Shown: positions 1-62,963, counted from the stretch's first letter. The stretch is DNA of 62,963 nucleotides from Ruminococcus sp. (GCA_017465305.1 JAFTWL010000155.1:1-62963); one strand, 5' to 3'. Notes: a model not told the origin generated them from the letters alone. Translations and numbers: made by a program.

Positions 1-13
1 CGTTACATTCTGA

Positions 14-943
14 TTGACAGCACCTGATGATAAGCCAATATATATTTATTTCAGGACAGACAATCAAAAATCTGTAAACCTTTGGCTTGATTCTAATGAA
101 TCAACAGGATGGTTTAATGATGAAGGAAGTACTGAAAATGATGCTGAATTCTTCAGTGCATATTTTGAAGGCGACAACTATACAATTATGAAGCTTGGTG
201 AATTTGAACCAGGACAGAATATAAGACTTCGTATGACAGTTGCTAATGAGTATACAATTGTAAGAAACTTCTTCTTCTATAGCTTTAATGATGAGCTGTT
301 CCAGCAGGATATTGATACACTTAAAAATAATCAGTGGCAGATTGAAGACGGCTGGAAAGATAATAAAATTAAAGGTACAATCACAGCTGAAGAAGGTCAA
401 ATTATGTTGACAAGTATTCCATGGGAAGATGGATATACAGAAGAAATAAGAAATGCAGCTGGTAAGAAGTACAGCAAGTTTATGGATACAATTATCGGTG
501 ATGGCTGGAGAGTTAAAGTAGACGGTAAGAGAGTAGAACCTGTTAAAGTACTTGATGCGTTTGTGGGCATAAAACTTGAACCAGGTGAACATACTGTTGA
601 GCTGAAATATACACCTCCAGGATGGACATTTGGCGTAATTGCATTTGTATTTGGTGTTGCAGCACTTGTATTATTCTTTATGTATGATAAGAAGAATAAT
701 AAGGTTCTTATTGCTATTGCTCGTGAAAAGAAAATGGGTGTAAGCGAACAGAAGCCAAAAGTTAAAAAGCTGTCATCTGAAGATAAAGTTGCAGAATTGA
801 AGAAAAATTCTGCTTTGAAATCTGATGCTAAAGATGAAAAAAATGAAAAAATAGAAGATAAACAGAAACCTAAACAAAAAACGTCAGATAGTTCAGAAGA
901 AGATTCTGAAAAGAAATCTGAAGATAATGATTCTGATGAATAA
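14..943 (+). CDS. YfhO-family membrane protein, C-terminal part (5' end outside window)
   Basis: TSIPW..GW.VKVDG..V..AFVGIKLEPGEHTVELKYTPPG followed by a TM helix is the typical YfhO C-terminus; charged low-complexity tail. Confidence 0.75.
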   Translation: MTAPDDKPIYIYFRTDNQKSVNLWLDSNESTGWFNDEGSTENDAEFFSAYFEGDNYTIMKLGEFEPGQNIRLRMTVANEYTIVRNFFFYSFNDELFQQDIDTLKNNQWQIEDGWKDNKIKGTITAEEGQIMLTSIPWEDGYTEEIRNAAGKKYSKFMDTIIGDGWRVKVDGKRVEPVKVLDAFVGIKLEPGEHTVELKYTPPGWTFGVIAFVFGVAALVLFFMYDKKNNKVLIAIAREKKMGVSEQKPKVKKLSSEDKVAELKKNSALKSDAKDEKNEKIEDKQKPKQKTSDSSEEDSEKKSEDNDSDE

Positions 944-952
944 TTAAAATTA

Positions 953-989
953 GCTCCTGAAACATTTGTATGCTTCAGGAGCATTTTTT
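953..989 (+). terminator. Rho-independent terminator
   Basis: gctcctgaa...ttcaggagc stem followed by a T run. Confidence 0.8.
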
Positions 990-1105
990 ATATTTACAAA
1001 AATATTTAAATTAAAACATAAGTCGCTTTTTTTAAGTCTTAATTTGATGAATAATATTGTCTTTTAATTCATAAAAAGTTTTTATATTTTTTTTTGAAAA
1101 AACCC

Positions 1106-1134
1106 TTGACAAATCAAAAATCCTGTGATATAAT
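1106..1134 (+). promoter_or_regulatory. sigma70/sigmaA promoter for tRNA-Pro
   Basis: TTGACA-N17-TATAAT with extended -10 TG and an A/T-rich UP element. Confidence 0.8.
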
Positions 1135-1199
1135 AATAAAGCTGAATGACACAGACGAGAACGAAACGAAACAAAGTCAGGCAGCTGAAACAAATTTTT

Positions 1200-1276
1200 C
1201 GAGGCGTAACTCAGTTTGGTAGAGTGCTTGCTTTGGGAGCAAGATGCCGCAGGTTCGAATCCTGTCGCCTCGACCA
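1200..1276 (+). tRNA. tRNA-Pro(TGG)
   Basis: Acceptor stem CGAGGCG/CGCCTCG, anticodon arm CTTGC-TTTGGGA-GCAAG, GGTTCGAATCC T-arm, 3' CCA. Confidence 0.97.
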
Positions 1277-1336
1277 CTTACTTATTTTTGAAAGCTTGTT
1301 CAAAAAAAGTTTAAAAAAGTTTTTTGAAAAAAAGAC

Positions 1337-1365
1337 TTGACAAATTAAAAAAAGTGTGATATAAT
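1337..1365 (+). promoter_or_regulatory. sigma70/sigmaA promoter for tRNA-Thr/Tyr
   Basis: TTGACA-N17-TATAAT with extended -10 TG; closely resembles the upstream tRNA promoter. Confidence 0.8.
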
Positions 1366-1382
1366 AAATAACGTTGTGAAAC

Positions 1383-1458
1383 GCTGGTGTAGCTCAGTTG
1401 GTAGAGCAGCTGATTTGTAATCAGCAGGTCGGGGGTTCGAGTCCGTCCACCAGCTCCA
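1383..1458 (+). tRNA. tRNA-Thr(TGT)
   Basis: GCTGGTG/CACCAGC acceptor stem, GCTGA-TTTGTAA-TCAGC anticodon arm, 3' CCA. Confidence 0.97.
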
Positions 1459-1488
1459 TTTTTTCGCTCAATTATATTACATACACAC

Positions 1489-1573
1489 GGGGGAGTTCCC
1501 GAGTGGCCAAAGGGGACAGACTGTAAATCTGCTGCTTCTAGCTTCGATGGTTCGAATCCGTCCTCCCCCACCA
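1489..1573 (+). tRNA. tRNA-Tyr(GTA)
   Basis: GGGGGAG/CTCCCCC acceptor stem, CTGTAAA anticodon loop, long variable arm, 3' CCA. Confidence 0.97.
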
Positions 1574-1575
1574 TA

Positions 1576-1613
1576 AAACAGGTAAAGCAGATAAATGTTT
1601 TACCTGTTTTTTT
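1576..1613 (+). terminator. terminator after tRNA cluster
   Basis: aaacaggtaaa...tttacctgttt stem plus T run. Confidence 0.8.
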
Positions 1614-1755
1614 ATTTTAGTTATAATCGCTGTAATCTGAATTCAAATTTTTTTGGCAGTGTATTATATATACATTTTGACAGAGAATATTTCTTGTCAA
1701 ATATTTTTTATTGCAAAAAAAGATGAGATTAAAAAATAAGAGAGGCTGTTAAAAG

Positions 1756-3579
1756 ATGATAAGAGAAGATTTGAGAAATATCGCAATTATTGCCCACGTT
1801 GACCACGGAAAAACTACTCTGGTTGATGAGATGCTGAAGCAGGGTGGTGTATTCCGAGAAAATCAGGCTGTTGCTGAACGTGTTATGGACTCTGATGATT
1901 TGGAGCGTGAGCGTGGAATTACTATCCTTGCAAAGAATACTTCTGTACAGTACGGCGATATAAAAATAAATATCATCGATACTCCTGGACATGCTGATTT
2001 TGGCGGAGAAGTAGAACGTGTTTTAAGTATGGTAGACGGAGCTTTACTTCTTGTAGATGCTGCTGAAGGGCCTATGCCACAGACTCGTTTTGTTCTTCAG
2101 AAGGCTCTTGAAATGAACTTGAAAATTATTGTTGTTGTAAACAAAATCGACCGTCCTGATGCAAGACTTGGTGAAATTGCTGATGAAGTCCTCGAACTCC
2201 TTATTGACTTGGATGCAAGTGAAGAACAGCTTGAAAATACGCCTTTTCTCTACTGTTCAGGCCGTGCTGGTACAGCTTGCCGTGAACCATTTGGAGAAGG
2301 TACAGATTTAAAGCCTTTGTTTGATACAATTATTTCCTATATTGATGCTCCTGAGGGTGAAGATGAAGAACCATTACAGATGCTTATATCTTCTATTGAT
2401 TATAATGAATATGTAGGCAGAATTGGCGTAGGACGAATTGCTCGTGGTAAAATTAACGTTGGTCAGAATATTTTAATCGGAAATTATCACAATCCTGATG
2501 ATGCAAAAAGAAATAAAATAGTTTCTCTTTTACAGATTCAGGGATTACAGCGTGTTCCTGTAGAAACTGCTTCTGTAGGAGATATTGTATGGATTAGCGG
2601 TATTGAAAATATTTCCATAGGTGATACTGTATGTAATGCAGAAAATTTTGAACCGTTGCCATTTACTAAAATAAGTGAACCTACAATTGAAATGACATTC
2701 AGCGTTAACGATAGTCCTTTTGCAGGAAAAGAAGGCAAATTTGTTACCTCTCGTCAGCTGAGAGACCGTCTTATGCGTGAACTTTTACGTGACGTTTCTC
2801 TTAGAGTTACTGAAACAGATACAACAGATTCTTTCAGAGTTGCAGGCAGAGGCGAAATGCATTTGTCAATTCTTATTGAAAATATGCGTCGTGAAGGTTA
2901 TGAGCTGGGCGTTTCTACTCCAAGAGTACTTTATAAAGAAATCGATGGAAAGCGTTGCGAGCCAATAGAAGAATTGACAATAGATGTTCCTGAAGCTTGT
3001 GTAGGTTCAGTTATGGAGAAACTTGGTGCAAGAAAAGCTGAAATGCAGGATATGGCACCACAGGGAAGCCGTACACGTCTTACATTCCTTATACCAGCAC
3101 GTGGTTTATTTGGTTATAAGAGCGAATTTTTAACTGATACAAAGGGCGAAGGAATTATGAGTAGTATATTCCATGGATATGAACCATATAAAGGTGATAT
3201 TCCTCGTCGTAATACAGGTTCTCTTATTTCATTTGAAACAGGTGAGGCAGTAACATACGGACTTTATAATGCACAGGAAAGAGGCTCATTATTCATTGGA
3301 GCTGGTGTTCCTGTTTATGAAGGTATGGTAGTTGGTGCTTCTCCTAAAACAGAAGACCTTGTTGTAAATGTATGTAAGCGTAAGCATTTGACAAATACAA
3401 GAGCAAGCGGAAGTGATGATGCACTTCGTTTAGTTCCTCCAAAGAATCTTAGTCTTGAAGATTGCCTTGAATTTTTGGCAGATGATGAATTGCTTGAAGT
3501 AACACCTGAGTCTTTGAGAATTCGTAAGCAAATTCTCAGTAATCAGCTTCGTGCAAAACAGCGTGGAAAAAATAAATAA
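1756..3579 (+). CDS. typA: translational GTPase TypA/BipA
   Basis: [34 protein letters not shown] and LEVTP..RIRK motifs. Confidence 0.97.
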
Positions 3580-3683
3580 AATTAACATGTTAAATATTTT
3601 AGTCAGCGTAGCTAAAAGCTTTCCCTTGAGGTGAATTGTCAATTATGACTCGCTACAGATTAAACAGAAAGGAAAGGATATTT

Positions 3684-4361
3684 ATGAAGCATATTTGGAA
3701 AAGCCAGGTGTGGGCAGCTATATTGACAGTAGCAACTTTATTGACTGTTACTGGTTGTAAATCGGATGAAAATAATGATGAATCTTCTGTTGACTTGTCT
3801 AACATTTCTTCTGCTATGGTAGATGAAGGCTCTACAGAAGCAATATCAACAGATTATGCTTATATTATGAACCCTGATGGCACAATTTCTATTTCCGGAT
3901 ATAACGGAGCTGATACAGCTTTAGAAATTCCAACTACTATTGATGGATATGTTGTAACTCAGATTGGTGACCATGCTTTTGAAGCTAATCATGATATTAC
4001 AAGTGTGACATTGCCAAACGGTTTAGTGGACATTGGTGAAAGTGCATTCAGTGATTGTAGTAGCTTATCTGCTATTGTAATTCCTGATACTGTAGGAACA
4101 ATTTCACGTGCTGCATTTGTAGGCTGTACGTCTCTTGAATCACTTCATATTCCTGCAAGTGTTTCAGAAATAAAAGAGGAAGCTTTTACAGGTTGTTCTA
4201 AATTAATCGACTTGACAATAGAAAGTGATACATTACAGTATACAAGTTGGGGGTTAGATAAAGAAGTTAACTCAACTGACCTTGTTATTACTTGCCCTGT
4301 AGGTTCACCTATAGAAGAATGGGCAGAAAAGAATGGATTTAATACATCCCCATTGTCTTAA
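3684..4361 (+). CDS. lipoprotein with BspA-type leucine-rich repeats
   Basis: Lipobox VTGC; repeated IG..AF..C.SL..I.IP units; start moved to ATG 3684 after the AAGGA RBS. Confidence 0.85.
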   Translation: MKHIWKSQVWAAILTVATLLTVTGCKSDENNDESSVDLSNISSAMVDEGSTEAISTDYAYIMNPDGTISISGYNGADTALEIPTTIDGYVVTQIGDHAFEANHDITSVTLPNGLVDIGESAFSDCSSLSAIVIPDTVGTISRAAFVGCTSLESLHIPASVSEIKEEAFTGCSKLIDLTIESDTLQYTSWGLDKEVNSTDLVITCPVGSPIEEWAEKNGFNTSPLS

Positions 4362-4375
4362 AGAAAGGGAAAAAC

Positions 4376-5086
4376 ATGAACACTTGGAAAAAAATAATTG
4401 CTATAGGTTTAGTATCTGTTTTAGCATTCTCATTTTGTGGCTGTGGAACGGACAAAGGCAGTGATAGTTCTTCAAATTCTGAAAGTTCAGAAGATATTGC
4501 AGACGATAAAAATGAAAACAGCTCTGATGAGAGCTCAGAAAGTTCTGAAAATTCAGGTAATTCTGTTGACGAATCTTCTGTAGTTTATGGTGAATATGAA
4601 GTAGAATATGATGAAAAAGAATTAGATGAGTCTTGTGCTAATGTAATTAAGGATTATTTTACTGCTATTGAATATCAGGACTATGATGCTTATAAGGCAA
4701 CATTATTCCCTTTTTATTATGAGACATATAATAGTTATTTAAAGGATAATTATAATTATGGTATGGAGACATCTATGGAACAGCTTCACCAGATGCTTCT
4801 TGACCGTGCAGGAACAGAAAATATTGTAATTTCAGGCATTTCAGTAAAACCGGCTCAAATTACAGAAGAAGATTCAGAAGATACTGATTTAGCAGAGACT
4901 TATTTAGCTCAATATTCTACTCTTCTTGGTGAAAGCTTTACTAAAGAAGCAAAAGCAAATGCAGACAATATACTTGTAGTTTCTTTCACTATGACAGGTA
5001 CTTGTGACGGTGAAGAAAAAACTATTATGGAAAATATGGAACTCCTTATGGCTGAAAAAGACGGAGTTTATACTATTTTAGGTTAA
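4376..5086 (+). CDS. hypothetical acidic lipoprotein
   Basis: Signal peptide ending FCGC, Ser/Glu-rich linker, RBS present. Confidence 0.75.
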   Translation: MNTWKKIIAIGLVSVLAFSFCGCGTDKGSDSSSNSESSEDIADDKNENSSDESSESSENSGNSVDESSVVYGEYEVEYDEKELDESCANVIKDYFTAIEYQDYDAYKATLFPFYYETYNSYLKDNYNYGMETSMEQLHQMLLDRAGTENIVISGISVKPAQITEEDSEDTDLAETYLAQYSTLLGESFTKEAKANADNILVVSFTMTGTCDGEEKTIMENMELLMAEKDGVYTILG

Positions 5087-5114
5087 TCCGAAAATATAAT
5101 TGGATTTCCAAAGG

Positions 5115-5140
5115 GTGCAGGGATACAGAGTTCCCTTGCA
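5115..5140. repeat. GC-rich intergenic hairpin (terminator or REP-like unit)
   Basis: gcaggga-tacagag-ttcccttgc stem without a clear T tail. Confidence 0.4.
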
Positions 5141-5308
5141 TAAACTTATATAAATACTGTTGTTGACAGAACTTAAAAAAAAGAGTATAATAAATATGAT
5201 ATGGGAGATTTAGCGAAAAGATTTCCCATATTATAATTTTTGAATTGGAAAACATATATTAAAGAGTGTTTTCTTAAATAATTTTTATTTATTGGAGGGT
5301 TATCAGCT

Positions 5309-6394
5309 GTGAAAAGAGTATATAACTTTAGTGCAGGTCCGGCAGTATTACCGGAAGAAGTACTGAAAGAAGCAGCAGACGAAATGCTTGATTATAAGGG
5401 AACTGGTATGTCAGTAATGGAAATGAGTCACCGTTCCAAGGCTTTTCAGGAAATCATAGACACCGCAGAACAGGATTTGCGTGATTTGATGAATATTCCT
5501 GATAATTATAAGGTTTTATTTTTACAGGGTGGTGCATCTCAGCAGTTTGCAGCAGTTCCTATGAATCTTATGAAAAATGGTGTAGCTGATTATATTGTAA
5601 CAGGTCAGTGGGCTAAGAAAGCATATCAGGAAGCACAAAAATACGGCAAGGCTGTTAAAGTAGCTTCTTCTGAAGATGAAACATTTTCTTATATTCCTGA
5701 TTGTTCTAATCTTGAAATTGATGAAGATGCTGACTATGTTTATATTTGTGAAAACAATACTATCTATGGTACAAAGTTTAAGACACTTCCTAATACAAAG
5801 GGTAAGCCACTCGTTTCTGATGTTTCATCATGCTTTTTAAGTGAACCAATTGATGTTACAAAGTATGGTGTTATCTATGGTGGTGTACAAAAGAACATCG
5901 GACCAGCAGGTGTTGTTATTGTTATCATCCGTGAAGATTTGATTCCTGAAACACCAGCTGTTGAAAATACACCAACTATGCTTTTATATAAAACACATGC
6001 TGATGCAAATTCTCTTTATAATACACCTCCGGCTTATGGTATTTATATCTGCGGAAAGGTATTTAAATGGATTAAGAAAATGGGCGGTCTTGAAGCTATG
6101 AAGATTCATAACGAAAAGAAAGCTGCTATTTTATATGATTTCTTAGACCAGAGCAAGCTCTTCAAGGGTACTGTACGTAAAGAAGACCGTTCTCTTATGA
6201 ATGTACCATTTGTAACAGGTGATAAGGATTTAGATGCTAAATTTGTAGCTGAAGCAAAAGCTGCCGGATTTGAAAATCTGAAGGGTCATCGTTCAGTTGG
6301 TGGTATGCGTGCTTCTATTTACAATGCAATGCCAATTGAAGGCGTAGAAGCACTTGTAGCATTCATGAAGAAATTTGAAGAAGAAAACGCCTAA
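5309..6394 (+). CDS. serC: phosphoserine aminotransferase
   Basis: YNFSAGPA, EMSHRS, QKNIGPAG (PLP lysine), GHRSVGGMRASIYNA. Confidence 0.97.
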   Translation: MKRVYNFSAGPAVLPEEVLKEAADEMLDYKGTGMSVMEMSHRSKAFQEIIDTAEQDLRDLMNIPDNYKVLFLQGGASQQFAAVPMNLMKNGVADYIVTGQWAKKAYQEAQKYGKAVKVASSEDETFSYIPDCSNLEIDEDADYVYICENNTIYGTKFKTLPNTKGKPLVSDVSSCFLSEPIDVTKYGVIYGGVQKNIGPAGVVIVIIREDLIPETPAVENTPTMLLYKTHADANSLYNTPPAYGIYICGKVFKWIKKMGGLEAMKIHNEKKAAILYDFLDQSKLFKGTVRKEDRSLMNVPFVTGDKDLDAKFVAEAKAAGFENLKGHRSVGGMRASIYNAMPIEGVEALVAFMKKFEEENA

Positions 6395-6417
6395 AAATAG
6401 AAGGGAGATTATGACCA

Positions 6418-7584
6418 ATGTATACAATTCAGACATTAAATAAAATCTCTAAAGCTGGAACAGATAAATTTGATTCTTCTGCTTATGTTGTAGCGGATAC
6501 AGCTGAAAATCCAGATGCAATAATGGTAAGAAGTGCATCTATGCACGATATGGAATTCGGAAGCAATTTACTTGCAATTGCAAGAGCTGGTGCAGGTGTT
6601 AATAATATTCCTGTTGACCGCTGTGCAGAAGAAGGCATTTGTGTATTTAATACACCAGGTGCTAATGCCAATGCTGTAAAAGAACTTGTTTTAACAGGAC
6701 TTTTGATTTCATCAAGAAAAATTCCTGCTTCTATCAAATGGGCAGCTTCTCTTGAAAACGAAGGCGATTCAATAGGCAAACTTGTCGAAAAAGGTAAGAG
6801 CAATTTTGCAGGTCCTGAAATTCAGGGAAAAACTCTTGGCATCATAGGACTTGGAGCAATTGGTGCACTCGTTGCAAATGCAGCTGTATCACTTGGTATG
6901 CAGGTTGTAGGTACTGACCCATTTTTGTCAGTAGGTGCAGCTCTTCGCCTGAAACCATCTGTAAAGGTAGTAAAAACTCAGGAAGATGTATTTGCTGAAG
7001 CTGACTATCTTACAATCCATGTTCCATATAATAAAGATACAAAGGGCATGATTAATGCTGAAACTATCTCTAAAATGAAAGATGGCGTACGTATTTTGAA
7101 CTATGCTCGTGGTGAACTTGTAGATGATGATGCAATACTCGAAGCACTTGCAAGTGGAAAGGTTGCTTGCTATTGTACTGATTTCCCGAATGCAAAGACT
7201 TGTAATGCAGAAGGAATTATTGCTACACCACATCTTGGTGCATCTACACCTGAGAGTGAAGATAACTGTGCAAGCATGGCAGCACAAGAACTTATTGATT
7301 ATCTTGAAACAGGTAACATTTCTAATAGTGTAAATCTTCCAAATGCTCAGATGAACGCAAGAGGAACAAAAGTTTGTATTCTTCACACAAATGTACCATC
7401 TATGATTTCAACTGTAACAGCAGAAGCTGGCAAGCTTGGACTTAATATTGAAAATATGGTTAACGCAAGCCGTGGAAACTATGCTTATACTATGCTTGAA
7501 ATTATGAGTGATGTTCCTCAGAAGATGGCAGACGATTTATTAGCAATTGACGGAGTAATCCGTGTACGTATAATTGCAAAATAA
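6418..7584 (+). CDS. serA: D-3-phosphoglycerate dehydrogenase with C-terminal ACT domain
   Basis: RAGAGVNNI, GLGAIG Rossmann motif, TPHLGAST; adjacent to serC. Confidence 0.9.
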   Translation: MYTIQTLNKISKAGTDKFDSSAYVVADTAENPDAIMVRSASMHDMEFGSNLLAIARAGAGVNNIPVDRCAEEGICVFNTPGANANAVKELVLTGLLISSRKIPASIKWAASLENEGDSIGKLVEKGKSNFAGPEIQGKTLGIIGLGAIGALVANAAVSLGMQVVGTDPFLSVGAALRLKPSVKVVKTQEDVFAEADYLTIHVPYNKDTKGMINAETISKMKDGVRILNYARGELVDDDAILEALASGKVACYCTDFPNAKTCNAEGIIATPHLGASTPESEDNCASMAAQELIDYLETGNISNSVNLPNAQMNARGTKVCILHTNVPSMISTVTAEAGKLGLNIENMVNASRGNYAYTMLEIMSDVPQKMADDLLAIDGVIRVRIIAK

Positions 7585-7628
7585 GTTTCGGCAATTCTAT
7601 AATTTAAAAATTGAATAGATTGCATTTC

Positions 7629-7740
7629 CAGAGTAGGAAGTGATGCGTTAAGTGTCTGGCAGACGGGGAGTTGTTGCTGGAACGAAAAGAGGCAGGGTTT
7701 TTATTCCTTGTACTTGCGGTATCACTTCCGCATCCCGCTG
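7629..7740 (+). promoter_or_regulatory. THF (tetrahydrofolate) riboswitch
   Basis: CAGAGTAGG...CGTTAAGTG...ACGGGGAGTTG...ACGAAA...TTGCGG...CCGCATCCCGCTG matches the THF aptamer pattern; directly upstream of folT. Confidence 0.92.
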
Positions 7741-7839
7741 AATGCATCATAAGAAGCCTTTCAAAATAAAAGACTCCTTATGTGCACTAAGCACCATTAT
7801 TTTAATGCCGTCGTAATGACGGAAGGAGGTTTTTTATTT

Positions 7840-8472
7840 ATGAAGGGCTTTTTGTCTTCTTTCAAGGATTCTGCAAAGGAATTCACCAAAATCCGTAGTC
7901 TTACGGTAACAGCAATTTTTATTGCTGTATCTATGTTGATTGAAGGATTTTCAATCGATTTGCAGTTTGCAAAATTAAATTTTGCATTCATTGCTATTGC
8001 AATCATTGGTATGTTGTTTGGACCATGTGTAGGCTTTGTATCAGGTCTTGCTTGTGACATTGTAGGTTATCTGGTTCATCCTGCGGGTGCATTTCTTCCA
8101 ATATATGTTTTGGTAGCAGGTTTGCAAGGATTTATTTATGGAATTTGCCTTTATCATCGCATGGACGGACATGGAATTCAGTTTGTCAATAACCGCACAG
8201 GAAAGTCAAAAGATATTACATTATTTTTGAGAATTATAGTAGCTCGAATTTTAGATGTAATTATTATCAATCTTTTATTAAACACAGCATTAAACCTTCA
8301 CTATGGATTTATACCACAAGAGGCTTATGGTGCAGCTATTGTTACAAGAACGGCAAAAAACGTAATTGAATTAGTAATTGATTTACCTTTACTGTTTATT
8401 TTGTTACCTATTGCATTAACTGCATATCAGCGTGTTTTCCATATGAAAAAAGTAAATGCAGCTGGAGCATAA
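7840..8472 (+). CDS. folT: folate ECF transporter S component
   Basis: Hydrophobic, GMLFGP..G...GL.CDIVG motif, THF riboswitch upstream; start at ATG 7840 after GGAGG. Confidence 0.9.
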   Translation: MKGFLSSFKDSAKEFTKIRSLTVTAIFIAVSMLIEGFSIDLQFAKLNFAFIAIAIIGMLFGPCVGFVSGLACDIVGYLVHPAGAFLPIYVLVAGLQGFIYGICLYHRMDGHGIQFVNNRTGKSKDITLFLRIIVARILDVIIINLLLNTALNLHYGFIPQEAYGAAIVTRTAKNVIELVIDLPLLFILLPIALTAYQRVFHMKKVNAAGA

Positions 8473-8482
8473 AATATATATG

Positions 8483-8524
8483 AAAAAACAGGTTTGACAG
8501 TTTTCAACTGCCAAACCTGTTTTT
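8483..8524. terminator. bidirectional terminator
   Basis: aaaaacaggtttg...caaacctgttttt between convergent genes. Confidence 0.85.
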
Positions 8525-8535
8525 ACTTTGAAATT

Positions 8536-9021
8536 TTACTTACGTCGAGAGCGATTTTTTCTCTCAGTATTTCTTTTTATATCACAAATACGTTCTTCGC
8601 TGTTTTGCTTAAATCGAGAAAGCATATCTTCAAAGGATAACTCTGCCATAGGTGGTTTTTTCTTAGGTTCCCAAACATTAGGCTTATCACGTTTTTGACC
8701 TTGCTGTCTTGGTCGATTATTATTTTGTTGTTGAGTTTGCTGTGATTTTTGATTTGACTTTGGTGTGTTTTCAGAATTTTCGACCTGTTTCATAGATAAG
8801 CTGATTTTTCCGGTCTCATTGATTCCAATAACTTTTACTTTGACATTTTGTCCTTCTTTGACAAAATCTCTTATTTCATTGACATAAGTTTTTGAAATCT
8901 CAGAAATATGTACCATACCCATGATTTTTTCGTTCTCCGGATTATGAATATCAACAAAGGTTCCATAATTGGTGATATTCTTTACAGTTCCCTCATAAAT
9001 TTTTCCGATTTCAACCTGCAT
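8536..9021 (-). CDS. S1 RNA-binding domain protein (YabR/YugI-like)
   Basis: G.V..IT.YG.FVDI...GMVHISEIS...V..GQ.VKVKV...GKISLSMK and SFEDMLSRFKQ.SEER; follows divIC. Confidence 0.9.
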   Translation of the reverse strand: MQVEIGKIYEGTVKNITNYGTFVDIHNPENEKIMGMVHISEISKTYVNEIRDFVKEGQNVKVKVIGINETGKISLSMKQVENSENTPKSNQKSQQTQQQNNNRPRQQGQKRDKPNVWEPKKKPPMAELSFEDMLSRFKQNSEERICDIKRNTERKNRSRRK

Positions 9022-9139
9022 TTGATTTTGATTACTCCCTGTTCGATAAAAATTTTTAAATTGCAAATGCTTTAAATATTTTTACATTTGCAAAATTAAA
9101 CTAAATCCAATAAATCCATAATAGTAATGATTTAATAAA

Positions 9140-9496
9140 CTAATTTTTTGATGTATCATAGAATCTGTACTCGTCCGGATAAGCATATCCGTACTCTTCA
9201 CGTGCAAGTTTTTCCATATAAACATCAATATCACCACTGTTAAGGACTCTTCTAAGGTCTTCATTTTCTGCTACATAGGCTTCAATTTGTGTATTTAATT
9301 GTGTTAATTCTGCTTTTTTTTCTGCGATATTAGATTGTATTGATACAACCATAATTGTACAACCGATAATGGCCAATAAAGCAGCAATATTTACAAATAA
9401 GCTGACAAAAAACTTTGCTCTTTTATTTTTAGGATTTTCTGCTACCATGAATAGATTTTTGTTTCCTATGTATGGCTTTTTTTTCGTGTATTTCAT
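9140..9496 (-). CDS. divIC: septum formation initiator DivIC/FtsB-like
   Basis: TM helix + coiled coil + EKLAREEYGY..PDE motif; yabP-yabQ-divIC-S1 synteny. Confidence 0.8.
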   Translation of the reverse strand: MKYTKKKPYIGNKNLFMVAENPKNKRAKFFVSLFVNIAALLAIIGCTIMVVSIQSNIAEKKAELTQLNTQIEAYVAENEDLRRVLNSGDIDVYMEKLAREEYGYAYPDEYRFYDTSKN

Positions 9497-10022
9497 TGCT
9501 TTTTTTCACACCTTGTTTTTGTAATTCATTTTTTTTATTATACAACATTTTAGTTATTATAATAAAGGGGAAATATAATTTTTTTTGAAAAAGTTTTTGT
9601 TTTTGTTTATGTTTACTAAAATTCTCTTTTGTATTTCCGAATTTTTTTACTATTATATTAGTAACAGGAGAAAATATTTTTTTTAATATATGTTTTATTT
9701 TTTCCGCTATATTTCTTTGAAGCTTTATAATAGAATTTCCTATAATGCATAGGTATAGCAGAAATCCAGAGAAGTTTCCTATAGCATAAAAAATTCTGAA
9801 CTCTCCACGGGCGAATAAAGAAGTAAAGCATATAAGCTGTATAGCCCATATAATCATGAAGAAGATATCTTCTATAGCAATAATAAATTTACCATGTGGA
9901 ATAAATGTTCTTATTGTTCTGAACACATCAAATAATATTCCAAGAGGAAAACCTATAAGACATGACCATAGAAAGAGCATAGTTTGCTCTTGAATCGAAA
10001 AATATGTTTCAGGAATTATCAT
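9429..10022 (-). CDS. yabQ: spore cortex biosynthesis protein YabQ
   Basis: G..LGILFDVFR..R, EDIFF, GEFRIF motifs; follows yabP. Confidence 0.88.
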   Translation of the reverse strand: MIIPETYFSIQEQTMLFLWSCLIGFPLGILFDVFRTIRTFIPHGKFIIAIEDIFFMIIWAIQLICFTSLFARGEFRIFYAIGNFSGFLLYLCIIGNSIIKLQRNIAEKIKHILKKIFSPVTNIIVKKFGNTKENFSKHKQKQKLFQKKLYFPFIIITKMLYNKKNELQKQGVKKSNEIHEKKAIHRKQKSIHGSRKS

Positions 10023-10039
10023 AATGTATTTACTAAGTT

Positions 10040-10330
10040 TTATCGGAATAATTTTCCGAGGAGTGATATTGGACCACGTTTATCACGGTCTCCGTATTGT
10101 AGTGACCATATATCACCAGTAATACGCATATCACCTGTTTCAACGCTTACATTGTCAATGTGGAGATTTCGTCCTTTTATTGTAAGCTCTCCAAGCTGGG
10201 TATATAGATTTATAACACGTTCATCGAAGCAATCTACATCAGTAACTCCTGATAGTGTCATATTAGAACGGTCTTCCATAATTAAATTGTGATGTAGCGT
10301 GGGTGTTTTCTGAGTAAGTTCCTTTTTCAT
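10040..10330 (-). CDS. yabP: sporulation protein YabP
   Basis: H.L..EDR....LSGV.DVD.FDE..I.L.T.LG.L.IKG.NLHI. Confidence 0.92.
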   Translation of the reverse strand: MKKELTQKTPTLHHNLIMEDRSNMTLSGVTDVDCFDERVINLYTQLGELTIKGRNLHIDNVSVETGDMRITGDIWSLQYGDRDKRGPISLLGKLFR

Positions 10331-10412
10331 AAATAATAACTCCTTCTTTTTGAGCTATTATATTCATGTTTGAAATTAAATATGTTATATATTATTTAAA
10401 AATAGAATTAAA

Positions 10413-12335
10413 TTAAATAGACTCTTCTAATAGAATCATTTCTTCGAGTGCAGAGTCCATTTCAGTTCTGAGAAAATCCATACGATTACATTTTTTCTGC
10501 ATAAGTTCAAAATTAGTATAAACTGATTCTTCTGCAATTTCCTGATTTAAATTATCTAATTCAGATTGCATATCTTCTATTTTTTTCTCTAATGCACGCA
10601 TAGTGGCACGTTGTTTAGCCGCTTGAGCACGTTGTTGTTTAGAACGATATGCTTGTTTTTCTGTTTTTTCTGAATTATTTTTAGAATTATTATTTTTTGT
10701 ATTTTCTTCGGAATCAATATTTTGTTGTTTCTGTGCATCAAGCCATGCAGAAAAACCGCCTTTATATGTGCTTATACCATCAGCTTTTAACTCTAAAATA
10801 TTATCAGCTACTTTATCAAGTAAATATCTGTCATGAGATACAAAAATAAGTGTACCTGTATAATCTTTTAAAGCTGATTCTATTACTTCTTTCATAGAAA
10901 TATCGAGGTGGTTAGTAGGTTCATCAAGAATAATTACATTAGCATGTTCTAGCATCATAACAGCAAAGCAGACTTTTGCACGTTCGCCGCCGCTTAATAC
11001 TCCTATTGGTTTGTAAACATCTTCACCTGTAATACGTACACGACCTAATAGACTTCGTACTTCTAAATCTGTCCATGTTGGAACACGGTCATGTAATTCC
11101 TGCATGATAGTTTTTTGCGGATGCAAGTTAGCACTTTCCTGGTCGAAGTAAGCGATTTTAATTTGACTGCTCCAGCGGATTTTTCCTTCAGTCGGAAGTA
11201 TTCTCTGTATAATTTTCAATAGTGTTGATTTACCAGCACCATTTTCTCCGATTATACCCCATTTTTCGCCACGTCTTACGGTGAAAGAAACAGAAGGTAT
11301 TAAAGTTTTGCGTTGTTTTCCGCTTCCAACAGAGATATCAGCATTTTCTACTTGCAGAACCTGTTGAGGTGGTTCTATTTCATAAGTAAATTCTACTCTC
11401 GCCTGTTTGTGATATAAAATAGGTTTTTCAATGCGTTCAATTTTTTCGAGTTGCTTTACACGGCTCTGAGCACTTTTTGCTGTAGATGCTCTTGTGAGGT
11501 TTCTTGCAACATAGTCTTCAAGCTTTGCAATTTCTTTTTGCTGTAATTCATATTCTTTCATCTGACGTATTACAGCTGCTTCTTTAAGTGCAGTAAAAGC
11601 AGTGTAATTTCCTTTATAGCGTGTTAATTTGCAACGTTCAATTTCACATATTGATGTACAAAGGCGGTCAAGAAAATATCTGTCATGTGATACAAGTAAT
11701 AAAGCACCCTTATAATTTTGAAGATATGATTCAAGCCACATTACAGTTTTAAAATCAAGATGGTTAGTAGGTTCATCGAGTATTAAAAGATTAGGTTCTT
11801 CAAGCAGTAATTTGGCTATAGCAAGGCGTGTTTTCTCTCCACCGCTGAAGCCTGATATAAGACGCTCATATGTATCACTGCTGAAGCCCATACCATTAAG
11901 TACAGTTTTTATTTTAACTTCTATCTGGTATCCGTCATTAGCTTCAAACCATGTAGAAAGGCGATGATATTCGTCAGAAGCTTTTTCATCGCCGTTTTGC
12001 ATTTTTATTTCAAGGCTACGCATTCTGTCCTGTGCTTCTAAAAGAGACTTAAAAGCACCTTGCATTTCGTTCCAGACAGTATTATTAGTATCTAATCCAC
12101 TCATCTGTTCAAGATATCCGACAGTAGTTTTACTTGAACGTATAATCTGACCATCATTTTCTATCATATGGTCAGGTAAAATTTGATTTGTAATAAGTTT
12201 TAGAAGAGTAGATTTACCACAGCCATTTACACCGATAAGACCTATTCTGTCGTTGTCTTCGATTGTCATATCAATATGCTGTAAGATAGGATTTCCATTA
12301 TATATTTTGTTTACATCATTTAAACGAATCAGCAT
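10413..12335 (-). CDS. ABC-F family ATPase
   Basis: Two ABC domains (GVNGCGKS, FSGGE, LDEPTNHLD; GENGAGKS, LSGGE), no TM segments; start at ATG 12335 after GAAAGGAG. Confidence 0.93.
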   Translation of the reverse strand: MLIRLNDVNKIYNGNPILQHIDMTIEDNDRIGLIGVNGCGKSTLLKLITNQILPDHMIENDGQIIRSSKTTVGYLEQMSGLDTNNTVWNEMQGAFKSLLEAQDRMRSLEIKMQNGDEKASDEYHRLSTWFEANDGYQIEVKIKTVLNGMGFSSDTYERLISGFSGGEKTRLAIAKLLLEEPNLLILDEPTNHLDFKTVMWLESYLQNYKGALLLVSHDRYFLDRLCTSICEIERCKLTRYKGNYTAFTALKEAAVIRQMKEYELQQKEIAKLEDYVARNLTRASTAKSAQSRVKQLEKIERIEKPILYHKQARVEFTYEIEPPQQVLQVENADISVGSGKQRKTLIPSVSFTVRRGEKWGIIGENGAGKSTLLKIIQRILPTEGKIRWSSQIKIAYFDQESANLHPQKTIMQELHDRVPTWTDLEVRSLLGRVRITGEDVYKPIGVLSGGERAKVCFAVMMLEHANVIILDEPTNHLDISMKEVIESALKDYTGTLIFVSHDRYLLDKVADNILELKADGISTYKGGFSAWLDAQKQQNIDSEENTKNNNSKNNSEKTEKQAYRSKQQRAQAAKQRATMRALEKKIEDMQSELDNLNQEIAEESVYTNFELMQKKCNRMDFLRTEMDSALEEMILLEESI

Positions 12336-12348
12336 AAACGCTCCTTTC

Positions 12349-12721
12349 TGCACGGAGTCCGTGCTGACAAATTCCCCCTGAGGTTTACTCTACAATTATT
12401 TATTTTTCAATACTGCCCCCTCAAGGGGGCGATTTTACTTTTATTTTAACTATCTTTGTTTTAAATTTATTTTCTGTTCCGCCACCCCCGTGAGGGGGAA
12501 AGTTTTTAAAAGAATAATAGTAACAAAACGGCTGGGGTGGATTGTCTGCACGGACCCCGTACCTCAAGGGGGCAATTTTACTTTTATTTTAAATATTGTG
12601 TTTTAAATTTATTTTCTGTTCCATCACCCCCGTGAGGGGGAAAGTTTTTTAAAATTAATAGTAACAAAACGACTGGGGGCGGACAGCGGTCAAGCTGGCT
12701 CAGCTTGATTGCGACTCGCCG
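12349..12721. repeat. intergenic modular palindromic repeat: two tandem ~140-bp units with hairpin caps
   Basis: Unit ctcaagggggc...ccccgtgagggggaaag...gtaacaaaacg.ctgggg.gg occurs twice (about 12420-12540 and 12563-12682); caps gcacggagtccgtgc and tcaagctggctcagcttga; homologous copies at about 20404 and 35865. Confidence 0.88.
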
Positions 12722-13780
12722 TTACCATATGGAGAGAAGATGTTGAGCGAGCAGGCTGACACCTGTAATTGCTACCCAACAGCAAAAGCCTTGTAAAATA
12801 GGCTTTCCACCTGTTTTTATGAGCTTAACAATATTAGTATTAAGCCCTATAGCGGCCATAGCCATAACAATAAAGAATTTACTCAATGTTTTAAGCCACT
12901 GAAAAAGTGTACTTGCTCCATCTAATACAGCACCACTGCAAAATGTATTTACAAGCGTTGTAATAACAGAAGCTAATACAAAATATAAAATAAACATAGG
13001 AAAGATTTTGCGGAAATTTATTTTTGTTCCGCCTGTGCGTTGTGCTTTCTTTTCTTTGTTTATACGTATAAATGCAAGCACTAAAGTTATTGGAATAATT
13101 GCTAATGTTCTTGTAAGCTTAACAATGGTTGCAGTTTCTAAAACGCTTCCTCCTGTAGAATGAATTGTATCCCATGTAGAAGCGGCAGCAGTTACAGAAG
13201 AAGTATCATTGACAGCAGTACCAGCAAAAAGTCCGAAACCTTCATTAGACAGTCCAATCATACCTCCGAAAGTAGGGAATATAAGAGCAGCCAATACATT
13301 AAATAAGAAAATTACAGAGATAGATTGTGCAATTTCTTCATCATCAGCATCAATAACTGGTGCAGTAGCTGCAATTGCAGACCCTCCACAGATTGAAGAA
13401 CCTACACCAACAAGTGTAGCAATTTTTGATGGAATTTTTAAGAGTTTACATAATATAAAAGATAAAATCAAAGCTGTGGCAATTGTAGAAATAATAATAG
13501 GAAGTGATGTTGAACCGACTTTTGCAATGGTTGCTAAATTCAAACCAAATCCTAATAGTACAACAGCACATTGTAAAATTGCTTTTGATGTAAATGCAAT
13601 ACCGCTTTTTAAATTTGATTTATCTTTTAGTATTAAAGTAATAAGCATACCTGCTATTATAGCAATTACAGGAGCACCAACAACTTCTAATACTGGTATA
13701 AAAGAAACTAAAAGCCATGAAGGTAAGGATATTAGCAAGCAAAGTGCAATACCTTTCCAGTTTTTTGAAACCCATGTCAT
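12722..13780 (-). CDS. YeiH/putative sulfate exporter (PSE) family membrane protein
   Basis: [41 protein letters not shown] motifs. Confidence 0.92.
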
Positions 13781-13783
13781 AAT

Positions 13784-14068
13784 TTAAGCTTCCTTTCTGA
13801 AATCCATGTGTATAATTTTATCACTTTGTTCTGTCTTTTTTGCACAATTTAATTTTTCAAGATTATTGACTAAATAATCTGTACTGCGATAAACTTCACG
13901 ATTTATAGGTGGGTCAAATATGACATCTACCTGATTGTTTTCATTTACATTAAAAATCAATTTTAAATCAGGAGATATGCGATTTCCCCAGCGTTTTTTT
14001 ACTATAAGAATATAATTTGCAATTTCTTCTTCACTTAAATCGCCATTTCTTACTTCCCATTTGAGCAT
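13784..14068 (-). CDS. small hypothetical protein with a degenerate NrdD C-terminal-like motif
   Basis: RBS GAAAGGA; YRSTDYLVNNLEKLNCAKKTEQSDKIIH resembles RRITGYLV....FN.AK..E..DRV.H. Confidence 0.55.
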   Translation of the reverse strand: MLKWEVRNGDLSEEEIANYILIVKKRWGNRISPDLKLIFNVNENNQVDVIFDPPINREVYRSTDYLVNNLEKLNCAKKTEQSDKIIHMDFRKEA

Positions 14069-14114
14069 AATAAACAATCCTTTCTATACATTTATTAAAT
14101 ATCAATGTAAATTT

Positions 14115-16595
14115 TTAAGACCTTGTAAAACACAATGATTTTATAGGAATACCAAGTTTTCTGTTATCTTCTTGCTGAAAATCTGAAGCATTCCATAAAT
14201 CACATGAAAAAGTCACTGTGTTTTGTTTATCTGTCAATACCTTTTCAGGAACTTCTATTGAAAATGATTTCCCGTTATTTTCTTTTGTAATTTCTTCTTT
14301 ACCTATTGATTTACCGTTTATAGATATATCAACAATTATTTTTTCTTTCTTTATGGCATCCAAAGGTATAGAACAACCAAGTTCTACAGTTAGTGTATAA
14401 TCATCAGGCTTTAATGAACATTTTACTTGTGCATTTTCTTTTGTTGACCAACAAAAATCGTTTTCTAATGTTCCAAAGCCAATATAATTTGTGCCTGTAT
14501 ATTCAGAAGCAGGATAATTGTTTTCAAATGTCAGAAACCTATACAAGCATATAGGTTCATCATATTTTAAAAAGTCAGTAGGCAATACAAATAAGTTACC
14601 TGAGTTTGTTAAGTCGTCCTCACTATGGTGAACTGTATTATAATACTTGCAAGAATAATTATCAGTTTCCGTTATTTTTGTAACATCGTTTGTCAGATAA
14701 TATACATGAGAATAATTTTTGCTGTAATTCTCCATCTGATTTTGAATGTCTCCTATTATCGGATAGCTGTCAGCACCTGTAATATTTCTTATAGGTAGAT
14801 AGAAAGCAGGAGCAAGATTATTATCAATTATAAGACAGTCATCAGCTGTAATAATAGAAGTTATATCCTCAAGAATCTGCCATTGTGAACGAGTATCATC
14901 TTTTTCTGATGCAATAAAATGTGTATATGGTGATAATGATAATATGCCTACTGCTGTAATTAAAACAGATGATATGGCTGTACGTTTTTTCCATGTATTA
15001 AGCATGACAGCTCCAAATATAACAGCAACAGGGATAAACGGAGCCATATAACGACTGTAGTAATAATAATACTGAATGCTAGGACGAAGCAGCGCAGAAT
15101 ATATTAGAATGCAGTAAACAAACATTGCAAATGATACTAAGATTTCAGGACTTTGCAATATTTTTTTTGTCTTGAACAGTGCTGTAAGCATGGCTACAGG
15201 AATTAAAAGCAAGCCTGTCTGTACTACAAATCCATATACTGTGACATATCTGAGTTCCTGCAAGTTTTCAACGTTTAGTATAGCTTTTATAATGCAATAT
15301 GCAGTTGGAAGTACAAGTAATAAAATAATAAATATTTGAGCTAAACGACAGTTTTTTGCTTTCTCGCAGAAATTTTCTGAGGAAAAGCCTATAGATTTTC
15401 TTTTAAGAAGCCATACATATCCTATTGTAAACAATAAAAGAACTGCACATACAATTGAAACTACAACAGGTAAATTAAATACATTTATTCCAAATACAAA
15501 AATGTTGCGATAATTATTCATTGTATAAAATGGTTGCATATGTCTCATAGAGAAGAAGCTTACTGCATAAATTACTACAGAGGAAATTAGCAATATGCCA
15601 TATGCTTTTTCTCTTTTGAAGAGATATAATCCTGCATAAATTATTAAAAATACAGGTAGTATAGTATAGAAAGAAACATGATAGAATCCAAATATGATTA
15701 TAGGGAGAATAGACAGCCATTTGCTTTTTTCATATTTTTTATCCGTCAGAAAGAATATAAATAAAGTTAGAATAACAGCAAGGAACATCTCTGTCAAAGA
15801 TGATTTAGCAACCCATATAACTACAGGGGCACAGGCACTTAATGCACAGGCAAGTACTCTTATGCTTGCTTTACAGTTCATGTTTCTACAAGTTTCATGC
15901 ACAATGAATATCATTCCAATCCAGAATACAGTCTGAAGATTTATCATATTTGAAATTCCAAATAGTTTAGCAAATAATGCAAGCATTGCCGGATAAGTAG
16001 GGATTCCATGATAAATGCCGGAAACAGGGCTTATATTTCTATCATAAACTGTATCAGGGTAATCATTTGGTGAAATATCATATCCTACAAGATTTGAATG
16101 AACAAATTCAGTAAAAGTCGCCTGTGCCTCAGAATTAGTTAGTAGATGATATTCTGCAAAATCATGTTGTCGCTGTGATAGTCCATTTAAAATATTTATT
16201 GCAACGACCTGATAAACTCCCTGGTCTTGTCCCATTCCAAATAACTCGTTTTTATTCATAATTAAAGGTAAACATATAATTGATATTATAATGGGTATAC
16301 AAACAGGTTTAATGCTTAAATCAGGTGTTAAGTGAATAGTTCCTTTTTTCCGATGCTCAAAAAAAGCAGTCAAAGCTACTCCTATACTGCATAGTATGCC
16401 AGTAACAGCAACAGCTCTGTTTAATGTAAATATATCTGAAATAAATAAAAATACACTTCCTAAGACATAAATGCAGAAGTAAAGACAAACACCAATCACA
16501 GAAGAAAAGACTATATTTTGTTTTGGAAAAAGTAAAACTGTTTCAAATATTGAAAGAAGTATTCCAGCAACAAAGCATATAACAAATATCGTCAT
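14115..16595 (-). CDS. large polytopic membrane protein, probable GT-C fold glycosyltransferase
   Basis: More than 12 TM segments, GQDQGVY acidic motif in the first large loop, LTE motif, soluble C-terminal domain; translationally coupled to the GT4 genes. Confidence 0.65.
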   Translation of the reverse strand: MTIFVICFVAGILLSIFETVLLFPKQNIVFSSVIGVCLYFCIYVLGSVFLFISDIFTLNRAVAVTGILCSIGVALTAFFEHRKKGTIHLTPDLSIKPVCIPIIISIICLPLIMNKNELFGMGQDQGVYQVVAINILNGLSQRQHDFAEYHLLTNSEAQATFTEFVHSNLVGYDISPNDYPDTVYDRNISPVSGIYHGIPTYPAMLALFAKLFGISNMINLQTVFWIGMIFIVHETCRNMNCKASIRVLACALSACAPVVIWVAKSSLTEMFLAVILTLFIFFLTDKKYEKSKWLSILPIIIFGFYHVSFYTILPVFLIIYAGLYLFKREKAYGILLISSVVIYAVSFFSMRHMQPFYTMNNYRNIFVFGINVFNLPVVVSIVCAVLLLFTIGYVWLLKRKSIGFSSENFCEKAKNCRLAQIFIILLLVLPTAYCIIKAILNVENLQELRYVTVYGFVVQTGLLLIPVAMLTALFKTKKILQSPEILVSFAMFVYCILIYSALLRPSIQYYYYYSRYMAPFIPVAVIFGAVMLNTWKKRTAISSVLITAVGILSLSPYTHFIASEKDDTRSQWQILEDITSIITADDCLIIDNNLAPAFYLPIRNITGADSYPIIGDIQNQMENYSKNYSHVYYLTNDVTKITETDNYSCKYYNTVHHSEDDLTNSGNLFVLPTDFLKYDEPICLYRFLTFENNYPASEYTGTNYIGFGTLENDFCWSTKENAQVKCSLKPDDYTLTVELGCSIPLDAIKKEKIIVDISINGKSIGKEEITKENNGKSFSIEVPEKVLTDKQNTVTFSCDLWNASDFQQEDNRKLGIPIKSLCFTRS

Positions 16596-17782
16596 TACTT
16601 TGTACCTATTACTTGCTCAATTACAACATTGAATTTTTCAAGAATAATATCCCAGTCGTAATTGTCAAGTATATAATCAATTGCATTTTCTCTCATCTGT
16701 TCATATGCTTCATGTTGCGTCATCATAAAGTTTATGGTTCCCTCAAATTCAAAATAGTTGCGATAATATAAACCGCCATTACTTCTGACACAGTGACCTC
16801 GTAATACGTCACATGCACCATTTACAATAACAGGAACGCCAACAGCCATTGACTCTAAAACAGAAATAGAAAGGCTTTCAAAATATGATGGAAGAACTAA
16901 AGCTCTTGCACCAGCAAGGCCGTTAAATTTATCCTCTTCAGATACAAATCCAAGTGATATAATATCAGGGTGGTCAGGTATTCTGCAAACAGCTTTTCCC
17001 ATAAGAACTAATTTAAGTGGACTTGGATTTCTTTCTTTATATTCAATAAAGTAACGGAATAGTGTAGGACAGTCTTTTCCTTCATCGATTCGACCTACAT
17101 AGATTAAATACGGTTCACGTATATCATATTTATATCTAAAAGCAGAAGTAGAAATGCGTTTTGGCACATCAATACCTGTTCCCATTACTTCGCAAGGGAT
17201 TCCATCTGTTGCAAATAAACGTCTTACAAGCATACGTTCTTCATCAGTCAGAAAAACAAAAGCTTTAGGAAGAGTGAAAAGATATTCGTAAATTTGAAAA
17301 TGTATATAAGGTTCTTCATGAGCAGTTGGAATCAGAATAGCTTTGTCAGCAACTTCCGGAAGTCCTAAAACTGTCAGATAATATAGATATGTCACAAATA
17401 TAAAAACATCATATTCATCTTTGTGTTTTCTTATATATTCAATACATTTCGGAGAATAAGGACCTTGTTTTTCAAACCAGAGTTTTTCTACACTAAGATT
17501 TCTGTTTCCCTTTTCGCATTCAGCTAAATAATCTTCGTTATATTTGTTGAAATCATCAGCTCTTTGTTTTTCGACAGGAAAGCGTCTTACTGTTACACCA
17601 TGAATATTTTCGACATCTCTTGCATACCAATTTTTCCATGTCGTATAATCAACAGCTTTTGTTGTCAATACATCGACTTCATAACGTGTTGCAAGTCGTT
17701 CAGCAATCATTCTTGTATAATATTCTGAACCGCCATTTACTTCTAATCCATATCGCTGATTTACTAATGCAATTCTTTTCAT
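16595..17782 (-). CDS. glycosyltransferase family 4
   Basis: GGSE N-terminal motif, YVGRID..K, ESLSISVLES (EX7E) motif. Confidence 0.92.
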   Translation of the reverse strand: MKRIALVNQRYGLEVNGGSEYYTRMIAERLATRYEVDVLTTKAVDYTTWKNWYARDVENIHGVTVRRFPVEKQRADDFNKYNEDYLAECEKGNRNLSVEKLWFEKQGPYSPKCIEYIRKHKDEYDVFIFVTYLYYLTVLGLPEVADKAILIPTAHEEPYIHFQIYEYLFTLPKAFVFLTDEERMLVRRLFATDGIPCEVMGTGIDVPKRISTSAFRYKYDIREPYLIYVGRIDEGKDCPTLFRYFIEYKERNPSPLKLVLMGKAVCRIPDHPDIISLGFVSEEDKFNGLAGARALVLPSYFESLSISVLESMAVGVPVIVNGACDVLRGHCVRSNGGLYYRNYFEFEGTINFMMTQHEAYEQMRENAIDYILDNYDWDIILEKFNVVIEQVIGTK

Positions 17783-17786
17783 TTTC

Positions 17787-18974
17787 TCACCCCTCAATTA
17801 GTTCTTTGAAAAAAGCTTTATATCTTCTTACAACGACATCCCAGTCAAAATTTCTTAATACAAATTGTCTGCCATTCTGACCCATTAAATCAGCCTTTTC
17901 AGGGTAGCCCTGCATCCAGTTCAGACAACCTTCAAATTCAAAATAATCTTTGAAATAAAGTCCGCCTTCTGAACGTTTAGTAAAGTCTTTAGTTACTGCA
18001 CAATCATTATGAACTAATACAGGTCTTCCGCATAGCCAGCTTTCCATAATTACAAGTGAAAAGCTTTCATTTTTAGATGGCTGACAGAGTAGAAGTGCAG
18101 CACTTTGAGCATCATATTTATCCTGAGTATCAACGAAGCCCAAATCAAAAACCTTATCCTTAATATCAGATGGAATATCAATATCACCACCACCAATTAA
18201 AACAAGTTGTAATTCTGAACGGACACGTTTATGATATTCAGAAAAATATTTGATAAGAGTATCAACATTTTTTCCGGAATCTTTTCTGCCTGCATAGAGA
18301 ACAAAAGGTTTATTTATGCCATATTTCTCACGGAAGGCATCAGGATTTCCGCTTATTTCAGTATCCATTCCAATGCCTACACAAAGCTGTGCAACATTTT
18401 GCAGGTCATATAATTTATTTGCAAGTTGCATTTCAGGCACTGAATTAAAAATCATACCTCTTATATTTACATATGTCTGACGGAACATCCTCATATATGC
18501 GTATGCCTCATCGTGGAAGCATGGAATCATTACAGCCTTTTCAGGGCATGATAAAACGCCATGAAATGTTGTACCAAACATATATGGGATGAATACAAAC
18601 AAATCATAATTTGATTCATGTGATTCTATATATTCATATAGAAGGGGACTGTTAATCATTTCTTGTAAGAACTGTTGTTCTTCTTTGACGCTTATTTGTT
18701 TTCCACGCATAAGTTTTGAATTTATTCTATCAAATGTACGTGTATCTCTTTGACGTACAGGAAAACGGCGGATTGGTATATTGTAAACAAAAGCTGTACC
18801 TGATGAATAATAATTTTCGTTCCAGTCGGAATTAAATGAACGAACGCATGTTGTTAAAATTTCTATATCCATACCAGCATGTTGAAGGTGACCTGCTACT
18901 TCACGGAGTTCCATCTCAGCACCGCCAGGTATTCCTTCTCCATACCATGGAATAACAAAAGCTATTTTATACAT
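17787..18974 (-). CDS. glycosyltransferase family 4
   Basis: PWYG..GGAE, YAGRKD.GK, ESFSLVIMES (EX7E). Confidence 0.92.
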   Translation of the reverse strand: MYKIAFVIPWYGEGIPGGAEMELREVAGHLQHAGMDIEILTTCVRSFNSDWNENYYSSGTAFVYNIPIRRFPVRQRDTRTFDRINSKLMRGKQISVKEEQQFLQEMINSPLLYEYIESHESNYDLFVFIPYMFGTTFHGVLSCPEKAVMIPCFHDEAYAYMRMFRQTYVNIRGMIFNSVPEMQLANKLYDLQNVAQLCVGIGMDTEISGNPDAFREKYGINKPFVLYAGRKDSGKNVDTLIKYFSEYHKRVRSELQLVLIGGGDIDIPSDIKDKVFDLGFVDTQDKYDAQSAALLLCQPSKNESFSLVIMESWLCGRPVLVHNDCAVTKDFTKRSEGGLYFKDYFEFEGCLNWMQGYPEKADLMGQNGRQFVLRNFDWDVVVRRYKAFFKELIEG

Positions 18975-18983
18975 AATAAAAAC

Positions 18984-19144
18984 CCGTTACTGAAAACTTA
19001 TAAAAAGTTATAAGTCGACTTTTATGTTTCATTCCTTGTTCAATGTGTCCGCTTTTGATAAAATCTACTCACGTTTGGTATAACACTCCGAAGGCGTAAA
19101 TTCCCGACTAACGTATCGGTAAATATCAACAGCAATTATTTCAG
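18984..19144 (-). ncRNA. predicted TnpB omegaRNA (right-end RNA) scaffold
   Basis: ~160 nt between tnpB stop and element end with hairpins ccga-tacgttag-tcgg and acttataa-cttt-ttataagt, ending CAGTAACGG; exact 5' boundary uncertain. Confidence 0.7.
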
Positions 19145-20308
19145 CTATGCTGTTAATCCGTATCGCATCAAATTCACACTTGCCTGAAAATCCCTGTCAA
19201 TCGTATTATGACATTCAGGACAGACATAGACACGTTCTGAAAGTTTCAAATCTTTCTTAACATATCCGCAGCAGGAACATAGCTTACTTGACGGATAGTA
19301 TCTGCCAGCTGTGATAAATTTAATATGATTCCAGTGACATTTGTATTCCATCTGTCTGTAAAATTCATAGAAACATTGTTCCTGTACTGCCCTGGCAAGG
19401 TGTTTATTCTTCATCATACCCTTTACATTCAAATCTTCCAGAACGATAAACTTTGGCTTTCGGCTTATAATTTCGGAAGTGGTCTGATGCAGGTAGTTAT
19501 GACAAATATTTGTTAATTGGTGTGTTACTCTTAAAAGTTCTTTTTCACTTTTTACAATATTGCGTGTTTTACAGTAACATACTCCTTTCTTGTTTTTTGA
19601 ATATTTCTTAGATATTCTGCGTTGCAATCTACGCTTTTTCTTCTTTAGTTTTCTGACTTTTGCAGTCTTGTTGATATTTTTATAAACTTTTTTATCAGAG
19701 CATACAGCAAGGTCTTTTATACCTATGTCAATGCCAATACCCTGATTCGTTGACTTTTCCTGTGATTCTTCACATTGAATTCCTACAGAAATCCACCAGT
19801 TCAAGCCGTCAAAAGTAATTCTCGGGTTGGAATACTTTGCATTTACAGGAATTTTTCCTTGTTCAGCAAGTTTGACAAGATTGAACTTCTGCTTGTTCTT
19901 CTTTTTGCTTGTTGTCAGCTTTTCCAGCTTTACATGTGTTCCTGTAAAACTGATTTTTACAGGATCAGCATAGAAGCTTGGTTTTGACTTTCTTCTGCTT
20001 TTGAATTTTGGATAGTCTGCAAGACCTCTAAAAAAATTCAGATATGCTTTACAGGCATCTTTTACAGCCTGTTTTGCAATGTTATTACTGTAATCATTAA
20101 GCCATCTGAACTTCGGATTAGTCTGTTTCAGAGTTGTCAGAATACGTCTTAATTCCACATCACTCACAAACGAATACCCGAAATCATAATTTGTCTGCTG
20201 ATACCATAACGTCCAGTTATAGATAAATCTTGCTGTACCTGCACAGGAAAACAGTTTTGTTTTCTGCTTATTGTTCGGGCAGAGCATTACTTTTATGGTT
20301 TTAATCAT
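19145..20308 (-). CDS. tnpB: RNA-guided endonuclease TnpB
   Basis: N-terminal HTH (PNNKQK..L...AG.ARF.YNW), RuvC-I GIDIG, RuvC-II VLEDL, Zn ribbon CSCCG...CPEC, RuvC-III DRDFQAS.N; catalytic D/E/D intact. Confidence 0.95.
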   Translation of the reverse strand: MIKTIKVMLCPNNKQKTKLFSCAGTARFIYNWTLWYQQTNYDFGYSFVSDVELRRILTTLKQTNPKFRWLNDYSNNIAKQAVKDACKAYLNFFRGLADYPKFKSRRKSKPSFYADPVKISFTGTHVKLEKLTTSKKKNKQKFNLVKLAEQGKIPVNAKYSNPRITFDGLNWWISVGIQCEESQEKSTNQGIGIDIGIKDLAVCSDKKVYKNINKTAKVRKLKKKKRRLQRRISKKYSKNKKGVCYCKTRNIVKSEKELLRVTHQLTNICHNYLHQTTSEIISRKPKFIVLEDLNVKGMMKNKHLARAVQEQCFYEFYRQMEYKCHWNHIKFITAGRYYPSSKLCSCCGYVKKDLKLSERVYVCPECHNTIDRDFQASVNLMRYGLTA

Positions 20309-20336
20309 TTTCTGTAAGCTCCTTTATCATCTTTTC
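20301..20336 (-). pseudogene. tnpA: last ~11 codons of IS607 serine-recombinase tnpA
   Basis: Reads EKMIKELTEND* with the stop overlapping the tnpB start (ATGATTAA), resembling the KKMIKEL..D C-terminus of clostridial IS607 TnpA. Confidence 0.6.
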
Positions 20337-20403
20337 TCTTATAAAAGCTAACAGCTTATTTATAATTTTTTATAATTTGTTTTCAACTGTTAACAACCTC
20401 CAT

Positions 20404-20523
20404 TCAAGCTGAGCCAGCTTGACCGATGTCCGCCCCTGAAATTTATACTACAATTATTTATTTTTCCATATTGCCCCCCCTCACGGGGGCGATATTACTT
20501 ATATTTTAACTATTTTTGTTTTA
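20404..20523. repeat. partial copy of the modular intergenic repeat
   Basis: tcaagctgagccagcttgaccgatgtccgcccc cap, then ctacaattatttattttt...cccctcacgggggcgat.ttactt.tattttaactat, matching 12378-12462. Confidence 0.85.
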
Positions 20524-20576
20524 TATGTCTAACCTAAAATAGTATCTATCAGCGTAGCTTGCTGAGTGATTAAATA

Positions 20577-20651
20577 CAATTCACCCAAAATTGCCCTATG
20601 GGTGCTATGATAGTATAACAAATATTTTAAATCGATATATTGGGTGAATTG
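20577..20651 (+). promoter_or_regulatory. promoter-like sequence enclosed by 12-bp inverted repeats (candidate invertible promoter)
   Basis: CAATTCACCCAA (20577-20588) and TTGGGTGAATTG (20640-20651) flank TTGCCC-N17-TATAAC (20591-20619). Confidence 0.45.
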
Positions 20652-20678
20652 CAAGCTGAAGCTCTCCGCCAAGCTGGT

Positions 20679-21545
20679 TCAGCTTGAGCTTGCTGTAATG
20701 ACTCTTATAATACCATTAAAATCTTTAAAATACTGAATATTTTCAAAACCGTTTTGTTTTAAAATATTTGTGACATCATTTTCTTGTCCCTTGCCTATTT
20801 CGTACACTAAATATCCACCCTTGCATAGAGAATTTTTCCAAAACTTTGTTATATGTTTGTAGAAAAATAGTCCGTCATCTCCTCCGAATAATGCTGCTTC
20901 AGGTTCAAAGGTTACTTCCTTTTGTAAGCACTCCATATCATTTATTGTAAGATATGGTGGATTACAAGTGATTATATCAAACTTTGGAAATCTGCAAGCA
21001 GTTTTACTTTGCACAACATCACATTTAAAAGGGATAATTTTTGGAGCGTGTTTTTCTAAATTTTTTTTCAAATATTCAAAAGCCTGATAATCGTTTTCAA
21101 GTGCATATCCGCTGACATTAGGCAGATTGGAAGATATGGCTATAGGAATACAACCACTTCCACTGCATAAGTCAAGTAGTTTTGTTTCTTTCATTCCAGA
21201 GCGTAATGAACACACAGTATCTACTAAAATTTCAGTATCAGCACGTGGAATTAAAACACCTTCACCTATCTCTAAGGAAATACCGTAAAATTCCCATTCT
21301 CCGAAAATATATTGTAATGGATAATGCTGAATACGACGCTTGCATATAGAATATGCTTTATTGATTATTTCAAGAGTTACAGGCATATTTCCGTCCATGA
21401 GAATATAACCTATATTTTTTTTAAAGATATATTCCATTATAAAGCAAGCCTCAGTTTCAGGCGTATCAATCTTTGAATTTTTTAGAATCTGATTTATTTC
21501 TTTGAATAATTCTCTTCGTGTAATAATATTATTACCATTCATCAT
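20679..21545 (-). CDS. prmC: release factor glutamine methyltransferase
   Basis: PLQYI.G.WEF, VLIPR.DTE, LDLCSGSG, NPPY, EIG..Q. Confidence 0.95.
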   Translation of the reverse strand: MMNGNNIITRRELFKEINQILKNSKIDTPETEACFIMEYIFKKNIGYILMDGNMPVTLEIINKAYSICKRRIQHYPLQYIFGEWEFYGISLEIGEGVLIPRADTEILVDTVCSLRSGMKETKLLDLCSGSGCIPIAISSNLPNVSGYALENDYQAFEYLKKNLEKHAPKIIPFKCDVVQSKTACRFPKFDIITCNPPYLTINDMECLQKEVTFEPEAALFGGDDGLFFYKHITKFWKNSLCKGGYLVYEIGKGQENDVTNILKQNGFENIQYFKDFNGIIRVITASSS

Positions 21546-22518
21546 CTTCTAAATTCTCCGGAATGCAAGGTTTTAAAGCTTCTATTGCACACTCAATCTG
21601 ACTGGCATCAGGTTCACGTGTTGTAATTCTCTGTATCTGCAAGCCAGGCCATGATAATATACGGGTAATAATATTATTGCTTTTTCCTGCAATTCGTATA
21701 AATTCATATGATATACCGACTACAAGAGGAAGAAGTAATATACTTACAATAGCACGCTGCCATACAATTGTTAAAGGAACAAGACACATGACAAGAATGC
21801 TTACAATAAGTGTTATAAAAATAAAGCTTGTTCCACAGCGAGGGTGAAAACGAGTATGCTTTTTTACATTTTCTACTGTCAGCGGGTCACCAGCTTCAAA
21901 GCAGGCAATGGTTTTATGTTCAGCACCATGATATTCATAAGTACGTCTTATATCTTTCATACAGCCTGTAATTATCATGTATACAAGGAAAATTGCTATT
22001 TTAATAATTCCTTCTAAAAGTGAACGTATAAATCTGCTGTCATCGTTAATAGGAGTATGGGAAATTAAAAATCCGATAATCCATTTAGGAAGAAAAACAA
22101 AAGCAAATACAGCAAAAGCTATTCCGATTACCATAGCAATGCTCATAATAATACCAAATATTTTATCACCGAGTTTATCATTTAGCCACTGTTCAAATTT
22201 ACCCATTTCTTCTGTTTCGTCTTCTTCTTCGCCTTCAACAACTTGTTTTTCTGCTGATTTCATTAAACATCTGTAACCATCTTTCATAGATAAAACGAAA
22301 TTAAAACTGCCCCTTACAAGCGGGCATTTACGATACCAAGGCATATCTTTTCCGTTTTTTTCAGGCCATGTTTCAACATCAATAGTACCATCAGGCAGAC
22401 GGCAAGCCATAGCACCTGTATAAGCACCCTTCATCATAACGCCTTCAATAAGAGCTTGACCGCCTATTTTAGAACGATGTTTGGAATCTTCTCTTTTTAT
22501 TGTCTTACCCATTACCAT
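21532..22518 (-). CDS. DUF1385 family membrane protein (YqhQ-like)
   Basis: IGGQALIEGVMM, YHGAEHK, HPRCGTSF, TTREP; usual neighbour of prmC. Confidence 0.92.
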   Translation of the reverse strand: MVMGKTIKREDSKHRSKIGGQALIEGVMMKGAYTGAMACRLPDGTIDVETWPEKNGKDMPWYRKCPLVRGSFNFVLSMKDGYRCLMKSAEKQVVEGEEEDETEEMGKFEQWLNDKLGDKIFGIIMSIAMVIGIAFAVFAFVFLPKWIIGFLISHTPINDDSRFIRSLLEGIIKIAIFLVYMIITGCMKDIRRTYEYHGAEHKTIACFEAGDPLTVENVKKHTRFHPRCGTSFIFITLIVSILVMCLVPLTIVWQRAIVSILLLPLVVGISYEFIRIAGKSNNIITRILSWPGLQIQRITTREPDASQIECAIEALKPCIPENLEDDEW

Positions 22519-22592
22519 CTAATCCTTTCTATATATTTATTTAATTTAATATTGGCTTATAAAATTTCAATTTGTTAAAGTATAATATAAAG

Positions 22593-24011
22593 TCAGCTTT
22601 GAGCAGGTAAAGTTGTAATAACAGTTGTACCTACTCCTAACTCGCTTTCTATTTTTAAATTTCCGCCATGCATATTTACTATTTCATCCACGACTGCAAG
22701 TCCTATTCCGGAGCCTCGTCTTGTATGATTAGCTTTAAAAAATTTTGTTTTTACTTTTGGCAAATCAGATGAACTTATTCCAACACCAGTATCTGATATT
22801 GTTATTTGAATATTATTTTCTTTTGCTTCTGCTTTTATTGTAACAGTTCCCCCAGGATTTGAATATTTAATTGCATTATCTATGATATTTATAAAAACCT
22901 GACGTATTTTATTTTTATCGCCATTTATAAATGGGAGCATTTCAGGCTCATCATATACAATATTTATATTTTCACGTCGTGCCTTTTCAGTATAAATTAA
23001 AACAGCGTCACCAAGCTCAGCAAGTACATCCATAGAAGCACGCTGTAAAGAGAATTTTCCGCTTTGCATTCTTGAGAAGTCAAGTAACTCTTCCACCATG
23101 TCAGATAATCTTGATGTCTCATTTATAATTACTTCAACACCTTTTTTCATTGTTTCAGGGTCTGTTGTTTCAAGAGATATTGTTTCAGCCCATCCTTTAA
23201 TAGCTGTAAGAGGTGTACGCAGTTCATGTGATACAGATGAAATAAATTCATTTTTCATAGCTTCTGTTGTTGATAGTGCGTCAGCCATATGATTTATAGA
23301 TGTACATAAATCTCCTATTTCATCTTTGCTTTTGTTTTTAATCCTTATAGAGAAATCACCTTTTGCAAATTTTTTAGTAGTTTCATTTATTATAGAAATA
23401 GGTTTTACAATAGAACGCATAAAAAAAGTACCTGTCAGTATAAGCAAAAGCAGAATACCAGCACATAATATAATAATTGCTATATTGTATGTCCTTAAAG
23501 TTGCATCAATTTGTGACATTGATGTTACAACTCTGATAGCATTATACTCCATATTTATAGCTGAAATATTTATGCTTACAGCCATAATTTTTTCTCCATT
23601 GTTTCTTCCAACCCAATAGCCGTTTCCGCTTGTCATTGCTTCATCGTAATCTGGCATAGATGTATTAGAGGAGGGGGGAAAACCTGAAGAGGTCAGTATG
23701 ATATGCCCCTTTGAATTTATTGCCATAAGTTCCATTTTTTCTTTATCAGAAAAATTCTCCATAGTACTTCTTAAATCAGCTGAAAAATTAGAGTTAGCAG
23801 ATTGTGCATATTGAGTTAGAACACCAGCAACCGAAGATATTTTTGTATTTAAGTATTGCCTTGCAGCGTTGTAATAATAATTTTGCAGGACAAAAATCAA
23901 TGCCGTTGCAATTACAAGCAATAGCAAAAATACAACAGCAAGATTATTAAATACCCAACGGTTTGTGATTGTGCTTTTTATTAACCGTTTTCTTTTTTTC
24001 TTAGTTGTCAT
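22593..24011 (-). CDS. HAMP-domain sensor histidine kinase
   Basis: Two TM helices, HAMP, SHELRTPL, NAIKYS, DTGVGI, GSGIGL; probable start ATG 24011. Confidence 0.95.
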   Translation of the reverse strand: MTTKKKRKRLIKSTITNRWVFNNLAVVFLLLLVIATALIFVLQNYYYNAARQYLNTKISSVAGVLTQYAQSANSNFSADLRSTMENFSDKEKMELMAINSKGHIILTSSGFPPSSNTSMPDYDEAMTSGNGYWVGRNNGEKIMAVSINISAINMEYNAIRVVTSMSQIDATLRTYNIAIIILCAGILLLLILTGTFFMRSIVKPISIINETTKKFAKGDFSIRIKNKSKDEIGDLCTSINHMADALSTTEAMKNEFISSVSHELRTPLTAIKGWAETISLETTDPETMKKGVEVIINETSRLSDMVEELLDFSRMQSGKFSLQRASMDVLAELGDAVLIYTEKARRENINIVYDEPEMLPFINGDKNKIRQVFINIIDNAIKYSNPGGTVTIKAEAKENNIQITISDTGVGISSSDLPKVKTKFFKANHTRRGSGIGLAVVDEIVNMHGGNLKIESELGVGTTVITTLPAQS

Positions 24012-24708
24012 TCCATTTATACCCATAACCCCAGATGGTTGTAATATATTTTGGATTAGATGGTTCATCCTCTATTTTCATTCTGATTCTGCGGATATTT
24101 ACATCTACAATTTTATCATCGCCAATATAGCCGTCGCCCCATATATGGTGTAAAATACTGCTTCTGTCAAGTGCTGTATTTTTATTAGATAAAAAGTACT
24201 CCATAATCTGATATTCTACCTGAGTTAAATCAACTATGCTGCCATTTTTAGTAATAGTTCTGCTTTTCAGATTAAGAATAAAAGGTCCGCTTGTAATAAC
24301 AGATACATTTTCATCTTTTGTAAAGCTCATACAAACACGTCGATATATTGCATCTACTCTGGCAGTAAGTTCTGAAGGTGAGAATGGTTTTGTTATATAG
24401 TCATCAGCTCCAATCATCAGACCGCTGACTTTGTCCATTTCCTGAGTTCTTGCTGAAAGCATTATAATTCCAAGTGTTGAACTTTTTTCACGGAGTTTTT
24501 TACATACAGAAAAACCATCAATACCAGGCATCATAATATCAAGAAGAACAATATCAAAATTTCCGCCTGACTCATCAAATACTTTTAATGCGTCTTCGCC
24601 ACAATTTACATCAAAAACCTCATAGCCTGCTCTACGCAGGTTTATTACCACGAATTCTCTTATTGTATCTTCATCTTCACATACTAAAATGCGTTTCAAA
24701 AATTTCAC
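24001..24708 (-). CDS. OmpR/PhoB-family response regulator
   Basis: LLDIMMP receiver Asp, GADDYITKPF, winged-helix TIWGYGY. Confidence 0.95.
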   Translation of the reverse strand: MKFLKRILVCEDEDTIREFVVINLRRAGYEVFDVNCGEDALKVFDESGGNFDIVLLDIMMPGIDGFSVCKKLREKSSTLGIIMLSARTQEMDKVSGLMIGADDYITKPFSPSELTARVDAIYRRVCMSFTKDENVSVITSGPFILNLKSRTITKNGSIVDLTQVEYQIMEYFLSNKNTALDRSSILHHIWGDGYIGDDKIVDVNIRRIRMKIEDEPSNPKYITTIWGYGYKWNDN

Positions 24709-24765
24709 ACCTTTCCATTAGGGCATATAAGATATTTACTTATAGAAATATATTTATTTTATTTT

Positions 24766-26085
24766 TTATGAAATCATAAAACAATGCAGAAGTTCGCCTT
24801 CATTAAGATAAATTGAATCTGTACTTTCTTCAGTTTTTATGAAATAATAAGCTTTTCCTCTTGAATAAAGAAGATAATATCCCTCATCAAGCTTATTATT
24901 ACAATTTTCTGTGCCTTCAGCGATTCCAATTCTCATAAGTTCTGTTGTACTTTCACTCAAGGAGCCATTATAACGACAAAATACAAGGTCTCCATTTAGC
25001 TGGTCAAGAACAACCGTAACAGTTCCAATCCATTCTTTTGGAAGCATAAAAGCATAACCATCACTCTGACTATAATAGCCACGATATTTTTCTATTAGCT
25101 TATTATTTGAAATTGTCATCCATCGTGTTAGTTTAATCTGATCAGAAGCAGCAGCATCATATCCGGGAAAAACATCCTGAACAGGAATTTCAGGTATACC
25201 ATCTTTATCTATATCAATAGTAAGGCTACCTATAGAGCGTGTTGTATTTGATGAATTATCTTCCTGCCGAATCATATATTCAAGTTTATCTCCAGTAAAG
25301 TGCAGAATATCCGTTTGCATTGTTGTTGCACCAGCGATAGCATCAATATAAATAGCTGTTGTGCCATCTTCAAGCAGTCCATAGAGTATCTGGCTGAAAT
25401 CCGTAAATTTACTTCTCAGTTCTACGTTCCATCTTCTGTAATTGCCCATACTGTCTGGTTTATATATCAGCATTTGTGCATTTTCATCAGCTTCAGCAGA
25501 TTGTAAAATTATAAGTTCATTAATTTCATCATTATCAATGTCATGTATATCAAACAGTGAATATGATGTTTTAAAATTTTCTTCGAGCTGATTATTTTTA
25601 TAATCATATATTACAATTGCACGTTCTGAACGGTCAACAACAGAATAACCAACAATAATTTTTATTCCGCCTTCTTCGCCAAGTGAGGAAATCATAACAC
25701 GTTCAATTTCAGCACCTTCAGCAGGAATATCACAAACGGACATCCATTTTCCATCCATTTGGTCAAGCAAATTTACACGCAGGTCATTTTCAGCAGCTGA
25801 AACACCTTTTTTGCGGTAAAATACAATAGCTTCATCATGTTTATCACCATCAATATCATAAACTATGAAAGAAGAAAGATAATCCCCGGTTTTAGGATAC
25901 TGTAGTAAAATATTCTTTCCCACTGTATTTTGAAGTGTACGATAAATCTGTTCTTGTTCACCATTTAAGCTTGGTGGTGAGAGCATAGAATCAACAGTGG
26001 CTCCAAAGGAGCATCCTCCTGAAATGATAATTACACATATCAGGAGAATGAGCTTAAAGTATTTAGAAGCTTTTATCTTGAACAT
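24766..26085 (-). CDS. lipoprotein with repeated DxDGD (FG-GAP/VCBS-like) motifs
   Basis: Lipobox SGGC; DIDGDKHDE, DIDNDEINE, DIDKDGIPE. Confidence 0.7.
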   Translation of the reverse strand: MFKIKASKYFKLILLICVIIISGGCSFGATVDSMLSPPSLNGEQEQIYRTLQNTVGKNILLQYPKTGDYLSSFIVYDIDGDKHDEAIVFYRKKGVSAAENDLRVNLLDQMDGKWMSVCDIPAEGAEIERVMISSLGEEGGIKIIVGYSVVDRSERAIVIYDYKNNQLEENFKTSYSLFDIHDIDNDEINELIILQSAEADENAQMLIYKPDSMGNYRRWNVELRSKFTDFSQILYGLLEDGTTAIYIDAIAGATTMQTDILHFTGDKLEYMIRQEDNSSNTTRSIGSLTIDIDKDGIPEIPVQDVFPGYDAAASDQIKLTRWMTISNNKLIEKYRGYYSQSDGYAFMLPKEWIGTVTVVLDQLNGDLVFCRYNGSLSESTTELMRIGIAEGTENCNNKLDEGYYLLYSRGKAYYFIKTEESTDSIYLNEGELLHCFMIS

Positions 26086-27431
26086 AAAGGTTTGTATTCT
26101 TTTCTTTTTGCAATTGCCTTGTAAGCAGGACGAATAATTCTTTTTCCTGTGATTATTTCTTCCATACGGTGAGCAGACCAGCCAACCATTCTTGCACTTG
26201 CGAATAATGGAGTAAAGAGTTCATCAGGTATTCCAAGCATACGATATACTAATCCAGAATACATATCTACATTAGCACATACAACCTTATCAATGCCACG
26301 AACTTTAGCCATGAGTTCAGGAGTTAATTTTTCTATAGTTTGAAGAAGTTTGAATTCAGCTTCTATTTCCTTGCCTTCAGCAAGTGCTAAGGCCTTACGC
26401 TTAAGTATAACAGCACGAGGGTCTGAAAGTGTGTAAACAGCATGTCCCATACCATAAATTAAACCTGAGCGGTCACCAGCTTCACGACGTAAAATTTTTG
26501 TTAAGTAGTCAGCAACTTCGCCTTCGTCATTCCAGTTCTTTACATGGGCTTTTATATCATCAAGCATTTGTACAACTTTAATATTAGCACCACCATGACG
26601 AGAACCCTTTAATGAATTTATAGCTGATGAATATGCAGCGTATGGGTCAGTACCTGAAGAAGTTGATACTCTGCAAGCGAAAGTTGAGTTATTACCACCT
26701 CCGTGTTCTGCATGTATAGCAAGCATTATATCAAGAAGTTGGGCTTCTTCTTTTGTATAGTTTCTATCATTTCTTATAAGAGAAAGAATAGATTCAGCAG
26801 TATGTTCTTCAGGGCGAAGTTGGTGCATAATCATACTTTCATTATTAAATTTATGACGTTTTGCCTGATAAGCTCCATCCATTAAAATAGGCATTTTAGC
26901 AATAAGGCCAAGAGCTATACGCATTTCATCTTCTATGTTAGTTTCCTCTGGTTTTTCATCATATGAATAAAGGGAAAGAACACTTCTTGCAAGTTTATTC
27001 ATAATGTTTTTAGAAGGAGACTGCATAATACTGTCTACTAAAAATCCTGGAGGCAATTCACGGCGTAAAGCAAGAGCATTGCTTATTTTATCAAGTTCCT
27101 GTTTTGTAGGAAGTTGTCCGAATAATAGCAGGTAAACAATTTCTTCAAATACAAATCTGTCTTCTTTTTCAGCATGTTCTACAAGGTCATTGATGCTATA
27201 CCCACGATAGATAAGTTCGCCTGGAATAGGTGTTTTTTCGCCTTCATCAATCATATAACCATGAACATTACAAATTCTTGTAATTCCAGCAGCAACACCT
27301 GAACCATCGCTGTTTCTCAAGCCACGTTTAACATGAAATTTTTCATAAAGTCCGGCATCAATCTGGGAATACTCCACTAATTTTTCGCATAAATCTTTAA
27401 TATCTGAGTTTGTATAATTTTGTTTTGCCAT
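26073..27431 (-). CDS. gltA: citrate synthase (citrate/2-methylcitrate synthase family)
   Basis: HAEHGGGNNSTF, HGGAN, YGMGHAVY..SDPRA, NVD.YSG, R..GW.AH; probable start at 27431. Confidence 0.9.
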   Translation of the reverse strand: MAKQNYTNSDIKDLCEKLVEYSQIDAGLYEKFHVKRGLRNSDGSGVAAGITRICNVHGYMIDEGEKTPIPGELIYRGYSINDLVEHAEKEDRFVFEEIVYLLLFGQLPTKQELDKISNALALRRELPPGFLVDSIMQSPSKNIMNKLARSVLSLYSYDEKPEETNIEDEMRIALGLIAKMPILMDGAYQAKRHKFNNESMIMHQLRPEEHTAESILSLIRNDRNYTKEEAQLLDIMLAIHAEHGGGNNSTFACRVSTSSGTDPYAAYSSAINSLKGSRHGGANIKVVQMLDDIKAHVKNWNDEGEVADYLTKILRREAGDRSGLIYGMGHAVYTLSDPRAVILKRKALALAEGKEIEAEFKLLQTIEKLTPELMAKVRGIDKVVCANVDMYSGLVYRMLGIPDELFTPLFASARMVGWSAHRMEEIITGKRIIRPAYKAIAKRKEYKPLCSR

Positions 27432-27889
27432 CTTAAACATTACCTTGCTGCTAAAAAACATATATAATACATAAATAATAATTATAAATGTCTGAAATTT
27501 AGACAGCTTTTCCTTTCATAATATTCTGATTGCCTGAATAATTTTAATTCATAATCCTTACAATACAAGACAATACAAGCTATGCAACCAATACAGGTAT
27601 TTTAGTAAGTTATGTTGTATTCGTATTATTAAGGGAGAAGCTTTTAAGCACGTATTTAGTGCTAAAATTTTATTTATTATTCTTTTATCATTATACACGA
27701 AAATTTACTTGGTGTCAATAATACATTTTTAATGTAAAATGTATCTAAGGATATATATGGAAGCTCAAAACTGTTATAATGAAATTTTATAAAGAATCAA
27801 GGGTAATAAAGTTTTATTATATAGATTTAAATGCATTATAGGGTATAAAAAATAATATTTTTAAAAACGCAGGAGAAAGGAGAAAAAAT

Positions 27890-28921
27890 ATGAGACGTTA
27901 TAAAAGTATGATTGCATTATTTGCAATATTTTTGACTGCTATACCAGTAGTTCCGGCAATTTTATCACATAAAGCAAATGATATTCATGTATCAGAATTA
28001 TTATCAGATGATAATGGCAGTAATGAAACTGATAACAGTAAAGATGATATTCCTGATGGCAAATCATTTTCAGTTTTAGATGTAAGCACAGGAACAGTTC
28101 TTGAATTATCATTGCGTGAATATGTAATAGGTTGTGTATGTGCTGAAATGCCTGCGACATTTGAACCAGAGGCAATAAAAGCACAAGCAGTAGCAGCTCA
28201 TACATATGCCGTACGGCAGCAGAAACTTGAAGCTGAACATCCGACACCTGAATTATGTGGAGCTGACTTTTCAAATGATAGTGAACATTATCAGGCATAT
28301 TTTACAGAAAGTCAAATAAAACAGTATTATGGGGAACAGTTTGATATTTATTATGAAAAAATAAGCAGTGCTGTTGATGAAGTATTGCCTTATATCTTAA
28401 AATATGAGGATGAGCCTATTATAGCAGCTTTTTGTTCTATGTCATCAGGTCGTACAGAATCAGCTGAAAATGTATGGGGAACAGCCGTAGATTATCTTGT
28501 ATCTGTAGATAGTGCTGCTGATGTTTCAGCACCTCAGTTTCTTGATGAGATTGAAATTTCACAGAAAGATTTAAAAGAAAAATTATCAGGGGCTTTTCAT
28601 GAAGTTGATTTTGACAGTAAGCCATTCAAGAACTGGATTGAAATAAAATCTACTTCTGAAGCAGGAACAGTTTTGAAGGCTGATATATGTGGATGCACTG
28701 TAACAGGGCAGGAAATACGTTCAGCTCTTGGATTGCGTTCGGCTGCTTTTACTATAAAATTTAATGATAAAGATAAAAATGCTGAGTTTACAACAAAGGG
28801 TTATGGTCATGGCGTTGGTATGAGCCAGTACGGGGCAAATTCTATGGCTAAAAGTGGTGCTGACTGGAAAGAAATACTTCAATATTATTATCCTGAAACC
28901 ACTTGTGTCAAAGAAGAGTGA
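27890..28921 (+). CDS. spoIID: stage II sporulation protein D (lytic transglycosylase)
   Basis: AEMPA.F..EA.KAQAVAA.TY, YL.SV.S, GYGHGVGMSQYGA..MA. Confidence 0.92.
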   Translation: MRRYKSMIALFAIFLTAIPVVPAILSHKANDIHVSELLSDDNGSNETDNSKDDIPDGKSFSVLDVSTGTVLELSLREYVIGCVCAEMPATFEPEAIKAQAVAAHTYAVRQQKLEAEHPTPELCGADFSNDSEHYQAYFTESQIKQYYGEQFDIYYEKISSAVDEVLPYILKYEDEPIIAAFCSMSSGRTESAENVWGTAVDYLVSVDSAADVSAPQFLDEIEISQKDLKEKLSGAFHEVDFDSKPFKNWIEIKSTSEAGTVLKADICGCTVTGQEIRSALGLRSAAFTIKFNDKDKNAEFTTKGYGHGVGMSQYGANSMAKSGADWKEILQYYYPETTCVKEE

Positions 28922-29160
28922 TTTATATATAAAATTAAAATGTATTTATTTTCATATAAAGTCAATAAATCATATGAAAAGTTTGTTAAACTGTTTATAT
29001 AGATGTTTTTTTTAGAAAAATGCAGTGAAATGATTGACTTTTTTATCTTAATCGAGTATAATATCATGTATAACTCTCAATTATATAATACAGTATATGT
29101 TGAAAACGAAACTGTAAATAAAAAACAGCAAAAAATCATGCTGTCACAGGAAGTAATACA

Positions 29161-29937
29161 ATGAAATTATTACATGAACTTTATTTATACCGCCAGATGA
29201 TTTTTAGTCTGGTAAAAAAAGACCTCAGAGGACGATATAAAGGTTCAGTTCTTGGATTTTTATGGACTTTCATAAATCCTTTGATGCAGCTTATTGTCTA
29301 CACATTTGTATTTACTGTTATTCTACCTGCTGATGTAGACCGTTATTATTTGCATTTATTTGTAGCCCTTATACCATGGATTTTTTTCTCATCGTCTATT
29401 ACAGGCGGTGCAAGTTCTGTAGTTGCACAGAAAGATTTAATTAAAAAAATCTATTTTCCAAGAGAAGTTATACCAATATCATACGTTACAAGTTGTTTTG
29501 TAAATATGCTTCTTTGTTTTATCATAATTTTTCTTGTAATGCTTTTTACTGGTTCTGTTTGGAATTTTACAGCTATATTATGTCTTCCCGTAGTATGGAT
29601 TGTAGAATATCTTCTTGCACTGGGAATGGCGATGTTGTCATCAGCAATTACAGTATATTTTCGTGATTTAGAGCATATTCTCGGAATAATATCAATGGTA
29701 TGGATGTACATGACACCAGTACTTTATTCAATTGATTTGATACCTGAAAGATTGCAAAGCTTATATCGTTTAAATCCAATGACATCTGTTATCACAGCAT
29801 ATAGAGATATATTATATTATGGACAAGTTCCGAATCTGCTTACACTTTCAGAAGCTGTATTTTTAGGTGTTGGATTTTTGATTCTTGGGGTATTTGTATT
29901 TTCAAAACTAAAAAAACGATTTGCGGAGGAGCTTTAA
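29161..29937 (+). CDS. wzm: polysaccharide ABC exporter permease (Wzm/TagG)
   Basis: RYKGSVLGFLWTFINPL, KIYFPRE, FRD, TPVLY, LNP. Confidence 0.92.
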   Translation: MKLLHELYLYRQMIFSLVKKDLRGRYKGSVLGFLWTFINPLMQLIVYTFVFTVILPADVDRYYLHLFVALIPWIFFSSSITGGASSVVAQKDLIKKIYFPREVIPISYVTSCFVNMLLCFIIIFLVMLFTGSVWNFTAILCLPVVWIVEYLLALGMAMLSSAITVYFRDLEHILGIISMVWMYMTPVLYSIDLIPERLQSLYRLNPMTSVITAYRDILYYGQVPNLLTLSEAVFLGVGFLILGVFVFSKLKKRFAEEL

Positions 29938-29939
29938 AA

Positions 29940-31208
29940 ATGCCTCATGAAGAAGAATATGCAATTGTTGTAAAGGATGTACAGAAACAATTTAAAGTAT
30001 TTCTGGACAAGGGTCAGAGTGTAAAGGAGAGACTTTTATTTCAGAATCGTCGTCGCTATGAGAAAAGAGAAGTTCTTAAAGGAATATCATTTCAAGTTAG
30101 AAAAGGCGAGGCAATTGGTCTTATAGGTCATAATGGATGTGGAAAAAGCACTACTTTGAAACTTCTGACAAGAATTTTATATCCTGACAGTGGTAGCATT
30201 ACAATAAAAGGACGAGTTTCAAGTCTTATAGAACTTGGAGCAGGTTTTCACCCTGATATGAGTGGCAGAGAGAATATATATACAAATGCTTCAATTTTCG
30301 GACTTACTAAAAAAGAAATTGACAGTCGTCTTGATACAATAATAAAATTTTCTGAACTTGAAGAATTTATTGATAATCCGGTAAGAACATACTCTTCAGG
30401 AATGTATATGCGACTTGCGTTTTCTGTTGCTATTCATGTTGATGCTGATGTATTGCTTATTGATGAAATTCTTGGAGTTGGTGATGTTAGTTTTCAGCAG
30501 AAATGTTTTCGCAGACTACAGGAAATAAAATCATCAGGGACAACTATTGTCATAGTATCTCATGCTATGGAACAAATAGAACAGATATGTGACCGTTCAA
30601 TATGGATTGATAATGGCGAAATCAGAGAAGAGGGTATACCTAAATATGTCCACGAGCATTATCTTTCTGTTATGGAATCAAATCGCATTGAACGTGATGC
30701 TAAAGAAAGACAGACTGAACCTGTAGAAACAAGAACATTGCCAGATTTTTGTGATGCTACAGCTGTACGTCTTGGAACTGGTGATGCAGAATTTACAGAC
30801 GCAAAGATGCTTTCAGAGGATGGAACAATAACAAATGTATTTCCTACAGGTTCATATATAACTTTAAAACTTGCTTATAGAAGTAAGAAATCAAATCTTG
30901 AAGGAAATTTCGGGTTTGGTATTTTCAGAGAAGACGGTGTTCACTGTTACGGAACTAATGTCGATATTGAGTGTGATAAAATAATCCCATTAAAAAAGGA
31001 GGGAACTGTAACAATTACATTTGAAAATAAGTTATTAGCAGGAAATTATTTTCTTGATGTTGCAATTCACTCAAAAGATGGTGTGTTTTATGATGATATA
31101 AGACGTATACAGGCGTTTACTGTAACAGCAGTTAAACGTGATATTGGAATATGCCGTCTTGAAACAAAGTGGGAAGTTGATGATATTACATTTGATTCAC
31201 ATCGATAA
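29940..31208 (+). CDS. wzt: polysaccharide ABC exporter ATPase with Wzt C-terminal domain
   Basis: GHNGCGKST, ELGAGFHP, YSSGM..RLAF, LIDE; ~170-aa beta-rich C-terminal extension. Confidence 0.92.
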   Translation: MPHEEEYAIVVKDVQKQFKVFLDKGQSVKERLLFQNRRRYEKREVLKGISFQVRKGEAIGLIGHNGCGKSTTLKLLTRILYPDSGSITIKGRVSSLIELGAGFHPDMSGRENIYTNASIFGLTKKEIDSRLDTIIKFSELEEFIDNPVRTYSSGMYMRLAFSVAIHVDADVLLIDEILGVGDVSFQQKCFRRLQEIKSSGTTIVIVSHAMEQIEQICDRSIWIDNGEIREEGIPKYVHEHYLSVMESNRIERDAKERQTEPVETRTLPDFCDATAVRLGTGDAEFTDAKMLSEDGTITNVFPTGSYITLKLAYRSKKSNLEGNFGFGIFREDGVHCYGTNVDIECDKIIPLKKEGTVTITFENKLLAGNYFLDVAIHSKDGVFYDDIRRIQAFTVTAVKRDIGICRLETKWEVDDITFDSHR

Positions 31209-31410
31209 TAGTGGTTAATATTCTTTGCTCATGGCAGGTTTGTATCCTTTGATTTGCAATGATGATGCATATAAAAATAGAAAATCATATGATGATGTTT
31301 ATAATAGTCCAGTCAAAAAAATTAAAATTTTAGGTTGCTTATAAGAGAATTTAATATGCTTATATAAAATTATTTTTTAATTAAAAAAAGAAAGATGGTG
31401 ATGAATTATT

Positions 31411-32331
31411 ATGAGTACTCAGACAATAGAGGTAGATAAAAAATGTCTTTCAATTTGTCAGAAGCTTGGGATAACTTATGATGAGCTTGTGGATATCCGC
31501 AATGACAGAAATGAAATAAAAAAAATTTATAAGTCAATTGATAATATTTTAGCACGTATGCAGCAGGATGATTTGACAACTCTTTCACTTTTAGACCGTG
31601 TGGCACGTCTTGAGCGACTGGAAAAGAATGATGAATCAGAGGCACCTAAAACCTTGAATATGCTTCAGAAGATGACATATTCACAGTCAGGAGAAGATGC
31701 GATTTTAGCGTATATGTTAGCTGTTTTAGGGATTCCTTTTTCTCAATGCACATATCTTGACCTTGGAGCAAATCGTCCGAAAGAGATGAGTAACACATAT
31801 TTTTTCTATGCACAAGGAGCAAATGGAACACTTGTAGAAGCAAATCCATCTCTTATTCCTGCACTTGAAAAAGAGAGAAAAGGCGATACTATAGTTAATA
31901 AATGTATTGCACCTGTTTCAGGGGAAAAAATTGATTTTAATATTCTTAGTGTTGATGGACTTTCTGCACCTGGAGATATTTCCGTAATACTTGCTGAAAA
32001 TCCGGAAGTTAAGCTTTTAAAAACTATTCCAATAGAAACAATCTGTGTAAATGATTTGATAAAGCAAATGGGTGAAGTGCCAGTTATCTTAAATATTGAT
32101 ATTGAAGGCATGGAACTAGAAATTTTAAAATCGGTTGATTTTTCAAAATACAGACCACTTGTCATTATCCTTGAAATGATACCATATTCCACAAAGTTGC
32201 CTGTTGGAAACAGAAATGTAGAACTTCTTGATTTTATGCAGAATATCGGATATGCTGAATATGCTTTTTCCGGAATAAATTCTGTTTTTATTGATTTAAA
32301 TAAATATAAGCTTATGATAGGTGAAAAATAA
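31411..32331 (+). CDS. FkbM-family SAM methyltransferase with N-terminal helical extension
   Basis: YSQSGED, YLDLGAN.P...SNT, VEANP, IDIEGME. Confidence 0.88.
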   Translation: MSTQTIEVDKKCLSICQKLGITYDELVDIRNDRNEIKKIYKSIDNILARMQQDDLTTLSLLDRVARLERLEKNDESEAPKTLNMLQKMTYSQSGEDAILAYMLAVLGIPFSQCTYLDLGANRPKEMSNTYFFYAQGANGTLVEANPSLIPALEKERKGDTIVNKCIAPVSGEKIDFNILSVDGLSAPGDISVILAENPEVKLLKTIPIETICVNDLIKQMGEVPVILNIDIEGMELEILKSVDFSKYRPLVIILEMIPYSTKLPVGNRNVELLDFMQNIGYAEYAFSGINSVFIDLNKYKLMIGEK

Positions 32332-32402
32332 AAGTTGTTATTAAGTAGTAAAAAATAAATATTATAAAGGAGGACTTTCTTTATTGAAAGTAAATTAAAG
32401 AT

Positions 32403-32903
32403 ATGAGTGTAAATGTTGAAGATATAATGTCGGAAATTCGTTCTGACATTAAGAAAAAAGGTTTAAATAATGCAATGCTTTCTTTTGCGGATGTTCAGAG
32501 TGATGCAAATCCTGAAAATTCTGCGGACGCATATGACCCAGATACTCTTAGAGGTAACGTACAATATGTAAGTTCTCAATATCAATTAAATGCTTATAGA
32601 CCACTTAGCGGAAATCCTGTAAAAGTATTTTTTCAGAAAGTTATACGTAAACTTGTTAAATTTTACATTGAGCCTATTGCACAAGACCAGACATATTTTA
32701 ATGCTAACTCAGCACAGGCTTTACAGGAGCTTGAATTATATATAATTGATTCTCAGTCAAAAAGTACAGCTGACCTCTCAAAGCAGATAGATGATTTAAA
32801 ACTTCAGCAGAAAAATAACAGAATTCAGATTGAATCAATGCAAAAACAGATTGAAATTTTACAGAAGGAACTTTCAGAATATAAGAAAGAAGGAGACATA
32901 TGA
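32403..32903 (+). CDS. hypothetical coiled-coil protein of the glycan export locus
   Basis: NVEDIM.EIR..I, K.IRKL..FY.EP...Q..FN, C-terminal heptad pattern; overlaps next gene. Confidence 0.75.
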   Translation: MSVNVEDIMSEIRSDIKKKGLNNAMLSFADVQSDANPENSADAYDPDTLRGNVQYVSSQYQLNAYRPLSGNPVKVFFQKVIRKLVKFYIEPIAQDQTYFNANSAQALQELELYIIDSQSKSTADLSKQIDDLKLQQKNNRIQIESMQKQIEILQKELSEYKKEGDI

Positions 32904-33982
32904 GAATACTGCAAATGCTTCCAACGCTTTCCATGGGTGATGCTGTCGGCAATGACGCTATGGCTTTGTCAAAAGTTTTACGTGATATGGGGGCACAAAC
33001 GGGAATATATGCAGAAAATATAGACCGCCGTCTTCCTGCTGGAATAGCAAAGCCTGTTTCACGTATGCCAAAGCTTACAAAAGATGATGTTATATTATAT
33101 CATATGTCTACAGGTTCTGATTTGAATTTTGAACTTGAAAATTACCCATGCCGCAAAGGTCTTATTTACCACAATATAACACCATCAGGATTTTTCAGAC
33201 CATATAATTCAGAACTTACTAGGCTTATGGAATATGGTGCAGAGGGTGTCTGTCATCTTGCTGATAAGGTTGATTTTTGCATGGCGGATTCTGAATTTAA
33301 TAAACAGGAACTCCAGAAGGTAGGCTACACTTGTGATATTACTGTAAGACCTATTCTGATACCATTTTCAGATTATGCAAGAAAACCGGAACAGTCTATT
33401 ATTAAAAAATATGAGAATGATGGATATGTTAATTTCATATTTGTTGGTCGTATTGCACCTAATAAAAAACAAGAAGATATAATACGTGCATTTTATTGCT
33501 ATAAGAAATATATAAATCCAAAATCACGTTTAATACTTGTTGGTTCATATAAGGGACTTGAATCATATTATCGTCGTCTGTGTAGATATGTTACAGGGCT
33601 GGAACTGGATGATGTAATATTTACAGGACATATACCTTTTTCAGAAATACTTGCTTATTATCATATTGCTGATTTATTTTTGTGTATGAGTGAACATGAG
33701 GGATTTTGTGTGCCGCTTGTGGAAGCTATGTATTTTTCAGTTCCGATATTAGCATATAATTCGTGTGCTGTACCTGATACATTAGGCGGAAGCGGTGTTT
33801 TATTGAATAGTAAAAACCCTATGGAAACAGCGATGATGGCAGACCGTATTTTAAGAGATTCAAAACTCAGAAGAGAAATAATTGCAGAGCAGCGTAAGCG
33901 TCAGCAGGATTTTTCTTATCAGAAAGTAAGAACTCTTTTTGAACAGCAACTCATGGATTTCTTAAAGCATGAGATGCTTTAG
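32900..33982 (+). CDS. glycosyltransferase family 4
   Basis: GDAVGN, YHNITP, FVGRIAPNK, SEHEGFCVPLVEAM. Confidence 0.92.
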   Translation: MRILQMLPTLSMGDAVGNDAMALSKVLRDMGAQTGIYAENIDRRLPAGIAKPVSRMPKLTKDDVILYHMSTGSDLNFELENYPCRKGLIYHNITPSGFFRPYNSELTRLMEYGAEGVCHLADKVDFCMADSEFNKQELQKVGYTCDITVRPILIPFSDYARKPEQSIIKKYENDGYVNFIFVGRIAPNKKQEDIIRAFYCYKKYINPKSRLILVGSYKGLESYYRRLCRYVTGLELDDVIFTGHIPFSEILAYYHIADLFLCMSEHEGFCVPLVEAMYFSVPILAYNSCAVPDTLGGSGVLLNSKNPMETAMMADRILRDSKLRREIIAEQRKRQQDFSYQKVRTLFEQQLMDFLKHEML

Positions 33983-34039
33983 TTTTAAATATAAATTTAT
34001 AATTTAAATAATTAAAAATGAAAGGAAGTTATAAGTATC

Positions 34040-35248
34040 ATGGCAAAATCAGATTTGGGAAAAAAATCAGCTGTTAATTTTTCAGCTGATAAAGAGAGTA
34101 AGAAAAAAGCACTTGAAAATGCAATAGCACATATTACAAAAACATACGGAGCAGGAGCTGTAATGCGTCTTGGACAAGCAGGAAATATGAACATAGATGT
34201 AATTCCTACAGGTTCTATGAAACTTGATATGGCACTTGGTATTGGCGGTGTTCCACGAGGAAGAATTGTAGAGATTTATGGTGCTGAAAGTTCAGGTAAA
34301 ACAACTATTGCATTGCATATTGCAGCTGAAGCACAGAAGCTTGGCGGTGAAGTTGCATTCATAGATGTAGAACATGCTCTTGACCCTGTCTATGCACGTG
34401 CTTTGGGCGTAGATATTGATAGTTTACTTGTGTCACAGCCTGACAGCGGTGAACAGGCTCTTGAAATTGCTGAAGCTCTTGTACGTTCAGGTGCAATTGA
34501 TGTTCTTGTTATTGACTCTGTAGCAGCTATGACAACACGTGCAGAAATTGATGGAGAGATGGGTGATAATCATGTTGGAATGCTTGCACGTCTTATGTCG
34601 CAGGCTATGCGTAAGCTTACATCTATTATATCAAAGTCAAATTGTGTAGCAATATTTATAAATCAGGTTCGTGAAAAAATTGGTGTTATATATGGAAATC
34701 CTGAAGTAACTCCAGGCGGAAGAGCATTAAAATTCTATTCTTCAGTACGTATGGAAGTACGCAAGAGCGAAGCAATTAAAAATGGCACACAGATTATAGG
34801 AAATGCTACAAAGGTTAAAATTGTTAAAAATAAAGTTGCCCCTCCATTTAAAGAGTGTATTATTGATATTATGTACGGACAAGGCATATCAAGAACAGGA
34901 GAGGTGCTTGACCTTGCAGTAGATTATAATATCATTCAGAAGAGTGGTTCATGGTTTAGTTATGATGGTCAGCGTCTCGGTCAGGGTCGTGACAATATAA
35001 AGGAACTTCTTAAAGATAATCCTGATAAGATGCTTGAAATAGAAAAGAAGATACAAGATATCTATAAAGAACAACAGAGACAGCAGAAAGAAGCACAGAA
35101 TACACCAGCCAAATCAAATTCAAATAATAACTCGCTTGATGCCCTTGAAGCAGCCGCAACAAAGGCTGCTGAAATAAAGATTGATGATTTGGATGACATA
35201 GAAGATATTGCTGCCGACGATGATTTTAACGAATTTCCATTGACATGA
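34040..35248 (+). CDS. recA: recombinase RecA
   Basis: [40 protein letters not shown]; acidic tail. Confidence 0.98.
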
Positions 35249-35258
35249 GTAAAAAAAG

Positions 35259-35873
35259 ATGAAAAAAATAGAAGTAGAGAAGCAATCAGATAATTTATGG
35301 CAGATTACTTTAGAAGATGGACAGCAGTTTTGTATTGATACAGAACTGCTGTATCAATTTTCTGTTTTGGACAAAGAAGAAATTTCAGATACATTAGCAG
35401 AAAAACTAATACAGGAACAGTCTGTAAAAAATGCTTATCAGCGAGCTTTGTACTGGTTAAATTTTCGTATGTATAGTTATAAGGCATTATTCCTGCGTTT
35501 AAATAAAGAGTTTCCAGAGGATATTTGCTATATAGTTTTAAACAGGCTTGCACAGCGTGGCATTATCAATGATAGGAAATATGCACAACAGCTGGCGGAA
35601 TATTATGTAACACAGAAATATTATGGTGTGATAAGAGTAGCAAATATTTTAAAAGAAAAGCAGTTACCGCAGGTAGTTATAACTGAGACACTTGCTCCAT
35701 ATATTGAACATGCACAGCCTCAGCTTATGTATTTATTGAGAAGAAAATATGCAAAGAAACTTACAGATGCCAAAGATATAAATTCAATTGCTAAAGTAAA
35801 AGCTTCACTTGTAAGAAGAGGTTTTTATTTTGAAGACATAAATGAAGCTATAAAAAATTATTTTTCAAGCTGA
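35259..35873 (+). CDS. recX: regulatory protein RecX
   Basis: Follows recA; AL..L..R.YS, G.INDRKYA, L.RRGF. Confidence 0.88.
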   Translation: MKKIEVEKQSDNLWQITLEDGQQFCIDTELLYQFSVLDKEEISDTLAEKLIQEQSVKNAYQRALYWLNFRMYSYKALFLRLNKEFPEDICYIVLNRLAQRGIINDRKYAQQLAEYYVTQKYYGVIRVANILKEKQLPQVVITETLAPYIEHAQPQLMYLLRRKYAKKLTDAKDINSIAKVKASLVRRGFYFEDINEAIKNYFSS

Positions 35874-36085
35874 ATCAGCTTGACCATTTACCGCCCCCAG
35901 CCTTTACAATACTGTTATATGTTAAAAAACTTTCCCCCTCAGGGGGGTGATATAACAGAATTTAAAATTCAAAACAAAAATAGTTAAAAACAAGCGAAAT
36001 CGTTATTGTGAAGGAGTCAGTATTGAAAAGCAAATAAATGTAGCATAAACTTCATGGAGAATTTGTTGGCGGAAGCTCTTTGCTG
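35865..36085. repeat. full copy of the modular intergenic repeat, inverted relative to the 12.4-kb copy
   Basis: tcaagctgaatcagcttga cap plus ~190 bp alignable to the reverse complement of 12361-12540. Confidence 0.85.
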
Positions 36086-36109
36086 AATGATAAAAAGGAG
36101 AAAAGTAAT

Positions 36110-36550
36110 ATGAAAAAGACTGTTAAAATTTTTACAGATGGTGCTTGTAGTGGGAATCCTGGAGCAGGCGGATGGGGAGCAATTCTGCAATATGGAGAAC
36201 ATGAAAAAGAGCTTTCAGGCGGAGAGCGTAATACTACTAATAACAGAATGGAGTTATCAGCTGTAATTTCAGCACTTTCAGCATTGAAAGAACCTTGTAA
36301 AGTTATATTGACTACAGATAGTAAATATGTTGTTGACAGTGTTACAAAAGGCTGGGTTTATGGATGGAAGAAAAAAGGATGGATAAAGTCAGATAAGAAG
36401 CCAGCACTGAATGTTGACTTATGGGAAAAATTATTGCCTTTGCTTGAACTTCATGAAGTAGAATGGGTATGGGTTAAAGGTCATGCAGGTCATGCAGAAA
36501 ATGAACGTTGTGATGAACTCGCAGTATTAGCAGCAAGTCGATATAAATAG
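36110..36550 (+). CDS. rnhA: ribonuclease HI
   Basis: [42 protein letters not shown]; start ATG 36110 after AAAGGAG. Confidence 0.96.
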
Positions 36551-36574
36551 TATTATATAATTATTTTAAAGGAT

Positions 36575-39343
36575 GTGATTATTGTGACGGATGCACAGCA
36601 GAAAAAAGCAGCAAAAGAATTTTCATCCTATTGGAAAGACAAAGGATATGAAAAGGGTGAATCACAGAAATTTTGGATAGACTTGCTTCAAAATGTGTAT
36701 GGTGTTAAAGATGCAATAAGGTATATAAGTTTTGAAGACAAGGTACATTTAGACCATACATCATTTATTGATGGTTATATAGAAGCAACTCATGTTATGA
36801 TTGAGCAAAAAAGTCTTGGGAAAGACTTGAGAAAAGGTATAAAACAGTCAGATGGTTCAGTTTTATCGCCATTTCAGCAAGCAAAGAGATATTCCGCTGA
36901 ATTGCCGTATGATGATAGACCACGTTGGATTGTGACTTGTAATTTCAGTGAATTTCTTGTTTATGATATGAATAAACCAAACAGTGAACCTGAACAAATT
37001 TTACTAAAAAATTTATCAAAAGAATATTATAGACTACAATTTCTTGTTGACATTGGAAATATTGACTTTCAGAAAGAAATGCAGATTTCAGTTGATGCAG
37101 GAAAAATCACTGAAAAGCTGTATAAATCATTGATTCAGCAATATCAAAATCCTGACTCTGTAGAAAGCTTGAAAAGTCTTAATATGCTCTGTGTTCGTCT
37201 TGTATTTTGTTTTTATGCTGAAAATTCGGGTGTTTTTGCACGTAATCAGTTTAAAAATTATATGCGTAGTATACCGGTTAATAAATGGCATAGAGAACTT
37301 AAAGATTTGTTTAAGATTCTTGATACTAAGGCAGAGAACCGTGACCCAGATGAAGATGAAAAGTTAAATGCTTTTCCATATGTAAATGGTGGACTGTTTG
37401 CAGATGAAAATATAGAAATACCACGATTTACTGAGGAAATAGTTAATATTATCATCAATGAAGCATGCGTTTTTGACTGGGCGGATATATCTCCAACGAT
37501 TTTCGGAGCGGTTTTTGAATCTACATTAAACCCTGAAACACGTCGTAAAGGAGGAGTACATTATACATCTATAGAAAATATTCATAAAATAATTGATTCA
37601 TTATTTTTAGATGATTTAAAAAACGAACTTAACGATATCAAAGCCCTGAAGCAACAAAAATTAAAAAGAGAACGCCTTGAAAAATATAGAAAAAAACTTG
37701 CTTCGCTTGTATTTTTAGACCCTGCATGTGGTTCAGGAAATTTTCTTACAGAGACATATATTTCATTGCGAAAACTTGAAAATGAAGCTTTAATTATAAT
37801 TAATGAAAGTTTAGGTATTCTTGAAAGTCAATATACTCTTAGTTATAATCCAATAGAAGTTTCAATTAGTCAATTTTATGGAATAGAAATCAATGATTTT
37901 GCAGTGGCAGTTGCAAAAACGGCATTGTGGATTGCAGAAAGTCAGATGATGCAGGAAACAGAAAAAATTATTAAGCAGGATATTGAATTTTTACCACTAA
38001 AATCTTATCCTAATATTATAGAAGATAATGCTATCCGTGTTAATTGGGAAAGTATTGTACCAAAAGAAAAATTAAATTACATTATGGGGAATCCGCCTTT
38101 TGTTGGATATTCTCAACAGAGTAATCAACAAAAGGCAGATTTATCTTTATATAGTCAGTCCAAAAATTTGGATTATTGTGCCTCATGGTTTTATAAAGCA
38201 TCTGATTTTATGCAGGATACAGAGATTAGAACAGCTTTTGTTTCTACAAATTCTATTTGTCAGGGTGAACAAGTTTCGAGTATATGGAAACCGCTTTTTG
38301 AAAGATTTGGAGTACATATAGATTTTGCATACAAAAGCTTTAAATGGAGCAGTGAAGCAAGTATAAAAGCTCAAGTACATTGTGTCATTGTAGGGTTTAG
38401 CAAAGCACCAAATACAGCGAAAAAGAGACTTTTTGATAATGGTGTAGAAAAAATAGTTAAAAATATAAATTGCTATCTTGTTGAAGCTGATGATATTATT
38501 ATTGAAAATAGAACAAAACCTATTTCAAAAATTCCTAATATAATGTTTGGGAGTATGCCTAATGATAATAAAGGATTATTAAGCAATTATTCTGATGAAT
38601 TAAAAAATGAGATTATTAACAAATATCCACAATCATCTGAATTATTTAGACCTTTTCTAGGTGCTAATGAATTTATAAATAATAAAACAAGGTGGTGCTT
38701 ATGGTTGATAGATATATCTCCAAATAAAATAATAAGTGTTCCACCGATATATGAAGCAGTAAAAGGTGTTAGAGAAAGTAGAACAAGAAGTTCAAGAAAA
38801 AGTACAAGAGAACAAGCAAATACGCCAACATTATTTGGAGAAATAAGGCAGCCTAATACGGAATATATACTAATTCCACGTCATTCCTCTGAAAAAAGAA
38901 GATATATACCTATGGGCTATATTTCTCCTGATGTAATTTGTGGAGATGCAAATTTGATTATTCCCAACGCTACATTATATCATTTTGGAGTACTTACCTC
39001 TAATGTACATATGGCGTGGATGCGTACAGTTTGCGGACGTTTAGAAATGAGATATAGATATTCGAAAGATATAGTTTACAATAATTTTCCATGGTGCAAT
39101 CCTACAGAAAAACAAAGGGAGACTATTGAAAAAACTGCACAAGCTATCCTTGATGCTCGTGCAGAATATCCAGATTGTTCTCTTGCTGATTTATATGACG
39201 AACTCACTATGCCACCGAAACTTAGAAAAGCTCATCAGTCTAATGATTTCGCTGTTATGGCTGCCTATGGATTCGACAAAAAGATAACTGAGAGCGAGTG
39301 TGTGGCTGAACTTATGAAGATGTATCAGAAGTTGACAAAATAA
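36575..39343 (+). CDS. MmeI-like type IIG/IIL restriction-modification enzyme (fused nuclease, N6-adenine methyltransferase and TRD)
   Basis: ID...IEQKS nuclease motif, FPYVNGGLF, HYTS..NI, DPACGSGNFL, GNPPF, RYRYS...VYNNFPW, LADLYD...MP..L.KAH. Confidence 0.92.
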   Translation: MIIVTDAQQKKAAKEFSSYWKDKGYEKGESQKFWIDLLQNVYGVKDAIRYISFEDKVHLDHTSFIDGYIEATHVMIEQKSLGKDLRKGIKQSDGSVLSPFQQAKRYSAELPYDDRPRWIVTCNFSEFLVYDMNKPNSEPEQILLKNLSKEYYRLQFLVDIGNIDFQKEMQISVDAGKITEKLYKSLIQQYQNPDSVESLKSLNMLCVRLVFCFYAENSGVFARNQFKNYMRSIPVNKWHRELKDLFKILDTKAENRDPDEDEKLNAFPYVNGGLFADENIEIPRFTEEIVNIIINEACVFDWADISPTIFGAVFESTLNPETRRKGGVHYTSIENIHKIIDSLFLDDLKNELNDIKALKQQKLKRERLEKYRKKLASLVFLDPACGSGNFLTETYISLRKLENEALIIINESLGILESQYTLSYNPIEVSISQFYGIEINDFAVAVAKTALWIAESQMMQETEKIIKQDIEFLPLKSYPNIIEDNAIRVNWESIVPKEKLNYIMGNPPFVGYSQQSNQQKADLSLYSQSKNLDYCASWFYKASDFMQDTEIRTAFVSTNSICQGEQVSSIWKPLFERFGVHIDFAYKSFKWSSEASIKAQVHCVIVGFSKAPNTAKKRLFDNGVEKIVKNINCYLVEADDIIIENRTKPISKIPNIMFGSMPNDNKGLLSNYSDELKNEIINKYPQSSELFRPFLGANEFINNKTRWCLWLIDISPNKIISVPPIYEAVKGVRESRTRSSRKSTREQANTPTLFGEIRQPNTEYILIPRHSSEKRRYIPMGYISPDVICGDANLIIPNATLYHFGVLTSNVHMAWMRTVCGRLEMRYRYSKDIVYNNFPWCNPTEKQRETIEKTAQAILDARAEYPDCSLADLYDELTMPPKLRKAHQSNDFAVMAAYGFDKKITESECVAELMKMYQKLTK

Positions 39344-39403
39344 AAAGCAAAAATATTTTACAATCATGCTTGACATATTACCTTGGTTATAGTATAATAT
39401 AAA

Positions 39404-39506
39404 TAGAAAGAGCATACCGATAGGCGGTTGCTCCCAATCAATAAGTAAAAGTCATTAAAGAATAACTGTCCTAAGTTGGTAGCTCAAGGGCAGTTATCTT
39501 CTTTTA
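39404..39506 (+). ncRNA. predicted type I antitoxin sRNA
   Basis: TTGACA(39370)-N17-TATAAT(39393) promoter, no ORF, ends in hairpin ataactgtcct...agggcagttat + T-rich tail overlapping the toxin 3' end. Confidence 0.7.
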
Positions 39507-39589
39507 TTGCTATTATTGCTGAATGCCTTGTAAACTAAAAGTACATTGCATATTGCAATTATGAACTGAAAGAAATCATTCCATGACAT
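39494..39589 (-). CDS. type I toxin-like small hydrophobic peptide, 31 aa (MSWNDFFQFIIAICNVLLVYKAFSNNSNKRR)
   Basis: Strong RBS GGAAGGGAG, single TM helix, basic C-terminus, own TTGACA-N17-TATAAT promoter (39682-39654); below the ORF-track length cutoff. Confidence 0.8.
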   Translation of the reverse strand: MSWNDFFQFIIAICNVLLVYKAFSNNSNKRR

Positions 39590-39753
39590 AGCAATCACTC
39601 CCTTCCGGGAGCAGGATTAACCGCCTACCGCTAATGATATGCTCTAATTGTTTATTATATCAGATATTTTTACAAGTGTCAATAAAAAATGACCAATTTT
39701 TTATACAAAAAATAACTTCAATTAGTTAAATGATTATATGGGAGGTGTTTTGA

Positions 39754-40290
39754 ATGAAAGCATGGAAACATTTTAAAACAATTACTAAGCACCGGCATAA
39801 AGTAATATTGCACTGTATGAAGGCAGGAATCTTCTGGCAGGGACTTTTTCATGACCTTTCAAAATACAGTCCTACAGAATTTTTAGCAGGAGCAAAATAT
39901 TATCAGGGTACACGAAGTCCGAACGAAAAAGAGCGTGAAACTATAGGATATTCTCTTGCCTGGATGCACCATAAGGGAAGAAATCGTCATCACTTTGAGT
40001 ACTGGACTGATTATAATCCAGCAACAAAATTAAATACGCCTGTAAAGATGCCCGCAAAATATCTTGCAGAGATGTTTTGTGATAGAGTTGCTGCAAGTAA
40101 AATATATATGGGAAAAGATTATAAAGATACTTGTCCCTTGCAATATTTTCAGAAATCAACTGCCAGAAAGGTTGGAATGTTTCACCCTGATACTGCTGAT
40201 AAGCTTATGTATTTATTAGAAGTACTTGCTGAAAAGGGTGAAGAAGAAGCTTTTAAGGAAGTACATAAATTGATTAAAGAAGGATACTAA
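39754..40290 (+). CDS. DUF5662 family (HD-like) protein
   Basis: HF.TIT.H, GL.HDLSKYS..EF, AW.HHKGRN.HH.EYW, EMFCDRVAA. Confidence 0.85.
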   Translation: MKAWKHFKTITKHRHKVILHCMKAGIFWQGLFHDLSKYSPTEFLAGAKYYQGTRSPNEKERETIGYSLAWMHHKGRNRHHFEYWTDYNPATKLNTPVKMPAKYLAEMFCDRVAASKIYMGKDYKDTCPLQYFQKSTARKVGMFHPDTADKLMYLLEVLAEKGEEEAFKEVHKLIKEGY

Positions 40291-40311
40291 ATAAATTAAG
40301 GAGTATAGAAA

Positions 40312-40770
40312 ATGAAGCTTGTTATTCAGCGGGTAACACATGCAAGTGTTAAAGTAGACGGAAATGTTACAGGAGAAATTGAAAAGGGATTTTTAGTGTT
40401 ATTGGGTGTTGGTCAGGAAGATACTGAAGAAATTGCACGCAAAATGGCAGATAAAATGATGCGTCTTAGAATTTTCTCAGACGATAATGATAAAATAAAC
40501 CTGTCTTTAAGTGATGTAAACGGCAAATTGCTTATTGTATCGCAGTTTACTCTTTACGCTGACTGTAAGCATGGAAACAGACCAAGTTTTATTTATGCAG
40601 GAAAGCCTGACAAGGCAGAAGCTTTGTATGAATATTTTAAAGCATATTGTCGCAAATCTGGAATTGCTGTTGAATCAGGAGTATTTGGTGCTGATATGAA
40701 AGTTGAGCTCTGCAATGATGGTCCATTTACTATTATACTTGATTCTGATGAAATAATTAAACGTACATAA
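40312..40770 (+). CDS. dtd: D-aminoacyl-tRNA deacylase
   Basis: VIQRV, SQFTL, FGA.M.V.L.NDGPFT. Confidence 0.96.
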
Positions 40771-40829
40771 ATTTAAATGAAAAAGTAGTTTATTTTTGTC
40801 ACTGCTTGTAATAAAAAATGGAGATATGT

Positions 40830-41276
40830 ATGAAGATTATTATTGATGAGATTCCATCAGAGCAGGAAGAATGTATTGTAATTAGTTGTCATACTATAGA
40901 TGATTCTGTTCTTTCTCTTGTAAAGCAAATACAAAGTAAAATAAATAAAAATACAGAAATTATCGGGTATCAGGAAGAAATGATTTGCCGTTTGCGAGAG
41001 AAAGATATTTACTATTTTGAAGCTGTTGATAATCATGTTTTTGCTTATGCTGCGAAAGAAGTTTATACTATAAAGCAAAAACTTTATGAGTTGGAACAGA
41101 CAACGAACCCGAAGTATTTTTTTCGTGCATCACGTTCAGTTTTATTAAATTTTGAAAAAATCAGTTCAATAAAGCCAGCTCTTTATGGAAGATTTGAAGC
41201 AGTTCTTGATAATGGAGAAAAAGTTATAATATCAAGGCAGTATGTTCCTATGCTAAAAAAATTATTAGGATTATAG
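40830..41276 (+). CDS. stand-alone LytTR-domain transcriptional regulator
   Basis: IYYFEA, KLYELE, FFRASRS..LN, LDNGEKV.ISRQY; no receiver domain. Confidence 0.92.
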   Translation: MKIIIDEIPSEQEECIVISCHTIDDSVLSLVKQIQSKINKNTEIIGYQEEMICRLREKDIYYFEAVDNHVFAYAAKEVYTIKQKLYELEQTTNPKYFFRASRSVLLNFEKISSIKPALYGRFEAVLDNGEKVIISRQYVPMLKKLLGL

Positions 41277-41286
41277 GGAAAGGAGA

Positions 41287-41760
41287 ATGCAAATGCTTTC
41301 TTTTTTAAAAAATCGTTTTATAGATTTCTTTTTAATTTTTGGTGGCATTCTGTTAATACAGGCTTTTTCTATGAAAGAGGGACAAGTACTAAATGCACAT
41401 GAATTAAAAATGATTGCACTTTGTGCAGTTTGCTCTGATTTGCCGTCCTTTATATTGTACAATATTGAGAATGCAGGAAAATGGAACATGAGAATTCGTA
41501 TGGTTTTGCATTTTGTTGTGTTAGAAATTGTCGTTATTATTTTTGCTTTTTGGGCGGACTTTGTTTCTAATTGGAAAGGTGTAGCCGGTATTGCTATCAC
41601 AGTTGTTATTATTTATGTTTTGGTTGCTCTTACAACATGGACAGAGAGCTGTCGTGAGGCAAGAAGAATTAACAAACAGATTCAAAACAGAAAAAAAGCG
41701 GATAATCAACTTTCAGAAAATAATTTAATTGTAGAAGTAAGAGAAAATAAGAAAAAATAA
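41287..41760 (+). CDS. small multi-TM membrane protein, partner of the LytTR regulator (DUF3021-like)
   Basis: About four TM helices, R.VLHF motif, A.RINK.I C-terminus; LytTR-membrane protein-ABC arrangement. Confidence 0.65.
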   Translation: MQMLSFLKNRFIDFFLIFGGILLIQAFSMKEGQVLNAHELKMIALCAVCSDLPSFILYNIENAGKWNMRIRMVLHFVVLEIVVIIFAFWADFVSNWKGVAGIAITVVIIYVLVALTTWTESCREARRINKQIQNRKKADNQLSENNLIVEVRENKKK

Positions 41761-41771
41761 AAAATATATTT

Positions 41772-41862
41772 TGCATTTTAAATAGCCCTTGGTGCAACTC
41801 ACCAAGGGCTATTTGCAACTTACATAAAAAAGCTTTACAGTTAATTTCTTTTATGCTAAGAT
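41772..41862 (+). promoter_or_regulatory. probable LytTR operator (TGCA-led repeats at 21-bp period) and ABC operon promoter
   Basis: TGCATTT 41772, TGCAACT 41793, TGCAACT 41814, then TTTACA-N17-TAAGAT. Confidence 0.6.
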
Positions 41863-41906
41863 AAAAACATAAATTTATTCACATTGCAGAAAGGAGAATC
41901 GCTATT

Positions 41907-42824
41907 TTGAAAGAAATTATTTGTGTATCGCATTTAAAAAAGTCATATGGTGAAGTTCAGGCAGTAAAAGATGTTAGTTTTTCTGTGCAGGCAGGGCAGT
42001 TATTTGCTTTTTTAGGACCTAATGGTGCAGGAAAAAGTACTACAATTGATATTCTCTGTACATTACTAAAAATGGATTCCGGAGAAGTAAAAATTGCAGG
42101 ATGTGATTTAAAAGGTCAGGAGAATCTTGTAAGAGAGAAGATTGGCATTGTATTTCAGGATAGTATTATGGATAAAGTTTTGACAGTTAAAGAAAATTTA
42201 ATGGTGAGAGCAGGATTTTATTATAAAACAAAAGCAGAAAAATTAGAAGCAGTTAATCGTGTTGCAAAGCAGACAGATATTGAAGCATTCTGGAATAGAA
42301 AGTATGGAAAGCTTTCTGGCGGACAGCGTCGAAGAGCAGATATTGCGAGGGCATTATTAAATACGCCTGAGATTTTATTTTTAGATGAACCTACAACAGG
42401 ATTAGACCCACAGACAAGAAAATATGTCTGGGAGACAATTTTAAATTTAAAGAAAACCAAGGGAATGACAATTTTTCTTACAACGCATTATATGGAGGAA
42501 GCAGCAGATGCTGATTTTGTCACTATTATCGATGATGGAAAAATTGTCGCTGAAGGAACGCCTTACAATTTAAAAGAAAAGTATGCGTCAGACCAACTGC
42601 GTTTAAAAGCAAAACAAGAAGTTGACTTATGCAAGAAATTAACGGATTTGGGAGTTACCTATCAAATAAACTCTCCGTTTGTCTGTATTTCTTTAAAAAA
42701 CACAATGGAAGGCATTCCGATTTTAAAAGAAACAGAAAATTTACTGGAAAGCTTTGAAGTTGTACATGGAACTATGGACGATGTATTTTTGAATATTACA
42801 GGAAAGGAGATACGAACAGTATGA
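41907..42824 (+). CDS. ABC-2 type exporter ATP-binding subunit
   Basis: GPNGAGKST, LSGGQRRR, LDEPTTGLD, TTHYMEEA. Confidence 0.95.
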   Translation: MKEIICVSHLKKSYGEVQAVKDVSFSVQAGQLFAFLGPNGAGKSTTIDILCTLLKMDSGEVKIAGCDLKGQENLVREKIGIVFQDSIMDKVLTVKENLMVRAGFYYKTKAEKLEAVNRVAKQTDIEAFWNRKYGKLSGGQRRRADIARALLNTPEILFLDEPTTGLDPQTRKYVWETILNLKKTKGMTIFLTTHYMEEAADADFVTIIDDGKIVAEGTPYNLKEKYASDQLRLKAKQEVDLCKKLTDLGVTYQINSPFVCISLKNTMEGIPILKETENLLESFEVVHGTMDDVFLNITGKEIRTV

Positions 42825-43672
42825 AAGGTCTGATTTGGAGAGGATTAACTTGTTATTTTCGAGATAAGGCAAACGTATTTTTTTCTATGCTGGGAGTAAT
42901 TATTATATTTTGTTTGTTTGTTTTCTTTCTTGGAGATACGATTTCATTTGGAGAGAATCTCGCAAGAGAAAAAGAGATGATTAACTATTGGATGGTTTCT
43001 GGAATGCTTGCCAGTTCAGCAATGACAACAAGCGTTGGTGCATATACTTTAATGGTTAGTGACCGTGAACATAAGCAGGGAAAAGATTTTATGTCTTCTC
43101 CTATAGAAAGATGGAAAATAACCGGTGGTTACTGGATACCGGGAGTATTGATTGGAATAATTATGAGCTTGTTTACATTAGTAGCAGGTGTTATTTATGT
43201 GCTTGCTAAAGGCGGAGAATTTCCTGCATTTGAAATATTACTAAAATGCTTAGGGGTAATTTTATTGAATACATTAGCATCAAGTGCAATTGTATGTTTT
43301 TTGATTAGATTTATTAAAACGAGCAGTGCTTTTACAGCGTTCAGTGTTTTAGTTGGAACTTTAATTGGTTTTTTAGTTGGTGCGTATATACCGGTAGGTC
43401 AATTACCTGATGGAGTGCAAATGGTTGTAAAATGTTTTCCTTGTGCTCATGCAGCAGCATTATTTCGTACTTTGCTTATGAAAGATTCTATGCAGGAGGG
43501 ATTTGCAGGAGCTTCATCTGAAGTTGTTTCAGATTTTTCTGAACAGCTTGGAATTACATTTAATTTTGGTGATACTGTATTTCCTTTCTGGGGGCATATA
43601 TTAGTTTTAATAGGCACATCAATTTTATTTTATCTTTTGTCTACTATAATATTCAGAAAAAAATCACAATAA
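42821..43672 (+). CDS. ABC-2 type exporter permease
   Basis: Six TM helices, YFRDK..VFFS, GTLIGF..G.YIP. Confidence 0.9.
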   Translation: MKGLIWRGLTCYFRDKANVFFSMLGVIIIFCLFVFFLGDTISFGENLAREKEMINYWMVSGMLASSAMTTSVGAYTLMVSDREHKQGKDFMSSPIERWKITGGYWIPGVLIGIIMSLFTLVAGVIYVLAKGGEFPAFEILLKCLGVILLNTLASSAIVCFLIRFIKTSSAFTAFSVLVGTLIGFLVGAYIPVGQLPDGVQMVVKCFPCAHAAALFRTLLMKDSMQEGFAGASSEVVSDFSEQLGITFNFGDTVFPFWGHILVLIGTSILFYLLSTIIFRKKSQ

Positions 43673-43676
43673 TATA

Positions 43677-43714
43677 AAAAGCACAATTCTCTTGATTTAG
43701 AGAACTGTGCTTTT
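43677..43714. terminator. bidirectional terminator
   Basis: aaaagcaca.ttctc...gagaa.tgtgctttt between convergent genes. Confidence 0.85.
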
Positions 43715-43723
43715 ATTTTTTTA

Positions 43724-44839
43724 TTAGTAGTACATAAACAGCTGACAAGGAATCATGCCATTATATAATTTTCTTCTCTTCATAGCGTCTTTTCCGAAAA
43801 ATGTTTCAAATTCTTTATCAGGGGATATTACATAGCATGGATTTTCTTTATTAGCAGGGAAAACTTCTCCCATAATACGATATAGAGATTCAGCTTGACG
43901 GACATCTAAGAGTCTTTCGCCATATGGTGGATTGCATATTGTAATACTGTCAGCAATAGGTGTAAAGTCAGCAATATCACGTTGTTGCAGATGTATTCTT
44001 GGCTTTGCACCTGCTTTTCTTGCATTTTCTTCAGCTAATGCTATAGCTGAAGGGTCACAGTCAAAGCCATATGCTGTGAAAGTAGCATCACGTCTGATTG
44101 AGCTTATTGCCTCCATTCGAGCTTCTTTCCATACATTGTGAGGAATGCAATCCCACTTTTCAGCAGCAAAGTGTCTGTTTAATCCTGGAGCTATATGTAA
44201 AGCTTTTAATGTTGCTTCAATTAAAAATGTACCGCTTCCACAAAACGGGTCACATACAACGCTATCTGAACGAATTCTTGCTAAGTCAACAATACCAGCA
44301 GCAAGGGTTTCTTTGATAGGTGCAGCATTAGCATTTCGTCTGTATCCTCTTTTATGCAGTCCAGTTCCTGAAGTATCAAGATATATAGTAGCAATGTTTT
44401 TTCTGATTGAGAATTGAATTTGATGTATTGCACCGCTTTCAGTGAACCAGCTTGTATGATAATGTTGTTTGAGTCTTTCGACAGCTGCTTTTTTAATAAT
44501 TGACTGACAATCAGGTACACTATGCAGTTTTGAATCAAGTGCATGTCCTTTTACAGGGAAAGCATCATCTTTACCAATCCAGTTTTCAAGAGGAAGTTTT
44601 TTTACTCCCTGAAATAACTCTTCAAAATTATATGCTGAAAATTCTCCAAGTTGAATTAAAACACGTTCAGCAGTAGAAAGGCATAGATTAGCTTTTGCAA
44701 GAGTCATGAAATCACCATGGAATAATACACGACCATCCTGTACTGTTATATCAGTTGCTCCTATTTTTGAAATTTCAAAATGTAAAGTGCGTTCCAGTCC
44801 GAAATGACAAGGGCAACACATGAGAAAAGAATTAGGCAT
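43724..44839 (-). CDS. THUMP-domain RNA methyltransferase (RlmL/YpsC-like)
   Basis: LDTSG.GLHKRGYR, APIKETLAA, DPFCGSGT, NPPYGERL. Confidence 0.92.
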   Translation of the reverse strand: MPNSFLMCCPCHFGLERTLHFEISKIGATDITVQDGRVLFHGDFMTLAKANLCLSTAERVLIQLGEFSAYNFEELFQGVKKLPLENWIGKDDAFPVKGHALDSKLHSVPDCQSIIKKAAVERLKQHYHTSWFTESGAIHQIQFSIRKNIATIYLDTSGTGLHKRGYRRNANAAPIKETLAAGIVDLARIRSDSVVCDPFCGSGTFLIEATLKALHIAPGLNRHFAAEKWDCIPHNVWKEARMEAISSIRRDATFTAYGFDCDPSAIALAEENARKAGAKPRIHLQQRDIADFTPIADSITICNPPYGERLLDVRQAESLYRIMGEVFPANKENPCYVISPDKEFETFFGKDAMKRRKLYNGMIPCQLFMYY

Positions 44840-44883
44840 AAAAAAGCTCCTTATTATTTTATATTTGAATTTTTGTTTATTTA

Positions 44884-44918
44884 AATTCAGAGAGTACTTT
44901 TAAAGTACTCTCTGAATT
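44884..44918 (-). terminator. long near-perfect hairpin after the PBP gene
   Basis: aattcagagagtacttt-t-aaagtactctctgaatt. Confidence 0.7.
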
Positions 44919-44942
44919 GATTTATGCGATATTATCCATCAA

Positions 44943-47798
44943 TTAGCTTTCTGGTGCTGGGGAATCGCCTCCACTGTTTCCTCCAGAATTACCACCAGAA
45001 CTTCCGTTACCAGAATCACCGCTGCTGCTTCCTCCAGAGTCACCGCCTGAATTTCCACCGCTGGAATCGCCACCACTGGATTGACCACTATCACCGCCAC
45101 TTAAATCTCCATCTGAAGAAGGATTATCATCAATGTCGTCATATATTGGTGTAGTGTTTTGTACAGGAGGTCTTGTATAAACGTATCCTGTACACTCATT
45201 ACATGTAGGTGCATTTGTGGATTTCCAGTATCCTAATTCACCTTTAGTACAATAAGGTCCAGCAATTTTACCTGATTTTTTACATACATAGTTTTCTATG
45301 ACGCTATCGTTAGTAGGATATTTTTTGCCGCTTACAATACTATCGGCGTATTCACCAATAATTTTAGACCACATTTCAGCTGCTTTCAATGTTTCAGGTA
45401 ATGAATGACGTTCTGTGTATCCAATCCACACACCGCTTACAAAATCCTCAGTCATACCCACAAAAGTAAGGTCATACCAGTTTTCTGTAGTACCTGTTTT
45501 TCCGCAGACAGTTTTGTTTTTAAGTTTAGCACCGCTGCCAGTTCCGTTATCGACAACGTTCTGGAGAAGTTTATTCATAACATATGCCGTCTGGTCGTTG
45601 ATTACTCTTCTTGGACTTCCGTCATCCTCATAAATAAGAGTTTCGTTTCCCTGCATTACACGACTTATGATGTGAGCATTATAATAAGTTCCACCGTTTC
45701 CGAACGGAATATATCCGTTTACAAGGTTTTTAAGTGATATGCCGTATGTCAAAGCACCTACAGAAAGAGGTGAAAGGTCATTATCTGTTTTTCCGTCAGT
45801 AGCAGTTTCTGCAAGTTTAAGCCCCATTTTATTTTTTGCAAAGTCGAATATAGCTTGTGGGGTAAACTGGTCGCATATTTTTGCAGGAACTGTATTAAGA
45901 GACCTTGCAAGTGCATCATATACAGGTACTTTATTACGTGAATAAGTGTTTGAATAATTTGATGGCCAGTCTTTGTCATCAATTTTCTTTAAAGGCTCGT
46001 CCATGTACATAGAGCCCCAATGGATTTTATCATTTTCAAGGCCATACCCATATGTGGTAAGAGGTTTTATTGTAGAACCTGGCTGTCGAGGTTCCATAGT
46101 TGCATAGTTCCAGCAGAAAGGCACAGTTTTTTCTCCTACAGCTCCTACAATAGCTTTAATTCTTCCTTCATAGTCCATAGCAATAAATGAGGATTGAGGA
46201 TACATTATTTCATCAGTAGTGTATTCTTCGTCACCATTTTCATCGAGGTAGAGAGCAACTTCTTCTTTAGAAACAAAATTATTTAAATCAAGATATTTTT
46301 CCTCTACATATGATTGCATATCCAAATCTACTGTAACATCAATACGATAGCCACCAGCATTTATACGTTCAATGGCTTCTTCTAATGTCAGGTTATAAGT
46401 ATTTTCAAGGTAATCTGCGAATTCATAAATTGCAGTATCAACAATCCATGAAGTTACTACTGCTTTTAGATATTGATTTTCTTCTTCTTCAGGATGTGAT
46501 TCTTTATATTCTTCAGAATCAGTGAAAACAAGTTTTTCATTAAGTGCCTGTTGGTATTCGTCGAATGTAATAGCACCATTTTCATACATTTGATTTAAAA
46601 CATAATATTGACGTTTAGCATTTTCTTCTCGTCCTGTGTTAATTTCTTCTCCTGTTGTCTCATCTGTGTAAGAGGCAAAAGGGTTAAGGGTATTAGGGCT
46701 TTTAGGAATTGCTGCAAGTGAAGCAGCTTCGGCAATTGATAATTCACCAACATCTTTTCCGAAATATTTTTGTGATGCCATTTGTATTCCATTTGTAGCA
46801 CCGCCAAAACCTATATAGTTCAGATAATATGCAAGTATCTCATCTTTGGAATAACGCTGTTCAAGTTCCATAGCACGGAAAATTTCTCTGATTTTACGTG
46901 ACGGTGACTGAACATCATCACCAGTAATATTTTTAACCAGCTGTTGAGTAATAGTAGAACCACCTATTTTGGTATCATAGATGTGCATGAACATATTAGC
47001 GAAAGAGTAGAAAGTACGTTTATAATCCACGCCATCATGTGTATAGAATTTACTGTCTTCAGCGTATACGAAAGCATCTCTTACATGTTGTGGAATCTGG
47101 TCTATAGTAACAGGAATACGTTCAGTATTATTATTTACCTCATATAAGCAGACTGTAGGATTTCCCTCAGCGTCGTTTGCATAAATATAAGTATTATTTC
47201 GTCGTTCCATTTCTTCAATGGTTACATTTGAAACTTCGTCTCTAAAACTCATTACATAAACAGTCATTGCAGTTGCAACAATAGTACCTGTAATTATAAA
47301 AATTAAGAAAAGTGATATGAGTGTTGTTGTAAATATAGATATTGCACGCCTTAGAACAGGAAATTTTTTTGGTTTTGCAGCACGGAGATTTTCATTGTAA
47401 TAAGGGTATTCAGGTGTACCGCTTGGAGGTTTTCTCCATGATTCGTTTTCTGTTGGCTGAGGTAGTGCAGGTTGTGGAGGTTTAGAATTATGTTTAGGTG
47501 AGACTCTGTTTTTTTCAAGATTTTTTTTAATTTGCTGTTGCATTTCCTGTTGAGAAATATGGTTTTTTTTCTTGTTTTCAGATTGATTATTATTGTTTGA
47601 GGGATTTCTTTTTGCAGAAGTTTTTCCAGAGGAAGACGGTTTTCCGGTCATTTTTTTCATTTCAGCAGGTCGTCTTTTAGTGTTATTTGAGGCGACTTTT
47701 TTTGAAGCGGATGTTTTTCCCCTGTTGGGAGCAGATTTTGCAGATGATTTTCCCTTTTTGGGGAAATTATTTTCTGCTTGAATATGCTTTTTGTCCAT
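44943..47798 (-). CDS. class A penicillin-binding protein (PBP1A-like transglycosylase/transpeptidase)
   Basis: ED..FY.H.GVD, GSTITQQLVKN, RKIRE; SxxK (STIK), SxN (SLN), KTG intact; basic disordered N-terminus and Gly/Ser-rich tail. Confidence 0.95.
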   Translation of the reverse strand: MDKKHIQAENNFPKKGKSSAKSAPNRGKTSASKKVASNNTKRRPAEMKKMTGKPSSSGKTSAKRNPSNNNNQSENKKKNHISQQEMQQQIKKNLEKNRVSPKHNSKPPQPALPQPTENESWRKPPSGTPEYPYYNENLRAAKPKKFPVLRRAISIFTTTLISLFLIFIITGTIVATAMTVYVMSFRDEVSNVTIEEMERRNNTYIYANDAEGNPTVCLYEVNNNTERIPVTIDQIPQHVRDAFVYAEDSKFYTHDGVDYKRTFYSFANMFMHIYDTKIGGSTITQQLVKNITGDDVQSPSRKIREIFRAMELEQRYSKDEILAYYLNYIGFGGATNGIQMASQKYFGKDVGELSIAEAASLAAIPKSPNTLNPFASYTDETTGEEINTGREENAKRQYYVLNQMYENGAITFDEYQQALNEKLVFTDSEEYKESHPEEEENQYLKAVVTSWIVDTAIYEFADYLENTYNLTLEEAIERINAGGYRIDVTVDLDMQSYVEEKYLDLNNFVSKEEVALYLDENGDEEYTTDEIMYPQSSFIAMDYEGRIKAIVGAVGEKTVPFCWNYATMEPRQPGSTIKPLTTYGYGLENDKIHWGSMYMDEPLKKIDDKDWPSNYSNTYSRNKVPVYDALARSLNTVPAKICDQFTPQAIFDFAKNKMGLKLAETATDGKTDNDLSPLSVGALTYGISLKNLVNGYIPFGNGGTYYNAHIISRVMQGNETLIYEDDGSPRRVINDQTAYVMNKLLQNVVDNGTGSGAKLKNKTVCGKTGTTENWYDLTFVGMTEDFVSGVWIGYTERHSLPETLKAAEMWSKIIGEYADSIVSGKKYPTNDSVIENYVCKKSGKIAGPYCTKGELGYWKSTNAPTCNECTGYVYTRPPVQNTTPIYDDIDDNPSSDGDLSGGDSGQSSGGDSSGGNSGGDSGGSSSGDSGNGSSGGNSGGNSGGDSPAPES

Positions 47799-48089
47799 AG
47801 TGATACTAAATTCCTTCCATAAGATTTAAAATCGGATTTATGCCAGCATTTATAAAACTGCAAAAGCTTACTAAAAATATGTAAATATTTCTGTTAGTTT
47901 ATTTTTAAATGCTGACACATCTATGAAAAATGATATGTTGTACGAAATACAGTACAGAATTATTATACCACAAAAAATTATTTGTGTTAAGCGGTTCAGA
48001 GAAATTTTCAAAAAATATACACAATGTATAAGTTTTTATATTCTGCCCATACTGTTTATGTTACTTATAGAGAAAGGAAGTGAATTTAT

Positions 48090-48422
48090 ATGTCAAAAAA
48101 AATCAGATGGATGTATATAATTTTGACAGCTATGGTTATTTCCGTAATTATTATTGTAGGAAGTGCATCATATACAGTCAGACATAAAAAAGCAATCATT
48201 AAGGAGCAGGACGAAGTGACATCAATGCCTCAGTATGGATATACATTAAAAGAGTATGAGGGATATTTAGCATTATTCAGAGGTGAAAGTGAAACACCAT
48301 ATCAAAGACTGGACATGCCGGTGAATATGCTTTCAGAGTATGACAGAAAGCTTATGGAGGAAGGAATCAGCGTAGAAACAGAAGCAGAACTGCGAGTATT
48401 ATTAGAAGATTTTACAGGTTAG
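48090..48422 (+). CDS. small membrane-anchored protein, BofC C-terminal-like
   Basis: TM helix then Y.LKEYEG.LA.F, L...DR.L..EGI.V.....L..LLEDF. Confidence 0.7.
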   Translation: MSKKIRWMYIILTAMVISVIIIVGSASYTVRHKKAIIKEQDEVTSMPQYGYTLKEYEGYLALFRGESETPYQRLDMPVNMLSEYDRKLMEEGISVETEAELRVLLEDFTG

Positions 48423-48642
48423 TTTATAAGAAATAAAGTTGAATAAATATATATTTTATGCTCTGTATATTATTTTTATATAGAGCATTTTTATTATAAT
48501 TTTAAAGTTAATAATTTTATTACATTTAATACATATGCTATCCTTTTTGTTTTGTTATAATAAAATTATTAAAACTGAAATAAAATTTTCAGTAGATATA
48601 ACGAAAATGGTTGATTATTTTACATTAGAGGAGGTTTCTTTT

Positions 48643-49938
48643 ATGAAAGGTATATTAAAAAAGAGTGTATCATTGCTTACAGCGATAGTTTGCTTTATAA
48701 TTGGAGGTTCGTTTGATTATTCTGTGTATAGTTCTTCATATTATGAAGAAGGAAACGAAATAATTGGTGTTGAATCTGTTGAATTGACATTGGACGAGCT
48801 GAAATCTATGGATTATAAAGTTGATGTAAATGTTTATGTTATTCCAGAAGTTAATTTTGAGAATTGTGGACAAATATATGTAGGGTTTGGTATTAAACAT
48901 GACAAACAATTAACTTTATATGCTTGTAATGGTAGTAGTGGTTCTGGTTATAATAAAGACGCAGGATTTTTTTGGGCGGGTAGGATTTTAAGTGGTAGAA
49001 TGGTAGGGAAACATTGGGTGACAAGTGAATTTATGCAAAAAAAATCATTATGTATTTGTACTTTAACTTTTGAAATACCATCAAACGCAAAAGAAGGTGA
49101 TATATATACTATTATTCCTGCAAGACAAGATAGTAGAGGTGTTCCACCAACAGTAAACTATATTTCTTCGTCTTTTGATTCATTGCCAACTCCTGGTGAT
49201 AAATATATTTCTAATTTTATAGATGGTTATATTAAAATTGTAGAAAATAAAACTGCTACTACATCAACAACAACATCAAAACCGATCACAGTCACAACAA
49301 CAAACACCACAAATTTAACTACTGCAATGACAACAGAACCGATAACAACAACAACTGCAAAGTTAGAAACTACAGAAACCTCAACAGAACTGATAACAAC
49401 AACTATTACAAACTCAGAAACTACAACAGAATCGGTAACAACTACTGCCACAAAACCAGTAACTACAACTACTACAAAGTTGGAAACCACAGAAATTACA
49501 ACAAAACCAATAACAACAACTACAACAACGAATGAACTTCAAATTGACAAAACATCAATAACATTAAAAAATGGAGAACAATATCAAATTTTTGCAAATC
49601 AAAACAATCTTACATATAGATCAAATAATACTGATGTTGCAATAGTTTCTAAAAAAGGTATTGTAACTGCACTCGGTGAGGGAACTGCAACAATATCTAT
49701 AATCAATTCAGATTCAGATGTCGTTCAGCTTAAAGTCAAAGTAATTTCAGCTAATGGAATAAGCGGTGACCTGAATCAGGACAATGCTATTACAATATCT
49801 GACGCAGTTGTTTTCCAAAAGTACATATTAGGTACACAAACACTTACACAGGAACAAGCAAAATGTGCTGACCTTACAAAAGACGGAATAATCAATATTT
49901 TTGACCTGAGCGTTTTAAAATATAAACTTTTCTCTTAA
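48643..49938 (+). CDS. secreted cohesin-like + Thr-rich linker + Ig-like (Big2) + type I dockerin protein
   Basis: Signal peptide; LTFEIP.NAK.GD.Y.I and GYIKI cohesin-like signature; SNN.DVA.VS..G.VTA..EGTATI; duplicated GDLNQD..I.I.D / ADL..DG.I.I.D; RBS GAGGAGG. Confidence 0.8.
   Translation: MKGILKKSVSLLTAIVCFIIGGSFDYSVYSSSYYEEGNEIIGVESVELTLDELKSMDYKVDVNVYVIPEVNFENCGQIYVGFGIKHDKQLTLYACNGSSGSGYNKDAGFFWAGRILSGRMVGKHWVTSEFMQKKSLCICTLTFEIPSNAKEGDIYTIIPARQDSRGVPPTVNYISSSFDSLPTPGDKYISNFIDGYIKIVENKTATTSTTTSKPITVTTTNTTNLTTAMTTEPITTTTAKLETTETSTELITTTITNSETTTESVTTTATKPVTTTTTKLETTEITTKPITTTTTTNELQIDKTSITLKNGEQYQIFANQNNLTYRSNNTDVAIVSKKGIVTALGEGTATISIINSDSDVVQLKVKVISANGISGDLNQDNAITISDAVVFQKYILGTQTLTQEQAKCADLTKDGIINIFDLSVLKYKLFS
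49252..49530 (+). repeat. Thr-rich coding repeat (linker)
   Basis: Degenerate tandem PITTTTAKLETTE / PVTTTTTKLETTE units, ACA-rich DNA. Confidence 0.8.
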
Positions 49939-49950
49939 TTCATCTATATA

Positions 49951-49995
49951 AAAAGAGGATGTTGCATCAAACTAAATGATGTAACATCCTTTTTA
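49951..49995. terminator. bidirectional terminator
   Basis: aggatgttgcatca...tgatgtaacatcct between convergent genes. Confidence 0.8.
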
Positions 49996-50009
49996 ATTAT
50001 AATAAAAAA

Positions 50010-51092
50010 TTAATCTCCGAATGATATGCCTATGTTTTTAGCTGTTGTTACAAGCTGACAATCCTTTTCTACAAATTTTGTTTTGCCTGCAATATCCTCA
50101 AGCTTATTAGCAGTGATTTTGCCATTGACCTTTGCAACTGTCATTCCATACTTCTCATCTTTGATTAACTGTGCAGCGTATTCACCGAATTGTGTAGCAA
50201 GTAATCTGTCATATGCACTTGGAGCACCGCCACGAAGCATATGACCTGGAACGCAAACTCTTGCTTCTAAGCCTGTATTTTTTTGAATCTGGGCAGCAAT
50301 ACGATTAGTAGCTGTTGTAATTCCGGCTTCAGCACGTCTTTTAGCACGTTCTTTTTTCTTAAGTTTTGCCTCATCAACATCGAAACATCCCTCAGCAACA
50401 GCAATAATAGAAAAGTTCTTTCCGCTTTTACTTCTCTTTGTAACTGATGCACAGACTTTATCAATATCATAAGGAATTTCAGGTATTAAAATTATATCAG
50501 CACCGCCGGCAATACCAGCGTTGAGTGTAAGCCAACCAGCCTTATTTCCCATAATCTCACAAAGTAAAATTCTTGAATGGCTGTTTGCTGTTGTATGCAA
50601 TCTGTCAATAGCATCAGTTGCAATATCAACAGCAGTATGGAAACCAAAAGTAACATCCGTTCCGAAAATATCATTATCGATAGTTTTTGGAAGTCCGATT
50701 ACATTTAAACCCTCATCAGCAAGCAATTTAGAAGTTTTATGAGTACCGTTTCCACCCAATGTCAGCAGGCAATCTAATTTTTGTGTATGATAAGTGAGCT
50801 TCATATTTTTTACTTTGTCAACATTATCCTCACCGATTACAGTCATCATTTTAAATGGCTGACGTTTTGTGCCAAGAATAGTGCCACCACGTGTAAGGAT
50901 ACCAGAAAAATCTTCTGGTTTCATTTCACGGCAGATATTATGAATAAGACCATAATATCCGTCACATACGCCAATAATTTCAACTTTATCCTGACCAAGC
51001 ATTTCATAACATGCTTTAGCAACACCACGTATAGTTGCATTAAGACCAGGACAGTCTCCGCCACTGGTTAATATACCGATTCGTTTTTTCAT
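50010..51092 (-). CDS. pfkA: 6-phosphofructokinase
   Basis: TSGGDCPGLNA, GGTILGT, GGNGT, PKTIDND, EIMG, GH.LRGG. Confidence 0.93.
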   Translation of the reverse strand: MKKRIGILTSGGDCPGLNATIRGVAKACYEMLGQDKVEIIGVCDGYYGLIHNICREMKPEDFSGILTRGGTILGTKRQPFKMMTVIGEDNVDKVKNMKLTYHTQKLDCLLTLGGNGTHKTSKLLADEGLNVIGLPKTIDNDIFGTDVTFGFHTAVDIATDAIDRLHTTANSHSRILLCEIMGNKAGWLTLNAGIAGGADIILIPEIPYDIDKVCASVTKRSKSGKNFSIIAVAEGCFDVDEAKLKKKERAKRRAEAGITTATNRIAAQIQKNTGLEARVCVPGHMLRGGAPSAYDRLLATQFGEYAAQLIKDEKYGMTVAKVNGKITANKLEDIAGKTKFVEKDCQLVTTAKNIGISFGD

Positions 51093-51305
51093 AGAAAAAC
51101 CTCCCTTGTTTAACTTATGTTTTTATATAATATTTTATAGTATGATACCACAAAATTTAATTAAGATACAATTAATATATTTAAAATTATATCATCTTTA
51201 ATTAGTTATGTCAATATAACAATGTAAATTGATAATTAGTTTTGTAGCTTGACATGGTGAATTATATATAGTAAAATATAAAAATAAAACAGATAATAAG
51301 AAAGG

Positions 51306-52199
51306 ATGTGTTTTTGCTTGAATAGATTGAAGAAAAAATTTAAAATTATAGGGGTTATTATAATTTTATTGCTTTTAGTAATAAGCATTATATTTAATAT
51401 ATATTATGTTTTCTTTAGCAGAAGCAGTTATCTGCAAAATGAAGATGAAATATATATCATGGAATCTGGTATTTTAAAAAATAATTTAGAATTTGCTTTA
51501 GGAGAAGATTTTACTTTAAAATATGATTTTGATAATGAAGAATATCCGAAGCTGATTTCTGAATATGAGATTGATAAAATTGCAGGAAAAGAATCTGAAT
51601 TTCAGCAAGCATTGAACTTAATGAATGAATTTGCTCCAAGATTATATCATAAAAGTGATTATGATAACAGCATAGATATGAATGCATTATCTTTACTTGA
51701 GTATAGTTTAGACAATAAAAATCAAGGTATAAATTGCAGAAACAAAGCACAGATTTTAAATGAAATGTGCTTGGCTCTTGGTATATATGCTCGGAAAGTC
51801 TGGATTTATCCATATTCAGGCTATGATAGTGATTGTCATGTTGTAAATGAAGTATGGGATACATCATTAAATAAATGGGTGATGCTTGATATTACAAATA
51901 ATCAATATTGGGTTGATGAAGATAAAACACCACTATCTGTTTTAGAAATTCGTAAGAAGGGGGCTTTGCAGGAATTTTGCACTCCAGTAGAATATAATGA
52001 CAATACGACTGATTTATATAAGCTTAAGGAAAAACATATGGGTGAATTTTTATATATCATGAAAAATATGGTTTATATGGAATACTGTAATACTTATACA
52101 GTTGATGAAACAGTTAGTTATCTTCTTTTTCCAAAAAATCTTACTACAAAATATAAATATATTATATCAGAAAGGTCATGTTTGGAAAGTCCTTTATAA
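51306..52199 (+). CDS. membrane-anchored transglutaminase-like protein
   Basis: N-terminal TM; Cys-His-Asp triad GINCR / CHVVNEVW / WVMLD. Confidence 0.8.
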   Translation: MCFCLNRLKKKFKIIGVIIILLLLVISIIFNIYYVFFSRSSYLQNEDEIYIMESGILKNNLEFALGEDFTLKYDFDNEEYPKLISEYEIDKIAGKESEFQQALNLMNEFAPRLYHKSDYDNSIDMNALSLLEYSLDNKNQGINCRNKAQILNEMCLALGIYARKVWIYPYSGYDSDCHVVNEVWDTSLNKWVMLDITNNQYWVDEDKTPLSVLEIRKKGALQEFCTPVEYNDNTTDLYKLKEKHMGEFLYIMKNMVYMEYCNTYTVDETVSYLLFPKNLTTKYKYIISERSCLESPL

Positions 52200-52211
52200 T
52201 ATTTATAGAAA

Positions 52212-52244
52212 GAAAAGCGGTATCTGTTACAGATACCGCTTTTC
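52212..52244. terminator. bidirectional terminator
   Basis: gaaaagcggtatctgt-t-acagataccgcttttc. Confidence 0.85.
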
Positions 52245-52306
52245 CCTTCTTACTACTCTACTCAATCTTTGAATGTACTAATGTACTTAAAATATAATCA
52301 AAACAT

Positions 52307-52537
52307 TTACTTTACAATAAACTTATCAATAGCCTTCAATAAATCTTCTGGGTCTTCTGTGTGAGCCTGAAGCTTGATAGATTTAGATAAATCCAGACTG
52401 AAAATACCCATAATAGACTTTGCATCTACTGCATAACGACCAGATACCAAATCAATATCATAGTCAAAAAGCATTACAGTATTTACAAATTCCTTTACAT
52501 CGTTAATCGCTTTTAATTCTACAGTTGTTTCATACAT
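52307..52537 (-). CDS. HPr-family protein lacking the His15 motif
   Basis: VDAKSIMGIFSL (Ser46 motif) present; no GLHARP. Confidence 0.85.
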   Translation of the reverse strand: MYETTVELKAINDVKEFVNTVMLFDYDIDLVSGRYAVDAKSIMGIFSLDLSKSIKLQAHTEDPEDLLKAIDKFIVK

Positions 52538-52893
52538 AATAAATTACCTCCTCTAAGGTTTGCTATTATCTCTTCATTTTAACAGTAAAGAGATATTTCT
52601 TCAGCTCTCCACTTCTGAAAAAATCTACCTTCTTTGCTGTTATTCATAGCATACCACGAAAAAATTTTTTTGTCAAGATGATTGAATTATTTTCGTCATT
52701 ATAGTATAATAAAACAAGATAATGGGAGCTTCTTTTTATCCTACTCTTACAAAATGTGTGGTGTATTTGTGATAACCAAAGAAAAGATGTGTTTAAAACA
52801 GAGAAAAAAGAACCTCCACAGTGTTATAATTCTATTATATATGGAATTATAACATAATTTTATTTTATAAAATTCGTAAAGGAGAGTAATTAT

Positions 52894-54216
52894 TTGAATT
52901 GCTATTTCACAACTTTTGGATGTAAAGTAAACACTTCTGAGACTGCTTGTATGCAGGCAGAATTTCATAAACATGGCTTTAAAATAGTATCTGATTCAGA
53001 GCAGGCAGATGTAATTATCTTAAATTCCTGTACTGTAACATCTTCCGGAGACAGCCGAAGCTGTAATGCACTGAAAAAATTAAGACATGAAAATCCTGAT
53101 GCAGTAATTGTTTTAACAGGATGTTTTCCTCAGGCGTTTCCTGAAGAGGCTAAGGCAATTCCAGAAGCTGATATTGTAGTCGGAACAAAAAACAGAAGTG
53201 AAATTATAAAACTTGTTGAAGATTTTATAAATAATAATAATCGGTCATATAAGCATATTGAAGAATATACAGGAGAAGAAAAATTTGAAGTAATGTCAAA
53301 CCCTGAATTTTCAGGAAATACACGTGCATTTATTAAAATACAGGATGGTTGCAATAGTTTCTGTACATATTGTATCATACCATATGCAAGAGGTCGATGC
53401 CGTTCAAAACCACTTTCAGTTCTTAAAACAGAATTATGTGAAATGTCATCAAAAGAATATCATGAGATAGTTTTATGTGGTATCAATCTTGCTTTCTATG
53501 GAATGGAGTGGAAAGGTTCTCTTATAGATGCCATACTTCTTGCATGTGATACAGAAGGTATAGAAAGAGTAAGACTCGGTTCATTAGAACCAGAGCGAAT
53601 CACAGAAGATATGTTGCAAGTGCTGTCAGAACAGCCTAAATTCTGTCGTCAGTTTCATTTGTCATTACAAAGTGGTTGTGACCGTACATTAAAAGCTATG
53701 AACCGACGTTACAATACAAATGAGTATATGGAAATATGTAAGCGTATACGTTATTATATGCCAGACTGTGCTATAACTACAGATGTAATGGTTGGATTTC
53801 CGGATGAAACAGATGATGATTTTAAGGAGACATTAAAATTTATAGAGAAGGTTCAGTTTGCAAATATACATGGATTTCGTTATTCGCCAAGAGAGGGAAC
53901 AAAAGCTGCTGCAATGTCGAATCAGGTTCCTGAACAAATTAAAAGTGAACGTATGGAAATGCTTAAAAAATGCACAAAGAAAATGCACATTGAATTTCTT
54001 AAAAGTCATATTGGAAAAATAGTATCTGTGCTTTTTGAACGTGAAAGAGGAGACGGTTTTCATATAGGTCATGCTAAAGATGGAACAATTGTAAAAGTTC
54101 CAATGAAAAACGAAAAAAAAAGTTTGCGAAAATCAATTTTTTATGTTACAATAGAGAAGAACGATGCAGTATGCTGTTATGGTAGAATTATTTCTGACAG
54201 CAATGCGAATTCATAA
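52894..54216 (+). CDS. mtaB: tRNA t6A37 methylthiotransferase
   Basis: TFGCKVN..E, NSCTVT, TGC, KIQDGCNSFCTYCIIPYARG radical-SAM motif, RLGSLEP. Confidence 0.92.
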   Translation: MNCYFTTFGCKVNTSETACMQAEFHKHGFKIVSDSEQADVIILNSCTVTSSGDSRSCNALKKLRHENPDAVIVLTGCFPQAFPEEAKAIPEADIVVGTKNRSEIIKLVEDFINNNNRSYKHIEEYTGEEKFEVMSNPEFSGNTRAFIKIQDGCNSFCTYCIIPYARGRCRSKPLSVLKTELCEMSSKEYHEIVLCGINLAFYGMEWKGSLIDAILLACDTEGIERVRLGSLEPERITEDMLQVLSEQPKFCRQFHLSLQSGCDRTLKAMNRRYNTNEYMEICKRIRYYMPDCAITTDVMVGFPDETDDDFKETLKFIEKVQFANIHGFRYSPREGTKAAAMSNQVPEQIKSERMEMLKKCTKKMHIEFLKSHIGKIVSVLFERERGDGFHIGHAKDGTIVKVPMKNEKKSLRKSIFYVTIEKNDAVCCYGRIISDSNANS

Positions 54217-54279
54217 TAAAAGCATAAATCAGTGAATTTTTGCTTGTTTAATAAGTTATGCTAAGAAGGAGTACTATTT

Positions 54280-57200
54280 ATGTCTGTTTATCGAATTTAT
54301 GCAGAAAAAAAACCGGAGTTTGCTGTAGAGGCTCAATCAGTTTTAACGGACTTGCAGACAGCACTTCGTATGAATGTTACTAATGTTAGGATTCTTAATC
54401 GTTATGATGCGGATTGTCTTACAGAAGAGGAATTTAACCGAGCAATCCCAACAGTATTTTCAGAACCTGCTGTAGATGTTACATATGATTCAATTCCGGA
54501 ATTGTCAGAAAACCAGCATATATTTGCTGTAGAATATCTTCCAGGTCAGTTTGACCAGCGTGCAGACAGCTGTGCACAATGTATACAATTTCTTCTTCAG
54601 GGAGAAAGATGTCGTGTTCGTACAGCTCAGGTATACATAATTACAGGAGATATTACAGAAGAAGAATTCAAGAAAATAAAATCATATTTAATCAACCCAG
54701 TTGAACGCCGTGAAGCAGATATGGAATTACCTGAAACACTTGACAGTAATTATGAACTTCCGACAACAGTTCGCACACTTGATGGTTTTATTGCTCTTTC
54801 AGAATCTGAACTTGAAAAATTTATTGCTGAATATGGTTTGGCTATGGATTTGGGTGATATTAAGTTCTGTCAGGATTATTTCAAAAATACAGAACATCGT
54901 GACCCTACAATCACAGAAATACGTATGATTGATACTTACTGGTCAGACCACTGTCGTCATACAACATTTCTTACAAATATCCAGAATGCTGAAATTGAAG
55001 CACCTTATATAAAAGAAACATATGATGATTATCTTAGAATCCGCAGTGAACTTGGACGTGAAGACAAGCCAGTTACACTTATGGATATGGCAACACTTGC
55101 AGTTCGTAAACTTAAAGCTGATGGAAAGCTTGATGACCTTGACGAAAGCGAAGAAATCAATGCTTGTTCAGTAAAAATTAAGGTTGATGTTGCCGGAGAA
55201 GAAGAAGACTGGATTCTGATGTTCAAGAATGAAACACATAATCATCCTACAGAAATTGAACCATTTGGTGGTGCAGCTACTTGTCTTGGCGGTGCAATTC
55301 GTGACCCACTTTCAGGTCGTTCTTATGTATATCAGGCAATGCGTGTTACAGGTGCGGCTAATCCTCTTGTACCTGTAGAAGAAACTATTCCAGGAAAACT
55401 TCCACAGAGAAAAATTACTCTTGGGGCAGCATCAGGCTATAGCTCATATGGTAACCAGATAGGTCTTGCAACTGGTCATGTAGCAGAAGTTTATCATAAG
55501 GGTTATATGGCAAAACGTATGGAAATAGGTGCTGTACTTGGAGCAGCTCCAGCTTCTAACATTCGCCGTGAAGCTCCTGTTCCTGGTGATATTGTAATTC
55601 TTCTTGGTGGTAAAACAGGACGTGATGGTTGCGGTGGTGCAACAGGTTCTTCCAAATCACATACATTATCATCTCTGGAATCATGCGGAGCAGAAGTACA
55701 GAAGGGTAATGCACCAGAGGAAAGAAAATTACAGCGTTTATTCCGTAATCCATATGTAACAAATATGATTAAACGTTGTAATGACTTTGGAGCAGGTGGC
55801 GTATCTGTTGCTATTGGTGAACTCACTGACGGACTTGAAATAGATTTAAATGCTGTTCCTAAGAAATATGATGGACTTGATGGTACAGAAATCGCTATAA
55901 GTGAATCACAGGAACGTATGGCTGTTGTTGTAGCAAAAGAAGATGTTGAAAAATTCCTTGTTGAAGCATCAAAGGAAAACCTTGAGGCTACACCTGTCGC
56001 TGTTGTAAAAGAAGAACCACGCTTAAAGATGAACTGGAACGGAAATACTATTGTAAACCTTACAAGAGAATTTTTAAATTCAAATGGTGCTTCTAAATAT
56101 ACAGATATTGTTATTTCAGCACCTGAAACAACAAAGAATGAAGATAAAATTGATTCTGCTGAAAGCTGGGAAGAACTGCTTTCTGATTTGAATGTATGTT
56201 CACAGAAAGGACTTATTGAAACATTTGACTCTACTATCGGAGCAGGTACAGTACTCATGCCATTTGGCGGAGCATATCAGCTTTCACCATCTCAGGCTAT
56301 GGCAGCTAAAATTCCTGTACTTCGTGGTGAAACAAATACATGTTCTCTTATGGGCTGGGGATACAATCCTAATATAAGTGAAAAAAGCCCATATCATGGA
56401 GCAATGTGTGCAGTAGTTGAATCAATAGCTAAGGTGGTCGCAGCAGGCGGAAGCTGGCATCATTGCTGGTTGACATTCCAGGAATATTTTGAACGTACTC
56501 AGAATAATCCTACACGTTGGGGCAAGCCTATGGCAGCACTTCTTGGTGCATTTAAAGCGCAGTTGGAACTTTCATGTGGTTCTATTGGTGGTAAAGACTC
56601 TATGTCAGGTACATTTGAAGATATAGACGTACCTCCTACACTTGTATCATTTGCCGTTTCTACAGCAAAGGCAGATAAAGTTGTATCAACGGAATTTAAG
56701 AAAACAGGAAGCAAGGTTATTTCAGTTCGTCCTGAATATGATAAAAATGGTTTACCTGTATTTGATAGCATCCGTGCTTGTTTTGATAAGGTAGAAAAGA
56801 TTATATCTGATGGCAGAGCAGCTGCTATATGGGCAGTAGACTTTGGCGGTGTTGCCGAAGGTATTGCTAAGATGTGTTTTGGTAATCTTATCGGATTTAA
56901 GTTTACAAAACAGCTTACAGCAGATGAGTTATTTAATCCTTGTTGTGGTGGATTTATTATTGAACTTATCGGCGATGAAATTGATGGTGAAGATGTTATC
57001 GGTGTTACAACATCAGAAAAAACTATTGTTTGCCCTGATTACACATTACAGCTTGAAAAGCTTTTGCAAATCTGGGAAGGCAAATTAGAACCTGTATTCC
57101 ATTGCAGAATCAAGACAACAACAGAAATTCCTGAAACTTATAGTTATAATTCAGAGAAGAAATATACTTCTTCTGTAAAGTCAGCACGTCCACGTGTTCT

Positions 57201-57984
57201 TATACCTGTATTCCCTGGAACAAACTGCGAATATGATACAGCACGTGTATTTGAAAGAGCAGGAGCTGTTGCAGAAACATTTGTAATACGCAATTTATCA
57301 GCTTCTGCAATAGAAGAATCTGTAGATGTTTTTGCTGATTTGATTAAGAATTCTCAGATTATCATGCTTCCAGGTGGATTTAGTGGCGGTGACGAACCAG
57401 AGGGAAGCGGTAAGTTTATTACTGCATTCTTCAGAAATCCTAAGATTATGGATGCTGTACACAATTTACTTCAAAATCGTGATGGCTTAATGCTGGGTAT
57501 CTGTAACGGATTCCAGGCACTGATTAAATTAGGACTTGTACCATTTGGAAATATTCAGGATATGCAGGATAACTCACCAACACTTACATTTAACACAATT
57601 GCACGTCACCAGTCAATGCTTGTAAACACAAGAATTGCATCCAATAAGTCACCATGGTTGTATGGTTGTGAGGTTGGCGATGTTCATACAGTTGCAATTT
57701 CTCACGGAGAAGGTCGTTTTGTTGCACCTAAGGAACTTATTGACCAGCTTGCAGCAAACGGACAGATTGCAACACAATATGTAGATATGGCAGGTAATCC
57801 AACTATGGATATTCATTATAATCCTAATACATCAATGATGGCTATAGAGGGTATTACTTCACCAGATGGCAGAGTATTAGGTAAGATGGGACATAGTGAG
57901 AGAATCGGAACAAATCTTTATAAAAATGTTCCAGGTGAAAAAGACCAGAAGATATTCCAGAGCGGTGTAGCATATTTTAAATAA
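54280..57984 (+). CDS. purL: phosphoribosylformylglycinamidine synthase (fused large form)
   Basis: WSDHCRH, KNETHNHPTE, DFGAGG, SESQERM, FPGTNCE, GICNGFQ, SHGEG, MGHSER. Confidence 0.96.
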   Translation: MSVYRIYAEKKPEFAVEAQSVLTDLQTALRMNVTNVRILNRYDADCLTEEEFNRAIPTVFSEPAVDVTYDSIPELSENQHIFAVEYLPGQFDQRADSCAQCIQFLLQGERCRVRTAQVYIITGDITEEEFKKIKSYLINPVERREADMELPETLDSNYELPTTVRTLDGFIALSESELEKFIAEYGLAMDLGDIKFCQDYFKNTEHRDPTITEIRMIDTYWSDHCRHTTFLTNIQNAEIEAPYIKETYDDYLRIRSELGREDKPVTLMDMATLAVRKLKADGKLDDLDESEEINACSVKIKVDVAGEEEDWILMFKNETHNHPTEIEPFGGAATCLGGAIRDPLSGRSYVYQAMRVTGAANPLVPVEETIPGKLPQRKITLGAASGYSSYGNQIGLATGHVAEVYHKGYMAKRMEIGAVLGAAPASNIRREAPVPGDIVILLGGKTGRDGCGGATGSSKSHTLSSLESCGAEVQKGNAPEERKLQRLFRNPYVTNMIKRCNDFGAGGVSVAIGELTDGLEIDLNAVPKKYDGLDGTEIAISESQERMAVVVAKEDVEKFLVEASKENLEATPVAVVKEEPRLKMNWNGNTIVNLTREFLNSNGASKYTDIVISAPETTKNEDKIDSAESWEELLSDLNVCSQKGLIETFDSTIGAGTVLMPFGGAYQLSPSQAMAAKIPVLRGETNTCSLMGWGYNPNISEKSPYHGAMCAVVESIAKVVAAGGSWHHCWLTFQEYFERTQNNPTRWGKPMAALLGAFKAQLELSCGSIGGKDSMSGTFEDIDVPPTLVSFAVSTAKADKVVSTEFKKTGSKVISVRPEYDKNGLPVFDSIRACFDKVEKIISDGRAAAIWAVDFGGVAEGIAKMCFGNLIGFKFTKQLTADELFNPCCGGFIIELIGDEIDGEDVIGVTTSEKTIVCPDYTLQLEKLLQIWEGKLEPVFHCRIKTTTEIPETYSYNSEKKYTSSVKSARPRVLIPVFPGTNCEYDTARVFERAGAVAETFVIRNLSASAIEESVDVFADLIKNSQIIMLPGGFSGGDEPEGSGKFITAFFRNPKIMDAVHNLLQNRDGLMLGICNGFQALIKLGLVPFGNIQDMQDNSPTLTFNTIARHQSMLVNTRIASNKSPWLYGCEVGDVHTVAISHGEGRFVAPKELIDQLAANGQIATQYVDMAGNPTMDIHYNPNTSMMAIEGITSPDGRVLGKMGHSERIGTNLYKNVPGEKDQKIFQSGVAYFK

Positions 57985-58041
57985 GACAAAGAGTTTACAT
58001 TTTCAAAAAGTTTTTTCGATGCAGCGGTTTTTTCAAAAAAT

Positions 58042-58245
58042 GGCGGCGAGTCGCCGCAGACAAGCCGCCGTTCGGCGTTGCTACCATAAAAAAGTCTTTT
58101 TGATGAATAATAACCGCATTTGCTTTTGTGAATCATGGAAGGTATATCCTTTAGATAGTGAATTTTTTTAATGGGAGTAGAAGCAAATACGGTAAAAGTT
58201 AAGCTTTACATTTAACACTGAACGAGCGACAGCGAGAACGTTCGA
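58042..58245. repeat. cluster of short GC-rich palindromes (REP-like)
   Basis: gcggcgagtcgccgc, cgccgttcggcg, gaacg...cgttc; cggcgagtcgc also occurs reverse-complemented at 12711-12721. Confidence 0.5.
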
Positions 58246-58357
58246 AATGGCGAAGAATAGACAAATAGACATTGTAATTTTTGAGTTTGCATTACAACAA
58301 TAATTCTATTACTTACTATATTTGCATATAATCTATAATAAAAAATGAAAGGAATAT

Positions 58358-59521
58358 ATGCAGATGAAAAGAAGAATTGCTTTTACACTCAGCTTTCTTC
58401 CGATACTTTTTATAATTTTTATAATAACAGCTATTTTAAAAACAGTTGTATATGCTGAATCAGAAGAAATGCCTGAAACTTCTTCATCGTATGTCTTAAT
58501 AGAGTGTGAAACTGGTACTGTACTGAACGGAAAGAATGAAAATGAAAAATTGCCTGTCGGTACTCTTGTAAAGCTTATGACAGTTTTACTTACAGCTGAA
58601 AAAATTGAAGATGGCACATGGACAATGGATACAGTTTTAACAGCTACAGATTGTGTTACAGGAATAAAAGGTGCTGTGATATGGCTTGTATCCGGAGAAA
58701 CAATGACAGTAAGGGACTTGCTGAAAGGCGTTATTATAGGAAATGCCAATGATGCAGTTGCTGTACTTGCTGAAAATGTAAGCGGAAGTCAGGAAGCTTT
58801 TGTTATGGATATGAATGCACGTGCCTTTGACTTAGGCATGAAGAATACAGTATTTACAAATCCTCAGGGCTATGATGACCCTGCACAGTTTTCTACTGCC
58901 TATGATATATCCCTTATTTGTCGAAAGTTATATTCATATGATTTTTTGAATGAATTTTTTAATACATGGCGTGATTTTTTACGTGGAGAAGATACTGAAT
59001 TAGTAAGCGAAAATACACTGATACGTACATATGATGGTCATATAGGTTGGAAGGCAAGCCATACAGAAGCTTCTGGCTGGTGTGTTGCTGAGGGAGCAGA
59101 GAGAAACGGCATGATATGTATTACTGTAGTTCTTGGTTCTACAGAAGATGAACGTTTTCAGCTTTGCAAAAAACTTTTGTCAAAGGGATTTTCTTCTTAC
59201 AAGGTAACACTTCCAAGTTTTTCTACAGAATTTTTAAAGCCTGTTTCTGTACATGGTGGTGTTGACAGAGCCGTCTGTATAACTGCAAATAATTTAATAG
59301 GATTAGTTGTTCCGAAAAATAATCCAGAACTTAAAACTGTTATGGTTTTACCTAATTATATAAATGCACCTGTTTCTAAGGGAAGAAAAATCGGGATAGT
59401 TGCATTCTATCAGGGTGATACACTTTTATATGAAACAGAGATTATTACTACAGATGAAGTAGAAGAAATGACTTTACAGATTGCATTTAAAAAAATGATA
59501 GACAAAATGCTCAAAATATAG
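58358..59521 (+). CDS. DacF-like D-alanyl-D-alanine carboxypeptidase homologue with altered active-site motifs
   Basis: Peptidase S11 scaffold (ANDA, MN.RA..LGMKNT.F.NP.G, STAYD) but SxxK reads TLVK, SxN reads NAN, KTG reads KAS. Confidence 0.88.
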   Translation: MQMKRRIAFTLSFLPILFIIFIITAILKTVVYAESEEMPETSSSYVLIECETGTVLNGKNENEKLPVGTLVKLMTVLLTAEKIEDGTWTMDTVLTATDCVTGIKGAVIWLVSGETMTVRDLLKGVIIGNANDAVAVLAENVSGSQEAFVMDMNARAFDLGMKNTVFTNPQGYDDPAQFSTAYDISLICRKLYSYDFLNEFFNTWRDFLRGEDTELVSENTLIRTYDGHIGWKASHTEASGWCVAEGAERNGMICITVVLGSTEDERFQLCKKLLSKGFSSYKVTLPSFSTEFLKPVSVHGGVDRAVCITANNLIGLVVPKNNPELKTVMVLPNYINAPVSKGRKIGIVAFYQGDTLLYETEIITTDEVEEMTLQIAFKKMIDKMLKI

Positions 59522-59809
59522 GGTTTATTTTAGCTATTTGTAACAAGAAATAGAGAATACTCTTGCATTTCTTTCGAAAATATAGTATTATGTTATGTGT
59601 GGTAGATTAGTTTCAGTTACTGGTTTCCACTTAATAAATTGCAATATATTTCACCGTCATTTTAATTTATATTTTGATTGATATACAGGTGAATAAAAAA
59701 TATTATGAAAGGAAAAGCTGCTTATAAGTAAATATATAGGTATTGTTTAAAATACTTGTTTTGAAAATATATTTTTTGATATATTATTAAGCAGCAGGGA
59801 TTAAAAATT

Positions 59810-61144
59810 ATGTCTTTAAAGCTAAATACAAAATATCTTGCTGATTTTGTAGGCGAAGATGAATTAAAAGGAATTGCACATCAGGTAGAAGCATCAGCTA
59901 AAATGTTGCATGAAAAAACAGGTCTGGGAAGTGATTATCTTGGATGGCTCACACTTCCTACAGATTATGATAAAGAAGAATTTGAGAGAATTCAGGCAGC
60001 AGCAAAGAAGATTCAGAGCAATTCTGAAATTCTGATTGTTATAGGTATAGGTGGTTCTTACCTCGGTGCAAGAGCTGCAATTGAATTCCTGAAATCATCC
60101 CTTTACAACAACAAGAAGAAGGATACACCTGAAATTTACTATGTTGGTAACAGTATCAATCCTTCTTATCTCAATGAAGTAATTGAACTTTGTAAGGATA
60201 GAGATTTCTCTGTAAATGTTATTTCCAAGTCTGGTACAACTACAGAACCAGCTCTTGCATTCCGTATCTTCAAGAAGCTTGTAGAAGATAAGTATGGCAA
60301 GGATGGTGCAAAGGACAGAATTTTTGCTACAACTGATAAGGCAAAGGGTACACTCAAGAGCCTTTCTGATACAGAAGGTTATGAAACATTCGTTGTACCT
60401 GATGATGTAGGCGGTCGTTTCTCAGTTCTTACAGCTGTAGGACTTCTTCCAATTGCAGTTGCAGGTTGTGACATCAAGGCTCTTATGGATGGTGCAGCAC
60501 AGGCTCAGAGTGACTATATGGCTGACTTTGAAAATAATGACTGCTATAAATACGCTGCCCTCAGAAATATCCTTTACAGAAAGGGTAAGTCTGTAGAAAT
60601 GCTCGTTTCATATGACCCTAATTTCGTTATGATGTCAGAATGGTACAAGCAATTATTCGGTGAGAGCGAAGGCAAGGACAACAAGGGTATATTCCCATCA
60701 GCAGGTGTATTCTCTACTGATTTACACTCTATGGGTCAGTATATTCAGGAAGGTTCAAGAATCCTTTTTGAAACTGTTGTTGACATTAAGAAGCCAGCTA
60801 CAGATTTATTCCTGGAAGAAGATGCAGAAAATTTAGATGGTCTTAACTTCCTCACAAATCAGAACATGTCTGTTGTAAACAGAAAAGCTCTTGAAGGTGT
60901 AATTCTTGCTCATACAGAAGGCGGAGTTCCTAATATGATTCTTGAATTAGAAGATACTTCAGAAAAGAGTCTTGGCTATCTGATTTACTTCTTTGAAAAG
61001 GCATGTGCTATTTCAGGTTATCTCCTTGGTGTAAATCCATTCAACCAGCCAGGTGTTGAAAGCTATAAAAAGAATATGTTTGCTCTTCTTGGTAAGCCAG
61101 GTTATGAAGACCAGAAGGCAGCATTAGAGGCAAAACTGGGATAA
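59810..61144 (+). CDS. pgi: glucose-6-phosphate isomerase
   Basis: [49 protein letters not shown]. Confidence 0.97.
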
Positions 61145-61268
61145 TCTCCCGTTCACTGCTGTATACGTCATGAGAAATTATATTTTATATTTCTTATATT
61201 GTCGTATAACAATAGATATAAATAAAAAATTATGAATGTGTCTGTATGACACGAAAGGAGAATTCTAT

Positions 61269-61676
61269 ATGATTCAACTTATTACAGGTAAAAAAGGCAG
61301 CGGAAAGACAAAAATCTTAATTGATAAAATTAACAGTGCTGTAAAGGATACTAATGGTTGTCTCGTTTGTATCGAAAAAGGTGAAACAATTCGCCGTTCT
61401 ATCAGCTACAAGGTAAGATGGTGTGATGCTGAACAGTTTACAATTGACAGCTTTGATTCATTCTATGGATTTGTTGCTGGTATGCTCGCAGGCAACTATG
61501 ACATCAAGGAAATCTTTGTAGACGGTATCTTCAAGATTGCTGGTGCTGATTTTGATGAATTCGGAATTATGCTCGCAAAACTGGACAAGCTTACAAAGGA
61601 TGATGTAGCTGTAGTATTCACAGTTTCTGCTGATAATTCAGAACTTCCATCAAGTGTAACAGCTTTTGTAGACTAA
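61269..61676 (+). CDS. small conserved P-loop protein of unknown function
   Basis: GKKGSGKT Walker A, GF.AG.LAGNYDI..IFVD; RBS GAAAGGAG. Confidence 0.75.
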   Translation: MIQLITGKKGSGKTKILIDKINSAVKDTNGCLVCIEKGETIRRSISYKVRWCDAEQFTIDSFDSFYGFVAGMLAGNYDIKEIFVDGIFKIAGADFDEFGIMLAKLDKLTKDDVAVVFTVSADNSELPSSVTAFVD

Positions 61677-61693
61677 TTCTGATTTTAAATTAA

Positions 61694-61747
61694 CTTATAC
61701 CGACAGAATGAATTATTATCTGTTCTGTCGGTATAAGAATTTGTTTT
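61694..61747 (+). terminator. terminator
   Basis: cttataccgacagaa...ttctgtcggtataag stem. Confidence 0.8.
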
Positions 61748-61939
61748 ATGATGACTTGATTTATCACTATTTATGTTGACAAAAATAAAAATATGTGATA
61801 ATATTAGTGTATCATTTCTATGCTATGCTGTATTCTGGAAGAGAATACAGTTATTTAAATAAAACTTTTTGAAAAAAAGCTTGACAATCTATCCCGTTAT
61901 CGTATATAATAGATGTTGCAATGTGTGAAGGAGTATGGT

Positions 61940-62395
61940 ATGATTTTACAGCTTCGAGAGATATTTCAGATTGAGGGAATGCGGCTTCCTGTAGAGTATG
62001 ACATTTTACCAGAGGAACTGCATGAGGTTTTAGGCTATAAGTTTGCAGAGCCACTTAAAGTTAAAGGTGAACTTCAGAATCATGCCGGAATAGTAACGCT
62101 TGAATATACAGTTTCATGTGTATTGGATGCTGTATGTGACAGATGTTTAAAACCATTGAAAAAAGCGTATACGTATGATTTTTCTCACACGGTTGTTCCG
62201 TCATTACACAGTGATAACCCTGCGTTTGATACGTATTTAGTCGCTGAACGGGACACTATTGATATGAACGAGACAGCAATATGCGACCTTTTGCTTATGC
62301 TTCCGACAAAATTGCTTTGTAAGGAAGATTGTAAGGGCTTGTGTTATATTTGTGGTTGCGATAAAAACGAGACTACTTGTGACTGTCTTAATTAA
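61940..62395 (+). CDS. DUF177/YceD family protein
   Basis: CDRCL, P.K.LCKEDCKGLC..CG; directly upstream of rpmF. Confidence 0.92.
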   Translation: MILQLREIFQIEGMRLPVEYDILPEELHEVLGYKFAEPLKVKGELQNHAGIVTLEYTVSCVLDAVCDRCLKPLKKAYTYDFSHTVVPSLHSDNPAFDTYLVAERDTIDMNETAICDLLLMLPTKLLCKEDCKGLCYICGCDKNETTCDCLN

Positions 62396-62412
62396 AAAGG
62401 AGGTGCTAACAC

Positions 62413-62598
62413 ATGGCTGTACCAAAGAATAAAGTTTCCAAGGCAAGACGTGATAAGAGACGTTCAGCAGTATGGAAGCTGGACGCACCGGCAATGAGTG
62501 TTTGTGACAACTGTGGTGCATACAAGGCTCCACATAAAGTTTGCAAGAACTGTGGATTTTATAAGGGCGTAGCAGTATTAAATGTTGATGCTGAATAA
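62413..62598 (+). CDS. rpmF: 50S ribosomal protein L32
   Basis: MAVPK.K.SKARRDKRR, CxxC...PH.VCxxCG.Y. Confidence 0.97.
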   Translation: MAVPKNKVSKARRDKRRSAVWKLDAPAMSVCDNCGAYKAPHKVCKNCGFYKGVAVLNVDAE

Positions 62599-62611
62599 AA
62601 AACCTGAATGA

Positions 62612-62650
62612 GGAAGGGAGGCGGATTATTTCGTCTCTCCTTTTTCTTTT
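62612..62650 (+). terminator. terminator after rpmF
   Basis: aagggaggcgg...tcgtctctcctt stem plus T run. Confidence 0.75.
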
Positions 62651-62708
62651 TAAACATAAGTTTTTAATTTTCCTCTTGAGAGGAGTTACAAAATAAGTAA
62701 TAAAAATA

Positions 62709-62737
62709 TTGACAAAAGTGTTTAAATGTGGTATAAT
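62709..62737 (+). promoter_or_regulatory. consensus sigma70/sigmaA promoter at the left end of a second IS607 element
   Basis: TTGACA-N17-TATAAT with extended -10 TG. Confidence 0.8.
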
Positions 62738-62746
62738 GCATTCACA

Positions 62747-62923
62747 CTTAGTTATGAATGACTTGGGAAATTTTTATAGGCCAATGGTGCTGAAATCGTT
62801 TTTGTGAACAATGAAAAAATGTCACCTTAGCAAAAACTGATAAATGACTTAATTTCTATTATTCATGTGTTCAGTTGAAGGATTTACGTACTGAGAAAAT
62901 ATAAAAACAAAATCAGGGGATGA
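62747..62923 (+). pseudogene. tnpA: decayed C-terminal fragment of IS607 serine-recombinase tnpA
   Basis: Single frame reads YE*LGKFL*ANGAEIVFVNNEKMSP*QKLINDLISIIHVFS*RIYVLRKYK, recognisable as the TnpA motif ..EI.VVN...SP.EEL..DL.SI..VFS.R.YG.R.YK with four in-frame stops. Confidence 0.8.
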
Positions 62924-62963
62924 AGAAATTGCTGAAAAGCTATAAGACAGAAATTTTTCCAAC
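62920..62963 (+). CDS. tnpB: N-terminus of a second TnpB, truncated by the window edge
   Basis: MKKLLKSYKTEIFP overlapping the end of the tnpA remnant; LKS(F/Y)KTEI.P is a common clostridial TnpB start; only 14 codons visible. Confidence 0.65.
   Translation, partial: MKKLLKSYKTEIFP

What the first reader, a model, noticed from the sequence alone, without database searches (positions are those of the whole stretch)
18960..20405. IS607-type TnpB element inserted into the Shine-Dalgarno GG of a surface-glycan gene: possible excision-controlled switch guarded by an RNA-guided nuclease
Seen (minus strand): the left junction reads TGAATGGA-GG-TTGTTAAC (GG at 20398-20397) and the right junction reads CAGTAAC-GGG-TTTTTATT-ATG (GT4 start 18974). 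Joining at the shared GG gives GGAGG-(G)TTTTTATT-ATG, a near-ideal RBS similar to that of folT (GGAGGTTTTTTATTTATG). With the element in place only AACGGG remains before the ATG. Established: IS607 elements recombine at a GG core using a serine recombinase, and TnpB uses the right-end RNA plus flanking sequence as guide to cut the excised allele. Inference: the guide here is the spacer and first codons of the GT4 gene (TTTTTATTATGTATAAAATAG) and the target-adjacent motif overlaps the SD itself. Insertion would lower translation of the GT4-GT4-GT-C operon, excision in trans would restore it, and TnpB would select against the restored allele. The omegaRNA also runs directly into the GT4 mRNA, so guide maturation could clip that message.
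Basis: partly seen in the sequence, partly recalled or inferred. Interest (0 to 1): 0.85.

Follow-up and report, generated by a model that had tools for sequence, protein, structure and literature searches.

The report
Transposon carrying a spare ribosome-binding site
A jumping gene that lands inside bacterial ribosome-binding sites, here in front of a sugar-transferase gene, hides a spare ribosome-binding sequence in its own nuclease gene next to a match to its far end, so the RNA is predicted to fold back and keep the interrupted host gene translated.

Summary
In detail: a 1,413-bp IS607-type element (intact tnpB, RAGATH-18 guide RNA, tnpA deleted) sits at the GG of the GT4 Shine-Dalgarno (SD).

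The excision-switch reading is not supported. Landing in SDs is a family habit: 11 of 12 RAGATH-18 ends in this genome precede an ATG, including dnaA and der, as do 58/75 and 71/90 related loci. No empty allele appeared in 8 runs (contigs only). Earlier notes of this scan already reported the SD targeting, and a split-RBS idea for remnants.

New here: tnpB codons 240-251 encode an SD followed by the complement of the element's own right end. This box changes in step with the right end (72/73 prefer their own end type; left ends 10/35). Its synonymous positions are held to pairing bases. In this genome, decayed copies shrink to SD plus hairpin (loops of 583 down to 14 nt). The helix would likely place a replacement SD about 12 nt from the host start codon, like T4 gene 25's split RBS, so the insertion is tolerated without splicing.

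Translation is untested, the spacing is long and the independent changes are few. Ten literature searches did not find it.

The parts
20397..20401 (-). Native GT4 Shine-Dalgarno GGAGG, now left of the element; its last GG is the recombination core, and the pentamer is the predicted TAM
   Evidence: Sequence; GGAGG is the commonest left flank, 13 of 36 located left ends; TAM role inferred
18984..20396 (-). Non-autonomous IS607-type element, 1,413 bp (tnpA deleted, tnpB and guide RNA intact)
   Evidence: ends shared with C233 and C81
20340..20396 (-). Left end with subterminal repeats; the tnpA promoter seen in the C233 copy is cut by the deletion
   Evidence: Comparison with C233; 74% complementary to the right end over 38 nt
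20301..20336 (-). Last 11 codons and stop of tnpA; holds the tnpB SD
   Evidence: Translates to EKMIKELTEND; C233 TnpA ends IIKELTEND
19145..20308 (-). tnpB, 387 aa, RuvC triad D194/E291/D373 and zinc finger intact
   Evidence: PF12323, PF01385, PF07282; NF040570 over cut-off; PDB 8iaz at E 4e-70
19582..19587 (-). Internal SD (AAGGAG) in the codons for K240-G242; predicted replacement RBS for GT4
   Evidence: -8.5 kcal/mol, strongest window of this ORF; top 5% of ORF windows in 67/74 and 74/75 relatives
19566..19578 (-). 5' arm of the long-range helix: complement of the right end, one bulged base
19547..19557 (-). Second 5' arm, predicted to pair with 19008-18998
   Evidence: Duplex and fold
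19032..19094 (-). RAGATH-18 core of the guide-RNA scaffold (scaffold approx. 19144-18984)
   Evidence: RF03064, 72.5 bits
18984..19008 (-). Right end: 3' arms of the helix (19008-18998, 18997-18986) and terminal GG
   Evidence: the last 21 nt of the ISFba1 scaffold are disordered and dispensable for cleavage (PMC11061315)
18964..18983 (-). Predicted 20-nt guide: 9-nt spacer plus the first 11 nt of GT4
   Evidence: Inferred by analogy with PMC11061315 and bioRxiv 2023.11.20.567912; its seed has no second match in the assembly
17787..18974 (-). Host gene, GT4-family glycosyltransferase (395 aa)
   Evidence: PF00534; matches in 23 of 24 same-genus genomes
16595..17782 (-). Second GT4 glycosyltransferase
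   Evidence: PF00534
14115..16595 (-). 826-aa hydrophobic protein, no family hit
20404..20530 (.). Copy of a dispersed palindromic repeat family, directly upstream of the native SD; not part of the element
   Evidence: 150 blastn hits on 28 contigs
20679..21545 (-). prmC, upstream gene on the same strand
   Evidence: PF17827, PF05175

Best explanation
This is a transposase-less IS607/RAGATH-18 element inserted at the GG of the GT4 Shine-Dalgarno, and its tnpB gene encodes a second Shine-Dalgarno followed by the complement of the element's right end, which is predicted to fold back and likely serves as a replacement, split ribosome-binding site for the host gene. Shown: the anatomy, the family-wide landing in SDs, the box, its covariation with the right end, and its retention in decayed copies. 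Inferred step 1: TnpA targets GGAGG-like sites, and TnpB guards the locus by cutting excised alleles (by analogy with characterised IS607 elements). Inferred step 2: in the read-through mRNA, 19578-19566 pairs with 18986-18997, looping out about 570 nt and placing the internal SD about 12 nt from the GT4 AUG. Inferred step 3: this keeps the host gene translated, perhaps at a lower level, so insertions before essential genes survive. Inferred step 4: after tnpB decays, selection keeps SD plus hairpin as the gene's permanent RBS. A given transcript would then serve either as guide RNA or as host mRNA.
For: Landing site: 58/75 and 71/90 distinct flanks have a start codon opening an ORF of 60 or more codons 3-13 nt after the end, against 7% of random positions and 35% after any GGAGG. 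Pairing: the box is the best 48-nt partner of its own end in 56/77 ORFs and in the top 5% in 70/77, and 72/73 boxes prefer their own end type. Left ends do not track end type (10/35, against 34/35 for boxes of the same loci). The distant ISFba1-type set has the same geometry with different letters, including a synonymous C-G/U-A switch (39 C-G, 35 U-A, 1 U-G, 0 C-A). Third codon positions keep the pairing base: 36/41 against 8.5 expected, 30/33 against 2.1, 74/75 against 18.3; the bulged control gives 26/41 against 21.2. The SD persists while the amino acids vary (24 and 21 different pentapeptides). In this genome 10 SD-box-end-ATG arrangements have loops of 583 down to 38 (ruvC) and 14 nt; swapped pairings give 0, and six scrambled controls give 1 in all. 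All 11 filled sites lack a linear SD (0 to -3.7 kcal/mol; genome median -8.1), while 18 of 19 GT4 orthologues have one, and the exception carries another RAGATH-18 end. The paired RNA segment is dispensable for TnpB cleavage in ISFba1. Precedent: T4 genes 25 and 38.
Against: No translation or structure-probing data. Folded spacing is long: 12 nt here, medians 11.5 and 11, against 7-9 nt for native GGAGG sites; T4 gene 25 works at 11. Helix probability is 0.98 in a 691-nt fold but only 0.25-0.28 in whole-element folds, and the SD is partly paired in these predictions. Kin are not independent: the trees give only 6+6 (set A) and 2+3 (set B) state changes at the scored pair. The SD is only modestly stronger than synonymous recodings (-9.6 vs -7.4; -8.9 vs -7.3), and for this copy alone p = 0.11. 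With a short probe the box was the best site in only 49/77, and it is weaker in the GGC clade. Ribosomes translating tnpB would unwind the helix. The patterns were designed after seeing some of these loci. SDs of several remnants are moderate (-5.6 to -5.9).
Confidence: 0.62

Rival explanations
1. The helix serves the element's own RNA (timing of guide maturation, tnpB expression or mRNA stability). The SD look comes from Lys-Lys-Gly-Glu codons, and host genes get by on weak, SD-independent initiation.
For: Synonymous recodings already give about -7.3 kcal/mol. Folded spacing is long. About 9% of this genome's long ORFs have no good SD. The element at C233 has the box but no downstream ATG.
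Against: Remnants with no tnpB, and three with no RAGATH-18 hit, keep SD plus helix before an ATG. The SD survives many amino-acid changes.
Confidence: 0.2
2. One reading: insertion turns the GT4 operon down, excision in trans by TnpA turns it up, and TnpB selects against the excised allele, giving a glycan switch.
For: An intact IS607 TnpA is on C233. The filled site lacks a linear SD. Excision and TnpB-driven retention are shown for CboIStron. A second species has an independent insertion before the same gene.
Against: No empty-site joint in 8 runs. The same placement occurs before dnaA and der and in most related loci. An active TnpB would destroy, not maintain, the ON state.
Confidence: 0.07
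3. The internal box is a DNA-level feature (an extra TnpA-binding or recombination site, or a single-stranded DNA hairpin) that evolves with the right end.
For: The second arm resembles the subterminal repeat found in both ends.
Against: The true left end does not covary with the right end, while the box does. One pair takes U-G, C-G and U-A forms (30/2/1). An SD sits directly 5' of the box.
Confidence: 0.07
4. The helix aligns the RNA for a splicing-like cut and join that fuses the internal SD directly to the host spacer.
For: It would remove the 3-5 extra nucleotides of spacing; IStrons solve the same problem by splicing.
Against: No group I or II intron match in the window or in eight sister loci. 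No such joint in two RNA-library runs, which cover the locus poorly. Remnants keep the loop in DNA.
Confidence: 0.04

Closest known systems
IS607 TnpB systems guided by RAGATH-18-derived RNA, e.g. ISFba1 (Ren et al. 2024, PMC11061315; PDB 8iaz)
   Same: TnpB homology (E 4e-70), RAGATH-18 scaffold after tnpB, purine-rich TAM (AGGAG in 18/22 strains, GAGGG in 4/22). The ISFba1 protein has KKGESTQK at the box position.
   Different: This copy belongs to a GG-ended subfamily with a GGAGG-like flank and lacks tnpA. The paper's main text never contains 'Shine' or 'ribosome', and the passages read describe no box in tnpB.
IS607-family IStrons, e.g. CboIStron (bioRxiv 2023.11.20.567912; PMC13521648)
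   Same: GG-core serine-recombinase transposon; TnpB guards against loss; the right end has a second RNA job that spares the host gene and competes with guide function.
   Different: No group I intron here. The predicted rescue is of translation initiation, by a fold-back helix, for insertions in RBSs; IStrons rescue ORFs by splicing.
Split ribosome-binding sites of phage T4 genes 25 and 38 (review PMC3014915)
   Same: An SD far from the AUG is brought close by an RNA helix (27 to 11 nt and 22 to 5 nt).
   Different: Here the loop is up to about 570 nt, the SD lies in another gene's codons, and the device is carried by a mobile element. Function is untested.
IS607 of Helicobacter pylori (Chen et al. 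2018, PMC6188088)
   Same: Insertion at GG without target duplication.
   Different: That element shows no target preference beyond (G)GG; this clade is enriched at SDs.

Membership tests
IS607 family | GG at both junctions | tested here: met
   20398-20397 and 18985-18984; position -2 is G in 36/36 and -1 in 33/36 located left ends, partly by the search pattern
IS607 family | Serine-recombinase tnpA within the element | tested here: not met
   Only the last 11 codons remain; the sister element on C233 has an intact TnpA over the NF033518 cut-off. So a non-autonomous derivative.
IS607 family | No target-site duplication, scarless empty site | tested here: inconclusive
   No duplication beyond the core is visible, but no empty allele was found
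IS607 family | Excision and circular intermediate | not testable with these tools
   Only assembled contigs were available
RAGATH-18-guided IS607 TnpB | TnpB with intact RuvC triad and zinc finger | tested here: met
RAGATH-18-guided IS607 TnpB | RAGATH-18 RNA between tnpB and the right end | tested here: met
   72.5 bits, cut-off 44.9
RAGATH-18-guided IS607 TnpB | Score over the NCBIfam IS607_TnpB (NF038280) cut-off | tested here: not met
   159.6 vs 350; also below IS200_TnpB; passes the general NF040570
RAGATH-18-guided IS607 TnpB | RNA-guided cleavage next to a measured TAM | not testable with these tools
   TAM inferred from left flanks only
IStron | Group I intron core spanning the element | tested here: not met
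   No Rfam intron match
T4-type split RBS | SD and start codon separated by a conserved helix | tested here: met
   Covariation and synonymous constraint; computational only
T4-type split RBS | Folded spacing in the working range (5-11 nt in T4) | tested here: inconclusive
   12 nt here; medians 11.5 and 11
T4-type split RBS | Helix disruption lowers translation | not testable with these tools
   Needs reporters
IS-excision phase-variation switch | Filled and empty alleles coexist | tested here: inconclusive
   No empty joint in 8 of 8 runs, but contigs drop rare variants

The most novel reading that the evidence does not exclude
RAGATH-18 IS607 transposons are specialists of ribosome-binding sites that repair the damage at the RNA level. 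A Shine-Dalgarno and an anti-end sequence written into the codons of tnpB fold onto the right end and rebuild the host RBS. This is a splicing-free counterpart of IStrons, and its decay products become permanent split RBSs of housekeeping genes.
Probability: 0.6. Interest if true: 0.85.

Novelty: new variant of a known kind. Interest (0 to 1): 0.72.

Why it matters
It would explain how a widespread gut-Firmicute transposon family can sit in the ribosome-binding sites of genes such as dnaA and der without killing the host, and why its TAM equals the Shine-Dalgarno. It gives a second, splicing-free way for a transposon to hide its insertions. It predicts bacterial initiation across a loop of several hundred nucleotides, a trade-off between guide RNA and host mRNA, and an origin for split RBSs that start-site predictors miss. 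It also means that part of a genome-editing TnpB's sequence (the KKGE loop of ISFba1) may be shaped by RNA rather than protein needs. A few point mutations in a reporter would test all of it.

Tried and rejected
Empty allele: a metagenome scan for the GT4 5' flank found 0 matches. Same-genus genomes are other species (75% protein identity at best) and do not show the exact empty site. Eight of 20 listed runs were laid, with no joint across the element.

Expression: the RNA-library runs X16 and X17 gave contigs only. A 4,485-nt X16 contig ends at 18954, but DNA carry-over is not excluded and the end cannot be interpreted. An X16 joint 19013-19565 suggests a mini-element keeping only the box, but its short side is 26 nt; not used.

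G-U versus A-C test: 32 against 9 independent origins, but most box positions are A or C, so box transitions give G-U by construction; not used as evidence.

Controls replaced or corrected: the shuffle control is too weak and was replaced by genome controls. The helix probabilities used coordinates two bases off; corrected.

Other checks: the promoter scan was at chance level (13 vs 11.3). No intron was found. The genus-wide RAGATH-18 search scored only 89 candidates per genome and hit 2 of 42, so it does not show absence.

Rows dropped: 4 of 80 GTDB loci without a right end; 17 of 160 ISFba1-type loci (12 without the end pattern, 5 by later filters); 4 'other' end types in the swap test; 41 of 77 loci without a located left end; 2 of 22 GT4 loci not matched by the pattern. 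PMC12507524 and PMC3936740 added nothing on this element.

Full report
1. Observation. The minus strand reads prmC, a palindromic repeat, GGAGG (20401-20397), the element (20396-18984), a 9-nt spacer and the GT4 ATG at 18974. The element holds a left end, the last 11 codons of tnpA, an intact 387-aa tnpB and a RAGATH-18 RNA. A sister element on contig C233 is 85% identical over tnpB and the right end. It has an intact IS607 TnpA and a frameshifted tnpB. An X1 contig spans the right junction and an X2 contig spans the left; both runs may be the source study. Three runs of a second study have contigs with 4-8 differences that run from GT4 30 nt into the right end, just under the tool's bridging limit, so a filled site in other strains is likely. 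No joint across the element was seen in 8 of 8 runs laid (of 20 listed), all contigs.

2. The landing site is a family habit. This genome has 12 RAGATH-18 matches, 8 over the cut-off. Eleven end 6-13 nt before an ATG. The genes score as dnaA (first 300 residues, just under the whole-protein cut-off), der, leuD, rubrerythrin, IreB, HPF, and below cut-off as cysteine desulfurase, PspA-like and MATE; one looks like murG (my recall, not scanned). None of the 11 has a linear SD. I fetched the best 80 of 324 GTDB relatives (set A) and 160 ISFba1-type loci (set B; best 80 of 471 and best 80 of 148). A start codon with an ORF of at least 60 codons follows the end in 58/75 and 71/90 distinct flanks. 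Controls give 212/3000 for random positions, 35% after any GGAGG and 26% after AGGAG. Left flanks are SD-like in 31 of 36 located. Ren et al. measured AGGAG or GAGGG TAMs. GT4 orthologues have ordinary SDs in 18 of 19; the exception carries a RAGATH-18 end of the other subfamily. A GT4-specific switch is therefore not needed to explain the site.

3. A hidden box in tnpB. The codons KKGVCYCKTRNI (240-251) read as an SD (19587-19582), three bases, then the complement of the right end (19578-19566 with 18986-18997, one bulge); a second arm follows in codons 251-254. In set A the box is the best 48-nt partner of its own end in 56/77 ORFs and in the top 5% in 70/77. Three end types occur (29, 11 and 33 loci), and 72/73 boxes pair best with their own type. 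Left ends of the same loci do not (10/35 against 34/35). Set B has the same layout at the same protein position with other letters, and a synonymous switch is matched by the end (39 C-G, 35 U-A, 1 U-G). Paired third codon positions are held far above each ORF's own codon usage, while the bulged one is not. The SD window is in the top 5% of its ORF in 67/74 and 74/75, across 24 and 21 different pentapeptides. The segment of the guide RNA that pairs is the one reported as disordered and dispensable in ISFba1. Limits: trees built without the box give few independent changes (6 and 6; 2 and 3), so the counts overstate independence.

4. What decay keeps. Of the tnpB-less remnants with a RAGATH-18 hit and enough upstream sequence, 8 of 8 keep the box; 7 show the SD, and the eighth is cut at the contig edge. 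The two other copies, before dnaA and der, are cut within tnpB by contig ends, so their boxes were not seen. A genome-wide pattern found 10 SD-box-end-ATG cases with loops of 583, 226, 188, 175, 174, 149, 135, 116, 38 and 14 nt; swapped pairings gave 0 and six scrambled controls 1 (patterns chosen after seeing some loci). Three of the 10 have no RAGATH-18 hit, including the 38-nt case before ruvC. Shared sequence upstream of the SD among remnants, matching tnpB codons in the ISFba1-type ones, indicates that the SD came with the element.

5. Mechanism. Most likely (0.62), the helix loops out the 3' part of tnpB and the guide scaffold and presents the internal SD to the host AUG, as in T4 genes 25 and 38. 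The helix has probability 0.98 in a 691-nt fold but 0.25-0.28 in whole-element folds, and the SD is partly paired in these predictions. Folded spacing is 12 nt against 9 native, with medians of 11-11.5, so rescue may be partial. The element's own promoter appears deleted, so tnpB and GT4 are probably transcribed from upstream (inference). Guide maturation would destroy the leader of that transcript, a trade-off like that of IStrons. Excision in trans remains possible but would be opposed by TnpB. Rivals are an element-internal RNA role (0.2), the excision switch (0.07), a DNA-level site (0.07) and splicing (0.04).

6. Prior knowledge. The element is a non-autonomous member of the RAGATH-18 IS607 group, not an IStron. 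What I saw of each paper: PMC11061315, passages and sections 5 and 10; passages only for PMC6188088, bioRxiv 2023.11.20.567912 (59), PMC13521648, PMC3014915, PMC13565253, PMC3936740 and PMC12507524. No supplements were read; per-strain TAMs in Ren et al.'s supplement may bear on the TAM. Ten searches listed no paper on SD targeting or a replacement RBS in IS607 elements; the library lacks most subscription journals. Earlier AI notes of this scan report the SD targeting on other DNA, and two suggest that remnants aid translation. I had noted the box before seeing them, and a word search for the in-gene covariation found none. The anti-SD motif used for all energies is a recalled consensus.

7. 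Verdict. The feature is real, but it is not a glycan switch. It is a probable RNA-level repair of the ribosome-binding site, encoded inside tnpB, with strong comparative support and no experimental test. New variant of a known kind; interest 0.72.

Noticed in passing
window 20404-20530 and 20600-20690: Dispersed palindromic repeat family, 150 blastn hits on 28 contigs, often in tandem or inverted pairs and often ending just before a gene's SD; no Rfam match.
   Followed up: partly
L016:1-160 (G021): Independent insertion of an ISFba1-type RAGATH-18 end before the orthologous GT4 gene in another species of the genus.
   Followed up: partly
L006 (G000:C81:3709-4270): Mini-element with left end, strong SD and a perfect 12-bp box, then a promoter-like site and about 300 nt of non-coding sequence with no Rfam hit, before a MATE gene.
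   Followed up: partly
L289 (G000:C31:2927-2996); G000:C121 minus strand; G000:C95: Remnants with no RAGATH-18 hit that keep SD plus paired arms (loops 38, 14 and 149 nt) before ruvC and two genes with signal-peptide-like starts; best short substrates for a reporter test.
   Followed up: partly
G000:C233:13680-15701: Full-length IS607 element with intact tnpA and frameshifted tnpB, not before a start codon; complements the window's copy (tnpB intact, tnpA lost).
   Followed up: partly
run X4 record 22; run X5 loose end at 18984: The same tnpA-deleted element appears behind GGAGG with a different upstream flank, and a right end is followed by another gene's spacer and ATG, suggesting further insertion sites.
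   Followed up: no
G000:C227:10453-11550: A more distant solo tnpB (29% identity) with different ends and no RAGATH-18 hit, probably IS200/IS605-type (recall).
   Followed up: no
window 7627-7742; 1200-1573: THF riboswitch (RF01831) and three tRNA genes (Pro, Thr, Tyr).
   Followed up: no
window 14115-16595: 826-aa hydrophobic protein downstream of the two GT4 genes has no Pfam or NCBIfam hit.
   Followed up: no
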